A stretch of 64,000 bases of DNA from Octopus sinensis (Eukaryota), in contig NC_043011.1 in the NCBI RefSeq assembly GCF_006345805.1, positions 43,164,464 to 43,228,463 of the forward strand. Reading direction: 5' to 3'. This document shows, piece by piece, positions 1 to 64,000 of the stretch (position 1 is its first letter; each line of letters opens with the position of its first letter). Made by a program: the position numbers and the translations under genes. Under the pieces are notes generated by a model. The model was not told where the DNA came from. It did no database searches and saw nothing but the letters and a program-made list of their open reading frames with translations.

Positions 1-12335: not shown

Positions 12336-12370
<35 letters not shown>
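12010..12370. repeat. About 180-bp tandem duplication of a compound TA/TG microsatellite block
   Basis: ATGCACATATATTTATGTATGTATATTTACTTATATATG recurs near 12011 and 12192. Confidence 0.8.
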
Positions 12371-12402
<32 letters not shown>

Positions 12403-13425
12403 TTATTTATAGATATATGTGTTTGTGTGTGTGTGTGAGTGTGTGTGCGTGTGAGCGAGTGTGTATGTACGTACGTATGTTCGTATGTGTACGAGTGATT
12501 ACTGCTATAGATTCAGAAGAAAGAATATTGCGTGTCGTGACGAATATATTTCTTCCAACAGCACAACTGAAACATTTAATCCAAGACTTTGATGTCACGG
12601 CTTCACACAATCAGTATGATAACGCTTGCTTACTTCAAAAGATTATTTTTCGAATACGAACTGGTTAAAAAGTGGTTCCTAATTTATCATCCTTTAACAA
12701 TTTTATAAAAGTTTTCTCTTCAGATCAACGCAAATGAAATTTCCGACTGACGGAGTCGATAAAATGGTAGATTACCGCCTGAAATCTCTGCGATTTGTTT
12801 ACTGTCATCAATATTGCATTTGCGTTCGAGCAAGAAATTTAACTCAGGTCAATCCACTCTATAAACTGAGAGTAAATAGTATATGATTGATAGTTACAGT
12901 TCACCACTTTAAGCAATTGTAGCATTGTAAGACTACATTTTGTCCTTCGCCAGAGCCTCGTTATATTTTTCGAGTGGGTATAGTTGACAGGCGGAGATAG
13001 ATTCCACCGTGCTGTGTTGATCAAGACGTCTGACGTAAAAACGAATTTTTCGAATGAGAACCAATGACAGCCATTAACTTTTAAGACATCACCGCTTCCC
13101 ATTACATCTGAAGCAATGAAGAAGTTGCTTTAAGTCATGTAGAGTTACGTAAGATCTGATCCTTAATGTATTTGTACCTTCGTTGAAAGATTTAAATGTA
13201 GACACAATATCGCTGTATCTCTGTATCGACCAGAAGTTGTTATATAATTCCTACTCTTCACATATCTAATTATAAGAAGATTTGTTTTTAAGAAGTGTGT
13301 TTGTTATGACTGCAATAGGCCTGGTTTTTAATGATCTGGAAACATTTCGATTTCAGATGCAGAATTCTATAAACACAGAAGAATCCGATTATATTGCGCG
13401 TTTACTAATTTTGAATATATATAAG

Positions 13426-13610
13426 TAAGGCGGCTAGCTGGAAAAATCGTTAGCATGCTGGGCAAAATGTTTAGCGGCATTTCACACGTCTGTCTTTACT
13501 TTCTGAGTTTAAATTCCTCCGAAGTCGACTTTAGCTTTCATTATTTCAGGGTCGATGAAATAAGTACCAGTTAAACACGGGGGTTGATGTAATCAACTAT
13601 TCCCCCAGCC
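13426..13610 (+). mobile_element. SINE family B, monomer
   Basis: TAAGGCGGCTAGCTGGAAAAATCGTTAGCATGCTGGGC...GAAGTCGACTTT...GTAATCAACT. Confidence 0.85.
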
Positions 13611-14205
13611 CAACAGTGGAAATGATTATTAAATTAGAATGGTATTTTTTCTCTCCTCACACTTTATGATTATGGTATATTGTAGTAAAATATGTGTGTA
13701 CCATCTTCTTTTACTGATGGTACACACATACACACACACATATACGCATATGCATTTACACATACATATACAAAACCTTAGATTTTCAGAAAAAGAAATC
13801 AACCAGCTAAATCGCACATTACAAATATAATTTGTAACCGGAAGAGTAAAGTTATCCAAGACTTTTTTCAGATTTAAAATGTAACATTGATTCAGTTACC
13901 TAGATTCCAACGATAGAACTTTGTATATTTGTTAGAAACCAGTTCCTTCTTCACAGGAAGAATTTAAATAATTAAAAGCAATATATATATATATATACAA
14001 GATAAGAAAATGGAGATCTTGTATTAGTAATTTGTGGTAAATCATTTTACCTTTGCCCATATAATACAGTAAATGAATTGATTGCATCGCAATCATTAAC
14101 ATTTATGTATTAACTTTGTTGGGTACTTCACTAGCAGTATATTGGATATATGTTATCCCATGGAGGGTTGCCTTTACAACCCCTATCTCAATTTGTATAT
14201 ATATA

Positions 14206-14252
<47 letters not shown>

Positions 14253-14276
14253 ATATATATATATATAATATATATA

Positions 14277-14313
<37 letters not shown>

Positions 14314-14716
14314 TACAAGGATGTTGCTTAGGCATATCGATAGTAGTAACCTGTTTTTAGAACCCAAAATATCCTATGCTTCAGAATAAATTGTTAGTTG
14401 AGTGCAGAGTGTAATACGAAATTAAATGATTGACAATGAAAGGAGTTGAGTAATCAACGTCATTAGCTTACAGTTCTCTCTGTTATAAAAAGCAGTGCAC
14501 TTAGAGAATCTTCATGGAACCTTTCTATATATATAAATATATATAAACAAATTACACCAAGCCTTACAAAGCGGAAAAAAAAAATGCCAATAAACAGGTA
14601 TTGGACGCGAACACACATCTCTTGAAGATTGCTGGAAAGTGCGTTGCCATTAAGATAAACTGTCCAATGACGAATTAATACGCAATTTTAGATGCTATAA
14701 AGCTGAATGCACAACT

Positions 14717-14756
<40 letters not shown>

Positions 14757-16664
14757 CTTGACCATAGACGATGTACGGCAATAATGACACGATTGGAACC
14801 AGCAATCCTAGGCTAATTGGTTGCCATCTTATCTGCTCCGCCATTCAAATCTTTTTCAACGGGAAAATAGAGAAAAGATATAATTTGACCATGTTAACAC
14901 TTTGCAATGTGAAATTTGAATGCTGCAAGAATATTCTCATGAGAAAAAGTTGAAACTGAATTTCCGTTCTTCAAACATAGCAGTAATAAACATCTATCAA
15001 GCAGTGGGAAATGTGTTGAATGTTTCAATTCCGATACTTTCTGGTAATTTTTCTTCTCATTAAAAAGAATCACAACTGCCATACTCTGAGACAGATCACT
15101 ACTTGTAATCAGTGGATTCTAATCAACTAATTCCAATTAATTAATTAATTAATTAATTGCTTCAACTTCAGAGTTAATTAGCTTAACAGGTTATGGTTAT
15201 TAATTAAGTTTAAAATTATTAGGCTTATTGTATTAATAAGAGACATGCAAAAAGGTTTGAATTCTCATATAATGTCCATGCATTTCACCAATGGTTGTCC
15301 TTAGCGGTGCACATTCTATGGCAACTATTTGAGCCATGTTCTCGTTCTAAAGGTAACCAATGATTTGCAGTTGCTTCTATCATTTCTCAACTGGTCTTGA
15401 TAGTCTTGTACTACGTTATAGTAACCGCCCTTCTTAGGCTCACTAGACCATAAAAGGAAAGCAATAACGTTGAACAAAATTTTGTTCAGTCCTTGGATTT
15501 TGAAACTGCATATTCACTTCGACGAATTTGACACTGTGAATAGAGGCGAATCAGGGATTAAAAAGGCAATCATCGAATACCGAGAGGAAAGACGTAGTTA
15601 CAGTGCCATTCTGAATTACATTACTGTTCTATCTTCTCTATAAATATGCATGCACCTACAAGACATGCTAACGAGATAACACTATCAGTCAGAACTGAGT
15701 TTAAAAAATAAAGTACAAAATTTATGAAGATGTGATTTTAATGTAGAATGTACTGGAGATAGTATGTGATGTTCACATAACTTTGAGGATGTCTCACCAT
15801 GTTTGTTGGTTAATGGAAGTGTTATACCTCTCGTTGTAGAAACTGCTTTGCAAAATGACTGATCTATACATTCTGGCTTTAGCTAGAATTTACGTGATCA
15901 AAGTTGTTCGCCAGATATATATGCATACATACATACACACACATACATGCATACATACATGCGTAAATACATACAAAACCACAAAATCAAGAGGTATGAC
16001 AGGTGATTGTATATATATTTAACCGCGTGGCTCCCATGAGGTTACAGGCGTTTCGAAAGCTTCACGTAGTACAAAACTCATTAGTTAGCAGCACAATTCC
16101 CTTAGACCACAACTTGTGCTACTCATTGACATACATACTTACATTCACACTCACACTCACACATACACACACATACACTCACGCATACATACATGCACAC
16201 ACACGTCTATGCGCAGAACGTCCTTACGCAATTTCTAATAGTTTTGTATCAATTGTACGGTATTATTTCAAGAAAAAATATTTGCTATTTATAGCAGGTA
16301 GGGTGAATTTATAAAGCTACTATAAAGCTCTTAATAATAGTGACATAAGAAGCTGGAGTCAGATCATTTTAGCTTATACTGGGTATGACTTACAATTTAT
16401 ATTATTATTGATTTTGAGTCCAAGATGAGGACATAGCTAGCAGTTATGTGATCAAAGTCTTTACGAACAAGGCAATTGCCATCTATTTTCCTATAACACA
16501 TAGTTCACTTCACCTATTTACAATGAATGATAACAAGGAGTGTGATAAGAAGGAGAATTATACTGTATTTCTAGAAACTTACGCTTCTCCTTACCAACAA
16601 AAGAGTCCCTCGCTCTGTGTTTTACACAGCGCTTAAAGGTACTGGGAAACATGTGGTATGTATG

Positions 16665-16800
16665 TAAATAATGTGCAATATAAATGCAAATGATATGCAA
16701 TATAGAATGACTCATGTAATGTAAAATAATGTGCAATATAAATGCAAATGATATGCAATATAGAATGACTCATGTAATGTAAAATAATGTGCAATATAAA
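16665..16800. repeat. 58-bp minisatellite, about 2.3 copies
   Basis: AATAATGTGCAATAT at 16667, 16725, 16783. Confidence 0.9.
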
Positions 16801-16812
16801 ATGACCCAAATA

Positions 16813-16883
16813 TCTAATGTTTTCTTTTAATTTTTCTTACAGGTAAGTTCATTTTATTATCCTGTTATCCTAATAAGGTAAGT
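16813..16883 (+). promoter_or_regulatory. Candidate recursive splice site (3'SS fused to 5'SS) with 35-nt RS-exon
   Basis: TCTAAT branch-like motif, T-rich pyrimidine tract, CAG|GTAAGT at 16842/16843, second donor AAG|GTAAGT at 16877/16878. Confidence 0.5.
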
Positions 16884-16987
16884 GATATAAGTATATTTCT
16901 AAATTAAGCAGACATGCATATATGCATCTGCGTGAATATATGAACTCGCAAACATCTATACTTATATGCAAATGCATATTTGCATTA

Positions 16988-17068
<81 letters not shown>

Positions 17069-17113
17069 CTATATACATACATATATATATATGTATATTA
17101 TATATATTATATA

Positions 17114-17144
<31 letters not shown>

Positions 17145-17465
17145 AATAATATATGTATATAATATAATAATATATATATATATAATATATATAATATATA
17201 TAATATATATATATATTATATAATATATGTATATATATATATGTATATATATTATATACACATATGTCTCGGTCATTTAAGCATGCAGTGACCGACTAGT
17301 TGAGACACATTTAATACATGTGTTCATTTCTCTCTCCTCGTTCTATTCTTTCCGCAAAAGAGCATATGCACGAAACTTAAAGGATTTTCCTTCTACTTTT
17401 TGTTAATCGCTTTGTTTTTATTACCACGTCTTCGAGTATTTTCATTTTTAGTACTATATACATTG

Positions 17466-17517
<52 letters not shown>

Positions 17518-18133
17518 TATATATATATACATACATTTATGAATATGTACATGTCTATGTATATGCATGCAAACGTATGTCGATGTCCGTGTTTGTGTAT
17601 ATGTACAAGTAAAAGAGTATATAGCAGAATATTTAAAATGTCGGCTAAATGTTTTGTGCTATTTGCTGCCCCTTTTTACAGTGTGAGATCAGAACCCATT
17701 AAAACCAACTTTGCGTTTGACCCTTGTTGGCTCAATGAAATAAGATACCAGTCAATTATTATTGTCGATGTCATAGATTGACCCCTTCTATATGTGAGTG
17801 CGTGCGCGTGTGTTTGCGTGTGTGTATGTATATTCAGTTATAATAAAAATAACTTTACGTCAATGCAATGCGCTGGTCTAAAATTTTGTAGAGTACAAAT
17901 TAATTATTCTATTTAAAGAATGTCGATTACGAAGTTTCGGCCAGCTAAGCAGTACGACAATAGCCAAGATGACTGCAACTTTGAAGACACTGCTAACAAC
18001 ATTGTTGTCAAAGAATAATGAACAGATATCAAGAATATCTATATCTATATATCTATCTATATATATATACAAACACTTATACACACAAACATATAATATA
18101 TAGCATATAGACATATATACATGCACACACACA

Positions 18134-18183
<50 letters not shown>

Positions 18184-18544
18184 TATATAATATATAATAT
18201 GCATACACAATCATTATCAAGAATTTCAATTATCTTTTAACAATAATATTTCCGTTTTCGCTCATGGATATTCCATTCCCGATTCAAGAACTACATTTTG
18301 TTTTTAGTTGTTTTTTCTTATATCTTTATCTTCCCTTCCTTAAATTCTTCTGACATTCATTTCCCAAGTGGATCTATTACATTTTAATATTTCTGGATGT
18401 ACTTTAACTAGATACTCTCTCATTATATCAAGGAAAACAGAGTTAAAACATATATTTATGTTATCTTTTGTGAATCGCCTTCTGTAGACTTTTACTTTTA
18501 TAATGATGTTTCAATGTTTATATATATATATATATATAATATAG

Positions 18545-18581
<37 letters not shown>

Positions 18582-19211
18582 ATATGTTGTGTGTGGTGTG
18601 TGTGTGTGTGTGTATACACATATATATAATATACATACATTTATATATACATATATATATATGTATATACATATACATTACACACACATATATAAATTCA
18701 TGTTATATTTATATAGTAATCTATATAAAGACATCTCATATGTCTTTGTAATGTATCTTAATATATACATATATGTGTATATATATATATATATATATGC
18801 GCGCGCGTTTGTATGTGTGTGTGTGCGTGCGTGTGTGTGTGTGTATAGGTATAAAGATATATATGCATATATATGTATATATATATATAATTGTATAAGA
18901 TAATAGATAATCAGTTTTACGTACATAAAGATTGGCAGAGATAAATAGGTAAATAAATCTATTAGATTAGATCGTTAAGAAGTGAAATTTGTGTGCAAGC
19001 CATATAAACACACATATATACCAGAAACGCGCACGCACTTAAATAGGCATCTACGTACATATTTATGTATAAACAGATGTATGTATCTGAATGTGTGAGT
19101 GTATGTGTGTGCGTATGTGTGTGTGTACACGCGCACGCCTGTGTGTACTGTGTTTATATACACATGCATACATATATATACACGCACACGCCATTACACG
19201 AATATGAACAT

Positions 19212-19285
<74 letters not shown>

Positions 19286-19322
19286 CATACATATATATAA
19301 CATATATATATATACATATATA

Positions 19323-19356
<34 letters not shown>

Positions 19357-19397
19357 GTGTATATATGCATGTATGTATATATATATACATATCAACT

Positions 19398-19684
19398 GGC
19401 AGTCCGCCGTTTACGACGAAGCGTGTTCCAGTCGATTCGATCAATGGAACACCTTGCTCGTGAGATTAACGTGCACGTGGCTGACCACTCCACCGACACG
19501 CGTACCCCTTCACATATTTCTCTGAAAGATTCGGCGTGACCACCATGTTGCCTTGAAATACAGGTACCACTTATTTCTACCAGCGGTACCAATGTGAAAT
19601 AAAGTGTTTTGCGCAAGGAGAAAATTCAACGCGTGGAATTGTACTCGCGACCCTACGATTGCGAGCTGAATACCCTAACCGCGT
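19398..19684 (-). mobile_element. SINE family C, old copy of the alternative-head subtype
   Basis: CTCGTGAGATTAACGTGCACGTGGCTGACCACTCC and TTGAAATACAGGTAC...GTGAAATAAAGTGTTTTGCGCAAG. Confidence 0.8.
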
Positions 19685-19943
19685 TTTTATACACGTAGTA
19701 CGAGTTGTTTCTACAGATATATATGAAACTGGGGTCTGTTGTATATTTACAATATGCTTCACTATTATGGCGCTGATCGCGATGGCTATACCACACTGAA
19801 TATTATTTATAACAAAGTATCAACAGTTTATATTTTACGTGTATTAATTATTCATGAGCAGTAATGTAGATGTGAAAATATTCTCTATGAGACACCATGC
19901 CTGTATTAGCTCAATTCCTATCGACAACGTTACCGACAGTAAT

Positions 19944-20511
19944 CTTTTCTACTCTAGGCACAAGGCCCGAAATTTGGGGGGAATAGATCGATTAGATCGA
20001 CCCCAGTACGCAACTGGTACTTAATTTTATCGACCCCGAAAGGATGAAAGGCAAAGTCGACCTCGATTATATCGACCCCAGTGCGTAAATGGTACTTAAT
20101 TTATCGACCCCGAAAGGATGAAAGGCAAAGTCGACCTTTGAACTCAGAACGTAACGGCAGACGAAATACCTATTTCTTTACTACCCATAAGGGGCTAAAC
20201 ACAGAGGAGACAAACAAGGACCGACAGGCGGATTAAGTCGATTATATCGACCCCAGTATGTAACGGCAGACGAAATACCTATTTCTTTATTACCCACAAG
20301 GGGCTAAACACAGAGGGGACAAACAAGGACAGACATAGGTATTAAGTCGATTACATCGACCCCAGTGCGTAACTGGTACTTAATTTATCGACCCCGAAAG
20401 GATGAAAGGCAAAGTCGACCTCGGCAGAATTCGAACTCACAACGTAACGCAGACGAAATACCGCTAAGCATTTCGCCCAGCGTTCTAACGTTTCTACCAG
20501 ATCACCGCTTT
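19944..20511 (-). mobile_element. SINE family B with internal tandem units
   Basis: Several GACCCCGAAAGGATGAAAGGCAAAGTCGACC units; TSD AACGTTACCGACA(G/A)TAAT at 19926-19943 and 20512-20529. Confidence 0.93.
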
Positions 20512-21571
20512 AACGTTACCGACAATAATAGCTAGAGTTTGCCGTTGCATCTTGTTATTTTAATGTTTTACTGCTTTTAAATATTATAGTATTTCAATAT
20601 TTATCTCATGGGAATCATGTATAATTCTGAAGCCACTTATACGATTGTCTAACATAATGAAATATTGCAAAACATACGATAATTATGACATGAATAACCT
20701 TCGAGAATTACCAATTATTTATTGATGTTGAAACTTCTAAATACCAAATTTGGTCATTTACAAACATTATACCTTGACAATGAGTTAACAGATTCATTCC
20801 TGAGACTTACACCTCAGTTATTCATGAACTATTGTTACTTATTGTTATTTAATTCTGATAGCGTCTCTGAGTTATTAACTTCATTTAAAAGTAAAGTATG
20901 TATGCCAACTTTTCAAACCTACAGGTGTACATCTACATAATTATTTTATTATACTTATTTCAGTAAGTACATTCAAGTTTGTGTTTCACCGAGGAAGTCA
21001 TATAAGCCCAAAATGTGTGTGGAATTGCTCCTTGCACTTGTCTGAAGTATCTAAATAATATCAGTTATTAAAGCAATGCTATCTTTTCTTTACTGTATGA
21101 GTATTTTAATAAGATTTTTCACGCTCAAAATGCTACAACCAACCTAACTACAGCCTACCATGCTGATGGCTTTACTCTGTTTTCAATATTCCAGATATAT
21201 TCTGCAATATATATAGGTATATGCTCAGGACGAATACCGCAGGTAATTTGGCCTCCCGTGATGCATTTGCATTAAGTACATACACAAATTACTATTTTAA
21301 ACTAATACTGCTTCCGTTGCACTTTGCAAATTTTTATACAGCAGGCCAGTTAAATATTACATTAGTAATTTTTGAATCATAGTTTTCCTATATCAGCAAT
21401 GACGAATTTCGATTTAGCATGCAGCTACCAGTGAATACTTGCTACTGACAAAGCCTCAAAAGCAGACATGCACATCTTACATTCTCACAACCGTTGCTGT
21501 ACGATCTTCGTCTGCTACAGACATATTTTTTTGTTTTCGTATTTTTTTTTAACATTGTGCATCTATAAAAT

Positions 21572-21720
21572 CTTGGCACAAGGCCAGCAAGTTTAGTGAG
21601 ATTTAAGTCGATTACATTGATCCCAGTGCTCAGCGAGTACTTATTTTATGACCCCGAAAGGATTAAAGGTAAAGTCGACCTCGGTCGTGTTTGAACTCAG
21701 AACGGATGAAATGCTGCAAA
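21572..21720 (-). mobile_element. SINE family B, diverged monomer
   Basis: GACCCCGAAAGGATTAAAGGTAAAGTCGACCTCGG...TTTGAACTCAGAAC. Confidence 0.8.
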
Positions 21721-21774
21721 CCAGTAATAGCCAAGATGCGCATGCACCGCATGGAAAAATATTCAGTGCGGAGA

Positions 21775-21794
21775 GACTTTTTGAACACCCTGTA
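21775..21794 (-). mobile_element. Solo Tc1/mariner-like TIR
   Basis: Reverse complement TACAGGGTGTTCAAAAAGTC starts with TA; partner end not found. Confidence 0.35.
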
Positions 21795-22314
21795 GTATAT
21801 ATACTTACGACTAGTAACGCAAGGTAATATTATATTTAAATGTTAGCCACTTGCAAAATGTGCTGTCAATGACAATGGGCGAACCAATATCGTATCCATT
21901 TGTTGTTAGGTCTGTATCGATTTGCTCTCTGTACACAAAAATTAAGAAGACTCCTGCTCGAATAATTAGCACAATTTCGTTGACAGAGCAAGATGTATGT
22001 TCAACGTAATTGAATGGGAATCAAGCTTATAAATGTGGAACAGACAGTAAGTAACAACATAGATACTTGGATAAAATTAGATCATCTAATTGAAGCCGAT
22101 TTTATGTTCTAATGGTTGATCATTATCACTAGATCAGACGTCTAGTGGAAAACTATTTCTCTAGAGCAGCCTGTCTTTTATTCCGATGTCTCCAAGAGAG
22201 GATATGTTAATCTAGCTGTCTGAGCAAAGTCGCAGAAATGTCATACACACATACATACATGTATACATATATACATAAATACACGCATAAACGCAAGCAC
22301 AAACATATATCCCC

Positions 22315-22361
<47 letters not shown>

Positions 22362-22689
22362 GTATAAATTATAGGCACGTAGTTGAACAGATGTATGATA
22401 AAAAGAGATAGGACAAAAGGGTATATATACACACCATAGACGGAAGTCTCAATAAAAAAATTGTGGTAAAAAGGAAAAGTTTCCAGTCAAATCTAACGAC
22501 TGAGAGGTATCGGAGACGTTCCCTCTATATATGAGTATGAAAATTAGAATTAAAGCTCCATATACGTAGCGTCGGGCAAATAAATATTAGAAATGTCTAA
22601 TGGGGAGACAATACAGGATTTTAATTGAAATTAGGAGTAACCATTGAAATCAGTTCGTAGTATAAAGTATTTTTTAAAAATTCTATACA

Positions 22690-23114
22690 TAGGCGCAGGA
22701 GTGGCTGTGTGGTAAGTAGCTTGCTTACCAACCACATGGTTCCGGGTTCAGTCCCACTGCGTGGCATCTTGGGCAAGTGTCTTCTGCTATAGCCTTGAGC
22801 CGACCAATGCCTTGTGAGTGGATTTGGTAGACGGAAACTGAAAGAAGCCAGTCGTATATATGTAGATATATATATATGTGTGTGTGTGTGTTTGTGTGTC
22901 TGTGTTTGTCCCCCTAGCATTGCTTGACAACCGATGCTGGTGTGTTTACATCCCCGTCACTTAGCGGTTCGGCAAAAAGAGACTGATAGAATAAGTACTG
23001 GGCTTACAAAGAATAAGTCCCGGGGTTGATTTGCTCGACTAAAGGCGATGCTCCAGCATGGCCGCAGTCAAATGACTGAAACAAGTAAAAGATAAAAAAG
23101 ATAAAAGAAAGATA
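22690..23114 (+). mobile_element. SINE family A, full length
   Basis: TAGGCGCAGGAGTGGCTGTGTGG head through AAGTAAAAGATAAAA tail. Confidence 0.93.
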
Positions 23115-23717
23115 TGAGTGATGTATAACGTGAGGAAGTAGTATATGAGAAGCTAATACAAGATAGTTCGCGTATACAAATGGCAGAAGAAATAGAGGAA
23201 TGCGAATGAGTTAAAGACCATATTAGGTAACACGTATTAATGATAAAGTAGAAAAAAAATAAGTAAAAACAGAAAAGCTCTTGTTAATATGACAATTAAA
23301 GCAGTATGTAATTGCTGTGTTTATAACTACGAGAAAGAGAATTTGAAAAGGTAGTTAGATACACTAAAATAAATGCAGGGGAGATAAATGAGCGGAGAAA
23401 GAGGAGAAAAAAAAACCTTGGATAGGAATGTGTTGGTAATACAGAATGTGTGTTTTAGTATATATAAAAAGATTATTTAAGCGGTAATAATCCAGCTTAA
23501 TATTATGTAGAAGGATATGGAACGGCAGTATGGTCGTTATGATATTCGAGTTTTAGGGGTGCGTTCCAGTAGGAATATAAGAAAAATACGAGTAGAAGGG
23601 TACACACAAGTGTACAAAAATTTACACATAATATAGAAGAAATACAATCTAATCAGAAGAGTGTGTATGTGTGTGTGTGTATGTTTAGTCATACGTGTGT
23701 AGAGGCAAATATATATA

Positions 23718-23878
23718 TTCGACTGGCTTCCACAGAGGTCAATCGAATATATTCACAAGGCATTGGCCAGCCTGGGGGTATGGTAGGGAACTTGCCCTAG
23801 ATGCCGCTCAGTGGAACTGAATCCAAACTCCCGTCGTTGCAAAGCGATATTAAATAAACACCCAAGCCTGCGCCTATA
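23718..23878 (-). mobile_element. SINE family A, old 5' half
   Basis: ACTTGCCCTAGATGCC...GGAACTGAATCC...CCTGCGCCTA. Confidence 0.65.
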
Positions 23879-24930
23879 TCGGATAGCAAAAATTGTTACC
23901 TGTATGATGTAGAAGTCTTAAAAAGTGATCTAGTTTTGGGCCAACCACTTGTCTCCGAATTTTGTTAATTACTAAATCGTGTGGGATTTTTTATTGTGAT
24001 GTTATATAAGATAATTAAGAGTGAAGACAAACAGCATAGGAAACACGCCATTCTTATTCTCATCCAATTTGTAGTAAATTAACTGGAGAGGATATTTCTT
24101 TTTCCATCCATTTATCCTCATTAAGTAGTGCTTTATATGGAATTGGCTGTAATAGGCATACCCCTGCTCGTTCTATACATCGCCACTCTCGCTACTGTGA
24201 TCACCTGAAGGAGGAAAACTGCTTACATTTCCTTGCGAAAGAATAAAACTCACTGGAGCGATCTTTATGATCGATTTGGTTGATCTACTGGGTCTGCCAT
24301 TGGGGAATTATCAGATGTTGAACTAACTCCGCAAGAAAAGAATGCTCGCACAGTGATTGCAGAATGGTTTCGTTATACTCTGAAGTGCACGGAGAGTCCC
24401 AGCTGCTTTGCACTAATTTCTGCAAAAGTGGCTTTGCCTGGCTAAGCTCAGCATGACTTCTGGAAATTCTCCATAATCCCGACATCGAAAGCTTTGTGAA
24501 AGAAACTGCTCACTTGATTAACGTCCAGAACACCATGACAAATGCATGTTTAAAGTAGAGAGTTAAGATAGGTGGGGAGGTTGAGAGAAAGAGAAAAGGT
24601 GGTGGGTGAGTCTGCTTTTCTGTAATGTCTGCCATTCATAAGATAGCGGAATGTGTAAACATATATAGAGTAAATAAATAAATGTTAGACAGCGAGAGAA
24701 AGAGTAAAGGATAAAGAAAGAAAGAGAGAGATAAAATGAGACAAACAGTGAAAGATAGAGTGAAGGGGAGAGAGAGAGAGGAGAAAGAGAGATAAGTAGG
24801 CAGTCAACAGTCAAACGTATAAGGTAAACGAGTGAAAGCAAACAAAAATCCAAATTTAAATACAGACAAGCAGACGAAAAAATTAGACACAAAGATAGAG
24901 GGTGAAAAGACAAAGAAATAAGACAAGTGT

Positions 24931-24934
<4 letters not shown>

Positions 24935-25002
<68 letters not shown>
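24935..25002. repeat. (AG)n microsatellite
   Basis: Direct reading. Confidence 0.95.
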
Positions 25003-25006
<4 letters not shown>

Positions 25007-25039
25007 CAGAAGGAAAGAGAGTGAGCAGTTCAAACTAGC

Positions 25040-25195
25040 ATTTAAGAACACAGACACACATTGAGAGGTAGGAGCAGACTGAAGGATAGCTGACGTACTG
25101 GTCTTTATAAGATAGGTAAACATTTTCCTTTAGTGGAATGATTTATGAAGAGTAACTTGACGCTTCGGAGGAAAATCTTTCGTCGGAAAAAGATG
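25040..25195 (-). mobile_element. Probable Penelope-like element tail with degenerate hammerhead motif
   Basis: Minus strand CCGACGA-AAGATTTTCCTCC-GAAGC-GTC-AAG; GAAAC mutated to GAAGC. Confidence 0.35.
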
Positions 25196-25475
25196 CACAG
25201 TTACGAGAGTGAGAAAGCAAGGAGAAAAAGGAGACCGAAGTGGAGGAGAAGAAAGATAAGTTAACAAGTGTTTATGGAGAGGGGTAACATTGACGAAGAC
25301 GAGAAGAACGAAAATTCAAAACATTTAAAATTTGAGTGACAACACAATTGCTCTATGGTTTGGCTAAACCGGACTGTCAGTGTGTAGATTTACCATAGAA
25401 ACATGTATGGCTGATTTAGCGAAATGCTAATGTATTTATTAAAAATTAATATAGACAGCTAGGCGCAATATAAGG

Positions 25476-25521
<46 letters not shown>

Positions 25522-25590
25522 CATTTTATAAATAAGGATAAGATCGTTAATTTAAATATCGATCTTATCAAGCCTTCAAAGGAAATAATT

Positions 25591-25785
25591 ATTATTAAAA
25601 TTATAATTAGGGTATCTAAGTGATACCACCACGCTGGAAATAGCAACTAAAACTTGACTCTAAAACCACATTAAATGTTCATACAGCACCTCCTGGTGCT
25701 GCATGCACATTAATGTGGTTTTAGAGTCATGCTGAAAGAGATACCAGCGTGGTGGTATCTGCTAGATACCCTAAATTATAATTTG

Positions 25786-25791
<6 letters not shown>
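25591..25791. mobile_element. About 200-bp foldback (palindromic) element, MITE-like
   Basis: Arms ATTATT(A/C)AAATTATAATTAGGGTATC, GATACCACCACGCTGG/CCAGCGTGGTGGTATC, TGACTCTAAAACCACATTAA/TTAATGTGGTTTTAGAGTCA, CAGCACC/GGTGCTG; abuts (TA)n. Confidence 0.8.
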
Positions 25792-25843
<52 letters not shown>

Positions 25844-38519: not shown

Positions 38520-38780
38520 TATACACACATATATGCATTTATTATATGTCTACATATACATAGACATTTATATACATGCATATACATATATGTATGTATA
38601 TATATATATATATATAGGTGTATATAGGTATATATATATAGATATATATATATGTATATGTATATATATGTGTGTATATACATATATGTGCGTGTGTGTG
38701 TGTGTCTGTGTAGTTATTTATTACATATCTAAGATGATAAATATGTATATACACACGCACAAGCACACACACAGAAACAT

Positions 38781-38831
<51 letters not shown>

Positions 38832-39096
38832 TGTATACACACATATATGCATTTATTATATGTCTACATATACATAGACATTTATATACATGCATATACA
38901 TATATGTATGTATATATATATATATATATATAGGTGTATATAGGTATATATATATAGATATATATATATGTATATGTATATATATGTGTGTATATACATA
39001 TATGTGCGTGTGTGTGTGTGTCTGTGTAGTTATTTATTACATATCTAAGATGATAAATATGTATATACACACGCACAAGCACACACACAGAAACAT

Positions 39097-39110
<14 letters not shown>
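38520..39110. repeat. 314-bp tandem duplication of a compound microsatellite block
   Basis: GCATTTATTATATGTCTAC at 38535 and 38849; CATATCTAAGATGATAAATATG also duplicated. Confidence 0.9.
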
Positions 39111-39139
<29 letters not shown>

Positions 39140-39498
39140 ATGCATATGTGTGTATGTAAGTGCGTATGTATACGTATGTTTCTATATATCTATGTATTTA
39201 TGTATGCCAGTACAATTATCATGGTTAAGAAAATTATATTTAACACGGTAAATCAGGTAGACATTGTGTAAGTATTGCCACAATGGTTCACGGAACGTTC
39301 TGGAATTCATGTAGACAATGCACCAAACTTATTACTGAGTAAATTGCAAGGAGTTCTTGCACAACAACAATTGTTACTGGCAACTATTGGTTTTTACGCA
39401 GTCGTTTTCTAACTTAAAATTTCTATAGGACTATTCTTTAAGGTGTGATTATATCCCACACAGTTACATACACACACGTACACACTTCGGCATGCATG

Positions 39499-39573
<75 letters not shown>

Positions 39574-39602
39574 ATTTTCAGATGTATAACTACCAATAGA
39601 CT

Positions 39603-39613
39603 TTATCTATCTA

Positions 39614-39653
<40 letters not shown>

Positions 39654-39780
39654 TCTATCATTCTATCTATCTATCTATCTATCTGCCTATCTATCTATCT
39701 ATCCAGCTACCTATCTATCGGACTGTTCGTCAGTCTGTCTGTTTGTCTGCCCGTCTGCCTGTCTGTCTGACTGCTTGTCA
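39603..39780. repeat. (TCTA)n/(TCTG)n compound microsatellite
   Basis: Direct reading. Confidence 0.9.
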
Positions 39781-39854
39781 TTAAAAGAACAAGTGTGTAT
39801 ATACGTATACATATATAGATATAGAAATACATATCCATACAAATATATATATAC

Positions 39855-39890
<36 letters not shown>

Positions 39891-40031
39891 CTATACATGC
39901 ATATATATATATGTATGTCAGTCTGTGTGTGTATGTGTGTGTACATATATGTACACATATATACATACACGTACACAGATACACGTGTATATTGATTTAC
40001 ATTATTTGAAAAACACATTGCTAATACTCTG

Positions 40032-40255
40032 TTGTGTCTGGGGAGAGTCATTTTCTTTTTGTGCTTTATAATTTAACACACTCACCGGTCAAATTTCCAC
40101 TTATTTCTTATTTCTATTTTCCTAAAATTTTCGTTGCTTCTTGCAACCATTTCAATAAGAAATAAGTGGAAATTTTACCGGAGAGTGTATTAAATTATAA
40201 TTTTACCGGTGAGTGTGTATAAATTATATAAGAAAATGACTCTCCCCAGACACAA
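40032..40255. mobile_element. Foldback element with a degenerate hammerhead-like centre
   Basis: Arms TTGTGTCTGGGAGAGTCATTTTCTT / AAGAAAATGACTCTCCCCAGACACAA and CACTCACCGGT(C)AAATTTCCACTTATTTCTT / AAGAAATAAGTGGAAATTTTACCGG. Confidence 0.75.
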
Positions 40256-40350
40256 AAGAATATGCTTCAACACACGAACTCACATAAAGAATCTTGCAAA
40301 CCAAATCTAAAAACGAAACATTGCTAATATCTAACTTTTTGTTCTATTAC

Positions 40351-40575
40351 TGAGGCGGCGAGCTGGCAGAATCGTTAGCACGCTGGGCAAGATGCTTAGC
40401 CGTATTTCACCCGTCGCTACGTTCTGAGTTCAAATTTTACCGTGGTCGACTTTGCCTTTCATCCTTTCGGGATCGATATATTAAGTGCTTGTGAAACGCT
40501 GGAGATGATGTAATCGACTTAGCTCTTCTTACCAAATTTCTGGCCTCGAGCCTATAATAGAAAAGATTATTATTA
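40351..40575 (+). mobile_element. SINE family B monomer
   Basis: GGCGGCGAGCTGGCAGAATCGTTAGC...GAGTTCAAATT...ATAGAAAAGATTATT. Confidence 0.9.
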
Positions 40576-41658
40576 TTGTTGTTGTTGCTGTTGTTGTTTG
40601 TTTTTTTCGTTACTATATAAAGCTGGATAGAAACATACAGGTTAGATGCATTCGTAAATTGAGAGATAGGTAGATAAATTGATAAGTACACTCATATACG
40701 GAGGTATATATATATATATATATATATACAAATAAATATATATCTTTACACTCACAAATATACGTTTGCAACTATATATGTATATAACTGTGTGTGTGCA
40801 TATATATATATATATACACGCGCACACATATACTGATAAGGGATGAAACCCCAGATACGCTACTGTCCATGTTTAGTATTCCAAAACGGTTATGGTTAAC
40901 AACGTAAGCTTTCGGCCATATCCAATCAACGAATGTTATTAAAATACAATCGCTTCTAATGGTGTTATATTTGCCAGTTTGCCTTTTGTTGTTCCTATTG
41001 TGTAAAGCACTTTATCTGCCCGTTTATCTTATCTATTACGAAAAACCATGATAGGCTGAGAGATTTCCGGTATTTCTCGTGAATACAATAAGTAAATGAG
41101 AAGAATATAATAAACACTTGGTTAATTTGCAATGGACACCTACAGGCTTTTTTCTGTTCATGGACGATCGAAAAGAGTTTCAAGAGACCATATAGTAAGA
41201 CGCATGAAATTTTATGGTGTTCACAAGAATATACAATTCATGATAGATTCATACGTACCAAAGTATATATACACACTCACACACATTTGTGCGCTCTATT
41301 ACGCAGATATATGTATAATGTGTGTGTGGTGTACATTTATATATATGTGTATGTTGATATATATATATGTGGATTTTAATATAAATATGTATTGCAGTAT
41401 TTATAACAGGTTTAATTTCTATGCATTAATTTGTACTGTCTTCATTAACGGCAATTTCCTCGGTTTTTTCCTCGGATTTTATAATTTTTATAATTTTTAT
41501 AAGTTTTTTTATATATATATACATATATTTTTGACCTTTTTGTTTATCGCTCGAAGATTGACCGTTTTTTCTAAAGGGCCAATCAAACAAGTCCATTTCT
41601 TTTTAAAGGTGTAGCGTTTGTAAGAGTATAGATTGAATTAATATATATGTTCCATTCT

Positions 41659-41712
41659 AGCAAAAACTGTCTGATGAACGGCAACGAGAAACTCAGAGTA
41701 ACAGATTTTGTT
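41659..41712 (+). ncRNA. Minimal type I hammerhead ribozyme motif
   Basis: AGCAAAAACUGU-CUGAUGA-ACG-GCAA-CGA-GAAACUC-A-GAGU-A-ACAGAUUUUGUU; intact core, 11-bp stem I with one A.A mismatch, GNRA-capped stem II, palindromic stem III, GUA site. Confidence 0.8.
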
Positions 41713-41763
41713 GAATTTTCTGCCGCTTAAAATAAAGTATATATATATATATATATATGTATA

Positions 41764-41799
<36 letters not shown>

Positions 41800-42166
41800 A
41801 TATATCAAACGTGTGTGTACGTCTGTATATATATATAAGTACGTATCCTTTCTCTTGCTTTCTCTTTCTCTCTCTCTGTATCTCTCTCTCTCTCTTCTAT
41901 CTCAATCATTATCTTCCTTGCTTTTTATATACGCATGCATACACTCATACATATACGGAGTAAGACATGCGCATCTACACGGAAGTATGTTAACACGATA
42001 CAACATACTCTCACACACACGCGCACATCTACCCATCCACTCGACCTTATTCCCATAGATACAAATATAGATATACTACGTCGAAAATATTGGTCGATTG
42101 AATAATGAGAATAAAATAACCATATGTGGTTACCAATGTTATCCCTGCACGCATACTCACACATCC

Positions 42167-42230
<64 letters not shown>

Positions 42231-42820
42231 GATATGATTATACGATCTGGGGATGCATGTGTATTAAGTTTGTAAGCTTCAAGCAGGAATAGAGAACGAA
42301 AAATGTACAATGTAATAATAAGCTACAATAACAATTTATTGGCGGCGAGAGTTACAGACATTTTTCCTATATCGAAGTTACGAGGAAGTTCGATGAGCTG
42401 ATAGTTTCTATATAGCTTACAGTTAGCATCTAAAGCTGCTAAAACGCGAATAAAAAATCGAAATTGAGCGAGCGGATCAGATAAAATGGACGCTACGTAT
42501 GTTTCTTAGCTAGTTTGAATCTAGTGACGCAATGAGCATAGCTCTTTTTCAACAAATGCCACACGAGTTTCAGCCACCTACGAAAGATATGCAGCGTGCA
42601 TTTCACCTGTTCCACTCCCCATATAAATGTGTATGTATGTGTGTGTATCTGTGTGTGTTTTATAAAAATATGTGTCTGCATTTTATGTAACTGTGTATAT
42701 ATATATTTGGTGTGGGACAATTATGAAAATAACAAATGCACACATATACAAGCACGCGCACATGTGTGTGAGTGTGTGTCTTTGTGTGTGTGGAGTGCAC
42801 CCGTCCATTTGTTTCTATAT

Positions 42821-42980
42821 TTGTTCCACACTGCTTGAAAAGCAGTGTTGGTCTAATTACGCCCCTGTAAGTTAGCGGTTCGGTAAAAAAAACCGATAGA
42901 ATAAATATCAGCATTAAAGTCGATTTGTTGGTCCAAAATTCCTCAACGCGGTGCTGCCTCAGTATCCCAGCAGTCTAATA
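42821..42980 (+). mobile_element. SINE family A, diverged 3' half
   Basis: GTAAGTTAGCGGTTCGGTAAAAAAAACCGATAGAATAA...GCGGTGCT. Confidence 0.7.
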
Positions 42981-43519
42981 AGAAAAAAGAAAAAAGTATG
43001 TATATGCGTGTGTTTCTGTTTGTGAATGTGTGTGTGTTTGTGTGTGTCTCTGTGTGTATGTGTTTGCGTACTTTTGTTGAGCCCGGTATGGTATGTATTA
43101 ATGTAAATTAATATCTATGTACAGACGTATACAGACAGTTACATAAAATGTAACATAAAATGCTGACACATAGTTTTATAAAACACACACACATATTTTT
43201 CCTCCCACGCAAACAACAACATTAAGTCATATACTCAGCAAACAAATAAATACATATTTGAAGAGCGACTGATGTGAATATCAACCGAGCATCTGTACAA
43301 GTAGATACATGCATGTGAAAGATGTTTTGATGAAGAACCGGTTGCTCATATATGCCAGTCTTCTCTCGCCACGTTACAATTGTTTATGTGAAGGCAATGC
43401 AGCTGGCTCGAGTCATTGCAGTTTCACAATAGTCTAGTTGCAGACATTGCTCTCAGAATACGAGCCAGAACAAGTATATTTCTCAGACCCTGAAACAATT
43501 CCCCAAATTCACGGCACTG

Positions 43520-43590
43520 CTTTAGTACTTTTTTTTATCGACCCCGAGATGATAAAAGAGAAAGGGATATCTCGGTGGGATTGGAACCCT
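43520..43590 (-). mobile_element. SINE family B fragment
   Basis: AGTACTTTTTTTTATCGACCCCGAGATGATAAAAG. Confidence 0.5.
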
Positions 43591-43714
43591 GGTTGAAAAT
43601 TAATCTGTCCAACATTGTAACGAGTCCCCCAATTAAACCCCTAAGGCAAACACTTATTGGTGAGGAGACAGATAGATAAATAGATAGATACATACATAGA
43701 TATATAGAAAAGTA

Positions 43715-43795
43715 TGTATGCATGTATGTATGTATGTATGTATGTATGTATGTATGTATGTATGTATGTATGTATGTATGTATGCATGTATGTAT
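43715..43795. repeat. (TATG)n microsatellite
   Basis: Direct reading. Confidence 0.95.
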
Positions 43796-43950
43796 GTGGT
43801 CCAGAGCGGAGGTGCAATCTTTGTGCGTGTCTTTTCAGAACATTGTCTGGTTTAAAAAGCCATATTAGATGCCATGATGGTGCTAAGGTGTAGGTACCAT
43901 CAGAGGTGGTGAAACTCCGCATAAGGAGTAGACAACCACCAACCACCATG
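43795..43950 (+). mobile_element. 3' end of an RTE-like LINE (terminal C2H2 finger, stop, short UTR)
   Basis: Translation CNLCACLFRTLSGLKSHIRCHDGAKV* (C-x2-C-x12-H-x3-H), TAG at 43891-43893, about 55-nt UTR, (TATG)n on both sides. Confidence 0.6.
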
Positions 43951-44017
43951 TATGTATGTATAATAAGAATTGTTTCAAATCTTGGCACATGGCTCTCAGT
44001 TTTGGCTAGAGGGTTAC

Positions 44018-44118
44018 AGTCTTTTACATCGAACCCAAAGGGTGAAAACAAACGTCGACTCGGTGTGATTTGAACACACTTTGTCAGACACGCTAACGAT
44101 TCTGTCAGCTCGCCACCT
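44018..44118 (-). mobile_element. SINE family B, degenerate 5' part
   Basis: CACGCTAACGATTCTGTCAGCTCGCCACC. Confidence 0.65.
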
Positions 44119-44184
44119 TCCATCTGTATATAATGGATAGGTAGACGGAGAGACAAAGAGACAGCTAGGCAAACATTCAGCCAG

Positions 44185-44477
44185 GCTGCATGACTGAGAG
44201 AGAGGGGGGTAGGGGGAGAGGTAGAGGGAGTGGGGTAAAGGAAGGGGGAGAGGTAGAGGGAGGGGAGGGTGGAGAGGGGGAAAGAGGGGCGGAGACGAGC
44301 GAGAGGGAGGGGTGGAGAGAGATGGAGGGAGGGGTGGAGAGAGATGGAGGGAGAGATGGAGAGAGCGGAAGGGGGTTGGAGAGAGAAAGAGGGGGAGGGA
44401 TGCTGGAGTGAGAGAGGGAGGGACAGAGAGAGAGAAAGAGAGACAGACAGACAGACAAATATATATATATATATATA

Positions 44478-44545
<68 letters not shown>
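44185..44545. repeat. G/A-rich polypurine tract followed by (GATA)n
   Basis: Direct reading. Confidence 0.9.
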
Positions 44546-46199
44546 AACGATGATACGCTTGGCAATAAAATCATGTTATCTGTATTGAAATGAGTATATA
44601 TACATAATTCATATGTTTTACGAGCATAAAGATTGTTTCTGTAAATTAATCGTTTATAAAAGTATATACGCGTCTGATAGTATCGTATAAATGACTGTCA
44701 TAGACGCTTAATTCATACTTGTAGTAGACACAGATTATGTATATATATATATATATATATATATTATTTTCAATATACATAATTTTTTTTCAAATGTTTC
44801 TTTTTTAAGCTATATTGATTTATACATCAGTTTTATCGCTGCACACTCGATCACTTCATTTTTATTGAATATTCTGCTATCCTGTTAACAGATATATATT
44901 TTATCGTTAGAATTTCTCGAACAATGCCGGAAAAGATTTATATGATGAGTTCTAGAAAAGTCATGCAGATTTACATTCTTCCGCTTACAGATTCTATTAA
45001 CTAAATGCTTGTTAATTAATTGTCATCTTGCTATTCATGGATTTATCAGATTTCCACATAAGCATTTAGCATTATAAACCAAATGTATCAGCCATTATGA
45101 ATATAAATGTAAATCTGTAAACTGCATAGAAAATGAGCTCTATATATAGATATTCGCTTTTGATTTATTAAGAAACATTTTCTCAGACAATCTCATATTG
45201 ACTTGCATCTATTACAGTTTATAACTTTTCTTTACCTCTTCAAATAGTTATATAATATCTTGTATTGGCTGAGTTATTTACCCATGAACATTCTTTCCTA
45301 CGAGTGCTTTAGCAACTACGTATGTCAAGTCGAATTCGACCATCCATCATTAATCATATTATATTTTGGGGTAGCTATTGTACAAACTGTACATGTATAT
45401 AGTAAACTTCCACCGAAATCCGGCATAACGTTTTCCGGTCCATTTTGAGGGTTTAAAGTGTATTATTTTCAGTTGTTCCATGGCTATTTTGTAGAGAACC
45501 AGGTCCATAGCCATTCTACTATACTTGAAATATGTGGCCCTTTCGTTAGTATTAATGGAGATTCATATTTTGATATTTGTAAGATTATAAAATGTATACT
45601 TATACAATTAAAACAGCTCATTACCAGTTGGATTTTTTTGGTAAGAAAATTAATAAACAGCACCTTATCTATTTTCAAAAGTTAGGTGAAGTGCGTTCCG
45701 CGGGTATTTTTTTATTTTCTGTTTTTCTTTTTCTTTCTTTTTACTTTTGAACACGGATCATTGCCGAAACCTCTCCATTCTGGCAAGGCTTTAAAAATAG
45801 GCTTCAGCTTGTATAAATCCTGAAATGCCTCTTCTTTATCTTAAATGGTGATACAAGAATATGTGCCACTAATGACTGGGCTTCTTCCTTTTTAAAAGCT
45901 GTTTACTGTAGCTATATTTTCTGGTGGCGCAATTTAATTCTAAGTTCAGTCAATGACAAACTAGATTTCAGATTAGATAAATTTTCTAAAGTAACAGACC
46001 AAATTGCATGACAGAGGTGATTATAATATGTATACAGCTTCAACATTTCTTCACTCATTTCATCGAACTAATTTTTAAAAATCTTGATCAAAGAATTGCT
46101 TCACCATCGGTCATCAATCTCGCCATTCCTATTAAAATTCCATCCTGTAAATGAATATTAGTCATGCACATTCGTGTTGGTCTTTTAGTTTCAGTGACA

Positions 46200-47560
46200 G
46201 AAAGAAAGTTTTGATGAAATAATATTTCTTCAGCTTTTACTGTCGTTTTTTAAAAAGACTTTCCTTCATCTTGATTATTTTAATTTTCTGTATGAAAAGC
46301 TAAATATATTTCTATGGTTACAATAAGTCTAGCCTCCCTTGATTAGTATAGCTTATCTGTAGAGATAGTGAAGCCTAGAATTCTAACGGGAATTCTTTCA
46401 AATTTGAGCTTAATGTGAGATTAGGTAAACAACTAGCTTTTAGCTCCAGCAACTGTTACCGTTCACAGTGTTGTTGCTAGCACTCATTAAAGCTATGCCT
46501 ATTCCATCGTATTCAGTTTAGATGATCTGGGTTACCACAAGGTGCACTCATCGATTTGATTTTGAAAACACTTTAAATTCTTTACTTTGCATATTACAGG
46601 AAATCTGTTTCTATTTTCATTGAGCGGGCAACCATTACAACTATTTGAAATACGTGAAATATGTGACATATCCAAAAGCCACCCTCTTTTTCACAACTAA
46701 TAAGATTAGAAATATTCTCAGCATACCCTTTGTCTCTACTTTAGTAATATGTAAAACCTAGAAATTAATTGTCTTGGTATCCACTATACCACTGTTGTTA
46801 ATCATGTGTTGTAAATTTTCAGTTACCTGATTTTGAATTACCGGAGAATAGTATGATGCGATTTGGGAATTCCGAGATAAATTTCAACAAAAGTTTGCTC
46901 TTTATTTTGTGACATTTTATTTCATTATATTTTATTTTATTCAGACAATACGAAAAGATATTCTCAAAGAGTTACTGCTCTTCATTTTTTCTTAAATATC
47001 ACCATAAATTTCCCGAAATGTCAATCTATTCAATATTCAAAGCTGTACTACTTCAACAATTTTCAACAATTGATGTAAGATAGTATACGTTTCTATGAAG
47101 GGCAGTTTCTTTTTCATTTTAATGCTGATATATGCAGAATAGAAACATCTGATTCCCATATTCTCTCCTCTCAGACATAACTGATATATGACTTGAGCTG
47201 TCTTTATGCTGTGAAAACCTTTGTTTGATAAAGATTTTGCCTCTTTTCAATCATGATAACCATTTAATGTATAAACTGCTTTCTCTCCTAGATTCAACAG
47301 TACAATTCATTCCTGCATGAAAAACAAAAAGCAACAACACTAATAACTTAATATTGAAACCCTTTTGTGAAAAATCAGACAATTATGTTTTAAATGATCG
47401 TCTATTATATTGCTTTGGAAATGGAGAAACGAGCAACTGCATAATTTTTATTAAGATCAGCGGCTCTGAGGAAGACATATTAGGTAGTATTATTGTAAGT
47501 TGCGCATTTGTTAGTGTTCTGATCATCTCAATGCACAGCAGTACTTGAATTAGAATTATC
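46200..47560 (-). mobile_element. Decayed, internally deleted hAT transposase (ZMYM1-like type)
   Basis: Collinear degenerate motifs on minus: CCCFLF and NGYHD*KE...QHKDSSSH (TTF-finger-like), IVEVVQL..LTFR, ASYYSPVIQNQ (cf. KYTSPxIQNE), SRDKGYAEN (cf. GQGYD), TVTVAGAKS..KLK (cf. hATC PVTVASAERSFSKLK). Confidence 0.6.
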
Positions 47561-49555
47561 TTCCATTATTTCAGTTACAAATTTATCGATTATCTAAAAT
47601 GAAAGAAAAGACATTATCAGAAGGAACGCGTCAGTGTTATTGTTAGCTTTTGTTTAATAAATGATTAAATTTATATAAATAAATACCTTTAAATCGTAAT
47701 ATTGTTTTACTGAATTTAGCTCTTCACAATTAAATCTGCTCACAAAAAAAGACAGAATACAATGAAAATTACAAAAATAAAGCGTGCGCAATTGTGTACA
47801 ATTGTCTTCTTTCTTGAGAGACATAAAGTAAATGACTATACTTTGTGTGTATGTGTGTGTGTTTGTGTGTGTGTGTCTGTTTGCATGTGTGTGTGCCTCT
47901 GTGTGTGTGTGTGTGTGTGTGTGTGATGTGTGTTTTCTTCCAAAATTTTAATGTGTGTTCGTCTCATTTTGTGCTGTTATATATTTATATTATAGAATAT
48001 ATACTTTATGAATAATATACGTGAATTGTCTTTATTTGTTTTTAATATCAAATAACGAAATAATATGCAAACACGTATTGAAATACATTCACCATAGTTG
48101 ACAGTAGAATAGTTATTTATCTTTGATAAAAAGTGAAACATTACACATATTACATTATTATCACTGTATGCATAACCAAAGTTTGTGTGCATAACATATT
48201 GCCTGTATACAGATAATAACACATGAACAATCATTTTAATTCAATAAACCAGCTAAACTTTGCTCTTTTAATGTCTACAAATTTCTTTGTATATATAGCG
48301 GGGTATCAGTCACAATTTCAAATTATTCAATATTTTCTGTTTTGGTTCCATTACTGAGAGAGTTATAAATTTTGAAATGCTTAGTGTAAAGGTAAAAAAA
48401 GTATCATTACCGGCCCAGTAATAAAACGCCCAACCAGTGAAATAATTTCTCTTTATATTTAAGCATTTAATAGGTGTGTTTGGTTCTTTAGATGCTTTAT
48501 GATTTTTGAAGCTTGTCTAGAGCGATCTTAAGCCTCTTCTCTATTGGTTTTCTTCTACTACAGAAGCTCTCATTACACTATTTCTATCGATGTAACCGCA
48601 TAAGGTCAGGATGCTGCTATTTTGCAATATATATGAAATATATATTACAAAACAGCGAGACCACGACATCATGCAATGTATATGAAATATATATTACAAT
48701 TCTGCAAGATCCTGCCAACAAAATATCAATATATGCTGCTTCTTTCGTTACCCAATTAACGGTATCACTTCTGGCAATTCATATGCACTGAGAAGATTGT
48801 GTTTTTACAAGCGGGAAGTACCGACTGTCATTTAATATTAAGTGTGCGGCAATATTCTCAGATTGCGATATCGTCATACGATGCCTATTTTTCCCCACAT
48901 AGGTTTCGGATGTATGGTTGTATGGAGAAGGAAAGATAAAGGCAAACTCTTGTATTTATTTATAAATTTGTGTATAAGTTTGATGCATGTATTTATATGT
49001 GTATGCATGCATGCATGCATGAATGTAAGTGTGTGTGTTTGTGTGTTTGTGTGTGTGTGGTGGGAGTGAGTATACCTTTATATGTAAAAACAGGTGGCGA
49101 AATTCTCAATTCCTACACTGGAGTTCGTAATCATGTTGTTCCGGATTCCTTTTCAATATTTTTTCATCTCCTAATATATCTCTCATTTCCCTTCATCTTC
49201 AACTACCCGCCGCATCTTCCCTAACTCACACGTTTCGTGTCTTCCACTTCTCTCCCCCTTTTCTTACTCCACATTTTCTTCTCTTACGTCCTCTTACTGC
49301 TCACCACTCGCACACATCTCACTTCTCCCTCTCTCTGATTGGTCCCTCTCACTAATTCCCTCCTCCCCCACCCTCCCTCTCCCCCTTCAAGCCACCTCAT
49401 CACCTCTCGTTTCATTCTTTCCTTTCTTCTTCTTCACAAGTACACTACGTACATCTATTTCATAATTACAGCGATATCAAAAGAATGTTTAAAGAAACAG
49501 TAATTGAATAAATTAATGAATAAATAAATAAATAAATAAATAAATACACGGGGCA

Positions 49556-49592
<37 letters not shown>

Positions 49593-49679
49593 CAAAACAA
49601 ATACATAACGATTGCTATCATTATAAACTTTTCGTTTTTATGAAGAGAAAATAAATCATAATGAATGGGTGAATGTTTG

Positions 49680-50050
49680 GTGCGGTGTGAGGTGGGATGG
49701 AGTAAAATGTAAAGATACAAAGAGTTACGGGGAGATAGAGAAATAGATTTGAAAGAAGAAAGCTAATGAGAAGAAAGGTAGAGAGTTGGGGAGAAGTGAT
49801 TGAGGAAGCATTGAGATTTTGAAAAGAAGGTGGTGAGTTCGTTATTTCTGTTATAACCGGAGAATAATGGTTTACGAAGATGGGAGATAAATATTTCGGA
49901 AGGAAAATAAATATTTTGGTGGATGAGTTTTGAGGGATGGAAGGAAGGAGTTCGGGACATGCAGGGTGGTGAGAGAGAGAGAGAGTAAACGTGAGAAGCA
50001 GAGTTTCCTGGACTAAGGTGTTGGTGAAAATGGTTAGGGAGTTAGAGAGA
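49680..50050 (-). mobile_element. Decayed Penelope-like RT fragment
   Basis: SRTPSFHPSKLIHQN...RKPLFSGYN...ELTTFF resembles PRTPxFYxLPKIHK...RPIISxxNxPTE; flanked by pyrimidine-rich degenerate sequence. Confidence 0.45.
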
Positions 50051-50412
50051 AGAGATAAAGAGAGCCGCAGAGAAAAAGAGGAGAGAGATAGAGAGATGTG
50101 AGGAGACAGAAGTGTGAAAAATGTGGACGGAGAGTTGGAGACAAGAGAGGTAGGGAGATGAGGAGAGTTAGAGGGATCTGAGATAGTACAAAGAAATGAA
50201 AAATGATGTAGGGTTAGAGGGAAAAGCATGAGAGGGAGAGAGAGGATGTGTGGAGCAAGAAGTGTAAGAGTAGAGAGAATTCTAAAGAAACAGAACTGAA
50301 AGAACAATGAGAGGAAGGTTTGAGGGTTGAGAGCAGATATGGCTACATAGAAAGAAGAGTAGTTGGAAAGAATATAGAATCAAGTGAAGATAGGAATTGG
50401 TGACCAATGATA

Positions 50413-50630
<218 letters not shown>

Positions 50631-51203
50631 GACGCAGAGAGACAGAGAGACTGTGTTATGGAGAGAAGAAACTGTTTAAAGAAAGGAGATACGGAGTAAA
50701 AGAATAAGACAGAAGAGGTATTTTGTGAGATAAAACAAAGAAAACAATAGATACAGATAGAATGAGATTGTAACAAGGCGGGAAACAATAAGGCTGTATA
50801 CTGCAATCAATAGCAACATTAAAAATATATCATACAGAAGAACCATTTGTCTTTGCTCTTACAAAAGATTTCCATTCTACGATGAAAATATTTTCTTACA
50901 TCTCCTTCGGCAAATAAATAAATAAATAAATCGAAAATCAGAAGGAAGAAAAGTAACTCTACGATTACGACAACAACAATGACAAGAGAGCAATCCTTTG
51001 CTTTAATCCCCATCTCATTCCAAGGAAAACTTCTAAGGGTGACGGACTCTCCCCACCTTATCACACACACACACGCGTGTATGTATACTTATGCACATAA
51101 ACATTCATATATATTTGTATGTATATATATATATATGTATATATACATACAGATGTTTGTATATATGTGTGTTTATATATATATATATATATTATATATA
51201 TAT

Positions 51204-51235
<32 letters not shown>

Positions 51236-51639
51236 ATATATATATATATATGTATATATATATATGTATATATATATGTATCTGTATGGGTGTGCATTTA
51301 AAGCAATGATTAGTAAATTTACGAAACCGGTATGCTTTTAAATATCTTTAACAATTCACAATAATGACTTTTATTACTTTTATTCCAACCTCTGTTCATC
51401 GAATTCTATATATCTATCTTTACTTTTCATAAAAGGCCTTTACGTTTTTTGATTTCCAGCGTGCATTTTCGTTTAATTTTCTTCTGACTTTCCCCTATAT
51501 GTATCTATATATATATATATGTGTATGTGTGTGTGTGTGTGTGTGGTGTGTGTGTGTGTGTCCTTATATGTATCCGCTTATACATGCACTTATGTATATA
51601 CCTAAGTAACAACAGCAACAGCAACAATTATCTTGAGCA

Positions 51640-51790
51640 AAACTAGAAGACTACAGACTTAAATCGAAGGTGTTAGTCAATTAGATCAACTCCGATACCT
51701 AACTAGTACTCAGTTTTATCGAGCCCGGAACAATGAAAAGTAAATTTTGACCTGAGAGGTCAAATTAACTCAGAAGGTAAAGGGACGAGC
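51640..51790 (-). mobile_element. SINE family B, old copy
   Basis: TAGTCAATTAGATCAAC...TTTTATCGAGCCCGG...AACTCAGAAGGTAAAG. Confidence 0.55.
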
Positions 51791-51921
51791 ACTGCATGCT
51801 TCTCGATCAGTTACTGATATGCATCATCCTTAGTGAAATAACCAATAGTTATAACAATCAATGGCTACAAGAAGGTATGGGAGTCATTTCAAACATGTTA
51901 TAACGGTGTTATGTGTGGAGA

Positions 51922-52146
51922 TACTCTTTACTCTTTACTATCTTTTACTTGTTTCAGTAATGTGACTGTGGCCATGCTGGAGCACCGACTTTAGTCGAGC
52001 AAATCGACCCCAGGACATATTCTTTGTAAGCCTAGTACTCATTCTATCGGTCTCTCTTTCCGAACCGCTAGTTTACGAGGACGTAAACACACCGGCATCG
52101 GTTGTCAAGCGATTTTGGGGGAACAAACAGAGACACACAAACACAT

Positions 52147-52228
<82 letters not shown>

Positions 52229-52391
52229 GACGGGCTTCTTTCAGTTTCCGTCTACCAATCCACTCACAAGGCTTTGGTCGGCCCGAGGCTATAGTAGAAG
52301 ACGCTTGCCCAAGGTGCCACGCAGTGGGACTGAACCTGGAACCATGTGGTTCGTAAGCAAGGTACATACCACACAGCCACTCCTACGCCTA
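51922..52391 (-). mobile_element. SINE family A, full length with long internal (TA)n
   Basis: Complete head and tail; about 75-bp TA tract at 52155-52228. Confidence 0.93.
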
Positions 52392-53079
52392 TTCATTGAT
52401 ATATAAACATTGGGTCGGATAAATGAGAAGCTTTACGCAATATGATCGCGTTAGTATTTTAGATAAAAGCAAATAAATATAACTAAAACATACGTAGTAG
52501 TTTATTGAAGCTTCATAAACTGTTACCTTGGGTTTCATCGATTATCATTAAATATTTAGAACAAAGCAATAGTTTATAAATAGTTATATGTATTTATTTG
52601 TATTTGCAATCATCCATCACTACCAATTCATCGAATCAAGCTGACAGGGCATGGCAATTGATTTTCATAAAAAAATTGAGAGAATGAGAAAAACCTTTCC
52701 AGAAATATAATGGTGTAAATAATAAAAATTAGAATATAAATAGAAACTATGATTAAAAAGTTTTGAATTAATGTGAGAAAATTTGTATCATTTATAATTT
52801 CCAATCTTAATTTTCATTTTAATTCCAATTTTTAGCGAATACAGTAATTTATTTCTGATAATGTCGTTCTCATTCTCTATATTATATATGCCCGTTTCAA
52901 CATGTATACACGGTTTCACTTTTTATATTTTTAAATGTTATCTCCATTTTGACTGGCGTCAATTTATATAATTTTCTGTTACGCTAAATCACTTTTCCTT
53001 CAACGGGTTCTCGGTATTTTGAAAGGCATTTGCCCTGACCAATCAGTTTCAAGCGTTTATTCGATTATTCTGCAATTCT

Positions 53080-53655
53080 GGTGGTGAGCTGTCAGAAGCG
53101 TTAGCACGCCAGGCATTTCGTATGCCGTTACGTTCTGAGTTCAAATTCCGCCGAGGTCGACTTTGCCTTTCATCCTTTCGGGGTCGATAAATTAAGTACC
53201 AATTACGCACTGGAGTCGATGTAATCGTCTTAATCCCTCTGGTTGTCCTTGTTTTTCCACTCTATGTTTAGCCTCTTGAGGGTAGTAAAGAAATAGGTAT
53301 TTTGTCTGCCGCTACGTTCTGAGTTCAAAATCCGCCGAGGTCTACTTTGCTTTTCATCCTTTTGGGGTCGATTAAATAAGTACGATTACGCACTGGGGTC
53401 GATGTAATCGACTTAATCCTTTTGTCTGTCCTTGCTTGTCCCCCCTGTGTGTCCCCTTGCTTGTCCCCTTGTAGGCAGTAAAGAAATAAGAAACGTTAGC
53501 ATGCCGGGCGACATGCTTAGCGGTATTTAGTCTGCCGCTACGTTCTGAGTTCAAATTCCGCCGAGGTCGACTTTGCTCTTCATCCTTTGGAGGTCGATTA
53601 ATTAAGTACCAGTTGCGTCCTGGGGTCTATCTAATCGACTGCCCCCTCCCCAAAG
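53080..53655 (+). mobile_element. SINE family B with three internal units
   Basis: Three GTTCTGAGTTCAAA(T/A)TCCGCCGAGG units; third preceded by a partial head. Confidence 0.92.
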
Positions 53656-53792
53656 TATGAAAGTATATCTATATAAGAGAATGTGTGCGTGTATGTCTAC
53701 AAAGCCTGTTACACCAGGTGATACTCTCTCAACATCTCTAGAGTTATTAATGACTACATGTACATATACACACATATTTAAATATACATATA

Positions 53793-54436
53793 TTCTTTCA
53801 TTCTTTTAGTTGCTTCAGTCATTTAACTGCAGCCATGTTAGAGCAGCACCTTAAAGGGTTTTAGTCGAAGAAATCGACCCCAGAACTTATTCTATGTGGT
53901 ACTTATTTTATCGTTTTCTTTTGCCGAGCCGCTATGTCACGGCGATATAAATATGCCATCATCGACTGTCAAGCGATAGTGGTGGGACAAACACACGCAC
54001 ACACACACACACATATATGTATATGTATATCATAAGAGCCCACAGGCGCCTGCCTACTAGAAAGAGAAGGTAATTCTATAGCTATCTAATATTATTTAAG
54101 TCTTGCAAACACCTACATTATTGTAGTTGTTATTAGCAGCTATTTATAGTTACCGCAGATAATAATAACAAAACTAATATCCATATAAATTTTCATTTCT
54201 GAATATTTACTCCTTATTACACACACACACACACCACACACACACACAGATACACACACATATATACATGTATGTATGTATACGACGGGCTTTTTTCAGT
54301 TTCCCACAACCAAATCCAGTCCCAGGGCTTTGGTTAGCCCGAAGCTATAGTAGAAGACACTTGCCCAAGGTGCCACGCAGTAGGACTGAACTCGGAACCA
54401 TTTGGCTGGAAAGAAAACTTCTTACCACACAGCCAT
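53793..54436 (-). mobile_element. SINE family A, tail (53793-54020) and head (54282-54436) separated by about 260 bp
   Basis: Both halves match family A in the same orientation. Confidence 0.75.
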
Positions 54437-55554
54437 AAAATATACTATAACATTACATAAGCATGTATAGCCGTCATATATATACTGCTGTTGTAAATTT
54501 ATTGAAACAAACACATTATGTTTTAATTCTATTTGTCGTACTCATCCATGTTAACTCTTCGCAGCGAAATTAAATTTCATGGTTGTTCTAGTAATGTTGA
54601 TAAGTATCTACCAACAAATAGACTTGACATTTTCTGCAAATCACTTTACCTCAATAAACTTGACACATCTCAACAAAAGGAGAAAAAATATAAGATTAAA
54701 ATAACTGATAGATTGGTATATAAAACTGCTTTCCGCTGCAAAGGGTGATGAAATTTTTAGTGAATACTTCTGCTTTCCACTGTAACAGGGTTAAGACAAA
54801 GTTTATCGCTATGGAATTTCGACTCAGAGCAAAAATTAACACTTCACCTGAGTACGGTTTTCAGTATAGCAAACAAAATGTTCAAAATACCATCTTTTTT
54901 CAATCCGTTTCACAGTAACGTGTAATATGTAATGCTGATGGGAATTTCTCATCGTTAATTAGGTGGCAATTTGCATCTGAGCGTAAGTCATTTAACGAGA
55001 ATAACGTCAAAGTCAGCTGTAGCTGCACAAAAGATTTCCATAGCACCTTGATGAGCAAATTACATAGTGTCAACTATAGACACGGATGCAATTCAGAACT
55101 GCCCACTTAGCGATCATTTCTTAACAAATGCAATTACTTATAGACATATATTCTTATGAAAGAGATGGCATTAGAATGGAGGGCAGACTAACTATGCGAA
55201 GTCAATATCAAGATTCATTTCCTTCAAAGTAAACCATGCTGCCAATTTAATTCCTCAACAGAATGCATTTTATTTTGCACAATGCACCACGAAATAAAGT
55301 GATTATGCGCCTACGTGTTCAAACACATGATTGTCCCTAGACTTACGTAAATGGGAAGAATAAATCGTATAGTTTTCAAAAGTCTTTCAGTAGTAAAACC
55401 ACCTAAGTAACGTCCGATTGGTGAATAAACATTAATTAATTAACGGAGCTATAAAATATTTACATATATGATAATGCATACGTATGTGTGTTTGTGAACG
55501 CGTAGTGATTATAGTTATGAATCTATGTTAGTCCTCTTTTTGTTAGTCATCAAA

Positions 55555-55635
55555 TTAATTACCAGGTGAGTACTGGGGTCCATGTAATCGACTGGCCCCC
55601 CTTCCCCAAAATTTGTGCCTAGAGTAGAATAGAGT
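55555..55635 (+). mobile_element. SINE family B, 3' tip
   Basis: GTACTGGGGTCCATGTAATCGACTGGCCCCCC...GTGCCTAGAGTAGAA. Confidence 0.75.
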
Positions 55636-56344
55636 CTATATCAGTGGCTTAATGTTCCTACCTCCACACATGTTCATATATGCATACATACATACACAAA
55701 GACACATGCACGCACTCACGCGTGCGCACACACATTGATAATAAGGAGAATGAAGAATTTGCACATTTAAAAATATGTTAATGGTTTATTCATAACAATC
55801 GTCCGACAATAAACCGACTGTATATAAGCATAAAGTTTGAATGTTCAAATTCTCCATTCTCCGTTTTATCAATAATGTACTTTACACTCTAAGTAGCCAA
55901 GAAAAAAAAACTAACATTGGATGGGAGTTAAAGAAAATATACCATAAAACACACCATGTGAAGGAACCAGCCTTTGCATTTTATATAGAGAATTTCGGTA
56001 CCTGCCAGGATATTATATTTCTCCTCTTACTCTATATATAGATAGCGAGAGAGAGAGAGAGAGAGAGAGGGTTGTCTGTATGTATAGTTATATGTTCTCA
56101 CATGGGAATGAGAAAACAGAGGCTGATTAAAGTGTAAAAGCATTTTAGTAAGTTCATGTAGTTTCATGAAGTTCTGAACAAACTTGCATTAAACTTTTAC
56201 TACAAGAAATAAACTATGAGGCCATCACTGCTTATGTCATCCATCTAATTCCCATGTTCACATATAAGTGAAAGCTACGCAAACGAACCAGAATGGAAAG
56301 TGCCAAATCAGGAAACTATTAAGATTGGGTAAGACTGTATAGCT

Positions 56345-56346
<2 letters not shown>

Positions 56347-56420
<74 letters not shown>
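56347..56420. repeat. (TAA)n microsatellite
   Basis: Direct reading. Confidence 0.95.
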
Positions 56421-57156
56421 GGATGCCTGTGGATGACTAAAAGTGATTTAAAACCGGAAACCGAGGTTCTAATCTGTGCTGCCCAAGAGCAAGCATTAAG
56501 AACCAATTTCATCAAATATAGAATAGACAACACATCAGAAAGTGATAAGTGGAGAATTTGTGGACAGAATGGTGAAACTGTTTGGCATATTACCAGTCAA
56601 TGTACGCCACTAGCCCAGAATGAATATAAGAGATGCCATGACAATATAGCAAGGATTGTCCATTGGACACTTTGCAACAAGTATGGACTTGACAGAACAA
56701 AAAAGTTGTACGAATATAAACTCGAAGTGCGGCCATGAGATGGAGAATAAGAAACTAGATATAGTGTTAATTGAGAAAGAAAGTAAACTATGTTGGACCA
56801 TAGATATAGCATGGCCAGCTGACAAGGTATGCGATAAGGACGAAAGAAAAGTCGATAGATATGACATGTTAACTTGGGAGGTTAAGCAGTTGTGATCGAT
56901 GAAAAAGGTGGTAGTAGTATCAATAATTGTCGGAGTCCTGCGAACAGTGAGTAAAAATCTTGAGAAGTACATGGAACAAATAGGGACTGCAATAAGTTTG
57001 GAGCACTTTCAGAAAACAGCACTGCTTGGAACTGGTCGAATACTCCGGATGGTGCTCGAAAAATAAGGGGTGTTACTTTAGTTCACTAGTAGAGAACAGC
57101 TGGCACCGTTGTACATGTCCAACTTTAGAAGCTGTGCAAAGACAATAAATAATAAT
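56421..57156 (+). mobile_element. 5'-truncated R4/Dong-like non-LTR retrotransposon (CCHC knuckle, RLE endonuclease, 3' UTR)
   Basis: WMTKSDLKPETE..ICAAQEQALRTN...W(C)RICGQNGETVWHITSQC...HDNIARIVHWTLC...KLDIV..IDIAWP..KVDRY..IIVGVL..KTALLGTGRILRMVLEK*; frameshifts and an in-frame stop. Confidence 0.88.
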
Positions 57157-57271
57157 GATGATCATCATGATGAGGATGATGGGGGGGGATGATGATGATG
57201 ATGATGATGACAGCAACAACACAAATAACAATATCATTAACAACAACAGCAACAAAAACAACAATAATAAT

Positions 57272-57340
<69 letters not shown>

Positions 57341-57372
57341 AATGATAATGATAATGATAATAAATGCTAATA
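57157..57372. repeat. Compound (GAT)n/(AAC)n/(AAT)n microsatellite
   Basis: Direct reading. Confidence 0.9.
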
Positions 57373-58645
57373 ATGATAACAAAATAAGCGGAATCTACAA
57401 TAGTGGTAGTCTGAGCGAACGAGAGCCAAGCTAACCTGCTGAAAACGAGCATCGATTTATCGTATAATACGCTGTACATAAATGGACACTCGGTTATGCA
57501 AAACCAGCTTATAAAAAAGATAACGTCTGCTGATAATGTAATAGTTATGTAATCAAAATTGTTAGATTTATCTACTTGCGATAAGTCCTTTCGCATCGTT
57601 AACACTCTGTCTGCGACTCAAGCCAGTTTCTTTCCTTTTATTTTTGGTTTTTATGAAGCAGGATATATTGAGTAGTGTTTTTCTCTTTTAAATGTATATT
57701 TTTTATGTTAACTGTTTATTAATAAAGTGGAATGAAATTGTTGGCTGGTTATGTTATGTCTAACATGACAAGAATATCAATAAGCATTTGAATTTATGAT
57801 GTTCTCTCCTCGCCCTTCTCATTCTTTCGATATATAAATATATACGAATATATATATGGATCTATGTGTGAGTGTGTGTGTAGTGGGGTGTATATATGAG
57901 TATAGAAAGAGAGAGAGAGAGAAAGAGAAAAAGAGAGAGTGAAGCAAAGAGAAAGTGTTTTATTTATGGAAGCTTTTGTTTTAATTATAGTTCCTTAATC
58001 TATAATATGCATACATAGAAATGTATGTTTCGAGCCATCAAACTATATATATGTACGTACGTATGTGCGAATGTACGTATGCATGTATATATGTATGATG
58101 TATGTATGTATGTATGTATGTACTTTTGCATGTATGTATATAGATAGATAGATAGACAGACAGACGGATGAACGGACGGACGGACAGACAGACAGACAGA
58201 TACATACATACATACATACATACATACATAGGTAGGTATGTATATATGTGTGTGTATGTGTTGATGTATGTATATACATATACATCATACGTGCATGCGC
58301 TTCCAACATAAATATGCATATACATAGACTTAGACTTGCATGCAAGCTCTCACATACATATGCATGAATTTATGTTCTTGTGAATATATCTGTTGTTTAA
58401 ACGACGCCAAACACAGTTTGCATTCGTACTGAGTATGGTGGCTATTTTTAATGGTACAGGAAACATCAATATAATCAAATAGCTAGAACATAACGGGAAC
58501 ACACTTTATTAGATGCTTCCCTACTCTTTTCGAAGATAAGCTTTCATAAAAATGATGTTAGTAATATGGGATCAGCTGGCTTCTGTCAATACGGGCTGTG
58601 TGGCGTTAATAGATTTACTTTAGCAGGAGCCAAGATACTTAGTAT

Positions 58646-58950
58646 ACTCTCTTTTACTCTTTTACTCGTTTCAGTCATTTGACTGTGGCCATGCTGGAGC
58701 ACCACCTTTAGTCGAGCAAATCGACCTCAGGACTTATTCTTTGTAAGCCTATTACTTATTCTATCGGTCTCTTTTTGCCAAACCTAGGTTACGGGGACGT
58801 AAACACACCAGCATCGGTTGTCAAGCGATGGGGGGCAAAGAACACAGACACACGAACATATACACAAACATATATACATATATACGACGGGCTTCTTTCA
58901 GTTTCCGTCTACCAAATCCACTCACAAGTCTTTGGTCGCCCCGAGGCTAT
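58646..58950 (-). mobile_element. SINE family A, lacking most of the head
   Basis: Tail and body match; stops at CCGAGGCTAT. Confidence 0.88.
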
Positions 58951-58974
58951 TTATTAGAGTAATAGGTAGAGGTG

Positions 58975-59215
58975 TGAGGGAGTGTGGCATAGTGGTTAAG
59001 TTGATGCACTCATGATAGCATGATCGCAGTTTCGATCCTCGGACTGGGCGTTCTGTTCAGTTCTTCAGCAAAATACTGCATTTCACATTGATTCACAGCA
59101 CTCAGCTATAAATAAGCAACTCTGCGACAGATTAGGGGTATGCTGTCATCTCGGTCACTTATTGGCCAGTAAAAGCTGGTAAGCGACATTATGAATCACG
59201 GGGCATTACTTAATA
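58975..59215 (+). mobile_element. Old tRNA-derived SINE related to the family C alternative-head subtype
   Basis: GTGGCATAGTGGTTAAG (A box), GTTTCGATCC (B box), TTCTTCAGCAAAATACTGCATTTCACATTG..CACTCAGCT body. Confidence 0.7.
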
Positions 59216-59980
59216 ATAAATATGCGCATTGCTCTCTGATTAAGAAGGGCGTGACGTTAACACGTGATATTAGGTTCAGTGCGACTGTGCGGAAACTCGG
59301 GCAAGTAGCATCATCCAGAGGAAAATTTTCCTGGATGCTGTCCCTAATGAATAACATTTAGTTAAATAATCCGACGATTGTTGATTTCTACAATTTCCAT
59401 ACGCAATGAAAAGCAAAGTCATAAGTGCTAATAGCGATTCTTGTCAACAAGACAAGGGACAGAAATCTGAATTTAATTTCTTTCTAAAGTAAATGGTTGC
59501 CATTGATAAGGAATGAGTTTGGCGTTCGGTAAAAACAGTGATAAATTCGGAGAGATTTTGATCTTATAAGTATTCCTCTAATACATACTAATCAGATCTT
59601 AGAACGACTGTCTGGTTGTACCGCAGTGGATGGACACCATATACGCATACAAATGCACATACATACATCAAACACGCATTGATGTAGATGTTCAATGTGT
59701 GTGTATGTATTTCTCCACATGTCTTCATCAGTTTTTGTATTTGGTGGCTTTTGCCTTCAGAATGTCTGTATACAGATATGTCTATGCATGTATATATTTT
59801 TATATACACTCATACACTGTATATAAGTTTATATGTATGTATAGGAACAATAAGTATAAACTCAAGTGTATATGAAAAAAATACCTACGCGCTTTTTAGC
59901 ATTATGTAGATAGATAGACAGATAAATTTATAAATGTGTATCTGTATATGTGCGTATGCATATATATGTGTGTGTATGTG

Positions 59981-60011
<31 letters not shown>

Positions 60012-60053
60012 ACACATACATATATATGTGTGTATGTATATGTATATCTATCT

Positions 60054-60102
<49 letters not shown>

Positions 60103-60239
60103 CATACATGTATATGTGTATGTATATCTATCTATCTATATATCTATGTATCTAAAGATATATATACACACATAGAAATATATATATATATATATACGCA
60201 CACATACGTACAATAAGTAGTTTTGTTTTAGGTCATAAT

Positions 60240-60453
60240 TTATCTTTTAGTGGGCATGCTAGGATTCAGCCTTCAGAGGTTTAGTCGAATAAATCGACAT
60301 CAGTACCTATTTTTTAAAAGTCTAGTATTTATTCTATCAGTGTCCTTTGACAAACAGCTAAGCTAAAGGATGTACACAAAACAACACCGGTTGTCAAGTG
60401 ATGTGATAGGATTAACAGAGCAAAACATATGCACATTATATAATATATATGTG

Positions 60454-60527
<74 letters not shown>

Positions 60528-60732
60528 CATGTAGGTAGGTAGGTAGGTAGGTAGGTATGTATGTACACGCTGAGCTTCCGCACAGTTTTCGATCACCAAA
60601 TTCACTTACAATGTTTTGCTTAGTCCTAAGCTCTAATAGAAGACGCGTTTCCACGGTGCCATGCAATGGAACTGAATCCGAAACCATGTGATTCCAATGC
60701 AAGCTTTTTAAATAGAGTCATGTCTGCGCCTA
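60240..60732 (-). mobile_element. SINE family A, old full-length copy with expanded TA/TATG/TAGG tract
   Basis: TTTAGTCGAATAAATCGAC...CGGTTGTCAAG...GGAACTGAATCCGAAACCATGTG...GCGCCTA. Confidence 0.8.
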
Positions 60733-60734
60733 AA

Positions 60735-61640
60735 TATTGTGGCTCGAATTTTTCAGTCTTGTGAGAATTATTCTATTGTTAATTTGCATAATAAATTTTT
60801 ATGTGAAGTTTGCGGAATTTCATTTGCTGTAATGTCTAATAAAATCATTACGTTGGATTTGTGCCTGTATTATCCTATAGTATGGTTTTTTTAAACTTTG
60901 TTAGAAGACCCGTTGTTGGTTAATGCCTGTTTTATTCTGTGAATCCCCTTATCTAGTATTTCGTTTGTAGTGTGGCAAATATATTCTCTTCTATTTAGGG
61001 ATGTAGCCACTTACATTTTGTATATCAGTGTACCCTCGCTGTCTCCATGTAAGTATATGCATTTTTTTGTGCATTTGATATGACAGACGAGACGTATCTA
61101 TGCAAATAAATTCTCCACTACAAATAAAATCCTACCAATGCAGTTACACAACTTATAAACATAAATTCTGATTTATTTGTTCAGACCAGTTAGGCAATCT
61201 CTTGCTACTATTTCTCATGAGAAATCAATATTTTCCTCCTTGTTTGTTTAAATTTAGTTATTACTCGAATGAAGCAGAGAGTTGGATTCATACTATTAAT
61301 TCATAGGCGGACCTGTGCTTTATAGAATGAAGTTACATCCCTTTGTTCTCTATTTTCAAAATAACCACCATCGTCTGTTCATCGTTCAATGAAATATATA
61401 ACAGTCAAATATTGGGGCCGATATCATAGACAAATTCTCTCCAATGCCTTGTTTTATACTTCTATCGGATATAGTTATTTGAAAAGTTACGGGTTTGTGT
61501 AGGCAATGATTTCTTTATTAATAGCGGCTTTTATCGGTGTATCAATAACGGTGGTTTCATGATTCTTCTGTATTTCTATGACTGGTGTTAAGAAATATTG
61601 TAGTGTGCTTTACCAATGTATGTCTCTCTAATCTAATTCA
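60735..61640 (-). mobile_element. Decayed Penelope-like element RT and thumb region
   Basis: Collinear motifs on minus: KQGIG..SAPIFD (cf. GxxMGSPLxP), ER*TDD (cf. RYVDD), NSMNPTLCF (cf. NSIHPNIKF), YLHGDSE..YK..SLNRR..IC..RIKQALTNNG. Confidence 0.7.
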
Positions 61641-63380
61641 GTTTTCTATATGCACGGAAACTAGCTATGTATGAATGTCTGCCCATCTATTATCTACGTC
61701 TGTCCATCTATGCAAATATGCATGCATATATATGTGTGTATTTGTGTTTGTGCATGTATGGGCAGATGTTTGTGACTGTCTATCCGTCTATATACAGACA
61801 CATTATACACACATATATAATTCATGTATACTTAAATAAACACTCAATAAAACCACTACATCTTCCCAGGTGAAAATTCCATTTTTGAATAGAAGACAGC
61901 TTCACTGACATATCTTTTTAATAAGTGTGGCATTTTAGTGTATGATCCAACATAATATCTGTTCAGTGTCCAATAACAGTTTACTTGTCGCTCCATGTGC
62001 GTTGTTGTTGAATATGAAAACTTTGTTTTCTTTCGCATATTCCAACCATTCAAAAAAGGGTTGCAAAGTACACAGAAATGTTGATCCAATGGTTTGGTAA
62101 TCTGATGGTGCATTTATGTCTTTTCCAAGTGTTTCTGGCTGTTAGTTTTGTCTCTGAGAGGCTGATCTGACCTTCAATTGGTTTTACTTTTTATCATGAT
62201 GGGAGCCCACAGGTTCTCCGTGCTCTGTTAAGTTTAAGCTGAGTTTTAGTTGGCGGCTAGCATAAAACAGACTATATTGGATTACATAATGTTTACTTGA
62301 CATACACAACATCGCGAACTACAACCTAAAACGCAACATTAACAACAGTAATAACAAAAATAGCAACGCAATTGTCGATCTTTGCAGGAAAGGCATCAAA
62401 TGTTTTAGTGTATTTGGCTCCTTTTCGATTTCTCGGTAAAAGCCATTTAAATTCACACTAGCCACGAATGTCTTGAAAAATATGCCATGTCATAATTTCC
62501 ATTTCTGATCCAGTATACGTTTGTAAACTTGTGCATCGAATAACACAAATCGGTGTTTCTTGTGACTAATGATGCCTGAAGGCAATGAAGGTTGTAGGCC
62601 GTCGTATTAAATGCTTTACAATATTTTTGTTTCATTATCCTGAGTTCAAGCCGCATCATGGTTAATTTTCCACACAGACCACTGTTGATAAATTACGCAA
62701 AAGGAATATATTGTTATCGATCTGAACAGCAGAACTTGTTCTTACAAACACAATCAATATACCGTTGAGTAATCGATATTACTAAAAAGATTAATTTGTT
62801 TTGTTTGCTACGCTAGATGTCATGTCTGATTTTTTTTTTATTCACGTTTCCCTGTGTTATACGATACGGATATTGTTACTATATTATTTGATCTTCCTAC
62901 CGAGTGACTGATATTGTTATAGCTTTTACTGTTATTAATAACGATAACGTGGCTCATCTTGTTATTGGTATCATCATTACAAAATTTATTTCCTGCTGTC
63001 TGCGTGAGGGCCTTTTTAAAAACTTCAGACTTCATTGTATCAAATTTAATTGAGCAACCTGCAAACTATATAAATTAATTAATTAATAAAAACCTACTTC
63101 ATAATCATTATTCTCCCACTCACTATATTGACATACTGTCCAGTACCATAAATTATTGCTTATAGAAATGAGGAGACGTAGATATATTTTGTTTTTAAAA
63201 GACGCGTCGGCTACTCCATTGACGAAACAGATGTTTTGTTATACATGACACCACGGATAATATTTATGTTTAAAATGTCAAGTGATCTTTTTCCTTCGAC
63301 TTAACAGAGGAGACGATACTTATACCACCATTGTTCACAAAGTATTCAAACAATACAACTCTCTCTTCCTCTGTACCCTG

Positions 63381-63382
<2 letters not shown>

Positions 63383-63438
<56 letters not shown>
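63383..63438. repeat. (CT)n microsatellite
   Basis: Direct reading. Confidence 0.95.
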
Positions 63439-63441
<3 letters not shown>

Positions 63442-64000
63442 CCTTGACAGAGCTGTTAACATAAAGGAGGAGTATGTTATGTGTTTGGTGATCTGCCATA
63501 TGAGGAGCATCACTTATAGTCATATAGCTGATTATCTAGATCCGACGCATTGTTGTCTCTCACCATCAAACATAGCCGTTACCCTTGACGAGACCTAAAA
63601 TAAAATTCTTGAAAGTAACAAAACACTCGTCAATTACGCAATAAATCTGCTCACTGTCTATGCTAAGTAATTACAGCTAAGTAGGTCTGGGTCGTTTATA
63701 ATACACTACCTTTGCCATGATCGCATCGTTACACAGATCACAATAATGGAGCTATCTGTCTTTCATCCGGCAGGCCAATATCCTCCGGATTAAGCTATCT
63801 TTGACTGATATTTACATATAAACACTTGAATTTCGCGTCTATTAAGCAAATTTCTCATCTGAGTCAAACTGCTGTTATACACAGAAGCTAATGCATTTAT
63901 GAATTGTGTATACTGCAAAGCTTTTCAGTGTATCTTCTCGGCTTATCAGCTAGAGATGTCACATACTTCTCATTTGTCTAACAAAAGCAAAAGAAAAGAA

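What the first reader, a model, noticed from the sequence alone, without database searches (positions are those of the whole stretch)
16813..16883. Recursive-splicing ratchet point with a short RS-exon
Seen: TCTAAT, GTTTTCTTTTAATTTTTCTTAC, AG|GTAAGT, i.e. a full 3' splice site directly regenerating a consensus 5' splice site. A second AAG|GTAAGT lies 35 nt downstream. It was the only such strong junction I found on either strand. Established: this AG|GT architecture with a downstream cryptic donor marks recursive splicing in very long Drosophila and vertebrate neural introns. I do not know of it being characterised in cephalopods. It implies a plus-strand giant intron. Chance occurrence in AT-rich DNA is not excluded.
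Basis: partly seen in the sequence, partly recalled or inferred. Interest (0 to 1): 0.7.

Follow-up and report, generated by a model that had tools for sequence, protein, structure and literature searches.

The report
Candidate recursive splice site, unverified
A textbook-perfect "acceptor joined to donor" splice motif with a second donor 35 bases downstream really is present on the plus strand and is unlikely to be pure chance. Whether it is used for stepwise (recursive) removal of a giant intron could not be tested, because no gene, transcript or related genome could be reached.

Summary
These are the only two AGGTAAGT octamers in the window on either strand. The junction is the best AG|GT site by far, at 25.3 bits against 17.7 for the runner-up. 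Null models give 0.008-0.04 equally good junctions per 64-kb window, which is roughly 300-1,600 in a genome of a few Gb. Adding the strong downstream donor (P≈0.004) and a CTAAY branch motif at -25 (P≈0.03) lowers the chance expectation to well under one per thousand windows.

Every sequence-level criterion of a fly or vertebrate recursive site is met. These are the (Y)nNCAG|GTAAGT consensus, TT at -5/-6, and a short, out-of-frame RS-exon with its own donor. The site is not part of any repeat within the window.

The decisive criteria could not be tested: a plus-strand host intron, junction or lariat reads, and conservation. No coding exon, Pfam domain or strand asymmetry was found, and no related DNA was reachable. 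The organism is also unconfirmed.

Verdict: a good candidate for a known mechanism, probability about 0.4. Chance (about 0.35) and an ordinary cryptic or unannotated 35-nt exon (about 0.15) remain open. Interest is modest.

The parts
16813..16818 (+). Candidate branch-point motif TCTAAT. The branch A is at 16817, 25 nt upstream of G16842.
   Evidence: Read. A CTAAY motif with its A 18-40 nt upstream occurs at only 3.4% of window positions. No AG lies between 16763 and the acceptor AG, an AG-free stretch of 77 nt.
16819..16840 (+). Polypyrimidine tract GTTTTCTTTTAATTTTTCTTAC, with TT at -5/-6 and C at -3.
   Evidence: 17 of the 20 bases before the AG are pyrimidines. The tract-only score is matched or beaten at 2.2% of all positions. 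TT at -5/-6 is present in 99.5% of Drosophila ratchet points (10.1101/006163).
16841..16848 (+). Ratchet junction AG|GTAAGT: acceptor AG 16841-16842 directly followed by the consensus donor GTAAGT 16843-16848.
   Evidence: Combined score 25.3 bits against 17.7 for the next best of 307 AGGT sites. It matches the published consensus (Y)nNCAG|GTAAGT (PMC5126111).
16843..16877 (+). Candidate cryptic RS-exon of 35 nt (GTAAGTTCATTTTATTATCCTGTTATCCTAATAAG).
   Evidence: The length is not a multiple of 3, and one of the three frames contains stop codons. [quoted passage not shown]
16875..16883 (+). Downstream competing donor AAG|GTAAGT, with GT at 16878.
   Evidence: It scores 11.9 bits and is one of only 6 donors of at least that strength in 128 kb of strand. 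The chance of one falling 25-100 nt downstream of a given point is 0.0036.

Best explanation
The element is a plus-strand recursive splice site (ratchet point) with a 35-nt cryptic RS-exon, lying deep in a long intron.

Inferred mechanism:
1. U2AF and U2 recognise the TCTAAT branch motif, the T-rich tract and CAG at 16842. U1 binds the donor at 16878, so that 16843-16877 is defined as a tiny exon.
2. The upstream exon is ligated to G16843, which removes the first part of the intron as a lariat.
3. That ligation rebuilds a consensus donor, xAG|GTAAGT, at the new junction. This donor competes with the one at 16878.
4. Use of the rebuilt donor removes the 35 nt together with the rest of the intron, so nothing from here reaches the mRNA. 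Use of the 16878 donor would include a frame-shifting 35-nt exon.

What is shown here: the sequence architecture and its statistical rarity. What is inferred: transcription of this strand, the host intron, and every splicing step.
For: - The motif is an exact match to (Y)nNCAG|GTAAGT and has the TT at -5/-6 typical of fly ratchet points.
- It is the best AG|GT junction in the window by 7.6 bits.
- The junction alone is expected 0.008-0.04 times per window by chance.
- The second perfect AG|GTAAGT 35 nt downstream has a chance probability of 0.0036, and a downstream donor bounding a short RS-exon is what the RS-exon model predicts.
- A CTAAY branch motif lies at -25 (chance 0.034) and the preceding 77 nt are free of AG.
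- The 35-nt length is out of frame, like fly cryptic RS-exons.
- The segment is unique within the window and belongs to none of the three interspersed-repeat families.
- There is no recognisable coding exon in 64 kb, which is compatible with a very long intron.
Against: - There is no evidence that the plus strand is transcribed or that the window lies in a gene. The absence of exons fits intergenic DNA just as well.
- There is no strand asymmetry in base composition or in AATAAA counts.
- Conservation, a hallmark of real sites, could not be examined.
- The site sits between a 58-bp minisatellite (16658-16800) and a (TA)n array (16990-17258), which is a fast-evolving neighbourhood.
- Recursive sites can be very rare. 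Only about 20 were found in mouse brain, all in introns above 51 kb of genes above 294 kb. Several hundred or more equally good junctions are expected by chance in a large AT-rich genome.
- The two donors are almost equally strong (12.9 and 11.9 bits), so the rebuilt donor would not clearly win the competition.
- From my own knowledge, 35 nt is short for exon definition.
- The weight matrices are my approximations, not a trained cephalopod model.
Confidence: 0.4

Rival explanations
1. It is a chance juxtaposition. In AT- and T-rich, low-complexity DNA, a T-rich run happens to precede a CAGGTAAGT, and a second AGGTAAGT happens to lie nearby. The element has no function.
For: - T-rich tracts this good precede 2.2% of all positions.
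- The octamer count of 2 is close to the roughly 1.3 per strand that I calculated from base composition.
- The null models give 0.008-0.07 such junctions per window, that is hundreds to more than a thousand per genome of a few Gb.
- The finding was picked because it stood out, which is a selection effect.
- The site is flanked by a minisatellite and a (TA)n array.
- There are no signs of a gene or of strand-specific transcription.
Against: - The joint occurrence of the junction, a near-perfect donor 35 nt downstream (0.0036) and a CTAAY branch motif at the right distance (0.034) multiplies to about 1e-6 to 5e-6 per window under independence.
- Even loose definitions (a donor of at least 8 bits, any YTNAY) give only about 1e-4 to 7e-4 per window.
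- The two octamers are not copies of one another.
- None of 32 simulated chance junctions had the strong donor or the branch motif.
Confidence: 0.35
2. It is an ordinary short exon or cryptic pseudo-exon. On this reading 16843-16877 is a genuine 35-nt exon (alternative, poison or untranslated, or part of a non-coding RNA) that uses the acceptor at 16842 and the donor at 16878, and the GTAAGT at its start is incidental. One variant pairs the acceptor with the strong donor CAG|GTAGGG at 16298, giving a 545-nt intron in an unannotated plus-strand transcript.
For: - Both splice sites of the 35-nt segment are strong.
- Three of the nine strongest donors in 128 kb of strand lie within 580 nt on the plus strand, at 16298, 16843 and 16878.
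- In mouse, 46 of 84 AGGT sites with junction reads turned out to be unannotated exons, and 22 'RS-like cryptic exons' were found (PMC8797253).
Against: - By base composition, a GTAAGT hexamer at the first six bases of an exon is expected about 3e-4 of the time (my calculation).
- Once such an exon is joined to an upstream exon, it would regenerate a consensus donor and behave as an RS-exon in any case.
- The candidate upstream exon that would end at 16297 has only a weak acceptor (6.0 bits) and is low-complexity CA-rich sequence.
- The segment has no coding potential.
Confidence: 0.15
3. The motif belongs to a mobile element or other dispersed repeat that carries splice signals, or it acts as a pair of U1-binding sites without being spliced (for example to suppress premature cleavage and polyadenylation).
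For: About a quarter of the window is interspersed or simple repeats (007 bases masked). A repeat family with only one copy in 64 kb would not be detected by the self-comparison.
Against: - There is no second copy in the window.
- There are no terminal inverted repeats other than (TA)n.
- There is no Rfam or tRNA match.
- No canonical AATAAA or ATTAAA signal lies immediately around the site (read).
Confidence: 0.07

Closest known systems
Drosophila intronic ratchet points with cryptic RS-exons (Burnette 2005; Duff 2015; Joseph 2018/2021)
   Same: It has the juxtaposed acceptor and donor consensus (Y)nNCAG|GTAAGT, TT at -5/-6, a prominent pyrimidine tract, a short out-of-frame cryptic exon ended by a second donor, and the expected donor competition.
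   Different: The candidate RS-exon is 35 nt, against about 50 nt typically. The downstream donor is as strong as the ratchet donor. There is no evidence of a host intron, of use, or of the ultraconservation that marks fly sites. The organism is presumably a cephalopod, a group for which I found no report of recursive splicing.
Vertebrate RS-sites and RS-exons in long neural genes (Sibley 2015; Blazquez 2018; Moon and Zhao 2022)
   Same: It has the AGGTAAGT core, a strong pyrimidine tract, and an RS-exon defined by a downstream donor whose inclusion would shift the reading frame.
   Different: Vertebrate sites lie in first or second introns above 51 kb in genes above 294 kb, are highly conserved, and number only tens in mouse. 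None of these properties could be checked here.
Unannotated or cryptic pseudo-exons that start with GT ('RS-like cryptic exons')
   Same: It is a short intronic segment with a usable acceptor and a strong downstream donor.
   Different: In the mouse RS-like cryptic exons the rebuilt donor is weak and only the downstream donor carries AGGTAAGT. Here both donors are consensus.

Membership tests
Recursive splice site / ratchet point | [quoted passage not shown] | tested here: met
   TTTTTCTTACAG|GTAAGT at 16842|16843. It is the top-scoring of 307 AGGT sites by 7.6 bits. The consensus is taken from PMC5126111.
Recursive splice site / ratchet point | TT at -5/-6 and a prominent pyrimidine tract (Drosophila, 99.5% of sites) | tested here: met
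   T16837 and T16838 are at -6 and -5. 17 of the 20 upstream bases are pyrimidines.
Recursive splice site / ratchet point | A usable branch point upstream, with no intervening AG | tested here: met
   TCTAAT has its branch A 25 nt upstream, and the AG-free stretch is 77 nt. This is sequence level only; no lariat data are available.
Recursive splice site / ratchet point | A short cryptic RS-exon bounded by a downstream donor, usually out of frame | tested here: met
   The segment is 35 nt and ends at AAG|GTAAGT (11.9 bits). 35 is not a multiple of 3. The criterion is taken from PMC8605326.
Recursive splice site / ratchet point | A rebuilt donor stronger than the RS-exon donor, so that the cryptic exon is skipped | tested here: inconclusive
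   The scores are 12.9 and 11.9 bits with the genomic CAG in place. The real -3 to -1 bases would come from the unknown upstream exon.
Recursive splice site / ratchet point | Location inside a long intron transcribed from the same strand | not testable with these tools
   No annotation or cephalopod genome could be reached. The following all found nothing: 10 window ORFs in the exact look-up, the ORFs nearest the site in a protein search, a Pfam scan of 169 ORFs and two metagenome DNA scans. There is no strand asymmetry. The absence of exons is compatible with an intron but not diagnostic.
Recursive splice site / ratchet point | Splicing intermediates: junction reads to the site, lariats, and saw-tooth nascent-RNA coverage | not testable with these tools
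   No RNA-seq data are accessible.
Recursive splice site / ratchet point | Strong evolutionary conservation of the AG|GT core relative to its flanks | not testable with these tools
   No orthologous sequence could be retrieved.

The most novel reading that the evidence does not exclude
The site is a working ratchet point in a giant cephalopod (presumably neural) gene. That would be the first recursive splice site described in a lophotrochozoan. It would also indicate that RS-exon-mediated recursive splicing with the same (Y)nNCAG|GTAAGT code predates the split between protostomes and deuterostomes and was retained wherever introns grew very long.
Probability: 0.35. Interest if true: 0.5.

Novelty: new member of a known kind. 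Interest (0 to 1): 0.3.

Why it matters
If it is real, it extends a known mechanism to a third major animal lineage, one noted for large genomes and long genes. Recursive splicing is so far documented in flies and vertebrates. The site would also give a concrete sequence template for a genome-wide scan: branch motif, T-tract, CAG|GTAAGT and a second donor within about 100 nt. Such a scan could be checked against public octopus total-RNA data. A single unverified motif does not change the present understanding of splicing.

Tried and rejected
- **Exact look-up.** Ten window ORFs were looked up in the 15-billion-protein collection and none was present.
- **Concatenated protein query.** A 4,953-aa query of 72 exon-like ORFs returned nothing. 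That negative result is uninformative: the reverse-transcriptase fragment contained in it gives E=7.7e-62 when searched alone. The word prefilter evidently loses sensitivity with long queries.
- **ORFs flanking the site.** A protein search with the ORFs at 16000-17778 found no homologues, so there was no route to orthologous DNA.
- **Metagenome DNA scans.** Two exact-pattern scans, one across the junction and one in the GC-richer flank at 16602-16631, found nothing.
- **Pfam.** Ten ORFs and then 169 unique ORFs of at least 40 aa gave no hit above threshold.
- **Rfam and tRNA scans.** Both found nothing. This also excludes a minus-strand U1-like gene as the source of the ACTTACCTG complement.
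- **Local duplication.** Rejected as the origin of the two octamers, because the flanks are unrelated.
- **Membership of a repeat family or a transposon with inverted ends.** Rejected within the limits of a 64-kb self-comparison.
- **Strand asymmetry.** Base skews and AATAAA and GTAAGT counts gave no usable signal of transcription direction.
- **Exon prediction.** Pairing acceptors and donors around open frames produced nothing convincing on either strand. An amino-acid-composition screen also produced nothing convincing.
- **Organism identification.** The reverse-transcriptase relatives are unnamed ENA and Logan contigs, so they did not identify the organism.

Full report
**What is there.** The plus strand at 16813-16883 reads TCTAAT G TTTTCTTTTAATTTTTCTTAC AG|GTAAGT TCATTTTATTATCCTGTTATCCTAATAAG|GTAAGT. 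The acceptor AG ends at 16842. The first GTAAGT starts at 16843 and the second at 16878, 35 nt later. AGGTAAGT occurs only twice in the 64-kb window, both times here, and never on the minus strand.

**How unusual it is.** I scored every AG|GT junction on both strands with approximate metazoan acceptor and donor weight matrices. The frequencies are recalled from the literature, so the absolute values are rough.
- The site scores 12.4 + 12.9 = 25.3 bits. The runner-up among 307 AGGT sites scores 17.7.
- Only 11 of 6,486 AG sites have an equal or better acceptor score, and only 2 of 7,540 GT sites an equal or better donor score.
- Markov models of the window give 0.003 (order 1), 0.027 (order 3) and 0.073 (order 5, over-fitted) equal or better junctions per window.
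- With the site left out of training the figure is 0.02-0.04. Over 512 strand-Mb with an AGGTRAG prefilter it is 0.008.
- An empirical decomposition agrees at about 0.02. A tract this good precedes 2.2% of all positions, and the window holds one other donor of this strength.

The junction alone is therefore unusual for one window (roughly 1 to 4%). A genome of a few Gb would still hold some 300-1,600 such junctions by chance.

**The extra features.** Three further properties predicted by the recursive-splicing literature are present.
- A donor of at least 11.9 bits lies 35 nt downstream. Only six donors that strong exist in 128 kb of strand, so the chance of one falling 25-100 nt downstream is 0.0036, or 0.045 for any donor of at least 8 bits.
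- TCTAAT places a CTAAY branch motif with its A 25 nt from the acceptor. That arrangement is found at 3.4% of positions. No AG occurs in the preceding 77 nt.
- TT occupies -5/-6, as in 196 of 197 Drosophila ratchet points (10.1101/006163).

None of the 32 simulated chance junctions had the strong donor or the branch motif, and one had a donor of at least 8 bits. The two octamers have unrelated flanks, so they are independent events and not a duplication. Under independence the whole architecture is expected about 1e-6 to 5e-6 times per window. With loose definitions the figure is 1e-4 to 7e-4.

**Surroundings.**
- The element lies in about 190 bp of unique sequence. Upstream is a 58-bp minisatellite (16658-16800, 2.5 copies, 97% matches) and downstream a long (TA)n array (16990-17258).
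- It matches nothing else in the window and lies outside the three interspersed-repeat families found by self-comparison.
- Inverted repeats nearby are all (TA)n. There is no Rfam or tRNA hit anywhere in the window.
- The window is 34.5% G+C, is rich in microsatellites and SINE-like copies, and has a 100-N gap.
- I found no convincing coding exon on either strand. Long ORFs are low-complexity or repeat-derived. Pairing of acceptors and donors around open frames gives nothing persuasive. Pfam finds nothing above threshold in 10 and then in 169 unique ORFs.
- The only protein-like piece is a frameshifted C-terminal fragment of a non-LTR retrotransposon reverse transcriptase at 56421-56892. Two of its relatives carry PF13966, and the gene next to the best relative carries RVT_1.
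- Base skews and AATAAA counts show no strand bias.

The context is therefore compatible with a very long intron and equally with intergenic DNA.

**What could not be reached.** No tool gave access to a cephalopod genome, its annotation or its transcripts.
- Exact look-ups of ten window ORFs failed.
- The ORFs nearest the site have no homologues in the protein collection.
- Two DNA scans of metagenome contigs were empty.
- A large concatenated protein query returned nothing but proved insensitive.

The organism itself is thus not confirmed. The three defining properties of a recursive site remain untested: a host intron on the same strand, splicing intermediates, and conservation.

**Comparison with what is known.** The sequence fits the Drosophila and vertebrate consensus (Y)nNCAG|GTAAGT (PMC5126111). 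It also fits the RS-exon model, in which a short cryptic exon of about 50 nt, poorly conserved and out of frame, is bounded by a second donor that competes with the regenerated one (PMC8605326). In mouse, true RS AGGT sites are distinguished from other AGGT sites by the AGGTAAGT core and strong pyrimidine tracts.

Several points argue for caution.
- Real recursive sites are few. About 20 were found in mouse brain, in introns above 51 kb of genes above 294 kb, and they are highly conserved (PMC8797253).
- More than half of the AGGT sites with junction reads in that study (46 of 84) were simply unannotated exons.
- Here the two donors are nearly equal in strength, so clean skipping of the 35 nt is not assured.
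- From my own knowledge, 35 nt is short for exon definition.
- A third strong plus-strand donor lies at 16298, which hints that an unannotated plus-strand transcript is an alternative.

**Weighing.** If recursive sites are as rare as in mouse, true sites and chance sites with this full architecture are about equally frequent genome-wide. If they are as common as reported for human or fly, true sites dominate. Allowing for the rough matrices, the unknown transcription status and the selection of this site because it stood out, I put the probabilities as follows:
- about 0.4 on a working recursive site;
- about 0.35 on chance;
- about 0.15 on an ordinary cryptic or unannotated short exon;
- the remainder on other origins.

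I found no paper that combines recursive splicing with octopus, and only one that mentions both recursive splicing and cephalopods, each once and neither in its title or abstract. A confirmed site would therefore be a new member of a known kind in a new lineage. That would be of moderate interest and not surprising.

Noticed in passing
window 16658-16800 and 16900-16990: A 58-bp minisatellite (2.5 copies, 97% matches) lies directly upstream of the site. Each full copy carries the octamer ATGCAAAT, the classic POU/Oct recognition sequence. Four of the nine ATGCAAAT copies in the window (both strands) lie between 16684 and 16985. A 14-bp perfect palindrome, ATGCATATATGCAT, sits at 16914-16927. 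This may be no more than AT-rich low complexity.
   Followed up: partly
window 16298 (+): A third strong plus-strand donor, CAG|GTAGGG (11.0 bits), lies 545 nt upstream of the acceptor. Three of the nine strongest donors in 128 kb of strand therefore fall within 580 nt on one strand. The putative exon in front of it has only a weak acceptor and is CA-rich.
   Followed up: partly
window 56421-56892 (+): This is a frameshifted C-terminal fragment of a non-LTR retrotransposon reverse transcriptase. The best relative (64% identity, E=7.7e-62) lies on an unnamed 4.36-Mb ENA contig next to an RVT_1 gene, and two other relatives carry PF13966 (zf-RVT). A 132-aa open frame runs antisense to it at 56613-57008.
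   Followed up: partly
window 905-1357, 3955-4380, 8000-8673, 22684-23100, 51925-52405, 53784-54435, 58633-58950: A SINE-like family of about 420-480 bp has at least seven copies at 72-90% identity in both orientations. Several copies end in microsatellites. ARAGORN detects no tRNA-like head.
   Followed up: partly
window 8734-9018, 10779-11166, 11296-11630, 26828-27221 (also 6149-6331, 19325-19675): A second repeat family of about 290-390 bp reaches 97% identity between copies, which points to recent activity or duplication. Two copies in opposite orientation (10779-11166 and 11296-11630) help to make 10-12 kb the most GC-rich block of the window (46%).
   Followed up: no
window 9685-10744, 19936-20519, 33558-34128, 53080-53670 and shorter pieces at 13420, 35763, 36491, 37245 and 40345: A third family is built from units of roughly 180 bp that are repeated in tandem within each copy. 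It is present in both orientations.
   Followed up: no
window 38465-39115: A direct tandem duplication of about 335 bp at 98.5% identity (38465-38800 and 38781-39115) lies inside microsatellite-rich sequence.
   Followed up: no
window 40085 (-) and 40209 (+): The same strong donor-like string, CCG|GTGAGTGT, occurs on opposite strands 124 bp apart. This implies a short inverted repeat.
   Followed up: no
window 31065-31164: A run of 100 N marks an assembly gap. The surrounding 2 kb has the lowest G+C of the window (24%).
   Followed up: no
method note: the search for homologous proteins missed a fragment that scores E=7.7e-62 on its own when that fragment was embedded in a 4,953-aa concatenated query. 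Negative results from long concatenated queries should not be trusted.
   Followed up: yes
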